DNA of 64,000 bases, taken from the sequence record KJ019146.1. The stretch is one strand, 5' to 3'. This document shows, one piece after another, positions 1 to 64,000 of the stretch. Made by a program: the position numbers and the translations under genes. Below the pieces are notes generated by a model. That model worked only from the letters and a program-made list of their open reading frames with translations, had not been told where the DNA came from and ran no database searches. The stretch's first letter is position 1. Each line of letters begins with the position of its first letter.

Positions 1-2
1 AT

Positions 3-170
3 CAGATCCTAACTTCCATTAATAACTACGAACCAAGAGTTAATAACGTAAAAGTATCGGTAGATCCGAGACCTGATACTAATGAATTCGAGGTTACTGT
101 TAATTATGAAATCATAGGACAACCATTTCCTTCCCAAACATTCACATTCATCTTAGAGGCAACTAGGTAA
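3..170 (+). CDS. gp25: Baseplate wedge subunit gp25, C-terminal fragment (truncated by window start)
   Basis: Hand translation QILTSINNYEPRVNNVKVSVDPRPDTNEFEVTVNYEII...FILEATR* contains the gp25/GPW-type YEPRV motif; its TAA overlaps the gp6 ATG (TAATG). Confidence 0.85.
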   Translation, partial: QILTSINNYEPRVNNVKVSVDPRPDTNEFEVTVNYEIIGQPFPSQTFTFILEATR

Positions 171-2095
171 TGGCATTTACTAAGTTCACTAACCTAGATT
201 ACGACCAGATTAAGGCGTCTATTAAGGATTATCTAAGAGCAAACTCAGATTTCACTGGGTTTGACTTTGATGGTTCTAACTTTTCTGTGCTAATTGATAC
301 TTTAGCATACAACGCCTACATCAACTCAGTAAATGCCAACATGATTGTCAATGAATCCTTTTTGGATTCAGCAGTCGTTAGGAGAAACGTGGTTTCTCTT
401 GCTGGAAATATCGGATATCTACCAAGATCAAAGAAAGCAGCACAAGCAAAGATTACACTTACTATTGCAACCGCCTCAGATACTCCTACGCTCACCCTGA
501 AGGCGGGTTTGGTGTGTGTTGGGGCACAAGATAACACAAACTATGTGTTCTCCATTCCAGAGGATATTACGACACTAGTAAATGATGGGGTTGCTCAGTT
601 TGGAACTACTGAAGATCCCATTACTGTCTACCAAGGAACATATTTACAGAACTCTTTTACCTATGATGGGTCCTTAGATCAGAGATTCATCATTACCAAC
701 TCCAATATGGACTACAGTACCCTTGTGGTGCGTGTTAAAGATCAAAATGAACAGACTCCTGGTAAAGTCTGGAACAGAGTAGAGAATATTATCAAGATCA
801 ATAGGGATAGTGAGATATATTTCTTAGCAGAAGTTGAAAAGGAGTACTATGAACTCCTATTTGGTGATGGAATCTTTGGTAAGAAGCTAAAACAGGGACA
901 ACAACCTGTTGCAAGTTACATTTTGACTGATGGGTCATCAGGAAATGGACCTTCTAAGTTCAGTTATTCGGGTTCTGTGGTTAGTTCGACTGGTGGAGTG
1001 ATAATCCCTACCAATACCATCGTTATAACCACTGTAGAGGGTGCTAGGAATGGTTCAGATATTGAATCTGTTGACTCTGTAAGGTATTATGCACCCAAAC
1101 TCTATGGTGCTCAGTATAGAAGTGTCACTGCTCGTGATTATGAGGGTATTATTAAGGAAATTTACCCAAATACGGAGTCTGTCTCTGTTGTTGGTGGTGA
1201 AGAACTCGATCCACCCCAGTTTGGTAACGTTTTAATCAGTATCAAACCGGTAAATGGTACCGAAGTCTCTGATTTTGACAAAAAGAACATATTGGAGGGG
1301 TTGAAACAGTACACAATCGCTGGAATCAACCAACAACTAGTGGATCTTAAGATTCTATTCGTCGAATTGGACTCTTATGTCTATTATGATGTAACTAAAG
1401 TGGCATCTGCTGACTCTTTGAAGACAGAAGTCATTGGTTCACTCAATACTTACGCAAAATCAGTCGATCTTAACAAGTTTGGCGGTAGATTCAAGTATTC
1501 GAAGGCACAGAAGGTAATTGACGACACCAGTATCGCTGTTACATCCAATATTACTCGTGTTGTTATCCGTAGAAACCTATCTGCAGCGATTGGGCAGTTT
1601 GCACAGTATGAATTGTGCTTTGGTAACGGTTTTCACATCAAAGCATCAGGTGGAAACATCAAAACCACTGGTTTCCGCATTACTGGGTTGAATGATGTTG
1701 TATACTTAACAGATACACCAAATAAAGATGCAAATGGAAATGTAGATAACTCAGGGAAGGGTAAGATTTCCGTAATTACTGGAATTGCCGATGATAATGG
1801 TAGTTTCCGATATACTGTTGTTATTGATAAGGCAGGAACAGTGGATTATACAAAAGGAGAGATAATGTTGAACACTTTACAGATAAGTTCTACTGTTAAA
1901 CCCAATAGAATTGTTGAAGTACAGGCATACCCAACATCTAATGATATTATTGGTTTGAAGGACCTTTATGTGTCACTAGCTGTTCCTGATAGTGAGATAA
2001 ATATGGTTAAGGATACTATTACCAGTGGTGAGCAAATCTCTGGTGTAGGATTCAAAGTAACCTCCAGTTACGGCAACGGCAAGTTAACACGGTAA
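170..2095 (+). CDS. gp6: Baseplate wedge subunit gp6
   Basis: LDYDQIK..LRANSDFTGFDFDGSNFSVLIDTLAYN N-terminus, ESFLDSA, R.VTARDYE motif; 641 aa; follows gp25. Confidence 0.95.
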   Translation: MAFTKFTNLDYDQIKASIKDYLRANSDFTGFDFDGSNFSVLIDTLAYNAYINSVNANMIVNESFLDSAVVRRNVVSLAGNIGYLPRSKKAAQAKITLTIATASDTPTLTLKAGLVCVGAQDNTNYVFSIPEDITTLVNDGVAQFGTTEDPITVYQGTYLQNSFTYDGSLDQRFIITNSNMDYSTLVVRVKDQNEQTPGKVWNRVENIIKINRDSEIYFLAEVEKEYYELLFGDGIFGKKLKQGQQPVASYILTDGSSGNGPSKFSYSGSVVSSTGGVIIPTNTIVITTVEGARNGSDIESVDSVRYYAPKLYGAQYRSVTARDYEGIIKEIYPNTESVSVVGGEELDPPQFGNVLISIKPVNGTEVSDFDKKNILEGLKQYTIAGINQQLVDLKILFVELDSYVYYDVTKVASADSLKTEVIGSLNTYAKSVDLNKFGGRFKYSKAQKVIDDTSIAVTSNITRVVIRRNLSAAIGQFAQYELCFGNGFHIKASGGNIKTTGFRITGLNDVVYLTDTPNKDANGNVDNSGKGKISVITGIADDNGSFRYTVVIDKAGTVDYTKGEIMLNTLQISSTVKPNRIVEVQAYPTSNDIIGLKDLYVSLAVPDSEINMVKDTITSGEQISGVGFKVTSSYGNGKLTR

Positions 2096-2107
2096 TAGGT
2101 ATTAAAC

Positions 2108-5100
2108 ATGATCGGTACTGAGCTAGGTATTGACGTGAGAGTTAAGATTCAGGATGTGGTTTCCTCACAACTTCCTGATTATATTTTAAGTGAAGCTCCA
2201 CTCACCGACGATTTTCTAAAACAGTTTTACATATCTCAGGAATACCAAGGCGGTACTGTAGATTTTGCGTCAAACCTAGATCAATACCTCTCTCTGACAA
2301 CACTTGGCAGTGAGAATCTTTATACTGCCTTTGAACTTACACAAGATGTAAGTATTGATGATACTATTATTCATGTTAATACTACAAGTACCTTCCCCAA
2401 CGAATGGGGTCTTCTAAAGATTGATGATGAGATTGTCACCTATACCGGTCTCACCACAAACACCTTCACTGGAGTTGTAAGAGGTTTCAGTGGTATTTCT
2501 AGTTACAGAGATTCTGATAATCCTTCCGAACTTGTATTTGAAACCACAACCGCTGCCACTCACACTACAGAAACCAATGTTGAGAATCTATCAACACTCT
2601 TCCTAAAGAATTTCTACGACAAACTCAAGTATACCTTTGCTCCTGGTTTTGAGAACCTAGAGTTCAATAGTGAAGTTAGTGTTGGTCAGTGGATTCGTCA
2701 GGCAAGATCATTCTACCAATCTAAGGGTAGTGAAGAGTCCTTCAAGATTCTATTCAGAGTATTATATGGTGAAGATCCTCTAGTTATTGATCTAGAGCAG
2801 TTCCTTATCAAACCTTCCCAAGCAGAGTACTCTAGAAGGGACTATGCGGTTGCTATTCCAGTCAGTGGTAACCCTATAACCCTCAAGGGTAAGACAGTGT
2901 ATCAGAGTGATGCAGAGGACGTGTTTGGTGCCATCTCAGAGATTGAGACATTTACTAGAGATAACAAATTATATTACAGAATCTACTTCTTTGTTAGTAA
3001 TGATGAAATTGCTAATGAGAGAAAACTATTCACTATCCCTGGTAGATCAAGAACACAGAGAGGATGGAATCAGGGTGACACTACAATCACTGTAGATACT
3101 ACTCTTGGGTTTAGGGATAACAACGAGTTTATCACTGAAGATGGAACTAAGTTTACATACTTGGAGAGAACTGTTAACCAGTTTCTAGGTGTTGAATGTA
3201 GTGATACAGAGAAAACACTAGGTACTAATGAAGATATCATTGATGATATTACTATCTTTGGTATTAATGATGATGGTGAGACCGTATCACTGCGTATGAC
3301 TGGTGTTATCTCTGATATTGAGTTCCCTGATGAAGTCCCATTCACTACACCTGGAGAGAAGATATCTGTAGATACCTTAGGTGAGAATATCATCTCTGCT
3401 GATGTAACTAGAAGTGAGCCTACACAGAGACAGATCATTGCTAATAGTTTCATCTATAACACTTCAGTAAGAATGGAAGTAGATGAACTCAATGGTTCTG
3501 ATTTCCAAATCAATACTGCCTACTTAGATAAAGCTTTCATTTCTCCTGGTGACTCTGTTGATATTCTCCAAAGAGGCTCGCAGCTTGTCTATGTCGCTAA
3601 TCGCAAAGTAACCTCAGTTGACTATCTCAATAGTATTATAACAATCAATGACTCATTTGGCATCCCTTTAGATCAATCACTTGATATCAGAAGGAATCAG
3701 AACTATGCAAAGAGTAGCACTACAGATATTGAGTATGGTCAGAACTCTGTTCTATCCAATGTTCTGAACCTTTATGATGCAACAGAGTTTGATGGTAACT
3801 TCTATGTTGCAACTAACTCCCTACCTTCCTATGATATGGAAGTTAAAGTTGTTGAGAGTATCCTCACTGGAATCACTACTTCTAACTTTGAAGGATATAA
3901 CTCATTCACTGATCAGTATTCAACAATTATCTTTGATTCTGCCACTTCATTCATAACTGGTGATCTAATTTCATATAGAGTTATCTCAGTAGAAAGAACA
4001 GGTATTCCCCTTATCACTGAAGGTGAATACTTTGTAGAGGTTCTCAGCAACCCCAGAAAGATTAAACTATATGTATCACCTTCCTTCATTGGAAGTGATA
4101 ACTTTGTTGGATTCGTATATAACGATGCAGTAGGTGCTCATGCCTTCACTCTAGAGGAACAGAAAGATAGAAGAATCAATACTAAGAATGTATTCAAGAA
4201 GATTCCCTTCACAGCAACCAAACAGAATATCACTATCCCTAGAACACCCGATGTAACCCCCTCAGGTTCCCCTGTGGCAGTTCTTACTAATGGTGTAGAG
4301 GTATTGTCATATAAGTCACCAGATAAGGTGTTCTTGGGTCCTTTAGAAGAAGTTGTTCCTGTTGCTTCTGGTGAGGGTTATAGTGTTATTGGACCACCCA
4401 ATATCCTAATCACACCACCTAATATTCAAGTTACAGATCCAACTGGTATTCCTACTGATGGTGGTGTTGCTAGAGTATCACCAGTTATCTCTGGTAGGTT
4501 GAAGAAGATCTATATCGATCCACAAGACTTTGATATTGAGGAAGTATTCTCAATCACTGTTGTTGGTGGTAACAGTCGTGGTGCCACAGCAAAACCACAG
4601 ATTTCTAAGAGAACTCGTTCTATCCCCTTTGATACGAGACTTGATATCTACGGTGGTGGTATTAATCCAAATGAAGAGACCATCTTATTCTTAACTGAAC
4701 ACAAACTCGCCAAGGGTGATGCAATTATCTACGAAAACAACGATACACAAAGTATTGGTGTTAATGTTGCTGGTGGTAGTAACATCTATAACGGCCAGAC
4801 ACTATCTAACGGTGCTGTGTATTTTGCAGAACCCCTTAATAATGTAACCATTAAGATCTATGAGACTCTAGAAGATTTGAACTTGGGTATCAATACCGTT
4901 GGGTTCACTTCAAGTCAAACTGGGTTTGGTATTCAGGACTTTACTACTATTCCTAGAAACCAACTCACTGGTGCTTCCATCACAGATGATGGTGGTGAGT
5001 TTGTATATCGTAAGATGGAGTTCCAACCAGAGAACATCTATCCTGAGTATGATGAGTTGAGATACGACGGTCATGGTTTTGCTAGTGGTGATCTAGTTGA

Positions 5101-8100
5101 GTATGGAACTTTCGGTTCTGTTGTTGGTGGTCTATCTACTGAGAAGCAATACTATGTTGATGCTTTAGATGAAAATATCATCAAACTATCTGATGCCGGT
5201 ATTGGTGGAACAAGTAGGTTTGACTATGATAGGAAGGACTATGTTGATTTCACCAACATTGGTGTTGGAACACAGTTTATCAAGTATCCTGATGTCACTG
5301 TCAATGTTGTAGTATCCTATGCCTCGTCTATCACTGGTATTATTACAGCAACACCTATTATCCGCGGTGGTATTATTCAAACTTATGTTGAGACTGGAGG
5401 ATACTATGGTTCTGATATTCTCAACTTCGCCAAGACACCAGAAGTAACAGTTCAGACTGGTGAAGGTGCTAGAATCAAACCAGTTATTGTTAATGGTAAG
5501 GTTACCACAGTTCAGATTCTAAGTAAGGGTATCAACTACCCACCCACACCAGATCTTCGTGTTATTGATAAGTCTCGTAAAGGTGCTGGTGCTCTTCTTC
5601 GCCCAGTAGTTATTGATGGTGCTATCCAGAGTGTTGTTGTTATTAGCACTGGTGAAAACTATGATCCATTGAATACTGATATTACAGTAATTGATACTGC
5701 TAGACGATGTATTCTTGTTCCTAGAATTACACCTCTCACAGTTAATACCTTTGCTAGATTTGGATTCGAAGGTCTATCTAATAATGACTACTCGGTTGTT
5801 GCCTATGACAGAAAGATTCGTGAGGATGTATATGGTGACCTAGGTGCTTCCCACTCACCCATCATTGGTTGGGCAAACGATGGTAACCCCATCTATGGTG
5901 GTTTTGGTTTCGATGATCCAGAGAACTCCAGTTCTGGTTTCCGGGCGATGAGAACTTCCTATGAACTCTTCCCTGGTGAGATCTATGGTCGTCCCCCACT
6001 AACACTATATCCTGCTGGTTCTTTTGTTGAGGACTACAAGTTTACAGATAATGGTGATCTAGACATCTATAATGGTAGGTATGGTAGAACTCCTGAGTAC
6101 CCTAATGGTGTGTATGCATACTTCGCTGGCATCTCCACTGATACTCAGTCACTAGCAAGAGAACCACAATTCCCTTACTTCATTGGTCCTGAGTTTAGGG
6201 ATGGATTGGGTATTCAAGATAATACTGTATCCCAAGATTTTGATATTAATAATAAGGATATTTTCCGTAATACTTTCCCATATGCCGTAGGTAACCCTAT
6301 TATCGGCAGTGAGTTCCTAGATCAATCATACTTAGAGGATACTCAGGATTCTATTATACAATCTATCAATAATGGTACTGTTGATAACTTAACCATCGTT
6401 GGTGCTGGTGTTAGTTACTCTGTTGGTGATATTGTTAATTTTGATGATACTTTCGACTACATTAGTGTAGTTGTAGATCAGGTAGATGGTCCCGAGGTAA
6501 CACAGATTCAAACTCTCATCAAGAGTTATGGTAAAGCAGAAACCAAAGTCATTAAAGTTGATAACACAACTGTTCGTGTTTATGTTGATCCCTTCCACGA
6601 GTATCTTGATGGAGATAAAGTTGTAATTAGTGGTCTATCAACAAACACAGATCAACTCAACGGGACTCATGAGATTAACTTCATGAGGGAGCAAATGACA
6701 ATGTTTGCTCCTATTCCTCCTACTTTGTTTGAGACAGTATCTGATATCTTTGTCAATACTATTTCAGATAAGGTTTCTGTTGGTTCTAGTATTGCTGTTG
6801 GTCTTGGCACTCTATCGGAGGATATGGAAGTTATTAACATCTTCCCTATTAATAAGGCACTTCGGGTTAAGAGACCAGTAGGTTATGGTTTCACACACCC
6901 AATTGGTGATGCTGTTAACATTGCTCCTAATTACTTTGATATTAAGAAGAATGTAGATTCATTCCCGTCTGAGATTGATGTTGAGTACTACTTCAACCCA
7001 CACCAAACAGTGGCAGTTGGATTGGAGACTGGTGTAAGTGTTGGTTTGGTGTATTCAATTGGTACTATCGATAAGAATATCTCAGTACAGACTCAAAGAA
7101 TATATGCACCATCCCATGGTTTCAGAACTGGTGAGGAGATTACTTTTGAGAAGAATGATACTGATACTGCATTAGTTGTAACAGACGGTAGTACTGTATA
7201 TACACTACCTGGTGTAGGTAATACAAGTAACGCATATGTTGTATCACTATCCAAGAACTATATTGGTATTAGAACAGTAACAGATGGTCCTGATCTATTC
7301 TTCTCTACTGATGGTTCCGATTCTCCTCTATATTCTATTAAGACTAATCGTTTCGCTGAGACTGCATTAGTAGATAGAATTCAGGCAGAAGTTAAAACGA
7401 AAACGGATCATAGGTTGGGGAATGACGATCAGATATTTACTGATGTTATTTCTTCTGGAAAATCAGGTGTAGGTACTAACCCCAACATCAAACTTGAGTT
7501 CGATGATTCATCACAATCACTTATTGTAGATCCATACTTCACACAACCTAGTGATATTGATACGGTTAATAACCTAATTAATATCAATAACCACGGTTAT
7601 ACTAATGGGGATATTGTTCTATATCAAAACTATGGAAGTTCTATTGGTGGTTTAACAACTCATCACAAATATTACACTATTCCCTTTGATAGGGATAAGT
7701 TCTATGTTGCTGAAACATTTGTTGATGTAAGACCCGGAACTAAACTACCTGTGAATCTAACTTCTGTTGGTATTGGTTCCCATAAGTTCTCCAAGGTCAA
7801 TCCACCACTACTCATCACTAATAATAATGATATTGAGTTTGATGTGTCATCACCAACTCTATTTGGTAAAACACTAGAATTCTTCTTTGATCGGACTCTA
7901 ACTGAAATATTTGATAATAACAGTATAGACAATGTATTTGTTGTTTCTGGTGTATCTACTGAGGGATACGAGGATGCTAGGAAGTCTATTAGATACTCTG
8001 ATAACAATCCAGATGTATTCTTCTATGGTATTACTGAAGGTGGTTATATTTCCACTGCAGATACTGAAGTATCTAGAAACAACTCTATTAGATATGAGGC

Positions 8101-11100
8101 AAGTGAGTACGCAATTGAAGGTAGAGTAACCGTTATAGACGATAGCACCTTTACCTATACACTCAATACTATTCCCGAGAAGCCACTATACACTAATCCT
8201 GATACACAACTCTCATACAAGACTTCCTCTAGTACTGCTCTAGGTGGTGTTGGTAGATTGAATATCATCTTCAGTGGTAATAACTTCCCAGCTCTACCTG
8301 AGTTTGAGGGTATTCAAACTGAGTATGGGCAGAACGCAACTATCAGAGCAGAGTCTGATGATATTGGAACACTTGCTTCCTTCAGAATCCAGAACGCTGG
8401 TTGGGATTACTCCGCTGATAATACACTTCGCCCCTTTGGTGTTATTCAACCAACCATTAGATTTGATAATAGTGACTTTGTTACTGAGGTTACTGTTCTT
8501 GATGGTGGTAATGGATATCAGAACCCCCCTAATGCTGTTCTAGTAGACTCTGTAACAAGAGAAGTAGTAGATAATGGATCTATCATCCTAGAGGTACAAT
8601 CATCCACCATCACAGATGTTATTGTTGAGGTTGCTCCTTCTGGTTTATCCAAGGATCTCCAAGAACTATGGACTGTCAATAATAGTAATGGTATTCCTAT
8701 CCTACTAATTGGTAACATTGATAATGTTGCTGGTGTAGTTACATATACAGTACAGACTCCTATTGAGGGTTATGCAACACCACCATTCTCAGTTGGTGAT
8801 AGAGTATTTGTTGAGAATATTCTAGTAGATCAAGATGCTCCCCCCTCTAAACTCAATTCTGGTGATTATGGGTATCAGTTCTTGGAAGTTGTTGCCGTAA
8901 CACCAACAAACCCAATCACTATTGGTATTCAGTATCCTGAAGAAGCTATTGGTAACCTAGGTTATGGTGTTACTTTCCAACAGGCTTTCTCTGGTATTGT
9001 TAACGAGGATATCTATCCTAAGTTTGCAGTACAACAGACAACTGCAGTCTTCCTAGAGGGTGAGAGACTTTCTATCTTTGATTCCTTTGGTAATCTTGAT
9101 GAGACTGACCTAGTTGTGGAAGAGTCCAACACTAGTTTCTTTAAAGTTACTGGAAACTATGATTTATTGGTTGGTGATGTACTCAAGGGTAACAATAGTG
9201 GTGTTATTTTAACTGTTACTGAAATTGACAGTAGTAGTTGTAGATATCTAGTTGATTCTATCTCCAGAATCAACACTGGTTGGAACGATAAGACAGGTTT
9301 CCTTAATGAGGAGACACAGAACCTACCAGATAACGATTACTATCAGAATCTATCTTACTCAATTAAGAGTACAATTAACTTCGAGGAACTTATCAACCCA
9401 GTCAATAGATTAGTACACCCTTCCGGTCTAAAGAACTTCTCTGATACCAAGATTGAGTCTATCGGTGATATTGGTGTTGGTAGTAGTGAGAGCTCTGAGT
9501 CAACAGTTACTATTGACTTTATTGGTCTAACTGATATAGCAGAAACTCCACTGAGAGTTGATCGCATCAATGTATTCGACTTGGGTTGGGATGCCAATGT
9601 CAATAACAACAGATCTAACGCCATTAGACTTCAGAGTAGAACTCCTAACAAGAGACTAACTGACTATATCGAAGTTCGTACTAACAGAGTATTGATGCAT
9701 GACGACATCAGTAACGAGTTTATTGACTCAGATAACGCCTCCTCCAAGTCCCCCTATAGTGAGTTTAATATTATCACTGGTGAATATACCAGAGGTTTGG
9801 TTCAGGCAAGAAACCCCTTCACCGATCAAGTTCAATTCACTGAGATTATTGTTTTAACAACTAACAATAGCGCTTTCACCCTAGAGAAGGCAAGCATCTC
9901 TGATAATGATCTTGGTTATGGTATTTTTGAAGGTAGAGCTTTACCAAGCACTGAATATCAGATGAGGTTCACTCCCTTCAACACAGATGATTTTGATATT
10001 GACCTAAAACTACTATCCCATAAGTTTATCTTTAGTGGTGAGTCAGCTGAAGAGATTGGATATGTAAACCTAGCCGGTAATACACTATCTACACCAGACG
10101 CTGCTAGTACTCAAATATATGGAGCTAGTAATAGTAATAATAGAGCAGTTGTTGTTCACGCAAATATTACCACAATTGATGGTCTTCTTTATTACTATGA
10201 GATATATGCTTTTACTGATGGTACTGATGTATACTATGCACCTTATGGTTATAGTAGTGATGGACTAAAGGGTTTCAATAGTGAGTTGGATGGTGATTTT
10301 AACGCCACACTACAAGGTGGTAAGTTGGCAATCTACTTCACTAATAATACTGGTGGTCCAGTTAGTATCACCACCAAGTCTATTGAGTTCAAGCAGTCTT
10401 TCAGTGGAACATCACCTTATAGATTTAAGAAAAATAATGTTCCTGATACTGAAGAAAGAAGTATTATTCTAGACTCAGTATCCACTGCGGGTGTTAGTAC
10501 ACAAACCACTGAGGTATTCAGATACGACACCACTCTATTCCAGAGTGTTAGATCTATCGTTCATATCTCTGGTACGGATGTTGGTGCCATTCATCAGGTA
10601 ATGACTATCAATAGTGATGGTTCTACTTATTGTGAAGTGTATCCTTTCATTACTGAGGGTGATGAGGTAGATTCTACTTCTGGTATTGGTACCTTTGGTT
10701 CATCAATTGATGGAACTGATATGGTTCTAACTTTCTATCCAGATGCAGCTATTGGAAGTCAGGCACTAACTCTCACCTCCTATAACGAAACATTCTATAG
10801 AGAATTGGATGAAGTTAACTACACATTCGGTAGACCATTAGTTTATTCTGAGAGTGAGGAGAACTACTACCTAGAGAGGTATATTGCTCCTCTAGGTTTG
10901 AGAAACAACCTACTTAGATTCCCTCTGACATACGAAGGTATTCCCATCTATGAGAAGGCATTTGATCCAGCAACTACAATTAGCATAAACAACGGTAATT
11001 TGACATTGTTCAACATTACTGAGCACTTCTTTAGTCCAGCTGAAGAACTATATTACCTACCAGATACAACTTTAGCTAACAACCTCAAATCTCCTATCGA

Positions 11101-14100
11101 GATTCAACCAGTTGTTGATTATAGAGGTATAACAACTTCTACAATGCCTGACAGAGTGTATGCCATCAAGAGGGATCTAAATGTATTCCAACTAGCACCA
11201 ACTGCATCTGATGCACTTGCTGGTCAAGCAATTGTTATCACTGGGTTTGGTACTGGTATTTCCCATAGATTGGGTATGATGAAGAAGCTAGAGAAGACTA
11301 TCATTACCATTGATGGTGTTATCCAGTCTCCTATTACTAGCGCACTCAAAACATTCAATCTAGATGCACCACTAGGTTTTGATGACGAATATGCAGTTCT
11401 AACTGGTATTGGTACTATTCGTGTTGGTGATCTATTTCTAATTGATGAGGAGTACTTAAAGATTGATAATGTTGGATTATCTACATCACAGACTGGTCCT
11501 ATTAGTAATACTGGTACTATTCCTCTAATTGAAATTAGTAGAGGTGTTGTTGGTTCTTCCGCAACTAGTCATACTAGTGGTTCTGATCTCGATCTATACA
11601 GAGGTAGCTTCAATATTGTTGAGAGTGACGTTGTATTCACCGAAGCACCTGCTGGTAGGGGTGAGATTAATATCAATGAGTCCAACCTAGTACAGGTTAA
11701 CTCATCATTCCAAGGTAGAACATTCCTACAGAGAGAGTATGATCAGATTGCACTATTTGATGATATCAGTGATTTGTTCAATGGTTCAGATTATGAGTTC
11801 AACATTACTTCCGCTGGTAGTACTATTGGTGAGATTGAGAATGGTTCTGGTGTTCTAACCATCAACGATATCTACCAAACTCCAACTACCGATAACAACG
11901 CAGGTAACAACTATTTCTATAGTTATGGAGCACAAACTGGTATCAATACTCTAACCTTTACTGGTATTACTTCCACTAATGGTCAGAGAGTTGAGTCTAG
12001 ATTTGATATCAATCAGAACCAGATTCCTCGCGGTGGTGTTATCGTATCACTAGGTTCTACACCTGGTTTGGGATACGCCCCACTCTATGGGGCAAAGATA
12101 ACTCCAGTAGTTACTGGTGGTGTTATTACTGATATTGTATCAACCAATAGAGTTGGTTTTACAACTGATGTTCTTTGGGCAGACTATGATAACGAAACTG
12201 GTGACTTGGTTGTTTCTGGTATTGGATCGGCACTAACCACACAGTTCAACATCACAGATGCCGACTATCGTAACACCTCCGGCGTCCTAATTATCACGAG
12301 CGCAACTTCTCTAATATCTGCTGGTATCAACCCAGGTGATATTGTGTATCTGAGAGGTATGGACTTCTCCTGTACTTCAGGTGGAGCACCTGCCACACTT
12401 ACATACCCAGACCAAGACCCAGTATACGCTGTGGATAGGATTGTAGATGAGTTTAGGTTCTCAGTGAACGCTGGAATATCTACTATTCCACATACTTATG
12501 TTTCTGGTGGCACCTGGCAAAAGTATTCACCATTCCAGTTTGGAAGGGAACAGATTAACCCCAAACAGGTTTATCTAAATGGTTTGGAGTTTGATTGTAC
12601 CAATAGTCCATTCATCACTACCAATATCTTCCCTGATAGTTTCGAGTCAGCATCTTTTGTTACTCGTGATGATGATGCACACTTCAGACTAAACGTTGGT
12701 ATCGCAAGTTTCACACACGACTATGTTGGTAGTGGAATCTTTGGTCAGTATATTGAAAACAACCCAGGTTCTGGTTATATCGATAGAGTTTCTATCGCAG
12801 TTACTGATCCCAACCACTCTGGAACACCTGCAGAGATTGTGGGTATCCCAACTGCTGGTGGTGAGTTATCATTCACAATTATTGGTGGTGGTTCTGGATA
12901 TAACCAACCAACCACAGATACCTTTGCTCCTGATCCAGCATACTTTAACCTTCCAGTTATTGGTGTATCTAGGAGAAATATTGGATTCACAACTATCACT
13001 GGTAAGAATCTCTTTGTAACTGTTGAGGTATCAGCAGCAACCACCACGGCAATCGGTCGTAGTGAGTTCTTTGAAGTTAGTGGTTACCAAATCACTAACC
13101 AGGGTTATGGTTTTGAAGAAGGTGATGTTATTGAGGTTGTTGGTATTCCTACTGATAAGAATCTATCCCAACCAATTGAACCCTTCCAACTCACAGTTCT
13201 AGACACCTTCACCGATAACTTCTCCGCCTGGAACTTCGGTGAAACTGATTATATTGATAGTATCAAGACTCTACAGGATGGTTCAAGACTTAACTTCCCA
13301 CTTTCATACAAAGGTGAGGAACTATCCTTCGAATCAAATCCCTCCAATGAAGACTCTGCGGCAATTGATTTAGACGCTATCCTCCTCATCTATGTGAATA
13401 CAGTACTACAAGTACCTGGTGTAAGTTATGAGTTTACTGGTGGTAACACCTTTACATTCTCACAACCACCATTCCCACAGGATGATGTTGATATTTACTT
13501 CTATAGAGGTAAGAGGAATATTGATAGTACAGTTATTACTGAAATTGATGAATCTATTAGACCTGGTGATCAGTTACAACTTGTTAAAAACAATAAGTAC
13601 AATGACAATGTATTCATTGACCTAACCAGAACACAGGACCTTAGAACAGTCACAGAGATTGCTTCTTCTGACACAGTTAGAACTAATATCTACTTTGGTA
13701 ACAAAGACTTAGATACTCTAAGAGAAAGGCAAGTCGGTTGGGAAAAACAGAAGAGAGATATCTTCATCTATGGTGAACCAGCACCTAAGACTAGAGATAG
13801 TCTAGAACCTGTTATTGTACCAACAGCGGCAATCATCAGAGATACCTCCAAATCACAAACAGAACTCTTTGTTAGTAACTCTGAGATATTTGTTTATGAA
13901 GAAGATGTTCCTGGTTCTAGTATTGTTCTAACCAATATCAGTGGTGAGATCTATAGACCAGTTGAGTATAAGTACAATCCACCAGTACTATTCGAACCCG
14001 CGTCAATACGCGCGAATGTAGATGGTAATGGTAAAGTAACTTCACTCACAATCCTAGACGCAGGACAAGGTTACCCAACAGGTACTGAAATCACTATTGG

Positions 14101-14785
14101 TATTTCTTCCACGGGTGATAGGGCAGAGGTTGGTACTACTATCCTCAATCCAATTGATGGTTCTATTATCTCTGTTATCCTATCTAAGAGTGGATCTGGT
14201 TACAATCAAAGTAACCCACCATTCGTTCTTATTTCAGAACCACAGGTAGATATTGAACCTTTGGAACTTATTCCAAATATCCAAGGTTTCAGTGGTATTG
14301 TTACTGGTATTCAGGCAACTACAGGTTCCTCTGGGGCAACCAAGGGTATCCGGGTATTCTACACAGTAGATTCCACAGTTGTTGCTTCTGAACTAAATGC
14401 AGGTTACTCAGTTGTTCTATCTAATACTGTTGTTGGTAATGGTGTTGAAACTATCGGAACTAACGCAGCAACCGTGGTTGGTTTGGGAACACAGTTCCTA
14501 GATGCTGTTTATGAGATTAGGTCTAATGGTAACCTAGGAATAAATGGTGTATGGGAAGCAAATGTATCCAATGGAACTAACATATCTGGTATTGATATTT
14601 CTGGAGATAACCTCGGAAGTTTCAGCTGGGGTAGGTTATCCAATGTTCCAAGAGATATTGATTTGGCACTCTCATACAATGTAGATGGAACTACATACTC
14701 ACCCAATATGGATAACTACCCAACTCTCAAGAGAAGTAGTGAAGGTCTCCGTAACGAAGGTGGTATCGCTAAGAGGGTTCTGTAG
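2108..14785 (+). CDS. gp7: Very large baseplate wedge initiator, gp7-like structural protein (4225 aa)
   Basis: Located between gp6 and gp8; N-terminal FLKQFY..QEYQGG and RSFYQSKGSEESFKILFRVLYG motifs; beta-rich repeats throughout. Confidence 0.75.
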   Translation: MIGTELGIDVRVKIQDVVSSQLPDYILSEAPLTDDFLKQFYISQEYQGGTVDFASNLDQYLSLTTLGSENLYTAFELTQDVSIDDTIIHVNTTSTFPNEWGLLKIDDEIVTYTGLTTNTFTGVVRGFSGISSYRDSDNPSELVFETTTAATHTTETNVENLSTLFLKNFYDKLKYTFAPGFENLEFNSEVSVGQWIRQARSFYQSKGSEESFKILFRVLYGEDPLVIDLEQFLIKPSQAEYSRRDYAVAIPVSGNPITLKGKTVYQSDAEDVFGAISEIETFTRDNKLYYRIYFFVSNDEIANERKLFTIPGRSRTQRGWNQGDTTITVDTTLGFRDNNEFITEDGTKFTYLERTVNQFLGVECSDTEKTLGTNEDIIDDITIFGINDDGETVSLRMTGVISDIEFPDEVPFTTPGEKISVDTLGENIISADVTRSEPTQRQIIANSFIYNTSVRMEVDELNGSDFQINTAYLDKAFISPGDSVDILQRGSQLVYVANRKVTSVDYLNSIITINDSFGIPLDQSLDIRRNQNYAKSSTTDIEYGQNSVLSNVLNLYDATEFDGNFYVATNSLPSYDMEVKVVESILTGITTSNFEGYNSFTDQYSTIIFDSATSFITGDLISYRVISVERTGIPLITEGEYFVEVLSNPRKIKLYVSPSFIGSDNFVGFVYNDAVGAHAFTLEEQKDRRINTKNVFKKIPFTATKQNITIPRTPDVTPSGSPVAVLTNGVEVLSYKSPDKVFLGPLEEVVPVASGEGYSVIGPPNILITPPNIQVTDPTGIPTDGGVARVSPVISGRLKKIYIDPQDFDIEEVFSITVVGGNSRGATAKPQISKRTRSIPFDTRLDIYGGGINPNEETILFLTEHKLAKGDAIIYENNDTQSIGVNVAGGSNIYNGQTLSNGAVYFAEPLNNVTIKIYETLEDLNLGINTVGFTSSQTGFGIQDFTTIPRNQLTGASITDDGGEFVYRKMEFQPENIYPEYDELRYDGHGFASGDLVEYGTFGSVVGGLSTEKQYYVDALDENIIKLSDAGIGGTSRFDYDRKDYVDFTNIGVGTQFIKYPDVTVNVVVSYASSITGIITATPIIRGGIIQTYVETGGYYGSDILNFAKTPEVTVQTGEGARIKPVIVNGKVTTVQILSKGINYPPTPDLRVIDKSRKGAGALLRPVVIDGAIQSVVVISTGENYDPLNTDITVIDTARRCILVPRITPLTVNTFARFGFEGLSNNDYSVVAYDRKIREDVYGDLGASHSPIIGWANDGNPIYGGFGFDDPENSSSGFRAMRTSYELFPGEIYGRPPLTLYPAGSFVEDYKFTDNGDLDIYNGRYGRTPEYPNGVYAYFAGISTDTQSLAREPQFPYFIGPEFRDGLGIQDNTVSQDFDINNKDIFRNTFPYAVGNPIIGSEFLDQSYLEDTQDSIIQSINNGTVDNLTIVGAGVSYSVGDIVNFDDTFDYISVVVDQVDGPEVTQIQTLIKSYGKAETKVIKVDNTTVRVYVDPFHEYLDGDKVVISGLSTNTDQLNGTHEINFMREQMTMFAPIPPTLFETVSDIFVNTISDKVSVGSSIAVGLGTLSEDMEVINIFPINKALRVKRPVGYGFTHPIGDAVNIAPNYFDIKKNVDSFPSEIDVEYYFNPHQTVAVGLETGVSVGLVYSIGTIDKNISVQTQRIYAPSHGFRTGEEITFEKNDTDTALVVTDGSTVYTLPGVGNTSNAYVVSLSKNYIGIRTVTDGPDLFFSTDGSDSPLYSIKTNRFAETALVDRIQAEVKTKTDHRLGNDDQIFTDVISSGKSGVGTNPNIKLEFDDSSQSLIVDPYFTQPSDIDTVNNLININNHGYTNGDIVLYQNYGSSIGGLTTHHKYYTIPFDRDKFYVAETFVDVRPGTKLPVNLTSVGIGSHKFSKVNPPLLITNNNDIEFDVSSPTLFGKTLEFFFDRTLTEIFDNNSIDNVFVVSGVSTEGYEDARKSIRYSDNNPDVFFYGITEGGYISTADTEVSRNNSIRYEASEYAIEGRVTVIDDSTFTYTLNTIPEKPLYTNPDTQLSYKTSSSTALGGVGRLNIIFSGNNFPALPEFEGIQTEYGQNATIRAESDDIGTLASFRIQNAGWDYSADNTLRPFGVIQPTIRFDNSDFVTEVTVLDGGNGYQNPPNAVLVDSVTREVVDNGSIILEVQSSTITDVIVEVAPSGLSKDLQELWTVNNSNGIPILLIGNIDNVAGVVTYTVQTPIEGYATPPFSVGDRVFVENILVDQDAPPSKLNSGDYGYQFLEVVAVTPTNPITIGIQYPEEAIGNLGYGVTFQQAFSGIVNEDIYPKFAVQQTTAVFLEGERLSIFDSFGNLDETDLVVEESNTSFFKVTGNYDLLVGDVLKGNNSGVILTVTEIDSSSCRYLVDSISRINTGWNDKTGFLNEETQNLPDNDYYQNLSYSIKSTINFEELINPVNRLVHPSGLKNFSDTKIESIGDIGVGSSESSESTVTIDFIGLTDIAETPLRVDRINVFDLGWDANVNNNRSNAIRLQSRTPNKRLTDYIEVRTNRVLMHDDISNEFIDSDNASSKSPYSEFNIITGEYTRGLVQARNPFTDQVQFTEIIVLTTNNSAFTLEKASISDNDLGYGIFEGRALPSTEYQMRFTPFNTDDFDIDLKLLSHKFIFSGESAEEIGYVNLAGNTLSTPDAASTQIYGASNSNNRAVVVHANITTIDGLLYYYEIYAFTDGTDVYYAPYGYSSDGLKGFNSELDGDFNATLQGGKLAIYFTNNTGGPVSITTKSIEFKQSFSGTSPYRFKKNNVPDTEERSIILDSVSTAGVSTQTTEVFRYDTTLFQSVRSIVHISGTDVGAIHQVMTINSDGSTYCEVYPFITEGDEVDSTSGIGTFGSSIDGTDMVLTFYPDAAIGSQALTLTSYNETFYRELDEVNYTFGRPLVYSESEENYYLERYIAPLGLRNNLLRFPLTYEGIPIYEKAFDPATTISINNGNLTLFNITEHFFSPAEELYYLPDTTLANNLKSPIEIQPVVDYRGITTSTMPDRVYAIKRDLNVFQLAPTASDALAGQAIVITGFGTGISHRLGMMKKLEKTIITIDGVIQSPITSALKTFNLDAPLGFDDEYAVLTGIGTIRVGDLFLIDEEYLKIDNVGLSTSQTGPISNTGTIPLIEISRGVVGSSATSHTSGSDLDLYRGSFNIVESDVVFTEAPAGRGEININESNLVQVNSSFQGRTFLQREYDQIALFDDISDLFNGSDYEFNITSAGSTIGEIENGSGVLTINDIYQTPTTDNNAGNNYFYSYGAQTGINTLTFTGITSTNGQRVESRFDINQNQIPRGGVIVSLGSTPGLGYAPLYGAKITPVVTGGVITDIVSTNRVGFTTDVLWADYDNETGDLVVSGIGSALTTQFNITDADYRNTSGVLIITSATSLISAGINPGDIVYLRGMDFSCTSGGAPATLTYPDQDPVYAVDRIVDEFRFSVNAGISTIPHTYVSGGTWQKYSPFQFGREQINPKQVYLNGLEFDCTNSPFITTNIFPDSFESASFVTRDDDAHFRLNVGIASFTHDYVGSGIFGQYIENNPGSGYIDRVSIAVTDPNHSGTPAEIVGIPTAGGELSFTIIGGGSGYNQPTTDTFAPDPAYFNLPVIGVSRRNIGFTTITGKNLFVTVEVSAATTTAIGRSEFFEVSGYQITNQGYGFEEGDVIEVVGIPTDKNLSQPIEPFQLTVLDTFTDNFSAWNFGETDYIDSIKTLQDGSRLNFPLSYKGEELSFESNPSNEDSAAIDLDAILLIYVNTVLQVPGVSYEFTGGNTFTFSQPPFPQDDVDIYFYRGKRNIDSTVITEIDESIRPGDQLQLVKNNKYNDNVFIDLTRTQDLRTVTEIASSDTVRTNIYFGNKDLDTLRERQVGWEKQKRDIFIYGEPAPKTRDSLEPVIVPTAAIIRDTSKSQTELFVSNSEIFVYEEDVPGSSIVLTNISGEIYRPVEYKYNPPVLFEPASIRANVDGNGKVTSLTILDAGQGYPTGTEITIGISSTGDRAEVGTTILNPIDGSIISVILSKSGSGYNQSNPPFVLISEPQVDIEPLELIPNIQGFSGIVTGIQATTGSSGATKGIRVFYTVDSTVVASELNAGYSVVLSNTVVGNGVETIGTNAATVVGLGTQFLDAVYEIRSNGNLGINGVWEANVSNGTNISGIDISGDNLGSFSWGRLSNVPRDIDLALSYNVDGTTYSPNMDNYPTLKRSSEGLRNEGGIAKRVL

Positions 14786-14790
14786 GGTGT

Positions 14791-14798
14791 TATAAATA
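14791..14798 (+). promoter_or_regulatory. T4-type late promoter TATAAATA
   Basis: Exact gp55-dependent late promoter consensus in the intergenic gap upstream of gp8. Confidence 0.85.
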
Positions 14799-14836
14799 GG
14801 GTTTAGGTACTGTATCCTAAATCCTGTATATACACA

Positions 14837-16381
14837 ATGGCTGCTTTAATCACAGATGATTTTAGGCTGTTTAACGCCGACAACTTCATCGAATCTGTAA
14901 CTGATCCGAATAACTCATATTATATCTTTGTAGGTCTTCCCAACCCGGTTGGTGGAGGCTATGGTAGATCCCTTAATTGGAATAATGATCCACCACAACC
15001 CATCGATAACTTCGCATACCTCCGTCATTGTTATGACACTATGATGTATGGACGAAGAATCACGCCTGGAAATGTCAAGAGGGTGATTCGTCGTATCAAC
15101 TGGGTCAAGGGGACCAGATACGATCAGTATCGAGATGACTATAGTGTGAATAACGTTTCACCTAATACTGGTTCCACCAGACTATACGATGCTAACTATT
15201 ACATTATTAATAGTGAGTTTAAAGTATACATTTGTTTAAGTAATGGTTCTAACGGCAATAACCCCAAGGGTGCTGGATCTGAGGATGAGCCTAACTTTGT
15301 AGACACTGAACCGTCCGCAGCAGGTTCCAGTGGTGATGGATACATATGGAAGTATTTGTTTACAGTATCTCCTTCCGACGTTATCAAGTTCGATAGTACC
15401 GACTACATCACTGTACCCAATGACTGGGGTACAACTGATAACTCACAGATTGTTGCCATTAGAGAAAGTGGAGACTCCCTCATCAATGATAGTCAACTAA
15501 AACAAGTTTATGTTGATATCCAAGGTGTTGGATATGCTGGAGGTATAGGTCAGGAGTTACCTATTATTGGTGATGGTGAAGGTGCTAGAGCCATTGTTGA
15601 TGTCAACTCTGGACGTGTTACTAACGCTATTATTGCCAAGGGTGGTAAGAACTATAGTTGGGGTTTGGTTGATCTTGGTACTATCAATCAAAGTGCTACA
15701 ACAGCAGCCAAACTAGATGTTATCATCCCACCCTCAAGAGGACATGGTTATGATATCTACCAAGAACTAGGTACCGACAGGGTTCTAGTATATGCTAGAT
15801 TTGATGACTCTACTCAAGACTTCCCTATTGATACTAAGTTTGCTCAGATTGGTTTAGTTAGAAACCCAACAGTTAATGGATCTAACCAGATCTTCACTGA
15901 GAACACATTCACTTCCTGTGAATCACTCAAGATGTTATCTTTCAGTGGTGGTGTAGAAGTTGGTGATATTATCAATCAAGATACTACAGAAGGTACCGCT
16001 AGAGGATATGTTGTTTCCTTTGATGAGGAAACAAAGGTTATGAAGTATATCCAGGATAGGTCACTATACTATAACCCCAATACATATGATAATACTGACT
16101 ATGTTGGTATTACTACTAGTGGAAAGAAGATATCCTTTGAGTCTAATCTAAACCCAGTTATTACTAACGACGGTTTCCTATCTACTGTTGATACAACCTT
16201 TAATGGATCTACCGAAACAGTGGGTGCCAAATCAGTAGAACTCGGTGTAGAATTCACAAACGGGGTTGCAGTATCGGAGATAAATACTCAGAGTGGTGAG
16301 ATACTTTACTTGGATAACAGACCAGTAGTACCCAGGAATCCACGACAAAAAGAAGACGTTAAGATCATCTTGGAATTCTAA
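14837..16381 (+). CDS. gp8: Baseplate wedge subunit gp8
   Basis: YYIINSEFKVYICLSN, DGYIWKYLFTV and C-terminal GEILYLDNRP...QKEDVKIILEF motifs typical of gp8. Confidence 0.9.
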   Translation: MAALITDDFRLFNADNFIESVTDPNNSYYIFVGLPNPVGGGYGRSLNWNNDPPQPIDNFAYLRHCYDTMMYGRRITPGNVKRVIRRINWVKGTRYDQYRDDYSVNNVSPNTGSTRLYDANYYIINSEFKVYICLSNGSNGNNPKGAGSEDEPNFVDTEPSAAGSSGDGYIWKYLFTVSPSDVIKFDSTDYITVPNDWGTTDNSQIVAIRESGDSLINDSQLKQVYVDIQGVGYAGGIGQELPIIGDGEGARAIVDVNSGRVTNAIIAKGGKNYSWGLVDLGTINQSATTAAKLDVIIPPSRGHGYDIYQELGTDRVLVYARFDDSTQDFPIDTKFAQIGLVRNPTVNGSNQIFTENTFTSCESLKMLSFSGGVEVGDIINQDTTEGTARGYVVSFDEETKVMKYIQDRSLYYNPNTYDNTDYVGITTSGKKISFESNLNPVITNDGFLSTVDTTFNGSTETVGAKSVELGVEFTNGVAVSEINTQSGEILYLDNRPVVPRNPRQKEDVKIILEF

Positions 16382-16384
16382 TCA

Positions 16385-19300
16385 ATGTCTCAGATTAACC
16401 TAGATACCAGCCCATACTTTGACGACTTCGATCCGTCAAAGGACTACTATAAAGTACTCTTCAAGCCAGGATTCCCGGTTCAAGCAAGAGAACTTACCAC
16501 TTTGCAATCAATTTTACAGAACCAGGTAAGTAACTTTGGAAAGCACCTCTTCAAAGAGGGATCCATGGTTATCCCTGGTAGTATAACTTATAATGCAAAG
16601 TATGAGTCTATTGTCATAAACAAACAACAGGGGGGTATCGACGTTTCTCTATATGCTTCTCGACTAGTTGGTAAAACTATTCAGGGTAAAACTAGCGGAG
16701 TTACCGCTAAGGTTATTAACTTCCTACTACCACCAAATAACGGAGTAACAAGCCCAACAATCTTTGTTTCATATATCAATAGTGGTTCGGATGCGGCAAC
16801 AACTGTTTTCGACAATAACGAGGAGTTAATTTCCACTTCCGACATTGTATATGGTAATACTACAATTACTGCCGGGACTACATTTGCTAGTACTATTTCA
16901 ACTCTATCCACAGCGGTAGGTTCTGCTGCCCAGATCAGAGATGGTATCTACTTCATTCGGGGTTTCTTTGCTCAGGTTCGTGAAAGTGTAGTAATCTTAG
17001 AACCTTTTAGTAATACTCCTTCATATAGAGTTGGTCTACAGATCACTGAACAGGTTATTACTGCTGGTCAGGACAACTCACTATATGATAACGCCAAGGG
17101 GTTCAATAACTTCTCAGCACCAGGTGCGGATAGACTAAAAATATCCACCAAACTTATTAAGAAACCACTAGACGATTATAATGATACTAACTTTGTAGAG
17201 TTATTACGTGTTGATAACGGTGAAGTTAAGAAAATTGCGGAGAATAGTGACTATAATATCATTAAGGACTACCTAGCACAAAGAACCTATGAGGAGTCTG
17301 GTGACTATACCCTGTTTGGTATGGGTATTAAAGTTGCAGAGTCATTAAGTGATAACTTAGGTAACGGTGGTGTATATCAGTTTGATCAGAAAACAGAGCA
17401 AGGGGGAACACCCACTGACGATCTAGCGGTAGTTAAAGTATCTGCTGGTAAGGCATATGTTCGAGGTTATGACATCAATAATCCTGGAACTGTTAACCTA
17501 GACATCAACAAACCCAGAACAACAGAGAACGTCGAAGCAAGTTCCGTTCCCTTTGAGATGGGAAGTAAGTTCTTCATCAATAACGTTACAGGAACTCCTG
17601 TTATTGGTCTAGACGTTAATGATAATATCGTCGAACTATACAATGGTCGTGTAGATGGTGCAGGGTCCTCCACAGGAGACCTTATTGGTGAGTCTCGTGT
17701 ATATTCCTATTCCCTAGAAGACGCACCCTATACAGGTCCTTCTACACCTTGGAACCTATATCTATATGATACTCAGATCTTTACCAAACTAACTCTAAAT
17801 GTAGATGCAACTGGTAATATCCTAACTTCATATAAGGTGAGGGGTCTCAGTAGTAACGCTACTGGTTATGTTCGTTCTGTTAGTACCACAGAAGTAGTTC
17901 TAACTCAGGTATCTGGTGAATTTATCAGAAACGAAGCTATTTCTGTTAATGGAAAGATATCCAGTTCACTTAGTGTATCTTTAGTTGATAGTTACAGGAA
18001 TAACGATGTTAGATCCATTAGCCAGGCAAGTTCCTCACTAGATCCAAACATTGAAGTTGACTTTAGTGCAGATACTCTCCAATACTCTGCTATTCCAACT
18101 GGTTTCACAGCTTCAGATTCAGTTACAATCACTACTGGTGGTGTTGTTACTTGTCCTGGTAGAATATTTGATGCTTTCCGAGTTGGTGATGTTATTGGAT
18201 ATCAGAAAGCTGGATCAGAAGTAATTACATACAATCAAGTATTATCACTCAACGCCACTAACACCAGTATTACTGTTGATGCAGTTGCAAATGTTGCTGG
18301 TGTTTGTGATGGAACTTTACCTTCATCCGAAACTAGATCTGGTATTAGGTTATACAACTCTAGACTCCTTAACCAAGAGATTTCTCAGTTATATGCAACT
18401 TTAGAAGAGAGGAATATTTCCAGTGTTGATTTGGCATCATCGTCATTAACCTTCGCCAAACAGATCAACAACTTATCTACAGATGCTAGTGGTGTTCTAA
18501 CTGTAAATGTATCCGACCTAGATGTTTCTGGTGCAGTATTTGAAGCCTTTGATCAAGAGAGATATAGTATTCATTATTCCAATGGAACTACACAATCTCT
18601 TAGTTCTAGTCAGGTAACTATTACATCATCAACAGCAGAATTTACAAACTTACTCCCAAGTCAGACAACCAACGTAACACTCAATTGTACTGCTATCAAG
18701 ACTGGTATTAAGTCTAAGACTAAAGTTCTACTTAGGTCTCAACTATTAGAAGTTACCAAGGCAAGCAGTGGTATTTCTACTGTGGCTCAGGGTTTGGGAC
18801 AAAATGACTACTATGGTTTAAGGGTTGATGATGAAGAGATCTCACTAAATGTATCAGATGTAACTAATATTGTTGCTGTATATGAGTCATTGGATGATGG
18901 TACCCCAACGTTTGATGTTCTAGGTTTTGTCAATGGTTTAGAACTAGACACTAGAGTTGCAGTTGGAGAACAGATCAAGGGTGATGTATCTGGTGCTATT
19001 GCTCGGGTTATTACAGTTGCAACACCTGCTTCAGTCAATATTGTATACCTAACTGAATCAACTTTTGAAGTTGGTGAATTAGTTACGTTTATGGAATCCA
19101 AGATTGAAACTAATCTTCAATCTATTACAGAAGGTAACTACAGTAACATTACAAACAGATTTACACTTGATAAAGGACAACGTGAACAGTTCTATGACTA
19201 TTCTCGTCTAGTCAGGAATAAGAATGCTAAAGCACCTAACAAGAGAATACTAATCATCTATGATAGATTCGCTGTTCCAGTGAATGACAAAGGTGATTTC

Positions 19301-22300
19301 TACACTGCCAATAGTTACTCCGAAGAAGACTTCAGTAAAGGTGTTCCTATGTTGGCTGGTGGAACTCTCCGTGCCTCGGACACCCTAGATTTTAGACCCA
19401 GAGTCGCCGCCTTTACCTCACTCAACTCCTCACCATTTAACTACACTTCTCGTGACTTTGGTGACAATGGTAATACTGTTATCCTAGTTACCAAACCAAG
19501 TGAAAGTATGGTTCTAGGTTATAGTTACTTTGTTGGAAGAAGGGATCGTATTGTACTAGGATCTAATGGAAAATTCAGTGTAATTGAAGGTACACCCTCT
19601 GAGTTCCCAACATTACCCACAATTGGTGATGGTGTAATGGAACTCGCCCAAATAACTTATCCACCATACCTATACTACATCGAAGACGTTCAAATTATCG
19701 AGGTTGATAATAGACGATATACGATGAGAGATATTGGTAAGTTGGAAGATCGTATTGAGAACTTAGAAGAAGTTACGTCACTTTCACTACTAGAAAGGGA
19801 AACAGAATCACTACAAGTTTTGGATGAAGATGGTAACGACAGATTTAAATCTGGTTTCTTTGCCGATGATTTCACGAATGCAGAGTTTATTGATAATGAA
19901 TATGAAGATACTAACATTGATGTTGAACCCGCTACTTCTTCCCTAGTTACTAGACAAATTTTCTCTACTATCCCATTGAGGGCACAACTAGCAGAAAGTA
20001 TTGACGAGAACACTGTTGATTTGAGTGATAACTTACCTTTAGTAGATACTAACCTACAAAAGACTGGTGATATAGTTACCCTATCATATGTTGAAGTTCC
20101 TTGGATTACACAACCACTATCTTCGAGAACAGAAAATGTTAACCCATTCAATGTTATTCTATTCAATGGTAGTATTACATTAAACCCAGCTTCTGATGAT
20201 TTTGTTATTACTAGACAGATTCCAGGCAATACTCAAACTATTGATGTATTTGGTGATGGAAACAGTTCTAATTTCGATCAGACGTTTGTTGAGAGTGTAG
20301 AAACTGCTCAGTGGATGAGATCACGTAACATTGCTTTCCACGGTCGTGGAATCAAACCCTTCACTCAGTTCTATGCGTTCTTTGACGGAACTTCTGGTAT
20401 TGATATTATCCCCAAACTTATTGAAATCACCATGACTAACGGTGCTTTCTCCGTTGGGGAGAGGGTTGTTGGTACTACTGGAGGTAGAAGAATCTTTGCA
20501 GCTAGAGTAGCTACACCTAATCATAAGGAAGGTACTTTCAATAGTCCAGATAGAACTTTTGAGACAAATCCATATAATAGGGACGCTCAGTTGGCGTCTT
20601 CATACTCAGCCTCGTCTACAGTTCTCAATATTGATACCAACTCACTAGCAGATATCACTGACTCACGTTTCTTTGGTTATATCACACCAGGAACTAGATT
20701 AGTTGGTGAGTCTAGTGGAGCTATTGCTGATGTTACAGAAGTAAAATTAATCGCTGATACATTTGCTGAACTATATGGTGCTATTTGGTTGAGGGATCCA
20801 TACGCATCCCCAACACCATCATTCAGACTTGCTACCGGTGTTCGTACACTAAAACTAACCTCTAGTACAACTAACGCACAATCTACACTTGGTGGAACAA
20901 CGATCTCCTTTGCAGAGTCTAACTTCCAATCTAGTGGTTTGGTTCAGAACAGGCAGACTGATACTACTGTGGTAACAGTTAGACCCCTACCACCACCACC
21001 CCCACCAATTATTATTGACCAAACAGTTACTATTGTCAATAACAATACGACAGTTATTGATAATACTGTTACTCAAACTATCGATAATACTCAAACTATT
21101 ATCCGAGAAGTGGAAGTTGACGATGACGACCCATTGGCACAGACCTTTATGGTTGATGAGACCGGTGCGTTCCTAACCAGTATTGATCTGTTTATGGCTA
21201 CTAAGTCTGAAACAGATAACTTAATTGTTCAGGTTAGAACTACTGAGTTGGCAACTCCAACCAACCTTCTTATTCAAGATTTTGCTGAGGTTGTTCTATC
21301 ACCTGATCAAGTTAATGTATCAGAAGATGGGACTGCGGTAACTAAAGTTACTTTCCCCTCTCCCATATATCTTGAGTCAGGTATAACATATGCCGTTGTA
21401 CTACTTGCCCCAACTACTGACGAATACACTTCGTTTATTGCTGTTATGGGTGAGGAGAATCTCTCTGGTGAGATTGATCCTAACTTAGATCTAAACGCAA
21501 CACTTCCAGAAGGATCTACTCAAAGTAACTCCAATCTCCCAGGAACTGCTATTATTTCCCAGCAGTATCTCGGTGGATCACTCTTTAAGTCTCAGAATGG
21601 TACTATCTGGACACCAACTCAGTTTGAGGATCTTAAGTTCACTCTCAACAAAGCACAGTTTAACCAGACTCCAGGAACTCTATTCCTCAACAATCCACCA
21701 CTAACTGAGACCGGAATTCTACCACCTGATCCAATTGAAACACTACCTAGAAAACTCAAGGTATCTGTAAGTTCTAATACTTACAACTTCAGTGAAGGTG
21801 ATATCATTTCTTCTGTTGGTTCAGGTGCTACCAATACCGCGTTGGTAACTGGTGACCTAGAGACCCTAGGTGGTCCACTAGCAACACTCGATGTAACTGA
21901 CCCTGGTGTTGGTTTCATTGATGGTTCCTACAGTAGTGTAACTGTATATCCAATTACCAGTTCTGGTTCAGGTGCTGAACTCAATGTTACCATTTCTGGT
22001 AATGTAATTACAGCAGCAACAGTAACTACTGGTGGTTCTGGTTATAGAGTTGGAGATACCATTGGTATTACAACCGCTGATGTTGGTGCCGCTGGTGGTG
22101 ACTCTGTATTGACTCTCGATACCATTGGTGATACAGATACACTATTCCTCACTAACGTACAAGGTGAGAAGATGGTTATAACAGAGAGTATTAAGGTATA
22201 CGATACTGTTACTGAATCCCTAAGGACAACTGGTGTAGATATTACAACAGAATCTGAAGTTCTCAATCCAATGTATAATGGTAGTATCTTTGTTGCTAAC

Positions 22301-23605
22301 ATACCCAATCATGGTATGGAAGCAGACAACAATGTGGTTAGTATCACAGATATCCAACCAGATACAATTGGTACCCCACTAACACAGAGAGTTGATGTTT
22401 CCTCTAGTAGTTTGACAATTCAGGACTCTTCCTCATTCTCCACCTTTGAGGGTATTACTACCAGTATTGGTTATGCTCTAGTTGGTGGTGAGATTATTGA
22501 ATACTCCAACAGTGGTAGTGGTACTATTGGTATTACTTCTAGAGGTGTAGATAATAGTATTATTTCTACTCATAGCGCTGGTGAGAGAGTATTCAAGTAT
22601 GAACTCAGTGGTGTATCACTAAGGCGTATCAATAGGGAACATTTGATTCCTAATGATAGTCTCTTAGGTAATACTAGAGAGATTAATAACTTACCCATAC
22701 AGATTAGTAGAAGTCCAAGAGTATCTGGTAGAGATCAATTGAGCTTCAATCAGGAACAGACCGCAGGTGGAGCATTTGGTAGATCCTCTCAAAACTATGA
22801 GTATACTAGAATCCTACCCAATCTAGCAGCCTTTGGTTTCGGTGATTCTACTAGTATTAGAACCGTAGCAAGAACCATATCAGGTACAAGTGCTGGTGGT
22901 TCTGAAGTATCTTTCCTAGATCAGGGAAGTATACCTGTGAATCTAAACACCTGGAACACTTTCCCCAGTGTGAGAATGGTTGCTTCTCAGGTCAATGAGA
23001 TTGAATATCTACAAGATCTTCCTAGACAGAAGTCGTTTACACTAGGGTTGACACTAACCAGTACAGATCCCAACCTCTCCCCAGTAGTTGATCTTCAACA
23101 GGTTAGTTTGATTACCTCTAGAAACTCCCTAAACAAACCAATCACCAACTACGCAGATGATTCAAGAGTTAACTTACTAGTAGGTGATCCTCACGCTTCT
23201 ATCTATGTTTCACAGGTGATCAACTTAGAAACACCAGCTACCTCACTTGAAGTCATCATTAGTGCTTATCGTGATGTATCAGCTGACTTCCGTGTTCTCT
23301 ATAGGTTGTATGGTCCCAACTCCAATAACTCCACAGAACCAACTTGGGAGTTATTCCCTGGTTATACCAATCTCCTAGATACAACTGGTGATGGTGTTGG
23401 TAATAGAATTATTGATCCTTCCAAGAACAATGGTTTACCAAATGCAAGAGTTAGGGATAGTAACATTGGTGAAGTTCTAGAGTATGGTTACCACGTAGAT
23501 GAGTTATCTGAGTTTTCTGGTTTCCAACTTAAGATTGTCTTTAGTGGAACCAATGAAGCAAGACCACCACTATTTACCGATATTAGAGCAATCGCTTTGG
23601 CTTAA
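16385..23605 (+). CDS. Large virion structural protein, VrlC-like / DUF4815 family (2406 aa)
   Basis: N-terminus PYFDDFD..KDYYKVLFKPGFPVQARELTTLQSILQNQ, RTYEESGDY, DPLAQTF and GSLFKSQNG..W motifs characteristic of this myovirus family. Confidence 0.8.
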   Translation: MSQINLDTSPYFDDFDPSKDYYKVLFKPGFPVQARELTTLQSILQNQVSNFGKHLFKEGSMVIPGSITYNAKYESIVINKQQGGIDVSLYASRLVGKTIQGKTSGVTAKVINFLLPPNNGVTSPTIFVSYINSGSDAATTVFDNNEELISTSDIVYGNTTITAGTTFASTISTLSTAVGSAAQIRDGIYFIRGFFAQVRESVVILEPFSNTPSYRVGLQITEQVITAGQDNSLYDNAKGFNNFSAPGADRLKISTKLIKKPLDDYNDTNFVELLRVDNGEVKKIAENSDYNIIKDYLAQRTYEESGDYTLFGMGIKVAESLSDNLGNGGVYQFDQKTEQGGTPTDDLAVVKVSAGKAYVRGYDINNPGTVNLDINKPRTTENVEASSVPFEMGSKFFINNVTGTPVIGLDVNDNIVELYNGRVDGAGSSTGDLIGESRVYSYSLEDAPYTGPSTPWNLYLYDTQIFTKLTLNVDATGNILTSYKVRGLSSNATGYVRSVSTTEVVLTQVSGEFIRNEAISVNGKISSSLSVSLVDSYRNNDVRSISQASSSLDPNIEVDFSADTLQYSAIPTGFTASDSVTITTGGVVTCPGRIFDAFRVGDVIGYQKAGSEVITYNQVLSLNATNTSITVDAVANVAGVCDGTLPSSETRSGIRLYNSRLLNQEISQLYATLEERNISSVDLASSSLTFAKQINNLSTDASGVLTVNVSDLDVSGAVFEAFDQERYSIHYSNGTTQSLSSSQVTITSSTAEFTNLLPSQTTNVTLNCTAIKTGIKSKTKVLLRSQLLEVTKASSGISTVAQGLGQNDYYGLRVDDEEISLNVSDVTNIVAVYESLDDGTPTFDVLGFVNGLELDTRVAVGEQIKGDVSGAIARVITVATPASVNIVYLTESTFEVGELVTFMESKIETNLQSITEGNYSNITNRFTLDKGQREQFYDYSRLVRNKNAKAPNKRILIIYDRFAVPVNDKGDFYTANSYSEEDFSKGVPMLAGGTLRASDTLDFRPRVAAFTSLNSSPFNYTSRDFGDNGNTVILVTKPSESMVLGYSYFVGRRDRIVLGSNGKFSVIEGTPSEFPTLPTIGDGVMELAQITYPPYLYYIEDVQIIEVDNRRYTMRDIGKLEDRIENLEEVTSLSLLERETESLQVLDEDGNDRFKSGFFADDFTNAEFIDNEYEDTNIDVEPATSSLVTRQIFSTIPLRAQLAESIDENTVDLSDNLPLVDTNLQKTGDIVTLSYVEVPWITQPLSSRTENVNPFNVILFNGSITLNPASDDFVITRQIPGNTQTIDVFGDGNSSNFDQTFVESVETAQWMRSRNIAFHGRGIKPFTQFYAFFDGTSGIDIIPKLIEITMTNGAFSVGERVVGTTGGRRIFAARVATPNHKEGTFNSPDRTFETNPYNRDAQLASSYSASSTVLNIDTNSLADITDSRFFGYITPGTRLVGESSGAIADVTEVKLIADTFAELYGAIWLRDPYASPTPSFRLATGVRTLKLTSSTTNAQSTLGGTTISFAESNFQSSGLVQNRQTDTTVVTVRPLPPPPPPIIIDQTVTIVNNNTTVIDNTVTQTIDNTQTIIREVEVDDDDPLAQTFMVDETGAFLTSIDLFMATKSETDNLIVQVRTTELATPTNLLIQDFAEVVLSPDQVNVSEDGTAVTKVTFPSPIYLESGITYAVVLLAPTTDEYTSFIAVMGEENLSGEIDPNLDLNATLPEGSTQSNSNLPGTAIISQQYLGGSLFKSQNGTIWTPTQFEDLKFTLNKAQFNQTPGTLFLNNPPLTETGILPPDPIETLPRKLKVSVSSNTYNFSEGDIISSVGSGATNTALVTGDLETLGGPLATLDVTDPGVGFIDGSYSSVTVYPITSSGSGAELNVTISGNVITAATVTTGGSGYRVGDTIGITTADVGAAGGDSVLTLDTIGDTDTLFLTNVQGEKMVITESIKVYDTVTESLRTTGVDITTESEVLNPMYNGSIFVANIPNHGMEADNNVVSITDIQPDTIGTPLTQRVDVSSSSLTIQDSSSFSTFEGITTSIGYALVGGEIIEYSNSGSGTIGITSRGVDNSIISTHSAGERVFKYELSGVSLRRINREHLIPNDSLLGNTREINNLPIQISRSPRVSGRDQLSFNQEQTAGGAFGRSSQNYEYTRILPNLAAFGFGDSTSIRTVARTISGTSAGGSEVSFLDQGSIPVNLNTWNTFPSVRMVASQVNEIEYLQDLPRQKSFTLGLTLTSTDPNLSPVVDLQQVSLITSRNSLNKPITNYADDSRVNLLVGDPHASIYVSQVINLETPATSLEVIISAYRDVSADFRVLYRLYGPNSNNSTEPTWELFPGYTNLLDTTGDGVGNRIIDPSKNNGLPNARVRDSNIGEVLEYGYHVDELSEFSGFQLKIVFSGTNEARPPLFTDIRAIALA

Positions 23606-23829
23606 TGGGAAAGAAAAGGGTACAGGGTTACAATAACCTTTATCGTAACGAATCCGGTGCTATCGTTAATACCGATACCACTGGTTATGTTGCATACAAA
23701 AAGAAAAGAGATTCCTCCAAACTGAAACAGGATCAAATTGAATCCTTAGGAACTCAGTTAGAGGAAGCAAAGAATGAGATCAATGAGCTCAAGGATCTGG
23801 TCAAACAGATGATTAATAAGAACGTCTAA
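23605..23829 (+). CDS. Small conserved hypothetical protein with C-terminal coiled coil
   Basis: 74 aa; V.G..NLYRNESGAIVNTD start and heptad-like tail; start overlaps the upstream stop. Confidence 0.7.
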   Translation: MGKKRVQGYNNLYRNESGAIVNTDTTGYVAYKKKRDSSKLKQDQIESLGTQLEEAKNEINELKDLVKQMINKNV

Positions 23830-23832
23830 ATA
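23826..23832 (+). promoter_or_regulatory. Late promoter variant CTAAATA
   Basis: TAAATA core about 25 nt upstream of the next gene; the same variant recurs at 27025, 29320 and 37013. Confidence 0.55.
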
Positions 23833-23856
23833 CTAGAGTAATACTAGCTAATTCTC

Positions 23857-24390
23857 ATGGCAAGTGCCTACGTATCAAATATAACTATTGATCAGGGTGC
23901 TGACTTTTCTGCTTATTTCACATTAGATGATGCTGGAACCTCGGTTCCTATCAATCTAACTAGATTTACTGCATATGGGCAACTTAGGAAACATCCTACT
24001 GCCCCTTTTGGTGTGCAGTTTGATATTAAGATCGCTAAGCCAAAAACTGGCGAGATTATTATCTCATTGAACTCAGCACAGACCTCCGCTTTAGATGAGG
24101 GTCGTTATGTATATGATGTATATCTCAGAAGCACCACGAACGCTAAAGTGTATCGTGTTGTGGAGGGAATGGCACTAGTTAACCCCGGTGTAACCGACAT
24201 GCAAACTGGAATTATCCCACCATCATACCCACCCGTCGCTATTGGACCAACTCCACCCGCAGATCCCATCGAAGGGAATCTCTGGTGGAACTCTGAAGAT
24301 GGGCGTATGTATATCTACTATATTGATAAAGACTCAGCACAGTGGGTACAGACCAATCCAAGTAGTAAAGACACAGAGAGGACTAACTGA
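23857..24390 (+). CDS. Virion accessory protein: N-terminal beta domain plus a tail-fibre-type repeat
   Basis: ITIDQGADF...GRYVYDV..RVVEG..LVNPGVT domain followed by P..GNLWWNSEDGRMYIYY.D..SAQWV module. Confidence 0.6.
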   Translation: MASAYVSNITIDQGADFSAYFTLDDAGTSVPINLTRFTAYGQLRKHPTAPFGVQFDIKIAKPKTGEIIISLNSAQTSALDEGRYVYDVYLRSTTNAKVYRVVEGMALVNPGVTDMQTGIIPPSYPPVAIGPTPPADPIEGNLWWNSEDGRMYIYYIDKDSAQWVQTNPSSKDTERTN

Positions 24391-24647
24391 TGGCAAACTT
24401 ACTCGATCAAATCGGTCAGAGAAATGTTGTTAGGGTAGTATCCCAAGGTGTCCCAGCAACATTATCTGGACTTTCAGATACAGACTTTAGTGGTATTGGT
24501 ACTGGAATGGTACCAGTATGGGATGGTGATGCTTTCACACCAATAGTAGGAGGTGCCAACCAAAGTGTCTCCAATATCATTCTAACGACAAACCCAGTCA
24601 CACACGCAACTGCATGGACTGATACTATTGATGGTGGATTCTTCTAA
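24390..24647 (+). CDS. Small putative structural protein with a fibre-like repeat
   Basis: 85 aa, coupled by overlaps on both sides; LSGLSDTDFSGIGTGMVPVWDG resembles fibre shaft repeats; ends IDGGFF. Confidence 0.55.
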   Translation: MANLLDQIGQRNVVRVVSQGVPATLSGLSDTDFSGIGTGMVPVWDGDAFTPIVGGANQSVSNIILTTNPVTHATAWTDTIDGGFF

Positions 24648-25540
24648 TGGCAAAACCCCACACACGACAAGAACTTGTCAATTATGGATTGAGGCAGTTG
24701 GGCGCTCCAGTTCTAGAGATTAATATTGCAGATGAGCAAATTGATGATCTACTAGACGATACTATCCAACACTTCCAAGAAAGGCACTACGATGGTGTTG
24801 TTAGAACATATCTAAAGTATGAACTAACAAAAGAAGATATTGCACGCGGTGGTGACATCAATCCAATGGTGAATCCAGGTATCACTACAGTAGGACCAGT
24901 AACATATCCAAACCCACCCAAACAAGTAGAAGACAGGTACATAGAGAACTCCAATTGGATTCATCTACCTGATTATGTTATCGGTGTTGAGAAGGTCTAT
25001 GTACCCCGAGAAGCGACTGGTGGTGTAGGTGGATATATAAACCTGATTGGTCCCGATGGGGGTCTTGGAGGAGGTTGTGGCGGTGGCGGACTCGGTGGTG
25101 GTGGTCTAGCCGGTATGGGTTATCTTGGTGGTGGAGATATAATTTCATATTTTATGGCTAAGCAATGGATGGCAACATATGACTATATGTTCAACCCAGA
25201 CGCTGCTATTCGGTTCAATAAGAGAATGGATCGTCTATATCTTGACATCAACTGGCGTCGCCTAACAGCAGGTGAGCTTATTGTTGTTGATTGCTACAGA
25301 GCACTTGATCCTGAACAATTTGTAGAAGTCTACAATGATAGTTGGGTGAAGAAGTGGTTTACTGCTCTATTGAAAAAGCAATGGGGTCAGAACCTAATGA
25401 AGTTCAAAGGAACTAGACTTGCTGGTGGCATTGAGATGAATGGTAGAGAAATCTACGATGAAGGTGTCAAAGAACTTGAGATCATTAAGAATGATATGTC
25501 TAGTCATTATGAACTTCCTCCATTGGATATGATTGGTTAA
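24647..25540 (+). CDS. gp13: Neck protein gp13
   Basis: ELVNYGLRQLGAPVLEINIADEQIDD and ALLKKQWGQNLMKF.G..L.GGI.MNG motifs. Confidence 0.95.
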   Translation: MAKPHTRQELVNYGLRQLGAPVLEINIADEQIDDLLDDTIQHFQERHYDGVVRTYLKYELTKEDIARGGDINPMVNPGITTVGPVTYPNPPKQVEDRYIENSNWIHLPDYVIGVEKVYVPREATGGVGGYINLIGPDGGLGGGCGGGGLGGGGLAGMGYLGGGDIISYFMAKQWMATYDYMFNPDAAIRFNKRMDRLYLDINWRRLTAGELIVVDCYRALDPEQFVEVYNDSWVKKWFTALLKKQWGQNLMKFKGTRLAGGIEMNGREIYDEGVKELEIIKNDMSSHYELPPLDMIG

Positions 25541-25545
25541 GTAAA

Positions 25546-27024
25546 ATGGTTGTTAATCCCTTTTTCCTACATGGTTCCACTCAGGAACAAAACCTGATGC
25601 AGAATCTGGTCAATGAACAGATTCAAATGTACGGGATCGATGTATATTACATCCCTCGTACATTTATTAGGGATGCGACCATCATGCGGGAGGTCACTTC
25701 CTCTGCATTTCGATCATACTTTGTTCTAGAAGCATACCTAGAGAACTTTGATGGATATGGTGGTCAAGGAGACCTCATGTCCAAGTTTGGTATTCAAGTC
25801 AAAGATGAAGTTACACTTACTATCTCTAGGGATAGGTATGAGAATTATATTGCCCCATTCCTGAACTCCAGGATGTTGTATTTGATGGACTCACCCCAAG
25901 ATGATGGGCAAATGATGACCATCCAGAGACCCAAGGAGGGGGATCTAATCTACTTCCCACTGGGTAGAAGACTATTTGAGATTAAGTTTGTAGAGCATGA
26001 GAAACCCTTCTATCAGTTAGGTAAGGGATATGTTTATGAACTTCAGTGCGAACTATTTGAGTATGAAGATGAAGTCCTCGATACAAGTGTCGATGAGATC
26101 GATAGTACTCTACTTAATAAGGGTTATATTACAACTATTAACCTTGTCCCCGTTAGTAACAGAGCTGTTGTTACACCCAAAACTGGCACTGGATACATCA
26201 CAGAACTAACTATCTTCAATGAGGGTAGTGGATATAAGTCACCACCCAGTATTGTTATTGATCCACCACAACTGGGAACAGATCCTAGTGTTGTTGCACT
26301 ACTCACTAGACCAGATTCTAGTACCCCTGAACCTGCCATCAAACAGGTTGTAGTATTTAATAGTGGTTCTGGATATGTGGAACCACCTAGTGTTATTGCA
26401 GTTGGTGGTGAAGGAGAGGGTTCTATTATTAGAGCAGGTATCAATAGCCTATCTGATGGTATTATTGATTTTGTTGTATCTGAGAAGGGTGCTGGTTATC
26501 CAGAAGATGTGGATATCATTGTATATGATGATGACAATAATATTGTGGCACAGGGTAAAGGGCTATCTGATGGTGATCAGATTGTATCTGCTATTATCAC
26601 AAACCCAGGAAAAGACCTACCATCCAGTGTGAGGGCTATTGTGGCAAAACCAGCAGATGAGGGTGATGGTGTCTTTGTCTACAATGAGATTGTAGTGGGA
26701 CAACAGTCCGGTATGAGAGCGAGAGTTCGTGGATGGGATCAACCCAATTACCAACTACATATCACTAACTTAGATCCCACTCAGAAGTCTATTAACTTCC
26801 AAGCAGGTGAGACTATTGTTGGTGAAACCAGTGGTGCCAAGTATTCTCTCAAGAACTTTGTGGATACACAATCCAAAGCAGACTTCTACTCCGATAACGA
26901 TAATATTGGAAATGAGGGTGAGGAGATTGTGAATACTGATGACGAATATAACCAGTTCTTTGATACTAATAGAAACTACTTTAACCCTGATTTCAGTAAC
27001 AACGATCCCTTCGGTGAACAGTAA
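25546..27024 (+). CDS. gp14: Neck protein gp14 with C-terminal repeat extension
   Basis: EQIQMYGIDVYYIPR, PKEGDLIYFPLG..LFEIKFVEHEKPFYQLGK.YVYEL.CELFEY; 492 aa, longer than core gp14. Confidence 0.93.
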   Translation: MVVNPFFLHGSTQEQNLMQNLVNEQIQMYGIDVYYIPRTFIRDATIMREVTSSAFRSYFVLEAYLENFDGYGGQGDLMSKFGIQVKDEVTLTISRDRYENYIAPFLNSRMLYLMDSPQDDGQMMTIQRPKEGDLIYFPLGRRLFEIKFVEHEKPFYQLGKGYVYELQCELFEYEDEVLDTSVDEIDSTLLNKGYITTINLVPVSNRAVVTPKTGTGYITELTIFNEGSGYKSPPSIVIDPPQLGTDPSVVALLTRPDSSTPEPAIKQVVVFNSGSGYVEPPSVIAVGGEGEGSIIRAGINSLSDGIIDFVVSEKGAGYPEDVDIIVYDDDNNIVAQGKGLSDGDQIVSAIITNPGKDLPSSVRAIVAKPADEGDGVFVYNEIVVGQQSGMRARVRGWDQPNYQLHITNLDPTQKSINFQAGETIVGETSGAKYSLKNFVDTQSKADFYSDNDNIGNEGEEIVNTDDEYNQFFDTNRNYFNPDFSNNDPFGEQ

Positions 27025-27031
27025 CTAAATA
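27025..27031 (+). promoter_or_regulatory. Late promoter variant CTAAATA
   Basis: Immediately after the gp14 stop, about 30 nt upstream of gp15. Confidence 0.55.
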
Positions 27032-27059
27032 ACTTATCTAGTTATTATCATTAATACCC

Positions 27060-27860
27060 GTGGGTGAATATTTTTATCATGAGATCATCAAGAGAACTGT
27101 TGTCGGTTTCGGCAATCTCTTCAATGGTCTTACTATCCAAAAGGTAGACAAGAAGCAAAACGTCATTAACGTGATGAAGGTGCCTCTTGCATATGGTCCT
27201 ACCCAGAAGTTTCTGGCAAAGATTACTCAGCAGGGTGAGTTAAACCAACCTACTGAGATTACTTTACCACGTATGTCTTTTGAGATGAACTCTCTTGCAT
27301 ATGACGGATCGCGGAAGACCGCACCCACTCAGATGTTTAAGACACTAGATAACGGGGAGACACTTAAAAAGGTTTATCTTCCAGTTCCATATAATATTGG
27401 TTTTGAACTTAATATTATGACCAAGTTGAATGAGGATGCTCTACAACTTGTCGAACAAATTCTTCCATATTTCCAACCTTCCTTTAATATTACTGTCGAT
27501 CTAGTTGATCAGATTGGTGAGAAGAGAGATATCCCTGTGGTACTCGACTCCATCAACTTCACTGACGACTATGAAGGAGACTTCACAGGTAGACGTATTC
27601 TAATCTATACTCTATCATTCACTGCCAAATCCTACATGTTTGGACCTGTCAGTGAATCTGGGGATGGTCTTATTCGTAAGGTTCAGGTTGATTATCATAC
27701 TTCAACCGAGAGGGATTCACCTCGTGAGGTTCGTTACACAGCCACACCAGACCCAGTTGATGCCGAACCCACTGATGACTTTGGGTTTAGTGAAGAAACT
27801 GTAGTATACTTTGATTCTAAAGTATACAGTCCAACTCAAGGTGAGGATTACACTCCATGA
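27060..27860 (+). CDS. gp15: Tail sheath stabilizer / tail terminator gp15
   Basis: YFYHEIIKRTVVGFGNLFN, KVPLAYGP.QKFLA, LPRMSFE, QILPYFQP motifs; GTG start. Confidence 0.95.
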   Translation: MGEYFYHEIIKRTVVGFGNLFNGLTIQKVDKKQNVINVMKVPLAYGPTQKFLAKITQQGELNQPTEITLPRMSFEMNSLAYDGSRKTAPTQMFKTLDNGETLKKVYLPVPYNIGFELNIMTKLNEDALQLVEQILPYFQPSFNITVDLVDQIGEKRDIPVVLDSINFTDDYEGDFTGRRILIYTLSFTAKSYMFGPVSESGDGLIRKVQVDYHTSTERDSPREVRYTATPDPVDAEPTDDFGFSEETVVYFDSKVYSPTQGEDYTP

Positions 27861-28282
27861 GCTTTGAATCAATAGATGATGCACTGGATATTGAATCCAG
27901 TATTGTGAAAAAAGAAGAAGAGGTGGAGGTTACTCCTACCAATTCTAAAGAGAAACCATCTACTCCCCAAACTGAACAAGATTACAACTATAGTAGGGGA
28001 CAACTCTATTCTCTCATTGAGAAGGGACAAGAGGCGGTTAACAACGCATTAGAACTCGCCAACGAAGGTTCTAGTGCTAGATCATATGAGGTTGTTGGTG
28101 GTCTTATTAAGAATGTCGCAGACGTTACTGATAAACTACTAGATCTCCAAAAGAAGGTTAAGGATCTGGATGAAATTTCAGTTACTAATAACCAAACCAA
28201 TGTAACCAACAATTCGGTATTCGTCGGATCAACTACTGAACTCCAGAAGATGTTGAAAGAAGGATTGTTGAATAACGATTAA
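27857..28282 (+). CDS. gp16: Terminase small subunit gp16
   Basis: DY.YSRGQLYSLIEKGQEA...RSYEV.G.LIKNVADVTDKLLDLQ and NN.VFVGST.ELQKML motifs. Confidence 0.93.
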   Translation: MSFESIDDALDIESSIVKKEEEVEVTPTNSKEKPSTPQTEQDYNYSRGQLYSLIEKGQEAVNNALELANEGSSARSYEVVGGLIKNVADVTDKLLDLQKKVKDLDEISVTNNQTNVTNNSVFVGSTTELQKMLKEGLLNND

Positions 28283-28287
28283 CTACT

Positions 28288-28701
28288 ATGGCTTACGAAG
28301 AAGAAAATCAGTGTAACTCTACACCTGAGGGTGAAGATTGCCCTAAGCACAAGAAGAAGTGCTGCAATTCTGAGGAAAAGAAACGCAAAAAGGGGATGTA
28401 CGGTCTCCAGGATGAGGATAGTGAAGGTGATGAGTCCTCACAAGAGAATGGTGGCATGCCTCAGGATAGTGCCAATGAGGAAAGGCAACTTAACCCAGAC
28501 ACTGACCTGAAGGACATGTCCAGTGATAGTAAGAAGAGGGCTATGGATTCTTTCCGTGAAAGAAGTTCTGAAGCTAAGAAAAGAAAATCAGATAAAGATA
28601 AGAAGGATGAATTGGCAACTGAACGCATGACAAAGGGCATAAGGTTCTTTGACAAACAGGGTTCAGGTTATATTAAAAAAGGTAAAAAGAGTTACGACTA
28701 A
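28288..28701 (+). CDS. Highly charged hypothetical protein with N-terminal Cys cluster
   Basis: 137 aa; C.....EG..CPKH.KKCC start, K/E/D-rich body; tight spacing to neighbours. Confidence 0.65.
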   Translation: MAYEEENQCNSTPEGEDCPKHKKKCCNSEEKKRKKGMYGLQDEDSEGDESSQENGGMPQDSANEERQLNPDTDLKDMSSDSKKRAMDSFRERSSEAKKRKSDKDKKDELATERMTKGIRFFDKQGSGYIKKGKKSYD

Positions 28702-28703
28702 CC

Positions 28704-29315
28704 ATGACACTAATTAACGAACATAATCTTGGAGCTTGGAAAGCTTTAAACCCCCAAGACAAAAGACTACAAGCATTAACACTCTCAGAACTATTGGAGA
28801 ATGCTGATCCAACTAGCGTAGATTTCAGTAGTATTACCTTTAAGGGGCGTACAGACGGTCTACTCGGAGATGGTCTCGATTGTGCTGAAAGTATTGGTTT
28901 TGTTGTATTTGATTGTGTATGTCTGTTCCTAGGGGCAGCAACACTAAGAGCTTCCGCCACTGCTGAGGTAGCCGAAGATATGGCTAAAGCTGCAGAACCT
29001 GTTGTTAACCAACTAACACAGTATATTAGAACCATTTCTGATTCAGCATCATCAACATATGATGTTGCTTATGCTGTGTTTAAGGTAATCTCTACCATCT
29101 ACAGTGGAGGTGCTTTAGGTGCTGTTTGTGGTGTGTTCTTCACGTCCCTAACTTGGTACAACGCTATTCTCTATGGAATGACTGCTGTTGGTACTATTAT
29201 GGCCGCTTTGGCAACTGATGGTGCTGCTGAAATTGGTATTATTGTTGTGGAAATAGCAACAGCTGGTTTCCTAATTTCCGACAGTGTTGCCTGCTCTAAA
29301 GCTTGCAACTACTGA
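28704..29315 (+). CDS. Hydrophobic Ala/Cys-rich helical protein, putative membrane-active
   Basis: 203 aa, six Cys, long amphipathic and hydrophobic helices; 2 nt after the upstream stop. Confidence 0.65.
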   Translation: MTLINEHNLGAWKALNPQDKRLQALTLSELLENADPTSVDFSSITFKGRTDGLLGDGLDCAESIGFVVFDCVCLFLGAATLRASATAEVAEDMAKAAEPVVNQLTQYIRTISDSASSTYDVAYAVFKVISTIYSGGALGAVCGVFFTSLTWYNAILYGMTAVGTIMAALATDGAAEIGIIVVEIATAGFLISDSVACSKACNY

Positions 29316-29319
29316 GTTG

Positions 29320-29326
29320 CTAAATA
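29320..29326 (+). promoter_or_regulatory. Late promoter variant CTAAATA
   Basis: Directly after the 203-aa ORF stop, upstream of the 549-aa ORF. Confidence 0.5.
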
Positions 29327-29416
29327 TATCTGAAAGGCAATCTAGTCGTGGGCGGTATTTTAATATCGTTAACAATTGTCCATTGAAGCCTTTCCCACAT
29401 TTACGGTTCAATAGAT

Positions 29417-31066
29417 ATGGGTAATCTACACAAATGGTTTTCAGGTTCCAAGTCCAAAGACGGCAAGTCTGGATGGGTGAATGTAAAAACTGGTGGTACC
29501 TGTGCAAGTGATGAACCCGGAGAGGGCACACCTAAGTGTGTGTCTTCATCTAAAAGAGATAGTATGACTAAATCCGAAAGGGAGTCTGCTTCCAGTAGAA
29601 AGAAAGCTGCTGATCCTGGACAACAACAGAAGTCCGGTGCAGCTAAACCAACTTACGTATCTACCGACAAACCTAAGAAGATGAAGAAAGAACAGTTTTC
29701 TAATTGGAGGGATAACTACGTAGCCACTGAGCACGAGTTCATCGATCTCATCAAACCAGAACCTATGGTAGGCATTTCAGAAACCAAGGAAGGTCAGATG
29801 AAAGCTGGTAGGGAGCAGTATAAGAAAGAGAAGGAGGAAGGTCGTTATGGTGGAACCAAACCTTCCAATGAGAAAGTCGCAAAACTCATGAAGAAACTGA
29901 AGGAGGAGACCAAGCAAGATGGTCCCGAACCTACAACGAAACAGACTCGTGGTGCTATGAAGAATATTCGTAGTAAAATGAATACTGCAAGTCACAAAGA
30001 CCCAGATAAGAAGAAGACAAAGCAAGAACTAGCTTTCCAAAAGGCTAGAGCTAAGGCTTGGGGTATGAGTGAAGGTAAGGAGTCAGAAAGAAAGGATGCG
30101 ATGCCCGAGGGTGACGTTGGTCATGAGATTCATAAGAAAGCAGTTGCCCAATACAACAAACAGAACCCTAGTAAGAAGGTGAAGGAGGAGGTAGAAATCT
30201 CCGAAGAAGATAAGAAGGGTTCAGGTAGTGGTAAGAAAGACTCCTGTTACAATAAGGTGAAGGCTTCTGCTAAAGTATGGCCATCAGCTTATGCTTCTGG
30301 TCGTTTAGTTCAGTGCCGTAAGAAAGGTGCTGACAGCTATGGTAAATCCACTAAGACTGAAGAGTGGAAGCCTGATCCCACTGAGAAACGTGAAAAGAAA
30401 GCTGCTAAGCTAGGTAGGGATGAAGAGATCGAGAAAGGCAAGTCCAAGAAATATGGACGCGATGAATCCAAGATTGACAAACTCTACAAGCGTCGTATGG
30501 CTGTTCAGTTCAAAAAGAAAATGAGTGAGGAAAGACTAGACGAACTCAAGTGTTGGAAAGGTTACAAGCGTAAGAAGGGTTCTACACCTGGTGCTCCTGG
30601 TTCCTGTGTGAAAGAAGGTTTCTCCAGTTGGAGAGACGACCTTGACCTTATGGAAGGTGTTGCAGCTTGGCAACGTAAGTTTGTTTCTGAAGAATCCAAA
30701 AGAGAACTTCAGATTCTTGCTTCGAAGGGTGACAAGGCAGCCATGAAGAAACTTCATCAACTTCGTGCCGATGGTAAGATTGGTAAAGAACCTGGTTTTG
30801 AACCTAAGAGAGATCTTCCTGAAGGTGCAGCATGGACACGTAAAGAGGGAAAGAATAAAGCCGGGGGGCTTAATGAGAAGGGACGTAAGTCTTACGAACG
30901 AGAGAACCCCGGCAGTGACCTCAAAGCACCACAACCTGAGGGTGGTAGTCGCAAGAAGTCATTCTGTGCTAGAATGGGCGGAATGAAGAAGAAACTAACC
31001 TCTTCCAAGACCGCTAACGATCCCGATTCAAGAATCAATAAGTCACTAAGAAAATGGAACTGCTGA
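29417..31066 (+). CDS. Modular K/E-rich protein, putative internal head protein
   Basis: Series of short basic modules (GNLHKWF..SKDGKSGWV; KDSCY.KVK....WPSAYASG.LVQCRKKG; CWKGY; GAAWTRKEGKN..GGLN...SLRKWNC) separated by Glu-ending linkers. Confidence 0.7.
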   Translation: MGNLHKWFSGSKSKDGKSGWVNVKTGGTCASDEPGEGTPKCVSSSKRDSMTKSERESASSRKKAADPGQQQKSGAAKPTYVSTDKPKKMKKEQFSNWRDNYVATEHEFIDLIKPEPMVGISETKEGQMKAGREQYKKEKEEGRYGGTKPSNEKVAKLMKKLKEETKQDGPEPTTKQTRGAMKNIRSKMNTASHKDPDKKKTKQELAFQKARAKAWGMSEGKESERKDAMPEGDVGHEIHKKAVAQYNKQNPSKKVKEEVEISEEDKKGSGSGKKDSCYNKVKASAKVWPSAYASGRLVQCRKKGADSYGKSTKTEEWKPDPTEKREKKAAKLGRDEEIEKGKSKKYGRDESKIDKLYKRRMAVQFKKKMSEERLDELKCWKGYKRKKGSTPGAPGSCVKEGFSSWRDDLDLMEGVAAWQRKFVSEESKRELQILASKGDKAAMKKLHQLRADGKIGKEPGFEPKRDLPEGAAWTRKEGKNKAGGLNEKGRKSYERENPGSDLKAPQPEGGSRKKSFCARMGGMKKKLTSSKTANDPDSRINKSLRKWNC

Positions 31067-31170
31067 GAACCGCCCTGTCCCACACTTGGGTAGTGGGAAT
31101 TTTGTCATACTTACTGGTAACAATTCCGGTTATTGGAATTGATATAATCCACAGACAAGAAAACAACTAA
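31054..31170 (+). CDS. 38-aa single-pass membrane peptide (not in ORF track)
   Basis: Hand translation MELLRTALSHTWVVGILSYLLVTIPVIGIDIIHRQENN*; overlaps the upstream stop and ends 2 nt before the next ATG. Confidence 0.65.
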   Translation: MELLRTALSHTWVVGILSYLLVTIPVIGIDIIHRQENN

Positions 31171-31172
31171 CA

Positions 31173-32384
31173 ATGTCTATCCTAACTCACACTAATAATA
31201 ACTACGAAAGGTACGATGAGGACAATGTTCTAGCGTCACCTCAGCCTGCATTTAGGAGTGAGAGTATGGATGCAGTTGGTTGGACTAATTTTACCTGGAA
31301 AGATTTTGATGGTGATTATGTCAAGACTCTAGTGGGTGGTGGTATAACTTCTATTAATGAGTATGTGAAGAGAGACGTAGATAATAATATAGTCACTCAA
31401 CCCCAATACATCAGGCACGATATAGACAATAACCCAGTAGGTAGTTTGAATCCACTAGAAATTGTAGGTGTTGGTAATATCACAGCACCTAACGGATTTG
31501 CTGTCGGTAGGGATATGGCTGGTCAGGTTGCTGGTTATCAGGGTGGTACTGAACCCATCACTGTTGAAGGTCAGTTACAGAAACAAGAAACCCCTGGTGG
31601 TGCTTGGATTGGTATTAGTCCTTGGACGGCAGTTGATACTGCAGTAAAAGAAATAGACTCTTCTTTGGTGGGAGCTAAACTTCGTATTTCTACTAGAATT
31701 CAAGATGCCATAATCGCTCCATCATATCTCACTACCAATACTCCTGCTTCGGATGTTGTTGTTGGTGAGATGACTCCCGATGTGAAAGGTACTCTTACTT
31801 CTAGTGGAGTGGACCCTGCATATCCAGGAGATGTACTTACTCAGACAGAAGGCACTATAACCGGTGGTATCGCTCCATTTACTAAGTCATATCAATGGTT
31901 TAGAAGAGAAACTGGCACCACGAATGCGTATGCATTCTTTGGTGCTCCAGATGGATTGACTTATACTATTCAGTATAGTGATATTGGTTATGATGTTAAA
32001 GCAAGAACTAGGTGGCAAGATTCATATAACTATCTTAGAACCGTCGGTACGATTCCAAACCACATTGAGGTTATAGCAGAACCACTAGAATTGGTATCAA
32101 AGGGAACTCTCGATGGAGTTGGTCAGTCAGGCACAGTCCTAACACAAACTGCAGCAGTATTCAGTGGTGGTGTTCCCCCATTCACTTATAGATATGAATG
32201 GGTTAGGAGAGTGACTGGTGAGTCTGGATTCTTCGAGTTTGGTGCTCCAGATGGTCTTCAGTATATTATTAGGTCTTCTGATATCGGTTATGATATTAGA
32301 GGAAGAACCGAAATCTTTGACTCCCTAGGAAATTCGAAGAGTAGTAGTTCTACTATTCCTGGAGATGTTTCAGTAACATCATAA
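31173..32384 (+). CDS. Putative virion surface protein with tandem Ig-like domains
   Basis: Two internal repeats (G.VLTQT....GG..PFT..Y.W.RR.......FGAPDGL.Y.I..SDIGYD...RT) plus an earlier degenerate copy (YQGGTEPITVEGQLQK). Confidence 0.7.
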   Translation: MSILTHTNNNYERYDEDNVLASPQPAFRSESMDAVGWTNFTWKDFDGDYVKTLVGGGITSINEYVKRDVDNNIVTQPQYIRHDIDNNPVGSLNPLEIVGVGNITAPNGFAVGRDMAGQVAGYQGGTEPITVEGQLQKQETPGGAWIGISPWTAVDTAVKEIDSSLVGAKLRISTRIQDAIIAPSYLTTNTPASDVVVGEMTPDVKGTLTSSGVDPAYPGDVLTQTEGTITGGIAPFTKSYQWFRRETGTTNAYAFFGAPDGLTYTIQYSDIGYDVKARTRWQDSYNYLRTVGTIPNHIEVIAEPLELVSKGTLDGVGQSGTVLTQTAAVFSGGVPPFTYRYEWVRRVTGESGFFEFGAPDGLQYIIRSSDIGYDIRGRTEIFDSLGNSKSSSSTIPGDVSVTS

Positions 32385-32413
32385 CCCCTACATAAGGTAG
32401 GTATAATATTATT

Positions 32414-34060
32414 ATGGCGGATACTAAGTATCTTGGGAATCCAAACCTGAAGAAGGCGAACGTTGCTGTCAACTTCACTTTGGAACAGGTGAAGGAGTAT
32501 GTTAGATGTAAAGAAGACCCAATCTTTTTTGCCAGGAACTACATTAAGATTGTGTCCCTGGACCATGGTCTTGTGCCATTTAAGTTGTATGATTTCCAGG
32601 AAGACTTAGTTAGAAGTTTCCATGAGAAGAGATTTACTATCTGTAAGATGCCTAGACAGACAGGTAAGTCTACAACCTGTGTGGCGTTTCTTCTCCACTA
32701 CTTGGTATTCAATGATAATGTCAACGTCGGTATCCTAGCAAACAAAGCAGCAACTGCTAGAGAGATTCTAGGACGACTACAGATTGCATATGAAAACTTA
32801 CCGTCGTGGATGCAACACGGTATTGTTTCTTGGAATAAAGGTTCAGTGGAGTTGGAGAATGGCAGTAAGATATTGGCAGCTTCTACGTCTGCAAGTGCTG
32901 TCCGAGGTATGTCTTTTAATATCATCTTCCTCGATGAATTTGCGTTCGTTCAGAACAATATTGCAGAGCAGTTCTTTGCCTCTGTTTATCCTACTATTAC
33001 TTCTGGTAAATCAACGAAAGTAATCATCGTTTCCACGCCACATGGTATGAACCACTTCTACCGAATGTGGCATGATGCTGAGAGGGGTATAAATGAGTAC
33101 AATCCAATTGAAGTTCACTGGTCTCAGGTACCGGGAAGAGACTCCATATGGAAAGAACAAACTATTAAGAACACTTCTGCTGAACAGTTCAAGGTTGAGT
33201 TTGAGTGTGAATTCATTGGTTCTGTTGATACTTTGATTGCTCCATCTGTTCTCAGGGCGATGGAATACAGAGAACCAATTAGGAAGCAAAAGAGTTTAGA
33301 TATATTCTACGAACCAGAAAAAGATAACATCTATGTAATCACCGTAGATGTCGCCAGAGGGGTCGGAAAGGATTACTCTGCCTTTGTGGTGTTTGATGTC
33401 ACAAAGTTCCCCTACAAGGTCGTGGCGAAGTATAGAGACAACGAAATCAAGCCAATGGTATTCCCCAGTATCATTGAGAGGGTGGCAAAGTCATATAATA
33501 GGGCGTGGTGTCTTATTGAGGTGAATGATATTGGTGACCAAGTTGCCTCTATCCTAAACTATGATTTGGAGTATCCCAACCTCATGATGTGTGCTATGAG
33601 AGGTAGGGCTGGTCAGCAACTAGGTGCGGGTTTCAGTGGGTCCAAGACTCAGTTGGGTGTGAAGATGAGTGTTGCCACCAAGAAACTAGGTTGCTCCAAC
33701 CTCAAGACTCTGGTGGAGGAAACTAAACTAATCTTTGAAGACTACAATATTGTTCAGGAACTGACGACCTTTATTCAAAAGAACAACTCATTCCAAGCGG
33801 AAGAGGGGTGTAATGATGACTTGGCTATGTGCTTGGTTATCTTCTCTTGGGTAGTGGCTCAGGACTACTTCAAAGAGATGACTAACAATGATGTGAGAAA
33901 GGAGATATACAATGAAAAGGAGAACCAGATTGAACAGGATATGTCACCATTTGGTTTCTTCTCTGACGGAACTGAAGAGGGTACCTTTGTAGATAATAGT
34001 GGGGACGTGTGGCACACTGATGAATATGGGGATATGAGCCACATGTGGGAATATATGTAG
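32414..34060 (+). CDS. gp17: Terminase large subunit gp17
   Basis: YLGNPNLKKAN start, PRQTGKST Walker A, IIFLDEFAFV Walker B, DVARGVGKDYS nuclease motif; no intein seen. Confidence 0.98.
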   Translation: MADTKYLGNPNLKKANVAVNFTLEQVKEYVRCKEDPIFFARNYIKIVSLDHGLVPFKLYDFQEDLVRSFHEKRFTICKMPRQTGKSTTCVAFLLHYLVFNDNVNVGILANKAATAREILGRLQIAYENLPSWMQHGIVSWNKGSVELENGSKILAASTSASAVRGMSFNIIFLDEFAFVQNNIAEQFFASVYPTITSGKSTKVIIVSTPHGMNHFYRMWHDAERGINEYNPIEVHWSQVPGRDSIWKEQTIKNTSAEQFKVEFECEFIGSVDTLIAPSVLRAMEYREPIRKQKSLDIFYEPEKDNIYVITVDVARGVGKDYSAFVVFDVTKFPYKVVAKYRDNEIKPMVFPSIIERVAKSYNRAWCLIEVNDIGDQVASILNYDLEYPNLMMCAMRGRAGQQLGAGFSGSKTQLGVKMSVATKKLGCSNLKTLVEETKLIFEDYNIVQELTTFIQKNNSFQAEEGCNDDLAMCLVIFSWVVAQDYFKEMTNNDVRKEIYNEKENQIEQDMSPFGFFSDGTEEGTFVDNSGDVWHTDEYGDMSHMWEYM

Positions 34061-34078
34061 TTCTAAAATACATATTTC

Positions 34079-34086
34079 TATAAATA
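34079..34086 (+). promoter_or_regulatory. T4-type late promoter TATAAATA
   Basis: Exact consensus upstream of gp18. Confidence 0.88.
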
Positions 34087-34128
34087 TTTCTAGATTAATT
34101 TCGGACTTTCAAAAGGGAGAACCAAAAG

Positions 34129-36324
34129 ATGCCAGTAAACTTAGCATCGCCCGGAATTGTCGTAAGAGAGGTGGACCTTACCCTAGGTAATGTACAGACT
34201 TCTACGGACAAGACCGGCGCAATTGTTGCCTCTTTCGCAAGAGGACCTGTTGATAAGCCAACCCTAATCGCAAGCGAGAACGAGCTTCTCGATGTCTTCG
34301 GACAACCCTCATCTACTGATAGGCAGTATGAAGGATGGCTATCCATTTCTTCTTATTTGTCATATGGCGGTATTATGCAGGTTGTTCGTTCTGACAACGA
34401 GAAACTCAATAATAGCTTTGTGGGCACGGCCAGCAGCATTAAAATTAAAAGCTTAGAGGATTATAACGATCTAGCTTATGATGAGAACCAGATTCCTGGT
34501 GTCACGGTAGCATCCAGAAACCCAGGATCCTGGGCAAACGGTATTAAGGTAGCGTTTATTGATGGTAAAGCTGACCAATATGTCAGTTCAGTGGGTCTTG
34601 GCACTTCAGCCACTTCTTCCATTGCTCTAGGACAGGGTGTAATTCAAACTATCAGCAAAGTTGCTGCTGGTGCGGGCACTACACAATTAGTAGAAGGAGA
34701 CCTTAAGGGTATTATTACTGGAGTAAACACCTCCACGGATCAACTAGAAGTTAAAGTCCTTTCATTCACTCCCTCAACTGGTTCGAACGCAGGCGTACAA
34801 TTCGAAGTTGATTATCAACAGGGTGGTACTTGGTCGTTTGTAACTGGACTCTTCCAGGTATATTCTAACGTAGGTCTAGTGACCTCAGTAGTAGCCGGTG
34901 GAGCATCAGATTGGTTTGATGATCAAACTATCTCCGTTCAAGGTGGTAGAACAACAGTTAATTGGAACTCCCTAGCCAACAGACCAACCACAACTGAGTT
35001 CGCAAGAACTAGAAACGCTCGTTTCGATGAATTCCACATTGTCATTTTTGATGACACAGGTGATGTTACTGGTAATGCCGGTACCATTCTAGAGAAGAAT
35101 ATTGGAATGTCCAAGGGTACAGATGCTGAGTTCTCAGCTGGTACTCCTTCTTACTGGAGAAAGTATCTAGCTAACACTTCTTCTTATCTCTTTGGTGGAT
35201 CATCCCCAGTTGGTGTTGTTACAACTTCCTTTGAGCCCGATAACGGTAATGGTTTCGTTCCTGAAACTGGCGGTGAGTGGGATCAACAGACCCGTAATAA
35301 GAACTTCTATTCCTGTGGTAACCTAGCGGTAACTATGGAGGGTGGTAAGAACTACGACGGTGGAACTGATATCGATGCAATCGGTGCGTTAAGAGTAGAT
35401 GTTGGTGATATCGCAGCAGGTTACGACAACTTTGAGTCCGATGACGAGACTGATATTGATTTCCTAATTATGGGATCAGCAGCCTACAACGAACCTGAAA
35501 CTCAGTCACTAGCTAACAAGATCATCTCGATCGCAGAACTACGTAAGGACGCTATGGCGTTCATTTCACCTTACAGAGGTTCTCAAATTACTGATTCTGG
35601 ATCAGGTGCTCAGGTTACTATCAACTCTAACAAGATTACTGATAACCTAATCAGTTTCTACTCAACTGTAGCTTCTTCCAGTTACGCCGTATTGGACACT
35701 GGTTACAAGTACATGTATGATAGGTTCGCAGACAAGTTCAGATATGTTCCTATGAACGGGGACATCGCTGGATGTTGTGCAAGAACCGATCAAGTAGCTT
35801 TCCCTTGGTTCTCACCAGCAGGAACTACAAGAGGAGCAATCCTCAATGGTGTAAGACTAGCTTACAACCCAACACAACAACAGAGAGATCGCCTCTACTC
35901 CGCTAGAATCAATCCTGTCATCTTCGCTAATGATGTTGGTGGTATTGTTCTCTTCGGTGATAAGACAGCCCTATCAGCCTCCTCCGCTTTCGATAGAATC
36001 AACGTTCGTCGTTTGTTTATCTACGTAGAAGACGCTGTTAGTTCAGCCGCCAAGGATCAACTCTTTGAATTTAACGATGAAGTTACTAGAACTAACTTCG
36101 TGAATATTGTAGAACCCTTCCTTCGTGATGTTCAAGCGAAAAGAGGTATTACAGACTTCATTGTAGTTTGTGACGAAACCAATAACACACCTGCTGTTGT
36201 TGATAGAAACGAGTTCGTCGCTGACATCTTCATCAAACCAACCCGTTCCATTAACTTCATCGGTCTAACGTTTGTTGCTACTCGCACTGGCGTAAGTTTC
36301 GAAGAGGTTGTTGGTACTGTTTAA
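34129..36324 (+). CDS. gp18: Tail sheath protein gp18
   Basis: LASPGIVVREVDLT, PWFSPAG..RG, FDRINVRRLF, FIKPTRSINFI.LTFVATRTGVSFEEV motifs. Confidence 0.98.
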   Translation: MPVNLASPGIVVREVDLTLGNVQTSTDKTGAIVASFARGPVDKPTLIASENELLDVFGQPSSTDRQYEGWLSISSYLSYGGIMQVVRSDNEKLNNSFVGTASSIKIKSLEDYNDLAYDENQIPGVTVASRNPGSWANGIKVAFIDGKADQYVSSVGLGTSATSSIALGQGVIQTISKVAAGAGTTQLVEGDLKGIITGVNTSTDQLEVKVLSFTPSTGSNAGVQFEVDYQQGGTWSFVTGLFQVYSNVGLVTSVVAGGASDWFDDQTISVQGGRTTVNWNSLANRPTTTEFARTRNARFDEFHIVIFDDTGDVTGNAGTILEKNIGMSKGTDAEFSAGTPSYWRKYLANTSSYLFGGSSPVGVVTTSFEPDNGNGFVPETGGEWDQQTRNKNFYSCGNLAVTMEGGKNYDGGTDIDAIGALRVDVGDIAAGYDNFESDDETDIDFLIMGSAAYNEPETQSLANKIISIAELRKDAMAFISPYRGSQITDSGSGAQVTINSNKITDNLISFYSTVASSSYAVLDTGYKYMYDRFADKFRYVPMNGDIAGCCARTDQVAFPWFSPAGTTRGAILNGVRLAYNPTQQQRDRLYSARINPVIFANDVGGIVLFGDKTALSASSAFDRINVRRLFIYVEDAVSSAAKDQLFEFNDEVTRTNFVNIVEPFLRDVQAKRGITDFIVVCDETNNTPAVVDRNEFVADIFIKPTRSINFIGLTFVATRTGVSFEEVVGTV

Positions 36325-36364
36325 TTCACTTCTACCTAAACAAATTTTCAAGGAGCAACCCTAA

Positions 36365-36961
36365 ATGGCAAGCACAAGATCTCAGGTAGAGTCCCCAGTA
36401 TTGAGGACGCTGAGTGACTTTAAAGCAAAAATGACTGGTGGCGGTGCCCGCCCCAATCTATTTGAAGTCGTTCTTCAGTTCCCAATCTCAGCACCTACCG
36501 ATACCGATACACTACAGAAAACACGTTTCTTAGTTAAGGCAGCTGCACTCCCCGCTTCAAACATTGGTCCCATCGAAGTTCCCTTCCGTGGTCGTGTTTT
36601 GAAACTAGCAGGTGACAGAACTTTCGATACCTGGACTATTACAGTTCTAAACGACACGGATTTCTCAATTCGTTCAGCGTTCGAGAAGTGGATGAACTCC
36701 ATGAATCGTATGGAAGACGCAACTGGTACTCAGGATCCAGCTTTCTATCAGTCAGACGCATATGTCTATCAGTTAGACAGAGATGGTTCAACTCTACGTA
36801 CCTATCGTTTCCACGACGTGTTCCCCAATAACCTATCTTCTATGGATCTCAACTATGAGACCACAGATCAAATCCACGAATTCACAGTGGAAATGCAGGT
36901 TCAGTGGTGGGAAGCAATCAGAGGAACCGGACGTAACGCCGGTGGTGAAGATATCTTCTAA
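36365..36961 (+). CDS. gp19: Tail tube protein gp19
   Basis: GGGARPNLFEV, LPASNIGPIEVPFRGRVLKLAGDRTFDTWTITVLND motifs. Confidence 0.97.
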   Translation: MASTRSQVESPVLRTLSDFKAKMTGGGARPNLFEVVLQFPISAPTDTDTLQKTRFLVKAAALPASNIGPIEVPFRGRVLKLAGDRTFDTWTITVLNDTDFSIRSAFEKWMNSMNRMEDATGTQDPAFYQSDAYVYQLDRDGSTLRTYRFHDVFPNNLSSMDLNYETTDQIHEFTVEMQVQWWEAIRGTGRNAGGEDIF

Positions 36962-36976
36962 ACCCAGTTCAGTACA

Positions 36977-37007
36977 AGAGACCTCCTCAAAAAGGGGGTC
37001 TTTTTTT
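36977..37007 (+). terminator. Intrinsic terminator after gp19
   Basis: AGAGACCTCCT-caaaa-AGGGGGTCT stem followed by a T run. Confidence 0.85.
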
Positions 37008-37012
37008 ATGCG

Positions 37013-37019
37013 CTAAATA
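37013..37019 (+). promoter_or_regulatory. Late promoter variant CTAAATA
   Basis: Just downstream of the gp19 terminator, upstream of gp20. Confidence 0.6.
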
Positions 37020-37069
37020 TATTCACGGGTCGTACCCATACATGTTATTATAGGAAGAAAATACTCGTT

Positions 37070-38830
37070 ATGGGAAGGTTATTCGGTTTTTCAATTGAAG
37101 AAGATGACATCCAACGCCCTGGATCGATAAGTCCGGTTCCCGAAAACAACCAGGATGGTGTAGATTACTATGCCTCTGGTGGTGCGTTTGGTTCTTCTTA
37201 TGTTGATATTGAAGGTGTATTTAGAACAGAGTATGATCTGATTCGTAGATACAGAGAAATGGCACTCTACCCCGAAGTGGATTGTGCGGTAGAAGATATT
37301 GTCAATGAAGCAATTGTTAGTGACTTATATGAATCACCAGTTCAGATTGAACTCAGTAATGTAGAAGCTAGTGAGAAAGTAAAGAATATTATTCGTGATG
37401 AGTTCAAATACATCAAGGAGATGTTGGACTTTGATAAGAGAGCACACGAGATTTTCCGTAACTGGTATATCGACGGTCGTATGCACTACCTGAAGGTTAT
37501 CGACTTCGAGAGACCTCAAGATGGTATTATGGATCTACGATATATTGATCCTATGAAGATCAAGTTTGTTCGTAAGATCAATAATAAGGCACAAAATAGT
37601 CCTATTGCAAGTAAGGTACTAACACTAAACAATACTGGAGCACAGATTCCTAACGGTAGAAACGATGCTTTCAGTGCTGGTATTGATGAGTATTATGTTT
37701 ATACTCCTGGCGCATCTACTGGTGGTTGTGGAACTGCTGGTATGGCAGTTGGTAACTCAGCACAATCATCCATCAAGATTGCTAAAGATTCAATTGCCTA
37801 CTGTAACTCTGGTCTAGTTGATAGGAACGCACAGACAGTTTTGTCCTGGATTCACAAGGCAATCAAAGCGGCCAATCAACTCCGTATGATTGAAGACTCT
37901 ATTGTTATCTACAGACTATCAAGAGCACCAGAAAGAAGAATCTTCTATATTGATGTTGGTAATCTACCCAAAGTAAAGGCAGAGCAATACCTACACCAGG
38001 TGATGCAGAGATATAGAAATAAGATGACGTATAACGCATCTACTGGTGAGATGAAGAGTGATAAGAAAGTACTTTCTATGTTGGAAGACTTCTGGTTGCC
38101 TAGAAGAGAAGGTGGTAGAGGAACAGAAATCTCTACACTTCCCGGTGGTCAGAACCTAGGTGAGATCAGTGACCTAGAGTATTTTAGGAATAGACTATAT
38201 GATTCCCTAAACGTACCTCGTTCCAGACAACCTGGTTCCAGCGATGGTTTTAGTTTGGGACGTTCCAGTGAAATTCTAAGGGATGAAGTTAAGTTCTCCA
38301 AGTTCGTAGCTAGACTCCGTAAGAGATTTGCTGGTCTATTCAATGATATCCTAAAGACTCAACTGATTCTCAAGAATATCATTACTCCCGAAGATTGGGA
38401 GATGTTAAAGGATAACATCCAGTATGATTTCCTCTATGACAACCATTTTGCCGAACTCAAAGATACTGAACTTATGCAGGAGAGATTCAATCTCCTAGCA
38501 CAGGCAGAACCTTATATCGGTAAGTATTATTCCCAACAGTATATCAGAACTAAAATCCTCCGTCAAACTGACGGTGAGATGGTAGAGGAAGATAAGCAAA
38601 TTGAGAAAGAAATTGAGAGTGGGGCTATTCCAGATCCCGCTCTTATTGATCCTATTACTGGGGAACAAATGATTCCTGGTGGTGAATCTCCACCTGTTCC
38701 AGGAGAAGATCAACCTCAAGATGGTGTTGGTGGTAAAGCCGAAATGGGAGCCCCTATTCAAGATAATGATGTAAAGGTTAACATTGATCGGTCTACCAAA
38801 ATGCCTGAAAAGGGATTAGGTGAAATCTAA
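37070..38830 (+). CDS. gp20: Portal protein gp20
   Basis: WYIDGR, IYRLSRAPERRIFYIDVGNLPK.KAEQYL, MLEDFWLPRREGGRGTEISTLPGGQNLG motifs. Confidence 0.98.
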   Translation: MGRLFGFSIEEDDIQRPGSISPVPENNQDGVDYYASGGAFGSSYVDIEGVFRTEYDLIRRYREMALYPEVDCAVEDIVNEAIVSDLYESPVQIELSNVEASEKVKNIIRDEFKYIKEMLDFDKRAHEIFRNWYIDGRMHYLKVIDFERPQDGIMDLRYIDPMKIKFVRKINNKAQNSPIASKVLTLNNTGAQIPNGRNDAFSAGIDEYYVYTPGASTGGCGTAGMAVGNSAQSSIKIAKDSIAYCNSGLVDRNAQTVLSWIHKAIKAANQLRMIEDSIVIYRLSRAPERRIFYIDVGNLPKVKAEQYLHQVMQRYRNKMTYNASTGEMKSDKKVLSMLEDFWLPRREGGRGTEISTLPGGQNLGEISDLEYFRNRLYDSLNVPRSRQPGSSDGFSLGRSSEILRDEVKFSKFVARLRKRFAGLFNDILKTQLILKNIITPEDWEMLKDNIQYDFLYDNHFAELKDTELMQERFNLLAQAEPYIGKYYSQQYIRTKILRQTDGEMVEEDKQIEKEIESGAIPDPALIDPITGEQMIPGGESPPVPGEDQPQDGVGGKAEMGAPIQDNDVKVNIDRSTKMPEKGLGEI

Positions 38831-38834
38831 ACCT

Positions 38835-38842
38835 AATAAATA
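38835..38842 (+). promoter_or_regulatory. Late promoter AATAAATA
   Basis: NATAAATA form in the gap after gp20. Confidence 0.65.
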
Positions 38843-38861
38843 AAACATATATCTTTTTATT

Positions 38862-39089
38862 ATGGAAATCGACACATCGGTTGTGGATGCCATTGTGAGT
38901 GGTGAAACACCCGCAGGTATTACACAATCCATTAAGGATCTTCTGTATGCAAAAGCAAGCGAAAGGGTTGATACCTATCGTGATGTAGTAGCAGACAGAA
39001 TGTTTGGTGGTTCCGAAGTTCCCGAAGGGGAAACAGAAGAACCAGTAGCCGAACTTGAGAGTGATGAGGAAGGGGTAGAAGAAGAGTGA
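38862..39089 (+). CDS. Small acidic protein at the T4 gp67 (prohead core) position
   Basis: 75 aa, IKDLLYAKASERVD motif, acidic tail; synteny gp20-x-x-gp21. Confidence 0.7.
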   Translation: MEIDTSVVDAIVSGETPAGITQSIKDLLYAKASERVDTYRDVVADRMFGGSEVPEGETEEPVAELESDEEGVEEE

Positions 39090-39343
39090 TTAAGATTGTA
39101 TTCTCCGAGGTTGATAGTCCAACGGACTCTGACCAGGCAATCAGTCTCAATAACTCTAGTGGTGTTAGGGCAATTAATTGTTCTAAAAAACCATATCTAC
39201 TTCACCTAATCGATAACACAAGTGGAGAGACTAGATCACTTACATTAGTGAGTAATGAAAGTCTTATCCTCAAAAAACACAGTTACGATAAGGTATATGC
39301 TTCATCGAAAACTGTTCGTATCGCTGGAGTAAGCATCTACTAA
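39086..39343 (+). CDS. Small hypothetical protein upstream of gp21
   Basis: 85 aa, overlaps the upstream stop (GTGA); synteny. Confidence 0.65.
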   Translation: MIKIVFSEVDSPTDSDQAISLNNSSGVRAINCSKKPYLLHLIDNTSGETRSLTLVSNESLILKKHSYDKVYASSKTVRIAGVSIY

Positions 39344-39344
39344 C

Positions 39345-39995
39345 ATGAAACTAATTACAGAAGAAATTAACAAGGTTGAATTTATTGTCGAAGAAAACAA
39401 TGGCAAACAGTCATGTTTTATTGAGGGAAACTTCCTTCAGGGCAATATTAAAAACCGAAATGGTCGTGTCTATAGAACCGAGACACTAGCCCGTGAAGTT
39501 GCCCGTTACAATGAACAGTATGTTCAGAACGGACGCGCTCTCGGTGAACTTGGGCATCCTGATGGTCCCACAGTTAACTTGGACCGAGTATCACATAACA
39601 TTATTTCACTTCGTCAAGAGGGAAATAATTTCATAGGTAAGGCAAAACTTCTTGATACTCCTATGGGAAATATCGCTAAGAGCCTTATTGGTGAAGGTGT
39701 TAAGCTTGGTGTTTCTTCTCGTGGTGTTGGTTCCATTAGTGAAACGAAGCAAGGATATAAGCTTGTTGGTGAAGACTTTATGTTGGCAACCGCAGCTGAT
39801 ATTGTAGCTGATCCTAGTGCCCCAGACGCTTTTGTTCAGGGTATCATGGAAGGAAAAGAGTGGGTTTTTGTCAATGGACTCTTGAAAGAGAGTGACATTG
39901 AGAGCACACGATCTACAATTGACAAACTAGTTGTCACAAGGGAACTTGAGGAGAAGAAGATTCAACTTTTCCAAGATTTCCTTTCAAATCTATAA
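39345..39995 (+). CDS. gp21: Prohead protease gp21
   Basis: MKLITEE, IEGNFLQG..KNRNGRVY, ALGELGHP, LGVSSRG.GS, ADIVADPSAPDAFV motifs. Confidence 0.98.
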   Translation: MKLITEEINKVEFIVEENNGKQSCFIEGNFLQGNIKNRNGRVYRTETLAREVARYNEQYVQNGRALGELGHPDGPTVNLDRVSHNIISLRQEGNNFIGKAKLLDTPMGNIAKSLIGEGVKLGVSSRGVGSISETKQGYKLVGEDFMLATAADIVADPSAPDAFVQGIMEGKEWVFVNGLLKESDIESTRSTIDKLVVTRELEEKKIQLFQDFLSNL

Positions 39996-39999
39996 ACTC

Positions 40000-40007
40000 T
40001 ATAAATA
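40000..40007 (+). promoter_or_regulatory. T4-type late promoter TATAAATA
   Basis: Exact consensus upstream of gp22-gp23. Confidence 0.88.
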
Positions 40008-40064
40008 AACATAGATTTATATTATATAAATTACACTCGTCGGTAGCAATCTATTTTACAAGAC

Positions 40065-41168
40065 ATGGAAAACGTAGTAACGAAAGGTGCTAAGTCGGCT
40101 GAGGCTATGGATAAAGTCTCACCCAGCGTAGTACCCGGACAGTCAATCACCGATCTCGGTGGTCCTACTCCCGAAAACTATACTAATGAGCCTGACGGCT
40201 CTGCGAAGCTTAATGACGCCGGTGGTCCCCTCAAGAAAGTTGAGGATGTGGTCACCAAAGGCGCTAAGAAGTCAGAAGGTATGGAAAAGGCATCCCCAGA
40301 ACCACCATCTGGTGGAACAACTGATGCCCGATCCGCTTCTTCACAAGCTGAGAAAGTAACAACCAAACCCCCCGGTCAAACCACTAAGGAAGAGACTGAG
40401 GTAGAGGAAGAGGAAGTTCTTATTTCAGAAATTGATATTGAAGAAGACGTAACTGCACTTCTAAGTGGTGAGGAGCTCTCTGAAGAATTTCAGAGTAAGG
40501 CTCGTACCATCTTTGAAGCGGCCATCCGTAACAAGGTTGCTATCGCTAAAGAAGAACTCCAAGTAGCATACGAAACTCGCCTAGTTGAAGAACTAGAGCT
40601 AGTACGTGAGTCAGTCGCTAGTCGAGTTGACGCATACTTAGAGTACGTAGCCGATGAGTGGATGGCTGAAAATGCCATCGCCGTCGAACATGGACTAAGA
40701 ACTGAAATGACAGAGAGCTTTATCTCTGGCATGAAGCAACTATTTGACAGTCACTATGTTTCAATCCCTGAAGAGAGATTTGATGTAGTAGAGTCCATGG
40801 TTGAGAAACTTGATGAAATGGAAGAAAAACTCAATGAGCAAATTGAGCGTAACATCACCCTAAACAGCCGTTTAGGTCAAACTGTTGCTGAAGGTATCTT
40901 CATAGAAGTATCTGAAGGATTAGCTGAAACCCAAAAGGATAAGCTTATCGCCCTTGCTGAAAACGTTGAGTTTGATAGTGAAGCAGGTTATCGTGAGAAA
41001 CTAGAGAGTCTCAAGGAATCTTATTTCCCTGGTAGACCCTCAACTATCGCGAGCAGAAACAGTGTAGAGGACCTTACTGAAGAGGTTAACGTTGGTGGGG
41101 AAGCCCGTCAGGTTACCGGTTCAATGGCCGCCTACCTACAGACACTCGATAGAGTTTCTAAAAAGTGA
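40065..41168 (+). CDS. gp22: Prohead core scaffold gp22
   Basis: GEELSEEF..KA.TIFEAA, YLEYV.DEWM.EN, YREKLESLKESYF; coiled-coil; upstream of gp23. Confidence 0.93.
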   Translation: MENVVTKGAKSAEAMDKVSPSVVPGQSITDLGGPTPENYTNEPDGSAKLNDAGGPLKKVEDVVTKGAKKSEGMEKASPEPPSGGTTDARSASSQAEKVTTKPPGQTTKEETEVEEEEVLISEIDIEEDVTALLSGEELSEEFQSKARTIFEAAIRNKVAIAKEELQVAYETRLVEELELVRESVASRVDAYLEYVADEWMAENAIAVEHGLRTEMTESFISGMKQLFDSHYVSIPEERFDVVESMVEKLDEMEEKLNEQIERNITLNSRLGQTVAEGIFIEVSEGLAETQKDKLIALAENVEFDSEAGYREKLESLKESYFPGRPSTIASRNSVEDLTEEVNVGGEARQVTGSMAAYLQTLDRVSKK

Positions 41169-41221
41169 ATTCTAAATTATTAGATCAAACAAAACATTTT
41201 TAACAATAGGTTTTAAAACAA

Positions 41222-42625
41222 ATGTACAATTCCGCAAACTCCGAATTTCTCCAGGAGAAGTGGGCACCAATCCTCGAGCACGGTGAGTCCATCCAGGACG
41301 CACACAAGCGTGCCGTAACTGCCCAACTTCTAGAGAACCAGGAAGTAGCCCTTTCCGAAGAGCGTGCTTTCCTTTCAGAAGCTCCAACAGTAAACACCGA
41401 CCCTAACGCAACTGGCAACGCTGGTTTCTCTGGTAATGGTGATCAATCAGTAGCTGGTTTCGATCCAGTACTCATCAGCCTCATCCGTCGTTCAATGCCT
41501 AACTTGATGGCATACGACCTTTGTGGTGTTCAACCAATGAACGGTCCTACCGGTCTTATCTTCGCGATGAGAAGCCGTTATGACTCACAGACAGGCGACG
41601 AGACCTTCTACAACGAAGTCAACTCTGCCTTCTCTGCACAGAACCAGTCCGGTACAGCTACTCAGGGTAACTACTCTGGTCAGGTTGGCGCTGGTAACAC
41701 AGTTGGTTTCGGTACAACCGCACAACGTGGTTCTAACCCCTCTATCCTCAACCCCGAGCCCGGTGACCAAGTTGGTTACAACGTAGGTCAGGGTATGTTG
41801 ACCCAGGACGCTGAGAACCTTGGCGAAACTGGTACAGAGTTCAATGAGATGGGCTTCTCAATCGAGAAGGTCACCGTAACTGCTAAGTCACGGGCACTCA
41901 AGGCTCAGTACAGCATGGAATTGGCTCAGGATCTCAAAGCGATCCACGGTCTAAACGCCGAAGCTGAACTATCTAACATCCTCGCCTCTGAAATTCTTTC
42001 AGAGATCAACAGAGAAGTTGTTAGAACTATCTACAAGTCAGCTGTATTCGGTGCTCAGAACAACGTAGCCACTCCTGGTGTATTTGACCTAGACGTTGAT
42101 TCCAACGGTAGATGGTCAGTTGAGAAGTTCAAAGGACTTATCTTCCAGATCGAAAGAGACGCTAACGCGATCGCGCAACAAACTCGTAGAGGAAAGGGTA
42201 ACTTCATCCTTTGTTCCGCGGATGTTGCTTCAGCTCTAACCATGGCTGGTGTACTTGACTACACCCCAGCACTCAACGCTAACCTTAACGTTGATGACAC
42301 CGGTAACACCTTCGCTGGTGTTCTACAAGGTAAGTATAGAGTCTACATTGACCCATACGCAGCTAACGTCAGCAACAACCAGTACTATGTCGCTGGTTAC
42401 AAAGGTTCCTCACCTTATGACGCTGGTTTGTTCTACTGTCCTTATGTTCCTCTTCAGATGGTTCGTTCAGTTGGACAGGACACCTTCCAGCCACGGATCG
42501 GATTTAAGACCCGCTACGGCATGGTCGCTAATCCTTTCGCTGAAGGTCTTGAGGCTGGATACGGACGTATCACCCCTAACTCCAACGTCTACTACAGACG
42601 CGTTCAAGTCAAAAACCTTATGTGA
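41222..42625 (+). CDS. gp23: Major capsid protein gp23
   Basis: LQEKWAPILEH, FDPVLISLIRRSMPNL, GVQPMNGPTGLIFAMRSRY, YDAGLFYCPYVPLQM, FQPRIGFKTRYG motifs. Confidence 0.99.
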   Translation: MYNSANSEFLQEKWAPILEHGESIQDAHKRAVTAQLLENQEVALSEERAFLSEAPTVNTDPNATGNAGFSGNGDQSVAGFDPVLISLIRRSMPNLMAYDLCGVQPMNGPTGLIFAMRSRYDSQTGDETFYNEVNSAFSAQNQSGTATQGNYSGQVGAGNTVGFGTTAQRGSNPSILNPEPGDQVGYNVGQGMLTQDAENLGETGTEFNEMGFSIEKVTVTAKSRALKAQYSMELAQDLKAIHGLNAEAELSNILASEILSEINREVVRTIYKSAVFGAQNNVATPGVFDLDVDSNGRWSVEKFKGLIFQIERDANAIAQQTRRGKGNFILCSADVASALTMAGVLDYTPALNANLNVDDTGNTFAGVLQGKYRVYIDPYAANVSNNQYYVAGYKGSSPYDAGLFYCPYVPLQMVRSVGQDTFQPRIGFKTRYGMVANPFAEGLEAGYGRITPNSNVYYRRVQVKNLM

Positions 42626-42664
42626 TCCAATAGCTCCGACGAGTTATCACATATGTGTTTCACG

Positions 42665-42688
42665 AGGACCCTTCGGGGTCCTTTTTTT
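42665..42688 (+). terminator. Intrinsic terminator after gp23 with UUCG tetraloop
   Basis: AGGACCC-TTCG-GGGTCCT followed by a T run; the classic T4-like cUUCGg terminator. Confidence 0.92.
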
Positions 42689-42757
42689 ATGCACTCATAA
42701 ATGGGAGCAAAGTGGTGATATCCCTACATCGTGTTGCCGGACGCAAATACTTAATGT

Positions 42758-42765
42758 TATAAATA
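42758..42765 (+). promoter_or_regulatory. T4-type late promoter TATAAATA
   Basis: Exact consensus upstream of the beta-barrel-like gene; followed by an ACTAGG/CCTAGT hairpin (42765-42784). Confidence 0.85.
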
Positions 42766-42825
42766 CTAGGAATACATACCTAGTGTATGTGTTATACTTA
42801 ACAGTCCGTATTCGGAGAAGAATTA

Positions 42826-43233
42826 ATGAGTCTTAAAATGATTGCGCTAGCTAGTCTAGCTGCCCCCGCTGCACTACTAGCAGCACCTTCAGCACAAGCT
42901 GAAGTAATCTTTGCTGGCGAACCACAAGAACTAAGTGGTTTCTATGTAACCACCGAAGCCAACTCTGGTTGGACCGGTGATGACTACAGAGGATCCATCA
43001 TTGATGTTCGCGCTGGTTACGAAGCCGCACTTACAGACACAATCGACGCATATGTCGAAGTAGGTCCTGCCTTCCTAATGCCTGATGGTAGTGACAACAC
43101 AACCGAAGTCGGAGCTGAGGTAGGTGCATCTATTGCCGCCACCGATCACCTAGAATTCTACGGAGAATTCGAAGTCATCTCTGGTGATCTTAATGATTAT
43201 GGCACCAAGTTTGGCGCTACATATCGCTTTTAG
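42826..43233 (+). CDS. Outer-membrane beta-barrel-like protein with signal peptide
   Basis: MSLKMIALASLAAPAALLAAPSAQA signal peptide; alternating amphipathic strands (YVEVGP, EVGAEVGASI, LEFYGEFEV); terminal GATYRF. Confidence 0.75.
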   Translation: MSLKMIALASLAAPAALLAAPSAQAEVIFAGEPQELSGFYVTTEANSGWTGDDYRGSIIDVRAGYEAALTDTIDAYVEVGPAFLMPDGSDNTTEVGAEVGASIAATDHLEFYGEFEVISGDLNDYGTKFGATYRF

Positions 43234-43242
43234 TGTTATAAT
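43234..43242 (+). promoter_or_regulatory. Extended -10 sigma70-like promoter TGTTATAAT
   Basis: TGnTATAAT immediately after the stop of the beta-barrel gene. Confidence 0.6.
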
Positions 43243-43298
43243 GTAAGTAGCTTGGGAAGCTGAGTTACTCACCCCTACCCAAGCGGTGGGGGTTTTTT
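43243..43298 (+). ncRNA. Candidate small structured RNA or attenuator (about 50 nt)
   Basis: Bounded by an extended -10 and a terminator; two hairpins with complementary GCTTGGG/CCCAAGC segments. Confidence 0.35.
43271..43298 (+). terminator. Intrinsic terminator
   Basis: ACCCCTACC-caagc-GGTGGGGGT stem followed by a T run. Confidence 0.85.
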
Positions 43299-43317
43299 AT
43301 TGCCTAGATAAACAACT

Positions 43318-43578
43318 ATGAACGGATCATTAGACCCAGACGAAAGAGTGTTGAGTGCTAACTCCAAACTATCAGAAGTACCAGTATCCCTACAAAGGGC
43401 TATTGATATTCTTGGTTGGGATGATGTAGACGACATTCGTGTAGAGATTGGTGGATGTGCTACTAGTGGTATTCACCAGAAAGAAGACGCAAACCCAAAG
43501 TGGTCTCGTGAATTTGGTGATACTGTCTATAACAAGGACGCGTTTATTGTTATCAAAAATAGAAGCAGAAGTCAATGA
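43318..43578 (+). CDS. Conserved hypothetical protein
   Basis: 86 aa; stop overlaps the gp3 start (ATGA); GSLDPDE..L and IHQ...ANPKW motifs look protein-like. Confidence 0.7.
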   Translation: MNGSLDPDERVLSANSKLSEVPVSLQRAIDILGWDDVDDIRVEIGGCATSGIHQKEDANPKWSREFGDTVYNKDAFIVIKNRSRSQ

Positions 43579-44156
43579 CCAACATCTACTACAAACAACT
43601 AGATAATAGAAACTTTATGAGTCCTATTGGATTCCAGTTTTCTATTGCTAGATATCCTAAAGTTTCTTTCTTTAGTAATAAAGCAGGACTACCTGAGATT
43701 CGTTTGGGTGGGGCAGAACAAGCCAACTATCTAAAACAGATTATGCACCCTGGAGACAGGGTAGAGTATGGTGAACTCAATATTGAGTTCCTAGTGGACG
43801 AAGATATGTTGAACTATACTCTCATTCATAACTGGATTACTGGATTGGGATTCCCAGAGACTCCCCAACAATTCAAAGATATCACCACCAATCAAAAAGG
43901 TGAAGATGATATGAAGATCCAGTATAGTGATGGAACACTTGCTATTTTGAATAGTAACTATAATACTATTGCGAAAGTTAAGTTCTGGGATCTATATCCC
44001 ACTTCACTATCAACTCTTGAGTTCTCTGCTACAGATGCTGATATCAATTACTTCATTGCAAGTACAACATTCAGTTTCTTGTACTATCAGATCTTGGGTA
44101 AGGATAATGAACCCCTAACTCCTGAATTTGTAAACCAATCATTGAATACTCGATGA
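43575..44156 (+). CDS. gp3: Tail tube terminator / completion protein gp3
   Basis: NRNFMSPIGFQF.I..YPKVSFF...AGLP.I.LG, PGDRVEYGELNIEFLVDEDM.NY motifs. Confidence 0.88.
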   Translation: MTNIYYKQLDNRNFMSPIGFQFSIARYPKVSFFSNKAGLPEIRLGGAEQANYLKQIMHPGDRVEYGELNIEFLVDEDMLNYTLIHNWITGLGFPETPQQFKDITTNQKGEDDMKIQYSDGTLAILNSNYNTIAKVKFWDLYPTSLSTLEFSATDADINYFIASTTFSFLYYQILGKDNEPLTPEFVNQSLNTR

Positions 44157-44587
44157 ACCTTGATGAACTTCAATCCATGTGGGAGCGTGACTCCAAGATG
44201 GATATGGATAACTTACACGATGAATCACTAAAGATACCCCAACTTCACCAGAAATACTTTACCCTGTATACTACTACCAAACTTCTAAAGAAGAAGGCAG
44301 AGGATACTATCAGTAAGGTGAGGTTGGAACGCCACAACTACTATAGTGGCAAAGCTTCCGCAGAGGTATATGTGGAGGAACCCTTTCCATATAAGGTAAG
44401 GGACAAAGAATCTATGAACCTACACCTGAACGCAGATGAAAAACTGACGAAGGTGAAGTTGAAAATACAGTATTACGAAATGATGTTGGAGTATCTTGAG
44501 GATGTCCTCAGGATGATTCATGCACGTGGATACCAAATTAAAAACAGTATAGATTTCCTCCGGTTCCAAGCAGGGATCGGCATGTAA
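44153..44587 (+). CDS. uvsY: Recombination mediator UvsY
   Basis: L.ELQSMWERDSK.D..NL..ESLKIPQLH.KY, YYSGKA..EVY.EEPFP.KV motifs. Confidence 0.93.
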   Translation: MNLDELQSMWERDSKMDMDNLHDESLKIPQLHQKYFTLYTTTKLLKKKAEDTISKVRLERHNYYSGKASAEVYVEEPFPYKVRDKESMNLHLNADEKLTKVKLKIQYYEMMLEYLEDVLRMIHARGYQIKNSIDFLRFQAGIGM

Positions 44588-44592
44588 CAACT

Positions 44593-44781
44593 ATGAAACA
44601 ATACGACTACTCAGTAGATCTCACAATAGCTGATGTAAAACTCATCCATCATTGTGTAACCAAGAGGATTGAAATGTGGGAGGGTTCTCCTGCACGTCCC
44701 CCAGAAGAACAAGAACACTTGTGGGCACTAAGGGATGGGTTTTTCACTATCATCCTAGAAGAAACATTTAATAGAAAGTAA
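44593..44781 (+). CDS. Small conserved hypothetical protein
   Basis: 62 aa; W.GSPARPPEEQEHLW.LRD motif; between uvsY and uvsW. Confidence 0.65.
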   Translation: MKQYDYSVDLTIADVKLIHHCVTKRIEMWEGSPARPPEEQEHLWALRDGFFTIILEETFNRK

Positions 44782-44828
44782 TACTATTTGATGGCATATA
44801 CATACTAATAGGTTATGCCTATTACATT

Positions 44829-46292
44829 ATGTCATCTGACTTGACTATAACCAAAGTTAATGAAGTATATTTAAAAGTAGATTGTGACCCTCATATTCAG
44901 TATGAGTTGAGGGATGCTTTCTGCTTTGAGGTGCCTGGTGCTAAATTTCATCCGTCATACAGAAAGAAGTTCTGGGATGGAAATATTCACCTGTTCTCAC
45001 CACAAACAAGACAACTATACGTAGGTCTATTGGATAGGCTGATTGCCTTCTGTGATCAGTATGGGTATACGTATGCCTTTAAAGATAATAAGTTCTATGG
45101 TCTCCCATATGAGATTAACGAGAACATCTCCCCAGAAGGGGTTGCAGACTGGGTGAAATCCATTACCAGTTATAAACCCCGTGACTATCAGTTGCACGGT
45201 ATCTACGCCGCTCTACGGTCCAATAGGAAGTTGATTGTATCTCCTACTGCATCTGGTAAGTCATTGATGATCTATGCCTTGGTGGCATACTACACACAGA
45301 AACACGAAAATATATTGATTGTTGTTCCTACTACATCCCTAGTGGAACAGATGTATAAGGATTTTGCAGACTACGGGTTTGATGTGGGAACGAACTGCCA
45401 TAAGATATACGCTGGTAGAGAAAACACAACAGATAAACAAGTAACTATTACAACCTGGCAGTCTATCTACAAGTTACCTAAGACATACTTTCAGAAGTAT
45501 AGTGTAGTGATTGGGGACGAGGCACACAACTTCAAGTCCAAGTCTCTAGTATCCATTATGAGTAAGTTGTGTGATGCAAAGTATAGATATGGGTTCACAG
45601 GTACTTTAGACGGGTCACAGACCCATAAGTGGGTGTTAGAGGGGTTGTTTGGTCCTTCATACAATACCATCAGAACAAAAGAGTTGATGGAGGCAGGTCA
45701 TGTTGCTAAACTAGACATCAAAGTTCTTCTACTAAAACATGATGAACAAATCTTTCCAAGATTTGAGGATGAAATCCAATATCTAATTGGACATGAGAAG
45801 AGAAACAAGTTTATCAGTAACTTATCTTTAGATCTAAAAGGTAACACTCTAGTTCTCTTTGCTAGGGTGGAGAAACACGGAGAGGTCCTCTACAATCTAA
45901 TAAATAGTAAGGCAGAAGAGGGTAGAAACGTCTTCTTCGTTCATGGTGGTGTTGATGTAGAGTCTAGAGAACAGGTACGAACTATTACTGAGAGGGAGAA
46001 CAATGCTATTATCATTGCCTCTTATGGAGTTTATAGTACGGGTATTAACATTAAAAACCTACACAACGTTATCTTTGCTTCCCCATCTAAGTCCAGGATC
46101 AGGAACCTGCAATCGATTGGTAGGGTACTGAGAAAGGGAACAAATAAAGATAAGGCAATGTTATATGACATTGCTGATGACTGCACAAAAGGATCAAGAA
46201 GAAACTACACACTTAATCATCTTATAGAGAGGATCAAGATTTACAACAATGAAAAGTTCAATTATGACATAGTAAATATCAATCTAAGGTAA
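44829..46292 (+). CDS. uvsW: UvsW DNA/RNA helicase
   Basis: PRDYQ, SPTASGKS Walker A, DEAH box, SPSKSRIRNLQSIGRVLRK motif VI. Confidence 0.97.
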   Translation: MSSDLTITKVNEVYLKVDCDPHIQYELRDAFCFEVPGAKFHPSYRKKFWDGNIHLFSPQTRQLYVGLLDRLIAFCDQYGYTYAFKDNKFYGLPYEINENISPEGVADWVKSITSYKPRDYQLHGIYAALRSNRKLIVSPTASGKSLMIYALVAYYTQKHENILIVVPTTSLVEQMYKDFADYGFDVGTNCHKIYAGRENTTDKQVTITTWQSIYKLPKTYFQKYSVVIGDEAHNFKSKSLVSIMSKLCDAKYRYGFTGTLDGSQTHKWVLEGLFGPSYNTIRTKELMEAGHVAKLDIKVLLLKHDEQIFPRFEDEIQYLIGHEKRNKFISNLSLDLKGNTLVLFARVEKHGEVLYNLINSKAEEGRNVFFVHGGVDVESREQVRTITERENNAIIIASYGVYSTGINIKNLHNVIFASPSKSRIRNLQSIGRVLRKGTNKDKAMLYDIADDCTKGSRRNYTLNHLIERIKIYNNEKFNYDIVNINLR

Positions 46293-46296
46293 TCTT

Positions 46297-46701
46297 ATGA
46301 ATGAGGTAAGACTAGCAGCAATCAAATTAGATAGTGGTGAAGAAATTATATGCTATGTCGTAGACGTAGTAGATAGGGGTTTGAATAAGAACCTTATAAT
46401 TAAAGATCCACTTAAAGTTGAATATGTAGAAAGTACTAGAAAGAAAGCATATAAATTTACTCCATGGTTTCTACTAACTACAAGTAGGGAACATGAAATA
46501 GACATGAATAAGATCTTTGCTATCACAGGTGTCTATGATGAAGAAGTTAAAAAAGAATACACTAAATCATTTCACTTACAAATTGGACCACATAGTTTCA
46601 ACCATACCAGTGAAACTGGTTATGTTGGATCAGTGAATAGGTTTAGAAAGCTTTTAGAGAAGATCTATAAGGAGGTGCCAAGTTCTCCTGATGAATGCTA
46701 A
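46297..46701 (+). CDS. Sm-like fold protein (paralog 1)
   Basis: AIKLDSGEEIIC...LIIKDP...FTPW pattern shared with ORFs 57543, 59555 and 59934. Confidence 0.6.
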   Translation: MNEVRLAAIKLDSGEEIICYVVDVVDRGLNKNLIIKDPLKVEYVESTRKKAYKFTPWFLLTTSREHEIDMNKIFAITGVYDEEVKKEYTKSFHLQIGPHSFNHTSETGYVGSVNRFRKLLEKIYKEVPSSPDEC

Positions 46702-46728
46702 GCGACCCCTTTTCAACTCCACAAGAGT

Positions 46729-46757
46729 ATTATAACGACCACCTGTTCAAATGGCAA
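46729..46757 (-). promoter_or_regulatory. Minus-strand sigma70-like promoter TTGCCA-N17-TATAAT
   Basis: Forward ATTATA (46729-34) and TGGCAA (46752-57) with exactly 17 nt between; points toward ORF 46297 and uvsW. Confidence 0.6.
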
Positions 46758-46780
46758 GTATGAACCCCAAGGTATTCGTG

Positions 46781-46789
46781 TGTTATAAT
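46781..46789 (+). promoter_or_regulatory. Extended -10 promoter TGTTATAAT for gp55
   Basis: TGnTATAAT about 30 nt upstream of the gp55 start. Confidence 0.7.
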
Positions 46790-46819
46790 ATAAACATACT
46801 CAGATCCTAAGGAAATGAC

Positions 46820-47296
46820 ATGGCAAAGGCTAAATCAGAACACTACGTAAACAATAAAGAGTTGCTAGCAGCACTCATCGATTATCGTGATAGGTTGGAT
46901 ATCGCAAGAAGAAGAGATTTACCTAAACCACGTATCAGTAACTACGTAGGGGAGTGTTTCCTTAAGATTGCCACCCACCTTTCATACAAACCCAACTTCG
47001 TTAATTACATGTTCCGTGAGGACATGATCTCGGATGGTATTGAGAACTGCGTACAATACATTCACAACTTTGACCCTAATAAGTCCAGAAACCCCTTTGC
47101 CTACTTCACTCAGATCATCCACTATGCTTTTCTGCGTAGGATCCAAAGAGAGAAGAGACAACTAGACATCAAGAACAAGATTGTCGAGAAGACTGGTTTT
47201 GAGTCTCTGATGACAAGTGACACTAACTTGACAAACGAGTATAGGAACGATTATAATGCCATCAGGGAAAACATTATTAACAAACTGAACTCATGA
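46820..47296 (+). CDS. gp55: Late sigma factor gp55
   Basis: EHYVNNKE.L, FLKIATHLSYKPNFVNYMFREDMISDGIENC, NPFAYFTQII.YAFLRRI motifs. Confidence 0.97.
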   Translation: MAKAKSEHYVNNKELLAALIDYRDRLDIARRRDLPKPRISNYVGECFLKIATHLSYKPNFVNYMFREDMISDGIENCVQYIHNFDPNKSRNPFAYFTQIIHYAFLRRIQREKRQLDIKNKIVEKTGFESLMTSDTNLTNEYRNDYNAIRENIINKLNS

Positions 47297-47457
47297 ATCA
47301 GTACCCCACATCTTCTGATAATAGAAGGAATGATGCACATCAAGAAGGCAGAACAACTTATATTAGTGAATCTGAATGCAAGGAATGTGGGTGTGTAGTC
47401 AAACTCGTATGGTCCAATAGGTGTCATTTCTGCACCATCAATAAATCAAACTCATAA
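47293..47457 (+). CDS. 54-aa zinc-ribbon-like protein (not in ORF track)
   Basis: Hand translation MNQYPTSSDNRRNDAHQEGRTTYISESECKECGCVVKLVWSNRCHFCTINKSNS*; CxxC...CxxC; ATG overlaps the gp55 stop. Confidence 0.6.
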   Translation: MNQYPTSSDNRRNDAHQEGRTTYISESECKECGCVVKLVWSNRCHFCTINKSNS

Positions 47458-47472
47458 AGGGAACAAACTAGA

Positions 47473-48522
47473 ATGGCATTGATCGCAGTTATCACTGATA
47501 CACATTATGGGGCGAGGAAAGGTGCTCAGTATCTTCATGATCACTTTGAGAAGTTCTACTCTGAGGTATTCTTCCCTACACTAAAGGAGAGAGGTGTCAA
47601 AACCATTCTCCATATGGGTGATGCCTTTGATAGTAGGAAGTCTATTGGGTTTGAGGTACTCAACTGGGCAAAGAGAGTTGTATTCGATCCTATGGCAGAA
47701 TACGATGTACATATGATCGTGGGAAATCATGATTGTTATTACAAATCTACCAACAGAACTAACTCTCCAGACCTACTACTCAAAGACTACGACAATATCA
47801 CAACCTATCATAGACCTACAGAGGTAACTCTAGAGGGTATGGATACACTCCTACTCCCTTGGATTTGTGATGACAACAGGGAAGAGTCCCTGAAGATGAT
47901 CAAGTCTTCCAAGTCTAAGTTTGCTGCTGGTCACTTAGAACTAGATGGGTTTGAGGCATATAGGGGACATACTTACAGAGATGGTAAGTTGGACAATGGA
48001 GTATTCAATAACTTCGATAAAGTATTCTCTGGACACTTTCACACCCGTTCAGACAACGGAAAGATCTTCTATGTGGGTAACCCTTATGAGATGTTCTGGA
48101 ACGATGTAAATGACCCCAGAGGGTTTGTTCTACTGGATACTGAAACTCTAGAGGTTGAGTATATCAACAACCCACATACCCTTTTCTCCGTTATCTACTA
48201 TGAAGATACCAACTACAAACTCTTCAATGCCAAAGAGTATGAAGGTAAGATTGTAAAGGTTATTGTCAGGAAGAATACTGATAGAAAACTCTTTGATAAG
48301 TTTCTAGACAAACTTATGAAGACCAATATCCTAGACATGAAGATCGTAGAGAACTTCAATATTCAGGAGGGGGAGGACTTCCAGGTAGAAGATATCGAAG
48401 AGAACACCCTATCAATTCTCAACCGATATGTAGATGAAGCAGACTATGAAGATAGTTCTATTCAGAAAGATGATATTAAGAATCTTATCTCTCAAATCTA
48501 CCGAGAGGCATGTGAAGTATGA
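47473..48522 (+). CDS. gp47: Recombination endonuclease subunit gp47 (Mre11/SbcD-like)
   Basis: ITDTHYG, HMGDAFD, GNHD, GHLEL.GF, FSGHFH metallophosphoesterase motifs. Confidence 0.96.
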   Translation: MALIAVITDTHYGARKGAQYLHDHFEKFYSEVFFPTLKERGVKTILHMGDAFDSRKSIGFEVLNWAKRVVFDPMAEYDVHMIVGNHDCYYKSTNRTNSPDLLLKDYDNITTYHRPTEVTLEGMDTLLLPWICDDNREESLKMIKSSKSKFAAGHLELDGFEAYRGHTYRDGKLDNGVFNNFDKVFSGHFHTRSDNGKIFYVGNPYEMFWNDVNDPRGFVLLDTETLEVEYINNPHTLFSVIYYEDTNYKLFNAKEYEGKIVKVIVRKNTDRKLFDKFLDKLMKTNILDMKIVENFNIQEGEDFQVEDIEENTLSILNRYVDEADYEDSSIQKDDIKNLISQIYREACEV

Positions 48523-48812
48523 GAGACGCATGTTATATCATTACTGCATCAGAAGCAAAGGGTATGGATGTATACACCATCAAGTCTGAGGGTGTGAAGA
48601 ATGTTCTAATCTTTGAGAAAGGTGAAGACGCTGAGAGGTATGTTATAATGTTGAATGAAGATGAAGGATACATTGTGGGTGAAACACTAGAACTGGAAGT
48701 TTTTGAGGTTCCACTATCTGCCGTGGTAGAATCCCTGAACGAGAAAGGTTATAGTTACATCTATGTGAAACCCGATGACCTGTTTATTCCACCTGATGCC
48801 AAGAAAGTTTAA
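48519..48812 (+). CDS. Hypothetical protein, DUF3110-like
   Basis: VLIFEKGEDAERY..ML motif resembles cyanobacterial DUF3110 proteins; coupled between gp47 and gp46. Confidence 0.55.
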   Translation: MRDACYIITASEAKGMDVYTIKSEGVKNVLIFEKGEDAERYVIMLNEDEGYIVGETLELEVFEVPLSAVVESLNEKGYSYIYVKPDDLFIPPDAKKV

Positions 48813-48814
48813 TT

Positions 48815-50542
48815 ATGTTGTTGTTTAAGAAACTAAGATGGCAGAACTTCCTATCCACTGGAGATAAGGGTATTGAAGTTGATTTCCTAATGAACAATAC
48901 CAATCTTATCATTGGTAGTAATGGTGCTGGTAAGAGTACCCTTTTGGATGCTCTTACCTTTGTTCTATTCAATAAGCCATTCAGGAAGATCACCAAACCT
49001 CAACTAGTTAATAGTATCACTGAGAAGAGGTGTGTAGTTGAGATTGAGTTTGAAACAAACAATAAGAGTTACTTGGTTCGCCGTGGAATCAAACCTAATG
49101 TATTTGATATTGTAGTAGATGGGAAACTACTAGACAAGCGTGGTGATGACAGGGATAACCAGAAACTACTAGAAGAGAATATTCTTAAGGTCAATTATAA
49201 ATCATTCACTCAGGTCATTATCCTTGGAGCATCTACCTTTGTTCCTTTCATGCAACTCACAGCTTCTAATCGTAGAGATGTAATTGAGGACCTACTAGAC
49301 ATCCGTGTGTTTAGTCAGATGTCAGGTATCGTCAAGGATCGTATCAGGCAACTCCGTGAAGATATCAAGATTCTAGATCTCAAGAGGGGATCTCTTAGAG
49401 ATAAGTCTGAGATGCAGAAGAACTTTATCAATGAGATTACTAAGAAGGGTGAGAGTAATATTGAATCCAAAGGAGAGAAGATCAAGACTCTATTGTTTGA
49501 GAAGCAAACTCTAGAATCTGAGAACATCACAACTCTAACTAAACTGAAAGAACTTCAGGATGAGTTGGAGGGACTAGAGGATGCTTCTGATAAACTACGT
49601 AAGTTGGGTAGTCTAAGGGGTAAGATTTCCCAGAAGATTACTACACTCACTAAGGAACACAAGTTCTTCAAAGACAATGCTTCCTGTCCTACCTGTACTC
49701 AGGATATTGATGAAGAGTTTCGTAGTGTCAGACTAAGTGAGTTGGGTGACAAAGCAAAGGAGATGAACAAAGGGTTTAAAGAACTAGAAGATACTATTGA
49801 ACGAGAAGAGAACCGAGAGAATGAGTTTAAGAGTATCTCCAAACAGATTCTAGAACTCAACACCCAGGTAAGTACCAATAATACAAAGAACACCAGTATC
49901 AGTATGAATATTGGTGATCTCGAAAGTGAGATTGGATCTATCAGGCACTCCATTGATAACCAAACAGAGGAGAAAGAGAAACTAGATCGTTTCCAAGATG
50001 ACCTGAGTCGAGTATTTGATACCCTCTCCACTAGAAACTCTGAGATGGATAACAATAAGTTTGTCTATGAGTTACTGAAAGATGGTGGAGTGAAGACTAA
50101 TATCATCCGCAAGTACATCCCCTTCATTAACAAACAGGTGAATAGGTATCTCCAGATGATGGAGTTCTATATTAACTTCGAGTTAGATGAAGAGTTTAAT
50201 GAGACTGTAGTATCACCTATTCATGAGAACTTCTCATACTCTTCCTTCTCTGAGGGTGAGAAGATGAGAATTGACTTGGCACTTCTATTCACCTGGAGAG
50301 AAGTTGCTAGGGTTAGAAACTCTGTGAATACAAACCTCCTAATTATGGATGAGGTGTTTGATAGTTCTCTAGATGGTTTTGGAACAGAAGAGTTCCTCAA
50401 AATCATCAGATATGTTGTACAAGATGCTAATGTATTCATTATTAGTCACAAACAAGAACTTCACGAACGTTTCGATAGTGTTCTACGATTTGAAAAAGAT
50501 CGAGGGTTCTCCAAACTAACTCTAAATAAAACAAACGATTAA
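48815..50542 (+). CDS. gp46: Recombination ATPase gp46 (Rad50/SbcC-like)
   Basis: GSNGAGKST Walker A, CPTC zinc hook, FSEGEKMRIDLALLF signature, LLIMDE Walker B. Confidence 0.97.
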   Translation: MLLFKKLRWQNFLSTGDKGIEVDFLMNNTNLIIGSNGAGKSTLLDALTFVLFNKPFRKITKPQLVNSITEKRCVVEIEFETNNKSYLVRRGIKPNVFDIVVDGKLLDKRGDDRDNQKLLEENILKVNYKSFTQVIILGASTFVPFMQLTASNRRDVIEDLLDIRVFSQMSGIVKDRIRQLREDIKILDLKRGSLRDKSEMQKNFINEITKKGESNIESKGEKIKTLLFEKQTLESENITTLTKLKELQDELEGLEDASDKLRKLGSLRGKISQKITTLTKEHKFFKDNASCPTCTQDIDEEFRSVRLSELGDKAKEMNKGFKELEDTIEREENRENEFKSISKQILELNTQVSTNNTKNTSISMNIGDLESEIGSIRHSIDNQTEEKEKLDRFQDDLSRVFDTLSTRNSEMDNNKFVYELLKDGGVKTNIIRKYIPFINKQVNRYLQMMEFYINFELDEEFNETVVSPIHENFSYSSFSEGEKMRIDLALLFTWREVARVRNSVNTNLLIMDEVFDSSLDGFGTEEFLKIIRYVVQDANVFIISHKQELHERFDSVLRFEKDRGFSKLTLNKTND

Positions 50543-50547
50543 ATCTT

Positions 50548-50676
50548 ATGAAAAGGTTCTTGTTATTTGGTGCTATATTCGCACTAGTTGGTGCTGGACT
50601 ATCACATGGTCAGTTTCACATCTACAACTCTTCTGTTCCACATGTTCATGAAAATGGAGTAATTCATTCACACTAA
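50548..50676 (+). CDS. 42-aa His-rich peptide with signal or anchor (not in ORF track)
   Basis: Hand translation MKRFLLFGAIFALVGAGLSHGQFHIYNSSVPHVHENGVIHSH*; fills the gp46-oxygenase gap. Confidence 0.7.
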   Translation: MKRFLLFGAIFALVGAGLSHGQFHIYNSSVPHVHENGVIHSH

Positions 50677-50680
50677 TATT

Positions 50681-51403
50681 ATGCAAGGTCTAGATCTAGT
50701 TATTGAATACCCAAACGTATTTCCCGATGATCTATGTGATGAGATGATCGAGAGGTTTGAGAAGGATGATAGGAAAAGTAAGGGACATAACGGCTCCTTT
50801 GGACCTGAATTTACAACAGATAAGGTATCAATAGACCTATACTATACAGGACTACCCGAATGGGTTGATATTGATACTAAATCATTTGAGTTAATAACAC
50901 CCTATGTTGCGGAATATGTGAATTTATTGAGTGATAACTTCCACATGAAGGAAACTGCTTTTATAAATGACCAGGGATATCAGATACAGAGAACTGATCC
51001 TGGTGGTTTCTTTAGTTGGCACTGTGACCATACTTCATATCCAATACTAGACCAACGCCTTATCAATACGCAGGGTGGTGATTCATATTGTATTCGTGAT
51101 AGGATAGCTACCTATATCATATACTTAAATGACAGAACTGGACTATCTGATGGAGTTACAGAGTTTGGGTTTGGTGATAACTTGAAGACAGTCACTGCAG
51201 AAAAAGGAAAACTCATCATGTTTCCTGCTAACATTTTATATCCACATAGGGGAACTACCCTGGAAAATGGAGTAAAATACTTAATGACAGGTTGGGTAGT
51301 CCGTGACGCAGTGATGAGATCTGAAATTTCACCACAAGATTATGAAGAAAGGTTTGAGAGATACGAGAGGATGCCCTATCTCACTCCAGTGGACAATCGA
51401 TAA
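50681..51403 (+). CDS. 2OG-Fe(II) oxygenase (prolyl 4-hydroxylase-like)
   Basis: WHCD (HxD), YIIYLND, G.TEF, FPA...YPHRG distal His and KY motifs. Confidence 0.9.
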   Translation: MQGLDLVIEYPNVFPDDLCDEMIERFEKDDRKSKGHNGSFGPEFTTDKVSIDLYYTGLPEWVDIDTKSFELITPYVAEYVNLLSDNFHMKETAFINDQGYQIQRTDPGGFFSWHCDHTSYPILDQRLINTQGGDSYCIRDRIATYIIYLNDRTGLSDGVTEFGFGDNLKTVTAEKGKLIMFPANILYPHRGTTLENGVKYLMTGWVVRDAVMRSEISPQDYEERFERYERMPYLTPVDNR

Positions 51404-51447
51404 ACTGTCCACCCCCACCAGTCATGGGGGTTTTTCTATGCCATAAT
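51389..51447 (+). promoter_or_regulatory. Palindromic operator-like site, terminator hairpin and extended -10 promoter
   Basis: GTGGACA-N10-TGTCCAC (51389-51412), CCCCCA/TGGGGG plus T5 hairpin, TGcCATAAT (51439-47). Confidence 0.6.
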
Positions 51448-51471
51448 AGGTTCATACCAAGGGAAACACCT

Positions 51472-53616
51472 ATGATCAACCTAGAAGTCAAAGGACAACT
51501 AGCGAAGCTCCTAGCAACTGAGGATCTTATTGTGGAACACCGCAATGTAGATACTGCGATGTTCAATGTGGATACTCGCGTCCTGACTCTTCCTAGGTGG
51601 GATAAAGCAAGTAATACCGTATTTGATCTTCTAATCTCACATGAGGTTGGCCACGCTCTCTTCACTCCTAATGAAGACTGGACTGCTAAGGTATCCTGTC
51701 CAAAGATGTTTGTGAATGTAACTGAAGATGCTCGTATTGAGTCTCTGATGAAGCGTAGGTTTGGTGGACTACCCAAGACTTTCTATAACGGATATAAAGA
51801 GTTATACAATGAAGACTTCTTTGGTATTGGTGATGAAGATCCATCTGGTATGCAGATTGCAGATAGGGTAAACCTACACTTCAAAGTTGGCAACTTTATC
51901 AAGATCCCCTTCACTAAAGAGGAACAGGTTGTTGTTGATCAGATTGCTAGTGCAAAGACTTTCAAAGACGCATTAGAATCCGCTGAAGCGTTATACGCCC
52001 TTCATAAAATAGAGAAAGAAGAGAAGGAGAAAGAGGTGGTGGCACCAATATCAGGTGATGATGGTGGCGGTGAATCTGATCAAGAAGATACAGATGGTGA
52101 GGAAGAAACAATCCAAACAGAAACTGATAGTGGGGTTGAGGGTGGAGATAATACTGATGATGAACCAGGAGATTCTGAATCTAATACAGAAGACACAGTA
52201 GATAGTTCTGGTGGTGGAGATCAGAGTGATATAGATGATGACATAGTGAAGACTATGGAGAATGTGGAGGATAAACTAAAAGATCTAACCAACCCAAACC
52301 TCAGTGGTGAACCAATATATCTTACCCACCCTAAGATTGATTTGGATAAAGTTGTTATTTCCAATGAAACAGTTCACGAACGCATTGCCAGACACTGGAA
52401 TATTCGTTTGTCACTACTCAAAACTGAGGATGAATCGAAACTAAAGGAAGTTGAATACTTTATCCATAGGGATTATGGTAGACATGAAGAAAGTTTCAGG
52501 AAGTTTAGGAAAGATATTCAACCTGAAGTTAACTATATGGTGAAAGAGTTTGAGTGTAAGAAGTCCGCAGATGCATACTCACGAGCAACAGTTTCTAAGA
52601 CTGGTGTTCTGGATTGCACCAAACTACATACTTACAGATACAATGAAGATCTGTTCAGGAAAGTTACCACTCTCCCTGAAGGTAAGAACCATGGTTTGAT
52701 ATTTGTTCTTGACTGGAGTGGTTCCATGTGTGAGGTTCTTTCCAACACTGTGAAGCAACTCCTATCACTGGTTATGTTCTGTGATAAAGTTGGTATTCCT
52801 TTTGATGTGTATACCTTCACCAATGACTACAACAAATATGATCCATATGCTCCCAGAGAACTTGGGGAAGTGAATACCTTTGATCTAGGTGGCAATTTCA
52901 ATATGGTGAATATTCTAACCAGTAAGGTTAACCGTAAGACTCTAACCAAACAGATGGAGAGAATCTATATGATTGCCGAAATGTTTACCTATGGTAACTA
53001 TGGATGTGTTCCTGATTGTATGTGCCTCTCAGGAACTCCCCTGAATGAAGCTATCCTTACTCTTCACTCAATTCTCCCTAAGTTCCAGAGTGAAAACAAT
53101 GTTCAGAAAACACATACTATCATTCTTACTGATGGTGAAGCGGGTGGTTCTAGATGTGTAAAGGAAAATAACCAGGAAGGTGGACGTGGTAAGTATGTTA
53201 GTCGTTTTGTTGGTAACCATACTTACCTCCGTAATAGGAAAACAGGTGTAACTCGTAAGATTGAAACCTTTGGTGTTACTAAAGACCTATTAGAAGATCT
53301 CCGTGAAACCTTCCCCCACAGCACTTTCACCGGGTTTCGTATTCTAGAAATTGGTGGTAGTTGGTTTGTTCGTCAGGCTGTTGGTTATGATCAACAGAAA
53401 CTAACAGAATGGAAAAAGAACAAATCAATTTGTTTAGAAAACCAAGGTTATAATAAATACTTTGTTATACAATCAAACAAACTCAAGTATGATACTGAGT
53501 TTGATGTTGATGAAGGAGCTACAAAGGCGAAGATCAAATCCTCATTCGCCAAGTCCCTTAAAGGGAAGAAGAACAACAAACGTATCCTAGGTGATTTTAT
53601 TGGAATGATCGCCTGA
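51472..53616 (+). CDS. Metallopeptidase-like plus von Willebrand A (CobT-like) protein, partner of the MoxR ATPase
   Basis: HEVGHALFTP (HExxH), acidic linker, FVLDWSGSM MIDAS motif, GTPLNEA and LTDGE; start placed at ATG 51472 downstream of the promoter. Confidence 0.8.
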   Translation: MINLEVKGQLAKLLATEDLIVEHRNVDTAMFNVDTRVLTLPRWDKASNTVFDLLISHEVGHALFTPNEDWTAKVSCPKMFVNVTEDARIESLMKRRFGGLPKTFYNGYKELYNEDFFGIGDEDPSGMQIADRVNLHFKVGNFIKIPFTKEEQVVVDQIASAKTFKDALESAEALYALHKIEKEEKEKEVVAPISGDDGGGESDQEDTDGEEETIQTETDSGVEGGDNTDDEPGDSESNTEDTVDSSGGGDQSDIDDDIVKTMENVEDKLKDLTNPNLSGEPIYLTHPKIDLDKVVISNETVHERIARHWNIRLSLLKTEDESKLKEVEYFIHRDYGRHEESFRKFRKDIQPEVNYMVKEFECKKSADAYSRATVSKTGVLDCTKLHTYRYNEDLFRKVTTLPEGKNHGLIFVLDWSGSMCEVLSNTVKQLLSLVMFCDKVGIPFDVYTFTNDYNKYDPYAPRELGEVNTFDLGGNFNMVNILTSKVNRKTLTKQMERIYMIAEMFTYGNYGCVPDCMCLSGTPLNEAILTLHSILPKFQSENNVQKTHTIILTDGEAGGSRCVKENNQEGGRGKYVSRFVGNHTYLRNRKTGVTRKIETFGVTKDLLEDLRETFPHSTFTGFRILEIGGSWFVRQAVGYDQQKLTEWKKNKSICLENQGYNKYFVIQSNKLKYDTEFDVDEGATKAKIKSSFAKSLKGKKNNKRILGDFIGMIA

Positions 53617-53617
53617 T

Positions 53618-53676
53618 GTGACACTCCACAAACTGGCACAATGGGGGGTTGCAGGAATCCCCTTCCCGTGTATAAT
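53618..53676 (+). promoter_or_regulatory. Palindromic operator-like site and sigma70-like promoter
   Basis: GTGACA-N10-TGGCAC (53618-39); TTGCAG-N16-TATAAT (53649-76). Confidence 0.6.
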
Positions 53677-53709
53677 AGTTGTATACCAAACAAGGAAACC
53701 ACAAACTCA

Positions 53710-54843
53710 ATGGCCCGACTCGCTATGACAACTGATCAAATTGTTGAGAAACTGAAAGAGACCTATGGTGAGAACGTAACTACAGCTGAACTCAAAGCCT
53801 TCTGTGCTATGAATGATTGTGGTTACCCTACAGTCACTCGTCGATTGGAAGAATATAAGTCTGGTCGTGGTCGTTGGAATCTAACCCTAAACGAGAAGTT
53901 GGAACAAACCTATCAAGGACCATCTGGTGTCCCTGCTGTTATGGATATTTCAGAAACAAACCTTGTTCCAGACAAAGATAGTAACTTTGTTTCATTCGGT
54001 AACTTCACTGATTTGAAACAAGTCATCAAGTCTGGTATCTTCTATCCTACCTTTATCACTGGTTTATCTGGTAACGGAAAAACCTTTGGTGTAGAACAAG
54101 CTTGTGCTCAACTTGGTAGGGAACTGATTCGAGTAAATATTACAATTGAAACCGATGAAGACGATCTTATTGGTGGTTTCCGTCTCATTGATGGTGCTAC
54201 TGTTTGGCATAATGGTCCAGTCATCGAGGCTCTGGAACGGGGAGCTGTTCTTCTTCTAGATGAGATTGATCTGGCTTCTAACAAGATTCTTTGTCTTCAA
54301 TCTATCCTAGAAGGTAAGGGAGTATTCCTCAAGAAGATTGGTAAGTTTGTGAGACCTACCAATGGGTTCAACGTGATTGCAACCGCAAACACAAAAGGTA
54401 AGGGTTCTGACGATGGTAGGTTTATTGGAACTAATGTTCTGAATGAAGCATTCCTAGAACGTTTCCCTGTAACCTTTGAGCAGGAATATCCAGTAGCATC
54501 AGTAGAAACTAAACTCCTGAAGAAGTATGCTTCTTCATTGGGTATCGTAGATGATAAGTTTTGTAAGTATCTGGCAGACTGGGGTGATATCATCCGTAAA
54601 ACATTCTATGATGGTGGTGTAGATGAGGTTATCTCCACACGACGTTTGGTTCACATCCTTCGGGCATATAGTATCTTTGATGACAAATCAAAGGCAGTTG
54701 CTATCTGTCTAAACAGGTTTGATGATGAAACCAAACAAGCCTTTATGGATCTCTATGACAAGATTGACAACGAAGTCACCTTTCAATTTGGTGAAGGCAC
54801 CGACAACGTTCAGTACTCTGAAACACCAGATACAAACTTCTAA
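53710..54843 (+). CDS. cobS: CobS-like MoxR-family AAA+ ATPase
   Basis: GLSGNGKT Walker A, LLLDEID Walker B, ATANTKGKG, NEAFLERF, ISTRRL; start at ATG 53710 after the promoter. Confidence 0.85.
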   Translation: MARLAMTTDQIVEKLKETYGENVTTAELKAFCAMNDCGYPTVTRRLEEYKSGRGRWNLTLNEKLEQTYQGPSGVPAVMDISETNLVPDKDSNFVSFGNFTDLKQVIKSGIFYPTFITGLSGNGKTFGVEQACAQLGRELIRVNITIETDEDDLIGGFRLIDGATVWHNGPVIEALERGAVLLLDEIDLASNKILCLQSILEGKGVFLKKIGKFVRPTNGFNVIATANTKGKGSDDGRFIGTNVLNEAFLERFPVTFEQEYPVASVETKLLKKYASSLGIVDDKFCKYLADWGDIIRKTFYDGGVDEVISTRRLVHILRAYSIFDDKSKAVAICLNRFDDETKQAFMDLYDKIDNEVTFQFGEGTDNVQYSETPDTNF

Positions 54844-55284
54844 ATGATTTATCCTACTATGAACTCCTGGTCTATGTTATTCGATGAAATTGGTGAAATC
54901 AATTTTGATGACTCCGAATACACTGAAGACGTTATTATTCAACCCAACACTATGAAAGAAACAACTAAAGACGAAACATTCTGGAGGTATGATGAGGGTA
55001 AAATTCTCCGTGAAGTAGAAGCTTACCTCTCAAGTACCTACAAAGGTCACTACGTTGGTGGTGAAACCAAGATTCAAACACTAGACCTTATTGATTCTAT
55101 TGGTGACTCTGAATCATTCTGTAGATCTAACGCCATCAAATACCTCTCTAGGTTTGGGAAGAAGGATGGTAAAAACCAGAAGGATCTCCTAAAGGTTATT
55201 CACTATGCCATCCTCCTTTACCACTTCGCAGGACTACCCTTCACAGAAGACGCTGTGGAAACTCACTCGCCTACTGGGCGTTAA
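54844..55284 (+). CDS. DUF3310-like protein
   Basis: HY......IQTLDLI......FCRSNAIKYLSRFGKKDG...DLLK..HY motif. Confidence 0.65.
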   Translation: MIYPTMNSWSMLFDEIGEINFDDSEYTEDVIIQPNTMKETTKDETFWRYDEGKILREVEAYLSSTYKGHYVGGETKIQTLDLIDSIGDSESFCRSNAIKYLSRFGKKDGKNQKDLLKVIHYAILLYHFAGLPFTEDAVETHSPTGR

Positions 55285-55291
55285 CCCATAT

Positions 55292-55309
55292 CTGTGTTAT
55301 AATACACAG
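55292..55309 (+). promoter_or_regulatory. Extended -10 promoter for gp45 embedded in an inverted repeat
   Basis: CTGTGT-TATAAT-ACACAG. Confidence 0.65.
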
Positions 55310-55340
55310 GAAACCATCTCATCCTTTATCTTTTATATTA

Positions 55341-56009
55341 ATGAAACTATCTGACGAAACTATTGCAGTGTTGAAGAACTTCTCTTCTATCAACCAGAGT
55401 ATTATTGTGGGTGAGGGTAACACCTTAAGAACTATCTCAGTGATGAAGAACATCCTTGCTGAGGCAAAAGTCTCTGAGAACTTTGAGAAGTCCTTTGCTA
55501 TCTACGACCTCAATGAGTTTCTAAATGGTTTATCACTTCATGACAACTACGCATTGGATTTCACCAATGACACATTCGTTGTTATCCGTGAAGGTCGTCG
55601 CCGTGTGAACTATCACTTCGCAGACCCTGAAGTTATTGTTGCTCCACCTGATAAGCAACTCCAACTTCCCTCTGAGGATGTATGTTTCCAATTGGATCAC
55701 AGCCAACTCCTACAACTAGTGAAAGCTGCTTCTATCTACAAACTCCCTGATCTATCCGTTGTTGGTGAGGATGGTACTATCTCCCTAGTTGTTCGCGATA
55801 AGAAGAACGACTCATCCAATGTGTATTCTGTGGATGTTGGTGAGACTACCGATGACTTCACCTTCAACTTCAAGGTTGAGAATACTAACAAGATTCTCGC
55901 TGGTAACTACGATGTGGTTATCTCTCAGAAACTACTCGCCAAGTTCACTGGACAGAAGAACAATGTTGAGTATTTTATCGCTTTAGAACCAGACAGCACC
56001 TTTGGGTGA
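55341..56009 (+). CDS. gp45: Sliding clamp gp45
   Basis: MKLS.ETI.VLKNFSSINQSI, F.IYDLNEFL, YFIALE motifs. Confidence 0.96.
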   Translation: MKLSDETIAVLKNFSSINQSIIVGEGNTLRTISVMKNILAEAKVSENFEKSFAIYDLNEFLNGLSLHDNYALDFTNDTFVVIREGRRRVNYHFADPEVIVAPPDKQLQLPSEDVCFQLDHSQLLQLVKAASIYKLPDLSVVGEDGTISLVVRDKKNDSSNVYSVDVGETTDDFTFNFKVENTNKILAGNYDVVISQKLLAKFTGQKNNVEYFIALEPDSTFG

Positions 56010-56015
56010 TATGAT

Positions 56016-56040
56016 GGGAGGGTAACACCTCCCTTTTTTT
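56016..56040 (+). terminator. Intrinsic terminator after gp45
   Basis: GGGAGG-gtaaca-CCTCCC followed by T7. Confidence 0.85.
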
Positions 56041-56568
56041 ATGAACATTTTCGTCACAGATCACTCACCCTATGCTAGTGCAGTTGTATTACCTGACCGC
56101 CATGTAAATAAAATGGGTTTAGAAGCATGTCAGATGGTGGCTATCATCTACTCTCACTGGTATTACAACTGGGGTGAGATACACAAAGCGAACGGAGAAC
56201 CATACTCTACTGAGAAGGGTGCGTTTCGCAACCACCCCTGCACCAAGTGGGCAGCAGAGAGTATGTACAACACAGCCTGGTTGATCGCTCATGGTCTAGC
56301 ACTCTGTACTGAATACACTGCTAGGTATGGTAAAGTTCACTCTTGTGCTAAGACCTTGTTTGAAGCCAAGAAGATGTTCCATAGATACACTGGTGAGACC
56401 ATCCTATGTTACAATATGGTGGAGGACTTCACCCGTGCCATGCCTGATGAGTTCAAGCTTGACACTGGTATCTCTACCTTTGATGCGTATAAGATGTATA
56501 TTTCATCCAAACCTTGGGTGAAAGACAACTATCTCCGCAAACCTGAACGCAAACCCTCTTGGGTTTGA
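56041..56568 (+). CDS. Pyrimidine-dimer DNA glycosylase family protein (DenV-like)
   Basis: MNIF......SA..LPDRHVNKM.LE..QM, NHPCTKW, EYTARYGK.H motifs. Confidence 0.75.
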   Translation: MNIFVTDHSPYASAVVLPDRHVNKMGLEACQMVAIIYSHWYYNWGEIHKANGEPYSTEKGAFRNHPCTKWAAESMYNTAWLIAHGLALCTEYTARYGKVHSCAKTLFEAKKMFHRYTGETILCYNMVEDFTRAMPDEFKLDTGISTFDAYKMYISSKPWVKDNYLRKPERKPSWV

Positions 56569-56589
56569 TTACTTTATTATCTTTTTATT

Positions 56590-57540
56590 ATGAACGAACG
56601 CACTGATTTCCTATGGACAGAGAAATACCGCCCACAGGTTATTGATGATTGTATTCTCCCCGATCACGTAAAGAATACATTCAAGGAGTTTGTTGCTAAG
56701 GGTGAGATCCCTAACCTCTTGTTATCTGGTCCTCCTGGTATTGGTAAGACCACAATTGCCAAAGCTCTTTGTAATGAGATTGGTGCCGACTACTATGTAA
56801 TCAATGGATCCGATGAGGGAAGATTCCTTGACACAGTCCGTAACCAAGCAAAGAACTTTGCTTCCACAATGTCCCTTACCTCGGAAGCAAAACACAAGGT
56901 CATCATTATTGATGAGGCAGATAACACAGGTAGTGATGTTCAGATGTTGCTTCGTGCAAACATCGAGGCATTCTACAAGAACTGTCGTTTCATCTTTACC
57001 TGCAACTATAAGAACAAGATCATTGAACCCCTCCACAGTAGGTGTGCAGTGGTTGAGTTCTCCGCTAGGGGTAAGGATAGACAACAGATCGCTGCGTCCT
57101 TCTTCCAGAGACTCTCTGGTATCTTAGAAAAGGAACATGTAGAGGCTGACAAGAAGGTTCTGGTAGAACTAGTTCAGAAACACTTCCCTGACTTCAGGAG
57201 GGTTCTAAATGAGGTTCAGAGGTATTCCAGTAGTGGTAAGATTGACTCTGGTATCCTAGCAACCTTCTCTGAAGTTAAGGTAGAGGACCTTATCAAACAC
57301 CTTCGTGAGAAGAACTTTGTTGAAGTCCGTAAGTGGGTTGTTGCTAACTTAGATAACGATACTAATAGTATCCTCCGTAAGTTATACGACACCCTAACTA
57401 CACAACTAAAAGGTCCTTCTATCGCTGCTGCTGTATTGGTTATCGCCAAGTATCAGTACCAGGGAGCCTTTGTGGCTGACCAGGAGATCAACCTCCTAGC
57501 AGCTCTAACCGAAATTATGATTGAATGTGAGTTTTCCTAA
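56590..57540 (+). CDS. gp44: Clamp loader large subunit gp44
   Basis: LWTEKYRP, GPPGIGKT, IIIDEAD, SRC motif, ADQEINLLA. Confidence 0.97.
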   Translation: MNERTDFLWTEKYRPQVIDDCILPDHVKNTFKEFVAKGEIPNLLLSGPPGIGKTTIAKALCNEIGADYYVINGSDEGRFLDTVRNQAKNFASTMSLTSEAKHKVIIIDEADNTGSDVQMLLRANIEAFYKNCRFIFTCNYKNKIIEPLHSRCAVVEFSARGKDRQQIAASFFQRLSGILEKEHVEADKKVLVELVQKHFPDFRRVLNEVQRYSSSGKIDSGILATFSEVKVEDLIKHLREKNFVEVRKWVVANLDNDTNSILRKLYDTLTTQLKGPSIAAAVLVIAKYQYQGAFVADQEINLLAALTEIMIECEFS

Positions 57541-57542
57541 TT

Positions 57543-57833
57543 ATGAATGTCAAACTAATCCGTATGAACTCTGGCGAAGATGTTATCGCCGACCTCATCA
57601 GTGAGACTGATGATACACTAGTTCTATCCAACCCTATTGTTTTAGTTCCTGGTCAAGGTGGAACACTGGGTTTCGCCCCATGGTCACCAGTTCTCTCCCC
57701 AGATGTTAAGGAGATTACAATCAAGTCCAGCTACATTGTATTCATGAGTGAGCCAAATGAGGATGTAGTGGATAACTACAACCAAATCTTTTCCCCCATT
57801 GTCACACCAAGCAGTAAAGGATTAATCTTATGA
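57543..57833 (+). CDS. Sm-like fold protein (paralog 2)
   Basis: VKLIRMNSGEDVIADL...LVLSNP...FAPW pattern. Confidence 0.65.
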   Translation: MNVKLIRMNSGEDVIADLISETDDTLVLSNPIVLVPGQGGTLGFAPWSPVLSPDVKEITIKSSYIVFMSEPNEDVVDNYNQIFSPIVTPSSKGLIL

Positions 57834-58072
57834 TGGATACAGTTGTACTCTATACAAACAACGGCCAAGAGTCGGAGAGAATCCAACAACTACTGACTAG
57901 TGTAGGTGGTGAGTTTCATATCTATACCTTAGATCGAGACTTCACACAGGACCAATTCCGTAAGGAGTTTGGTGTATCTGCGGAATACCCACAGGTCGCC
58001 ATAGGTTATAATCACATTGGGGGTCTCAAGGAAACCCTACATTATCTAACGGACGAAGGACTTATTAAATGA
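57830..58072 (+). CDS. Glutaredoxin-fold protein lacking CxxC
   Basis: VVLYT..., YPQVAIG..HIGGLKET (Grx cis-Pro and GG motifs); no cysteine in the sequence. Confidence 0.65.
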   Translation: MMDTVVLYTNNGQESERIQQLLTSVGGEFHIYTLDRDFTQDQFRKEFGVSAEYPQVAIGYNHIGGLKETLHYLTDEGLIK

Positions 58073-58479
58073 CCCTGGAACTCAAAGACTGGTTGAATAG
58101 TTTAAACATGAGTAAGGAAGACCTTATTGGTGGAGATCCTGATGTGGAGAAAGAGTATCCACCATTCATTGTCAATAAGTGTATGTCTGGTCAGATGGAT
58201 GCACTTATGTTTGCTAATGAGATGAATAAGTTCCCCTCACTAGATAAAAAGTTACAATATGATTTTTATCTAAATAGTTTGCGGAAGAGAAAGCGTTTCT
58301 CTCCCTGGTTAAGGAAGGATAAGATTAAACACCTTGAGACCGTTCGTAAGTTTTATGGCTTTTCCACTGAAAAAGCAGAACAAGCTTTGAATATTTTATC
58401 CAATGAACAACTTGACTTTATCTATGATAAGCTTGACACTGGGGGAACCAAACCATGCAAACGGACGAAAGAGGGGTAG
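58069..58479 (+). CDS. gp62: Clamp loader small subunit gp62
   Basis: LKDWLNSLN, YPPFIVNKCMS, LQYDFYLNSLRKRKRFSPW motifs. Confidence 0.95.
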   Translation: MTLELKDWLNSLNMSKEDLIGGDPDVEKEYPPFIVNKCMSGQMDALMFANEMNKFPSLDKKLQYDFYLNSLRKRKRFSPWLRKDKIKHLETVRKFYGFSTEKAEQALNILSNEQLDFIYDKLDTGGTKPCKRTKEG

Positions 58480-58883
58480 TATCTTGGGACCCCTCATATA
58501 TGATAGAAGTATTTTTGTCAGAACCTGACGACTTCTTAAAAGTAAGAGAAACTCTTACGCGCATTGGTGTGGCATCTCGCAAAGAGAAGAAGATATATCA
58601 GTCTTGTCATATTCTACATAAGCAGGGAAGATACTTTATAGTTCATTTTAAGGAACTCTTTGCCCTTGATGGTAAGCATACTACAATTACCTTGAATGAT
58701 ATACAGAGACGCAATCGTATTGTTAAACTACTATCCGATTGGAACTTGATTGAAGTTTCAGATAGTATCGATATTACAGATGTTGCCCCTCTGAATCAAA
58801 TAAAGGTTCTCTCATATAAAGAAAAAGAAGACTGGATACTAGAACCGAAATATAACATTGGAAGTGTGAAACGTTCAGAATAA
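58455..58883 (+). CDS. regA: Translational repressor RegA
   Basis: PDDFLKVRETLTRIGVASRKEKK.YQSCHILHKQGRYFIVHFKELFALDG. Confidence 0.98.
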   Translation: MQTDERGVVSWDPSYMIEVFLSEPDDFLKVRETLTRIGVASRKEKKIYQSCHILHKQGRYFIVHFKELFALDGKHTTITLNDIQRRNRIVKLLSDWNLIEVSDSIDITDVAPLNQIKVLSYKEKEDWILEPKYNIGSVKRSE

Positions 58884-58898
58884 CCGAACATCATATGG

Positions 58899-58924
58899 GG
58901 GGAGTTCCACACTCCCCTTTTTTT
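58899..58924 (+). terminator. Intrinsic terminator after regA
   Basis: GGGGAGT-tccac-ACTCCCC followed by a T run. Confidence 0.85.
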
Positions 58925-58936
58925 GTGCCTATGCTA

Positions 58937-59002
58937 TATAATACAGGGGTAGTCGCCACTCAGGGACTACACCTTATACATCTCGCTTATTAGGAGAAAC
59001 AC
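58937..59002 (+). promoter_or_regulatory. hsp20 promoter and structured 5' leader
   Basis: TATAAT at 58937-42; GTAGTC/GACTAC stem (58949-70); TCTCGCTTATTAGGAGA around the Shine-Dalgarno site. Confidence 0.5.
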
Positions 59003-59446
59003 ATGTCTGGATTAGCACGCTATTATGGTTCTGGGGATATTGAGAAGTTCCTCAAGGACGTTGATAAGTATTCAATCGGAATGGATGAATGGTTCCATAG
59101 ATTCGGAGCACTTCACCAAACAGAAGCAAACTATCCACCCTACAACGTTATTCAGGAGAATGCAGTCTCCTATCGTGTGGAGGTTGCAGTTGCTGGATTT
59201 GCAACAAAAGAACTAGAAGTATTCACAGAGAACAACAAACTCTACGTGGAGGGTCAGAAGGAACTGGCGGAACCTAAGGAGGGTGAGTCCTACGTTCATC
59301 GTGGAGTGGCTGCAAGGTCCTTTAAGAGGGTCTGGACTATCTCTGACGACGTGGAAGTGAAGGACGTGGAGGTTTCTAATGGTCTCCTCACCATCCGACT
59401 CTCTCGTATCGTTCCTGACCACCAGAAGAGACGTTCCTATCTCTGA
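59003..59446 (+). CDS. hsp20: Small heat-shock protein Hsp20 (IbpA-like)
   Basis: NYPPYNV, EVAVAGF, YVHRGVAARSF.RVW, NGLL.I.L motifs. Confidence 0.95.
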   Translation: MSGLARYYGSGDIEKFLKDVDKYSIGMDEWFHRFGALHQTEANYPPYNVIQENAVSYRVEVAVAGFATKELEVFTENNKLYVEGQKELAEPKEGESYVHRGVAARSFKRVWTISDDVEVKDVEVSNGLLTIRLSRIVPDHQKRRSYL

Positions 59447-59487
59447 CCTATATATTATGAGATCTATTTTCTCGTATCGTCGCACCT

Positions 59488-59539
59488 GGGGGGTCCTGTC
59501 ACAAAACAGGGTTGCCCCCTTTTTGGTGCATGTTATAAT
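59488..59539 (+). promoter_or_regulatory. Hairpin/terminator overlapping a sigma70-like promoter with a TGTCAC half-site
   Basis: GGGGGG..CCTGT-cacaaa-ACAGG..CCCC plus T run; TTGCCC at 59512-17 and TGTTATAAT at 59531-39. Confidence 0.55.
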
Positions 59540-59554
59540 GTAGTATAAACTAAA

Positions 59555-59941
59555 ATGAACAATGATTATGATAGGGAACTTCCTTCCCCAACCGGATCTA
59601 CGGGGGCAGTTGAACTAATGATTGAATCTATTGACTTGATGAGCAACAATGATCCAGTAGTAAAACTAGTTCTACTGAAGAATAATGAAACTATTATTGC
59701 TGAGGTTCGTGAGAGTATCGATGGAAGTAGTGTTCAGCTCATTGATCCTCGTGTAGTTCTACTACAGGCAGCAAGACCATCTGATGACGGACAGACTACA
59801 ACAACTGCCATCTCATATACCGACTGGTTACCTTTGTCTGGGAGTAGAAACTTCACTATTGCTGGTGATTATGTGGTCCTTATCACTGATCCCATTGAAA
59901 GTTTAGTACAAAGTTATACACAGGCACGACAAAATGGATGA
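59555..59941 (+). CDS. Sm-like fold protein (paralog 3)
   Basis: VKLVLLKNNETIIAEV...VQLIDP...YTDWLP pattern. Confidence 0.6.
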   Translation: MNNDYDRELPSPTGSTGAVELMIESIDLMSNNDPVVKLVLLKNNETIIAEVRESIDGSSVQLIDPRVVLLQAARPSDDGQTTTTAISYTDWLPLSGSRNFTIAGDYVVLITDPIESLVQSYTQARQNG

Positions 59942-60215
59942 AACTATTAGAGTATTGGTCTTGACCAATGGAAAAGTCCTTATCAGTAAGATCGAAGAGA
60001 TAGGAGGTGCTGATATCGGGGAGCCAGACTGCCGTCTAACCGACCCAGTATGGTATAATGATGAGGTGGAGGAAATGACTGAAGGGTTCAAACGCTTTCC
60101 TGGTAAGGGGATCACACCCGATACCAAGTTGGCCATCTCTTCTGTCAATATCTTGACTCTGGTTACCCCAGATAATAAACTCCTCAGTGAATACCTCGTG
60201 TTTATTAGTGATTAA
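59934..60215 (+). CDS. Sm-like fold protein (paralog 4)
   Basis: IRVLVLTNGKVLISKIEE...CRLTDP pattern; coupled to gp43A. Confidence 0.6.
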   Translation: MDETIRVLVLTNGKVLISKIEEIGGADIGEPDCRLTDPVWYNDEVEEMTEGFKRFPGKGITPDTKLAISSVNILTLVTPDNKLLSEYLVFISD

Positions 60216-61690
60216 TGTCTAACAAGTTCTACACCAATGTTCAGCTTTATGGTAACAACATCCTCCTACGCGGGTATGAGAACGGAGAGAAGTTCCACAC
60301 TAGGGAACAATACTCTCCTACACTATATGTGAGTTCCAAGAAACCCGGTAAGTGGAAAACACTTACTGGTGAGAATGTTCAACCAGTGAAACCTGGATCT
60401 ATTAGAGATTGTAGGGATTTCATCAAGAAGTATAAAGATGTAGAGAACTTTAAGGTGTTTGGTAACGAGAGGTTTGCCTTTCAATACATTGCAGACAACT
60501 ATCCTGGGGAGATTGAATATGATCCCCAGTTGATTAATATCCTAAGTTTGGATATTGAGGTTGAGTCTGAACATGGTTTCCCAGATCCAGAGTCTGCTAA
60601 TGAGGAAGTACTTCTCATTACTATTCAGGACTATGTTACCAAACAAATCATTACTTGGGGTCAGATAAAGCATGGGGAGTTTGATAACCAACAGGATAAT
60701 GTAGATTTCCGTCCCTGTGAGAGTGAGTATCACCTACTGAGTGCCTTTATTCAGTGGTGGCAACAGAACCCACCTGATGTTATCACTGGGTGGAACATTG
60801 ACTATTATGATATTCCATACCTCGTCAGACGCATGAAGAGAGTGTTGGGTGATAAACTAGCAAGCACTATCTCCCCTTGGAAGTTCGTAACGGACGAAGA
60901 GCACTTCTTCAAGGGTATGAATAAACTATATTATAATATCGCTGGTATCACCCAACTAGACTACCTAGTTTTATACACTAAGTTCACATATACGAACCAA
61001 GAGTCATACAGACTAGACCACATTGCTAATGTGGAGTTGGGTCAGCAGAAGTTAGACCACTCTGAGTTTGAAACTTTCAAAGACTTCTACCGAAAAGGTT
61101 GGCAGAAGTTCGTAGAATATAACATCGTTGACGTGGAACTGGTTGACAGGATGGAAGAGAAGTTGAAACTCATTGACCTTGCCATCACCATGGCGTTCGA
61201 TGCCAAGGTTAACTTCCAGGATGTATTCTCACAGGTGAGACTATGGGATACTATTATCTACAACTATCTCAGAGATAGAAACATTGTTATCCCCCAGAAG
61301 GAACAGACTAGTAAGAGTGAGAAGTTCGCTGGAGCATATGTAAAAGAACCCAAACCCGGTCTATATGAATGGGTGGTGTCCTTTGACCTTAACTCCCTGT
61401 ATCCTCACCTACTAATGCAATACAACATCTCTCCAGAAACATTGATGGAAGAGAGGTGTCCTAATATCTCCATTGAAAAGGTTCTCAATGAAGAAGTAAC
61501 CTTTGAGATGTATAAAGACTATGCTGTTTGTCCTAATGGGGCAATGTATCGCAAAGATGTCCGCGGGTTCCTACCAACCCTAATGGAAAAGATGTATGAT
61601 GAACGAAAGGCGTTCAAACAAAAGATGTTGAAGTCCAAACAAATCCTCGTTGATATCGAGGCTGAAATGAAAAAAAGAGGTGTATTATGA
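60215..61690 (+). CDS. gp43: DNA polymerase B, N-terminal half (gp43A): exonuclease, motif A and first finger helix
   Basis: ExoI SLDIEVES, ExoII GWNIDYYDIPY, ExoIII YNIVDVELV, motif A SFDLNSLYP; ends RKAFKQKMLKSKQILVDIEAEMKKRGVL*. Confidence 0.95.
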   Translation: MSNKFYTNVQLYGNNILLRGYENGEKFHTREQYSPTLYVSSKKPGKWKTLTGENVQPVKPGSIRDCRDFIKKYKDVENFKVFGNERFAFQYIADNYPGEIEYDPQLINILSLDIEVESEHGFPDPESANEEVLLITIQDYVTKQIITWGQIKHGEFDNQQDNVDFRPCESEYHLLSAFIQWWQQNPPDVITGWNIDYYDIPYLVRRMKRVLGDKLASTISPWKFVTDEEHFFKGMNKLYYNIAGITQLDYLVLYTKFTYTNQESYRLDHIANVELGQQKLDHSEFETFKDFYRKGWQKFVEYNIVDVELVDRMEEKLKLIDLAITMAFDAKVNFQDVFSQVRLWDTIIYNYLRDRNIVIPQKEQTSKSEKFAGAYVKEPKPGLYEWVVSFDLNSLYPHLLMQYNISPETLMEERCPNISIEKVLNEEVTFEMYKDYAVCPNGAMYRKDVRGFLPTLMEKMYDERKAFKQKMLKSKQILVDIEAEMKKRGVL

Positions 61691-61845
61691 GTTTTCGTCA
61701 CAAAACATATGGTGGTCTAGTTCATTATGACCACAATGATAAGATTATCGTCATTGAACGTCGATTGAATCCAATGCAACATCACGCTATGCTTGTGAGT
61801 AAGTTGAAGGAAGAGTATCCAGAGTATCAAGTAGTTACTGGATAG
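61687..61845 (+). CDS. 52-aa hypothetical protein inside the split gp43 locus (not in ORF track)
   Basis: Hand translation MSFRHKTYGGLVHYDHNDKIIVIERRLNPMQHHAMLVSKLKEEYPEYQVVTG*; ATGA overlap with the gp43A stop; GAGGTG Shine-Dalgarno. Confidence 0.7.
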   Translation: MSFRHKTYGGLVHYDHNDKIIVIERRLNPMQHHAMLVSKLKEEYPEYQVVTG

Positions 61846-62060
61846 TGAGTGGTTTAGTTGCTGAGATTATGCAAGTCGTTACTATGATTACTATGCTATT
61901 CAATATGTGTAATAGTAATGAGTTCAACAGACAAGCATGTATGAAAGACTGGGATACTTGGTTATTACCTGAGATATCCCGTGCGTGGCAAATTAAAACA
62001 GGTCAGGAAGCCCCTTACCAAAACGAGGAAGATGTGGTAGAATGGCACCAACAGCAGTGA
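61845..62060 (+). CDS. 71-aa hypothetical protein with hydrophobic N-terminus inside the split gp43 locus
   Basis: GTG start overlaps the upstream TAG; LVAEIMQVVTMITMLF segment then C..N.FNR.AC. Confidence 0.65.
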   Translation: MSGLVAEIMQVVTMITMLFNMCNSNEFNRQACMKDWDTWLLPEISRAWQIKTGQEAPYQNEEDVVEWHQQQ

Positions 62061-62067
62061 GGTTCTT

Positions 62068-63231
62068 ATTGGCTATTTGATCGGCGGTGCGGGTGAAGGA
62101 CCTGATGAGGAGATCATTCAGTCGGATAGTGACTACTCCAAACTATCTGATAAACAACTGATCTACCTACGTGGGCAAACTATTAAAGATATTGCGAAGT
62201 ATCATAACTTCCAACAGGTGAGAAAGATTACCCTAAACTCCGCTTATGGTGCCCTAGGTAATCAATACTTTAGATACTATAAACTGGCGAACGCAGAGGC
62301 AGTGACCTTCTCTGGTCAGTTAAGTATCCGTTGGATTGAGAATAAGATGAATGGATTCATCAATGAGATTCTAAAAACAGAGGGTAAGGATTATGTGATC
62401 GCCTCTGATACTGACTCTATCTACATTAACTTTGGTGATGTGGTAGATAAGTTCTTGAAGAAGTTTGATGGTGATAAGGAGAAGACTGTATCAATGGTAG
62501 ATAAGATCTGTAAGGATCAACTAGAACCATTCATTGATAAGTGTTATGCCCATTTGGGTGAGTATGTGAATGCATACGAACAGAAGATGCAGATGAAGAG
62601 AGAGAATATTGCTGATCGTGGTATCTGGACAGCGAAGAAGAGATATATCCTGAATGTATGGGATAGTGAGGGTGTTCGTTATGAGGAACCCAAACTGAAG
62701 ATGATGGGCATCGAAGCAGTGAAGTCCTCCACACCTGCTCCCTGTAGAACTATGATTAAGGATGCTCTCCGTATTATCATTGAGAAATCTGAGGATGAAG
62801 TTATTGACTACATTGATGATTGTAGAAAGAAGTTTAAACAGATGAAACCAGAGGAGATTGCGTTTCCTCGTTCTGTGAGTGATATGATCAAGTTTCGTTC
62901 TGGGACAACAATATATGCTAAGAGTACTCCTATGCATGTGAGGGGGGCGTTACTATTCAATCATCACATTAAGAAGGGTGGGTTGGAGAACAAGTATTCT
63001 CTCATCAATAGTGGTGAGAAGATCAAGTTCTGCTACCTCAAGATTCCTAATCTAATTGGTGAGAATGTTATCTCATTCATCTCCGACTTTCCTAGGGAAC
63101 TTAAGTTGGAGAAGTATGTTGATTATGATACCCAATTCAATAAAGCATTCCTAGATCCACTCAAGATCATCTTGGATGCTATTGGTTGGAACTGTGAGAA
63201 ACAGATGTCTTTGGAATCATTTTTCACCTGA
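62068..63231 (+). CDS. gp43: DNA polymerase B, C-terminal half (gp43B): second finger helix, palm, thumb and clamp-binding tail
   Basis: Motif B KITLNSAYGALGN, motif C ASDTDSIY, KKRY, C-terminal QMSLESFF. Start is ATT 62068 (after GAGG) or TTG 62077. Confidence 0.93.
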   Translation: MGYLIGGAGEGPDEEIIQSDSDYSKLSDKQLIYLRGQTIKDIAKYHNFQQVRKITLNSAYGALGNQYFRYYKLANAEAVTFSGQLSIRWIENKMNGFINEILKTEGKDYVIASDTDSIYINFGDVVDKFLKKFDGDKEKTVSMVDKICKDQLEPFIDKCYAHLGEYVNAYEQKMQMKRENIADRGIWTAKKRYILNVWDSEGVRYEEPKLKMMGIEAVKSSTPAPCRTMIKDALRIIIEKSEDEVIDYIDDCRKKFKQMKPEEIAFPRSVSDMIKFRSGTTIYAKSTPMHVRGALLFNHHIKKGGLENKYSLINSGEKIKFCYLKIPNLIGENVISFISDFPRELKLEKYVDYDTQFNKAFLDPLKIILDAIGWNCEKQMSLESFFT

Positions 63232-63259
63232 TATATAAAACCCCCAGAGGAGATCACCA

Positions 63260-63418
63260 ATGGAAAAACAAAATCTAGCGATGGATCTATTCATCGAGTC
63301 TGTAATCAAACCAGACAGTGACCTTAGGGGTCAAGCATCAGAACAGGGTTGTCTAGAAGAACTATTGCAAATCCGTGATGATGTGATAAAATATCTTTAT
63401 AACGAGAGGAAAAACTAG
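63260..63418 (+). CDS. 52-aa hypothetical protein (not in ORF track)
   Basis: Hand translation MEKQNLAMDLFIESVIKPDSDLRGQASEQGCLEELLQIRDDVIKYLYNERKN*; GAGGAG Shine-Dalgarno upstream. Confidence 0.7.
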   Translation: MEKQNLAMDLFIESVIKPDSDLRGQASEQGCLEELLQIRDDVIKYLYNERKN

Positions 63419-63421
63419 TTT

Positions 63422-63655
63422 ATGGCGTTATCCCAATCAGTGGAGAATTCCCTCAGGGAGGCAAGTTCGTCCCTGAGGAATGCTCTAGCTTTTGCTGCCA
63501 GACAGGAGAGATCACATACCTGTCAGCATATTGCTAAAGTATTAAACGATATTGATCTTATTCAGAGAACGGATGAGATGTTTGATACCCTTGATAGTAT
63601 CAAGGATGGTAAGGGTGGTAGCAACCCATTTGGTAAATTTGGTTTTGATGAATAA
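63422..63655 (+). CDS. Small helical hypothetical protein
   Basis: 77 aa; MALSQSVENSL.EA...LRNALAFAARQE; stop overlaps the uvsX start. Confidence 0.7.
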   Translation: MALSQSVENSLREASSSLRNALAFAARQERSHTCQHIAKVLNDIDLIQRTDEMFDTLDSIKDGKGGSNPFGKFGFDE

Positions 63656-64000
63656 TGGATTTCTTAAAGGATATTGTAAATGAAATTGGTGGCGACTTCA
63701 CTCAGATTGCCTCAGAGATTGAAGAAAACGAAACATACGTGGACACTGGTTCGTTCATCTTTAATGCTCTTGTATCTGGGTCTATCTATGGTGGTGTATC
63801 TGGTAACAAGATTACTGCAATTGCTGGGGAAAGTTCTACTGGAAAGACTTTCTTCTCACTCGCCGTGGTCAAGAACTTCTTGGATACTAATCCCGATGCA
63901 TATTGCCTTTATTTTGATACTGAAGCTGCAATCAATAGAAACCTTCTTGAGTCACGAGGTATTGACCTTAAGCGGTTGGTTGTCGTCAATGTCGTTACAG
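63655..64000 (+). CDS. uvsX: UvsX RecA-like recombinase, N-terminal part (truncated by window end)
   Basis: Hand translation MDFLKDIV...DTGSFIFNALVSGSIYGG..NKITAIAGESSTGKTFFSL...LYFDTEAA with Walker A. Confidence 0.95.
   Translation, partial: MDFLKDIVNEIGGDFTQIASEIEENETYVDTGSFIFNALVSGSIYGGVSGNKITAIAGESSTGKTFFSLAVVKNFLDTNPDAYCLYFDTEAAINRNLLESRGIDLKRLVVVNVVT

Follow-up and report, generated by a model that had tools for sequence, protein, structure and literature searches.

A probable two-cistron replicative DNA polymerase, cut in the finger-tip loop, in Synechococcus phage ACG-2014f

Gene 43 of the closely related Aeromonas salmonicida phages 44RR2.8t and 25 is reportedly split, the work being that of Petrov, Ratnayaka and Karam in 2010 (J Mol Biol 395:457). 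According to a review of T4 mobile elements (PMC2988022), the two halves from phage 25 are recovered together on purification and show polymerase activity, and two other phage enzymes are divided in a related manner, Aeh1 nrdA being split by mobE and the T4 topoisomerase genes 60/39 by mobA. Split-intein 'fractured genes' have been found in marine metagenomes (Dassa et al. 2009, PMC2677866); these metagenomic cases are marine and phage-like and carry an endonuclease between the halves. The window analyzed here, that is, the whole stretch of 64,000 nt taken from record KJ019146.1, matches that record at 100% identity and belongs to Synechococcus phage ACG-2014f, and it contains a gp43 gene in two parts with two small ORFs between them. 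Labels such as L006 denote related loci. The features on which the analysis is based are the following.

60215-61690, + strand: gp43A, 491 aa, 58 kDa (GenBank AIX42383.1, 'gp43 DNA polymerase')
60551, + strand: Exo I motif, in gp43A (motif search)
60794, + strand: Exo II motif, in gp43A (motif search)
Exo III motif (YNIVDVELV), part of the gp43A/gp43B motif set, read from the translation
61385-61405, + strand: motif A, DLNSLYP, in gp43A
61676-61682, + strand: Shine-Dalgarno-like AGAGGTG, within the final KKRG codons of gp43A, 4 nt upstream of the ORF1 ATG
61687-61845, + strand: ORF1, 52 aa, 6.2 kDa, pI 8.1, family phrog_3538
61845-62060, + strand: ORF2, 71 aa, 8.4 kDa, pI 4.4, families phrog_3571 and phrog_703
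62058-62070, + strand: putative coupling junction TGAGGTTCTTATT, made up of the ORF2 stop TGA (62058-62060), GAGG (62059-62062), a 5-nt spacer and ATT (62068-62070)
62068-63231, + strand: gp43B, 387 aa, 44.7 kDa
62224-62250, + strand: motif B, KITLNSAYG, in gp43B, 52 residues into it
62407-62418, + strand: motif C, DTDS, in gp43B

The original prediction, that gp43 stops at 61690 and restarts near 62068, was borne out by the ORF list, by Pfam and by alignment of both parts with RB69 and T4 gp43. In gp43A, the N-terminal domain and the 3'-5' exonuclease are joined by an initial portion of the palm and by the first of the finger helices; the protein ends in ...EAEMKKRGVL* at a TGA (61688-61690). 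gp43B lies in a different frame, open only from 62041 to 63231, and supplies a finger-tip head, the second finger helix, the remaining palm, the thumb and a C-terminal tail, ...SLESFFT. All the exonuclease and polymerase motifs are kept, spread over the two products. Pfam assigned DNA_pol_B_exo1 and the beginning of DNA_pol_B to gp43A, and the remainder of DNA_pol_B to gp43B. The best solved relatives of the halves were RB69 and T4 gp43 (E 1e-66 to 1e-79), on whose structures gp43A aligned up to about residue 490 and gp43B from about residue 550; in a full alignment the break fell at RB69 residue ~509, within the loop that joins the two finger helices, upstream of motif B. The gap of about 378 nt between the halves is coding, being made up of ORF1 and ORF2, and the neighboring genes gp44, gp62, regA, uvsX and gp41 form a T4-like replication module. 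By analogy with the distant Aeromonas relative, gp43A and gp43B most likely pair into one non-covalent PolB, in which the finger helices, one per half, would pair and the active site would combine motif A from gp43A with motifs B and C from gp43B. Split gp43 is very probably a genuine two-cistron replicative PolB, cut in the finger-tip loop, with halves that assemble non-covalently and passenger ORFs in the junction.

Broken essential genes are often errors, and that prior is what favors reading the split as an assembly or sequencing artefact, or as a decaying pseudogene of a defective genome. Against an artefact, the same layout was common to all 45 GenBank genomes of ACG-2014f, which were independently assembled and are 92-100% identical, and it recurred in two further genera of cultured phages and in metagenomic contigs whose samples and sources were independent (ENA, JGI/IMG-VR, Logan). 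Because those genomes and metagenomic contigs carry one layout, the split is not a sequencing error, in agreement with what had been argued at the outset. Against a pseudogene, every catalytic motif is intact and purifying selection is strong on each side of the cut, with dN/dS values of 0.015-0.24 for the gp43B head (first 56 codons). The artefact and pseudogene readings are already refuted in practice, their probability being close to nil. Two DNA polymerase CDSs are annotated in each of the 45 genomes, with gp43B starts that vary among isolates of this one species; in the present record the annotated start is TTG 62077.

A precedent in natural Aeromonas gp43A/gp43B pairs had been proposed, and it held when the 44RR2.8t split was aligned: its 43A/43B cut falls at RB69 residue ~513, about four residues from the cut in ACG-2014f, which also upheld the proposal of a two-cistron PolB cut at the finger tip. 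Both phages have a T4-family PolB by regA and clamp loader genes, cistrons of similar size (498 + 391 aa in 44RR2.8t and 491 + 387 aa in ACG-2014f), a cut in the same finger-tip loop and similar 43A tails (...ASRGVKLDH* and ...KKRGVL*, respectively). By contrast, 44RR2.8t has a 49-nt untranslated spacer and a 43B with its own ATG, where ACG-2014f has two non-endonuclease ORFs and an apparent ATT start. Phage 25 carries a free-standing homing endonuclease gene between its halves, as do the marine loci L019, L020 and L098, and unlike ACG-2014f it has an intron in 43B. The split arrangement is natural and of a kind already known from Aeromonas phages. Nevertheless, 44RR2.8t and 25 belong to the Straboviridae and ACG-2014f to the Kyanoviridae, lineages that are distant and have many unsplit gp43 genes between them, so the Aeromonas and cyanophage splits probably arose separately, at one and the same structural weak point. 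Aeh1 nrdA and T4 genes 60/39 resemble split gp43 in that an essential enzyme gene forms two cistrons, broken at a tolerant site, whose pieces reassemble into an active product, and in that the junction is linked to mobile endonuclease genes in some members. They differ in that the ACG-2014f junction holds small ORFs and no endonuclease, and in that the split gp43 allele persists insert-free in many relatives. The genes of Dassa et al. and the PolB of Methanothermobacter thermautotrophicus are similar in making PolB or another replication enzyme from two genes; the M. thermautotrophicus split lies at a different position and its genes are unlinked.

Sequence comparisons showed that the same cut is present in the cyanophages S-N03/S-H34 and MA10/MA01/ME01/MC09, with a single ORF2 homologue in the junction, and in more than 100 metagenomic protein clusters. 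The best 120 clusters of gp43B length all measured 337-392 aa, and 116 of them 384-392 aa with 99-100% coverage; contigs carrying such clusters reached 191 kb. The arrangement is common in marine phages and is already present in GenBank as two CDSs; within the literature library searched, no paper describes a cyanophage gp43 split. The content of the junction varied among relatives. In the bare form (L014-16, L023-27), the gp43A stop simply overlaps the gp43B start in TAATG; other loci hold one ORF (L011-13), two (L006, L009, L017, L021) or three (L007), the small-ORF cargo being drawn from four families, and others a free-standing homing endonuclease gene, of DUF559/Vsr-like type in L019, of phrog_374 (HNH) in L020/22 and of phrog_655 in L098. 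Insert length accordingly ranges from none to about 740 nt. These data agree with the idea of the split site as a landing pad for genes.

No ATG, GTG or conserved TTG was found at the gp43B N-terminus. The expectation that gp43 resumes near 62068 was right as to position, since the first conserved gp43B codon lies there, and needs correction in that this codon is ATT, not a canonical start. The aligned codon is also ATT in L020 and L101, ATC in L007, L009, L019, L100 and L102, and ATG in L006, L011, L014 and L017, and the codons that follow it show only synonymous differences among loci. Two codons upstream of the ATC in L007 and L009 stands an in-frame TGA. This pattern suggests ATT 62068 as the gp43B start, and since the conserved ATT follows by 5 nt a GAGG that overlaps the ORF2 stop, it also suggests that gp43B is made by coupled re-initiation after ORF2. 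In one isolate, KJ019155, a GTG lies in frame two codons before the ATT position, and in the present phage a TTG lies three codons after it, so the start in any one isolate is a probable one. AUU and AUC are weak initiators in bacteria where measured, and equal output of the two halves is therefore not assured. Escherichia coli infC and pcnB are AUU-initiated genes, and gp43B resembles them in having a conserved non-AUG codon behind a Shine-Dalgarno sequence. In contrast to infC and pcnB, AUU or AUC occurs in gp43B only where another ORF ends just upstream, bare-split relatives having ATG, which points to re-initiation coupling rather than to autoregulation based on IF3. A conserved AUU/AUC start in an essential gene would be a testable case of obligate translational coupling.

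The ORF1 ATG overlaps the gp43A stop (ATGA) and the ORF2 GTG overlaps the ORF1 stop TAG (TAGTG). The two ORFs are thus laid out for coupling, in agreement with the proposal that they are co-translated with the replicase. Purifying selection acts on ORF1, ORF2 and the gp43B N-terminus, dN/dS being 0.17-0.87 overall for ORF1 (0.17-0.23 in diverged pairs) and 0.11-0.44 for ORF2. AlphaFold models, of moderate confidence (pLDDT 78 each), predicted a small beta-beta-alpha-beta unit for ORF1 and, for ORF2, three short helices after a hydrophobic N-terminal one. Pfam, PHROGs and PADLOC returned for both only families without known function, and no endonuclease match; with the same three resources, no homing endonuclease was found between the halves in this phage. 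In Foldseek, ORF2 matched no PDB entry, and the matches to ORF1 were at chance level (best E 0.035). A profile search of 1.84 billion representatives recovered 23 small stand-alone relatives of ORF2 and no more. A conserved YDH...N...H pattern together with the beta-beta-alpha fold raised the idea of ORF1 as a degenerate HNH remnant; this was dropped, as L021 does not conserve the helix His and neither an HNH model nor an HNH structure gave a match.

Purifying selection on both ORFs, and their apparent translational coupling within the polymerase operon, would also be expected if one or both were functional partners of the split polymerase instead of passengers, for instance as small subunits, or as assembly factors keeping the two finger helices joined or adjusting the enzyme. 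An ORF2 homologue is found at the same junction in Atlauavirus, Huanghaivirus and Makaravirus and could therefore serve the split enzyme, and initiation of gp43B seems to depend on the ORF2 stop region. However, close relatives (L014-16, L023-27) show the same split without any insert, and other close relatives hold unrelated cargo (family X, a 78-aa ORF, homing endonucleases). ORF2-family genes lie downstream of mazG in a phage with unsplit gp43 (ACG-2014i), and likewise in L014, and another is present in the 74-kb phage S-CRES1; the ORF1 homologue of S-N03 adjoins a Dam methylase, away from the polymerase. No replication protein matched either ORF, whether by structure or by family. A partner role is on balance distinctly unlikely. 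ORF1 and ORF2 did not create the split and, since bare-split relatives do without them, they are probably passengers, non-polymerase genes. For the same reasons, the description of the split site as a landing pad for genes accessory to the replicase is retained for the landing pad, and its accessory part is unsupported.

The lack of a canonical start codon before a conserved gp43B N-terminus could also mean that the intervening 378 nt are removed or skipped to yield one full-length gp43, by way of a group I or II intron, bypassing of the T4 gene 60 type, or a stop readthrough or frameshift that fuses ORF2 to gp43B. Phage polymerase genes with introns are known, 43B of phage 25 among them (PMC2988022), and ORF2 and gp43B share a frame in L007 and L009. 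Nevertheless, no Rfam family was detected at E<=10 in 60000-64000, nor, in 10 related loci, any Rfam match at E<=1 across the split region; the RNA folded no better than shuffled sequence (z -0.57). Two selected ORFs occupy the insert, leaving no room for a ribozyme core, and the variable insert length, with a plain TAATG overlap as the bare form, also argues against removal. On these observations a group I intron was rejected. With regard to the translational routes, the frame relation of ORF2 to gp43B varies among relatives, the stretch from ORF2 to gp43B in L009 contains three stops in the ORF2 frame, and gp43A does not end in constant codons (GVL, GLQ, NLV, GIK). Bypassing would encounter no matching take-off and landing codons in the gp43B frame, the sole TTA near the restart (62066-62068) being out of that frame. 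Bypass, readthrough and frameshift were rejected, given that neither frames nor terminal codons are conserved between relatives. An intein is likewise not indicated: Pfam found only polymerase domains in gp43A and gp43B, with no Hint domain, and the gp43A tail and gp43B head are collinear with the RB69 finger tip, with no additional domain. Unlike the split-intein genes, gp43 has no intein halves flanking its cut in the Pfam results, and no protein trans-splicing is therefore expected. Production of a single gp43 by any skipping route is very improbable.

The reading preferred here, a two-cistron PolB with passengers, can be extended to a sequence of events. The split is probably a 'long, split finger-tip' allele of old standing that many marine cyanomyoviruses carry and whose simplest form is the TAATG overlap, with the last gp43A codons KKRG (AAG AAG AGG GGA) acting as the gp43B ribosome-binding site; the same KKRG codons do precede the gp43B ATG in the junctions of bare-split relatives. 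As a gene boundary in an essential, highly expressed operon, the junction gathers inserts, each bringing its own 3' Shine-Dalgarno and stop/start junction. In ACG-2014f, ORF1 would have taken over the original ribosome-binding site through ATGA, ORF2 would follow through the TAGTG overlap, and gp43B would be translated from AUU 62068 behind GAGG, most likely by termination-reinitiation. Fragmentation of the replicative polymerase is thus no oddity of a few Aeromonas phages, but common and stable among the abundant cyanophages of the ocean. This bears on practice, as gp43 serves as a phylogenetic and PCR marker and gene callers shorten or misplace gp43B. The site also offers a natural series comprising the bare split, inserts of small ORFs or homing endonucleases, and an alternative allele without a split. 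This series could be used to ask how essential genes break, how joint expression of their pieces is kept up, and by what route small genes and endonucleases settle at gene boundaries.

A more speculative and rather doubtful proposal is that the 'long, split' finger tip is a horizontally exchanged cassette, alternating with a 'short, continuous' allele across cyanophage lineages and moved by homing endonucleases that target the junction, with passengers that become hard to lose once ORF2 or an endonuclease gene lies upstream and the gp43B ATG has eroded to ATT or ATC. If true, production of the essential C-terminal half would depend wholly on ribosomes fresh from translating a passenger gene, an 'addiction' by which small selfish genes would be retained within an essential operon. 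A single origin of the split was rejected: in a polymerase-core tree built with the finger-tip columns removed, at least 4-5 changes were needed among the split loci, and a one-clade constraint was rejected (AU p 2e-5). A scan of promoters and terminators gave counts not above those of shuffled sequence. A candidate 'second split type' (L032, L043, L051, L053, L064) was set aside as a separate phenomenon because its site differs, lying upstream of the fingers.

The 3-kb region around the polymerase matched isolate Syn7803C16 of Synechococcus phage ACG-2014f (KJ019146; Kyanoviridae, Atlauavirus) at 100% identity. The split is surrounded by a T4-like replication module containing gp44, nrdC, gp62, regA, hsp20, two DUF6561 ORFs, the polymerase, two small ORFs, uvsX and gp41. 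The coordinates originally predicted for the polymerase genes and the ORFs between them matched the ORF list and the raw sequence:

60215-61690: gp43A, N-terminal polymerase gene, 491 aa
61687-61845: ORF1, 52 aa, ATGA overlap with the gp43A stop
61845-62060: ORF2, 71 aa, GTG start, TAGTG overlap with the ORF1 stop
ending at 63231: gp43B, C-terminal polymerase frame

The Pfam domains DNA_pol_B_exo1 and DNA_pol_B were divided cleanly between the two large ORFs, and the best solved relatives of both were the gp43 structures of RB69 and T4. In a multiple alignment the cut falls at RB69 residue ~509, within the loop joining the two finger helices, and the gp43A tail plus gp43B head run collinear with the long finger tip of RB69. 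gp43A (calculated mass 58.2 kDa) holds Exo I, Exo II and motif A; gp43B (44.7 kDa) holds motifs B and C as well as the C-terminal tail. The original observation of a gp43 cut at the finger tip and enclosing two intact ORFs is confirmed. A paralogous pair of DUF6561-type ORFs (phrog_431 and phrog_483; 59555-59941 and 59934-60215) directly precedes gp43A and is kept in all related loci examined.

The two-CDS layout was common to 45 of 45 ACG-2014f genomes in GenBank (92-100% identity), each annotated with two DNA polymerase CDSs, which dismisses an artefact and bears out the original argument against a sequencing error. An intron was ruled out by Rfam searches, which matched no family in 60000-64000 (E<=10; one chance match lay elsewhere) or across the split in ten related loci, and by RNA folding, which was no stronger than in shuffled sequence (z -0.57). 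An intein was rejected, since Pfam found no such domain. Readthrough, frameshifting and bypass were ruled out by the ORF2-to-gp43B frame relation, which differs between relatives, by three stops in the ORF2 frame of one related locus (L009), and by the variability of the final gp43A codons among relatives.

Splits of gp43 in the fingers are known from T4-related Aeromonas phages. In 44RR2.8t, 43A (498 aa, ending ...ASRGVKLDH) and 43B (391 aa) are separated by 49 nt, and alignment placed the cut at RB69 ~513, four residues from that of the window. According to a review of T4 mobile elements, the halves of Aeromonas phage 25, which has a seg-type endonuclease between them, co-purify and polymerise (PMC2988022). 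The window therefore adds a further example of that kind, from a distant lineage. The same cut point, with a gp43A ending in ...EEMKRRGL and a single ORF2 homologue, was found in S-N03/S-H34 and MA10/MA01/ME01/MC09; cultured phages with this cut span two genera besides that of ACG-2014f. A search with gp43B, deliberately confined to proteins near it in length, gave thousands of matches, whose best 120 clusters were all 337-392 aa (116 of them 384-392 aa, at 99-100% coverage) and were carried on contigs of up to 191 kb. Among 80 IMG/VR loci, a sample biased toward relatives of the query, 10 had the finger-tip split, 5 were cut elsewhere upstream of the fingers, 62 were unsplit and 3 were incomplete. 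The arrangement occurs naturally, is common and belongs to a known kind. As to whether it was common and already described in cyanophages, the former held, and a literature search found no paper on a cyanophage gp43 split; the S-N03 paper uses 'DNA polymerase' in a tree and leaves the split unmentioned.

The contexts of the gp43B clusters and the 80 IMG/VR loci were surveyed for cargo at the finger-tip junction:

L014-16, L023-27: none; TAATG overlap of the gp43A stop with the gp43B start
L011-13: one family X ORF (phrog_2067)
L017: 78-aa ORF + X
L021: ORF1 + X
window, L006, L009: ORF1 + ORF2
L007: X + ORF1 + ORF2
L019, 346-1056: free-standing homing endonuclease, DUF559/Vsr-like
L020/22 (L020 1860-2315): free-standing homing endonuclease, HNH, phrog_374
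L098, 2828-3502: free-standing homing endonuclease, phrog_655

Homing endonucleases of three families thus sit exactly at the junction in relatives. The variable cargo bears out the idea of a landing pad, and the original interpretation was supported overall.

Where the split is bare, the terminal gp43A codons, KKRG (AAG AAG AGG GGA), probably serve the overlapping ATG of gp43B as a Shine-Dalgarno sequence. Every insert begins at the KKRG-served site, as ATGA or AATGA, and carries at its end a GGAGG-type sequence and a stop/start junction of its own, which would preserve coupling; in the window, ORF1 would use the original Shine-Dalgarno site. No canonical start codon is conserved in gp43B. 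At the aligned position the first codon is ATG in L006, L014, L011 and L017, ATT in the window, L020 and isolate KJ019148, and ATC in L007, L009, L019 and isolates KJ019155 and KJ019059, the endonuclease-bearing L019 and L020 likewise having ATC or ATT. The window's TTG three codons past the ATT is CTT or CTG in relatives. Only synonymous differences occur in the Gly-Tyr-Leu-Ile codons after the ATH position, dN/dS over the first 56 codons is 0.015-0.24, and L007 and L009 carry an in-frame TGA two codons upstream of the ATC; translation is therefore placed, from sequence comparison, as probably starting at the ATH codon (ATT in the window). A GAGG lies 4-5 nt upstream, overlapping the ORF2 stop, and gp43B would be made by termination-reinitiation after ORF2. 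Across four isolates GenBank has four gp43B starts, and two of these starts truncate the second finger helix; annotated ACG-2014f starts are TTG, an upstream GTG, or a far-downstream GTG/TTG removing that helix. With no canonical start at this conserved N-terminus, automated gp43B annotation is unreliable. The positions concerned are:

window: 62068-62079
L100: 763
L101: 874
L102: 955

In a phylogeny of the polymerase core built without the finger-tip columns, finger-tip-split loci fell in at least 4-5 places, and forcing them into a single clade was rejected (AU p 2e-5). Homology holds within the long split form of the tip (LVDIEAEMKKRG / MGYLIGG...) and within the short continuous form (AKQEYEKTPTKALEKE), and neither form derives from the other by simple deletion. 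We infer that they act as alternative alleles swapped by recombination between co-infecting phages, with the endonuclease genes at the junction as a plausible driver of exchange. The variable cargo, endonuclease occupancy, patchy alleles and non-AUG gp43B start merit follow-up.

ORF1 and ORF2 are real genes and probably passengers. Bare-split relatives have no intervening gene, and the polymerase therefore cannot depend on either. Pairwise dN/dS was 0.11-0.44 for ORF2, and for ORF1 0.17-0.23 in diverged comparisons and as high as 0.87 in the closest pair. Both fall in PHROGs families without assigned function (ORF1, phrog_3538; ORF2, phrog_3571 and phrog_703). The predicted ORF2 fold has four helices, the N-terminal one hydrophobic (pLDDT 78), and no structural neighbour was found for the model; ORF1 is predicted as a small beta-beta-alpha-beta unit, with chance-level structural matches only. 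When 1.84 billion representative proteins were searched with a profile, just 23 small stand-alone ORF2 relatives emerged. ORF2-family genes also occur in the unrelated phage S-CRES1 and downstream of mazG in ACG-2014i, whose gp43 is unsplit, and in the bare-split L014:

L104 (ACG-2014i), 5908-6105: ORF2-family gene just 3' of mazG
L014, 9886-10044: ORF2-family gene just 3' of mazG, uncalled in the source assembly

This appears to be the usual position of the family, in phages with unsplit or bare-split gp43. ORF1 homologues in S-N03-type phages adjoin a Dam methylase; that of S-N03 (L103, 1516-1656) overlaps the end of a DNA adenine methylase gene and is well removed from the polymerase.

A second gp43 cut site, upstream of the fingers, was observed in some IMG/VR cyanophage-like contigs (L032 2586-3159, L043 3029-3189, L051, L053 1521-2084 and L064 2060-2604). 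There the A half ends in ...ELEKML and the B half (~450 aa) starts MSNDMWKDVRK...; some have a 153-nt spacer without a gene, L032 an HNH and L053 a GIY-YIG endonuclease. The gp43B-uvsX boundary likewise varies between loci, holding two small ORFs in the window (63260-63418 and 63422-63655), a 188-aa ORF with a NUMOD3 motif in L014 (6168-6734) and, in L011 (6157-6939), a gene for a fatty-acid desaturase.
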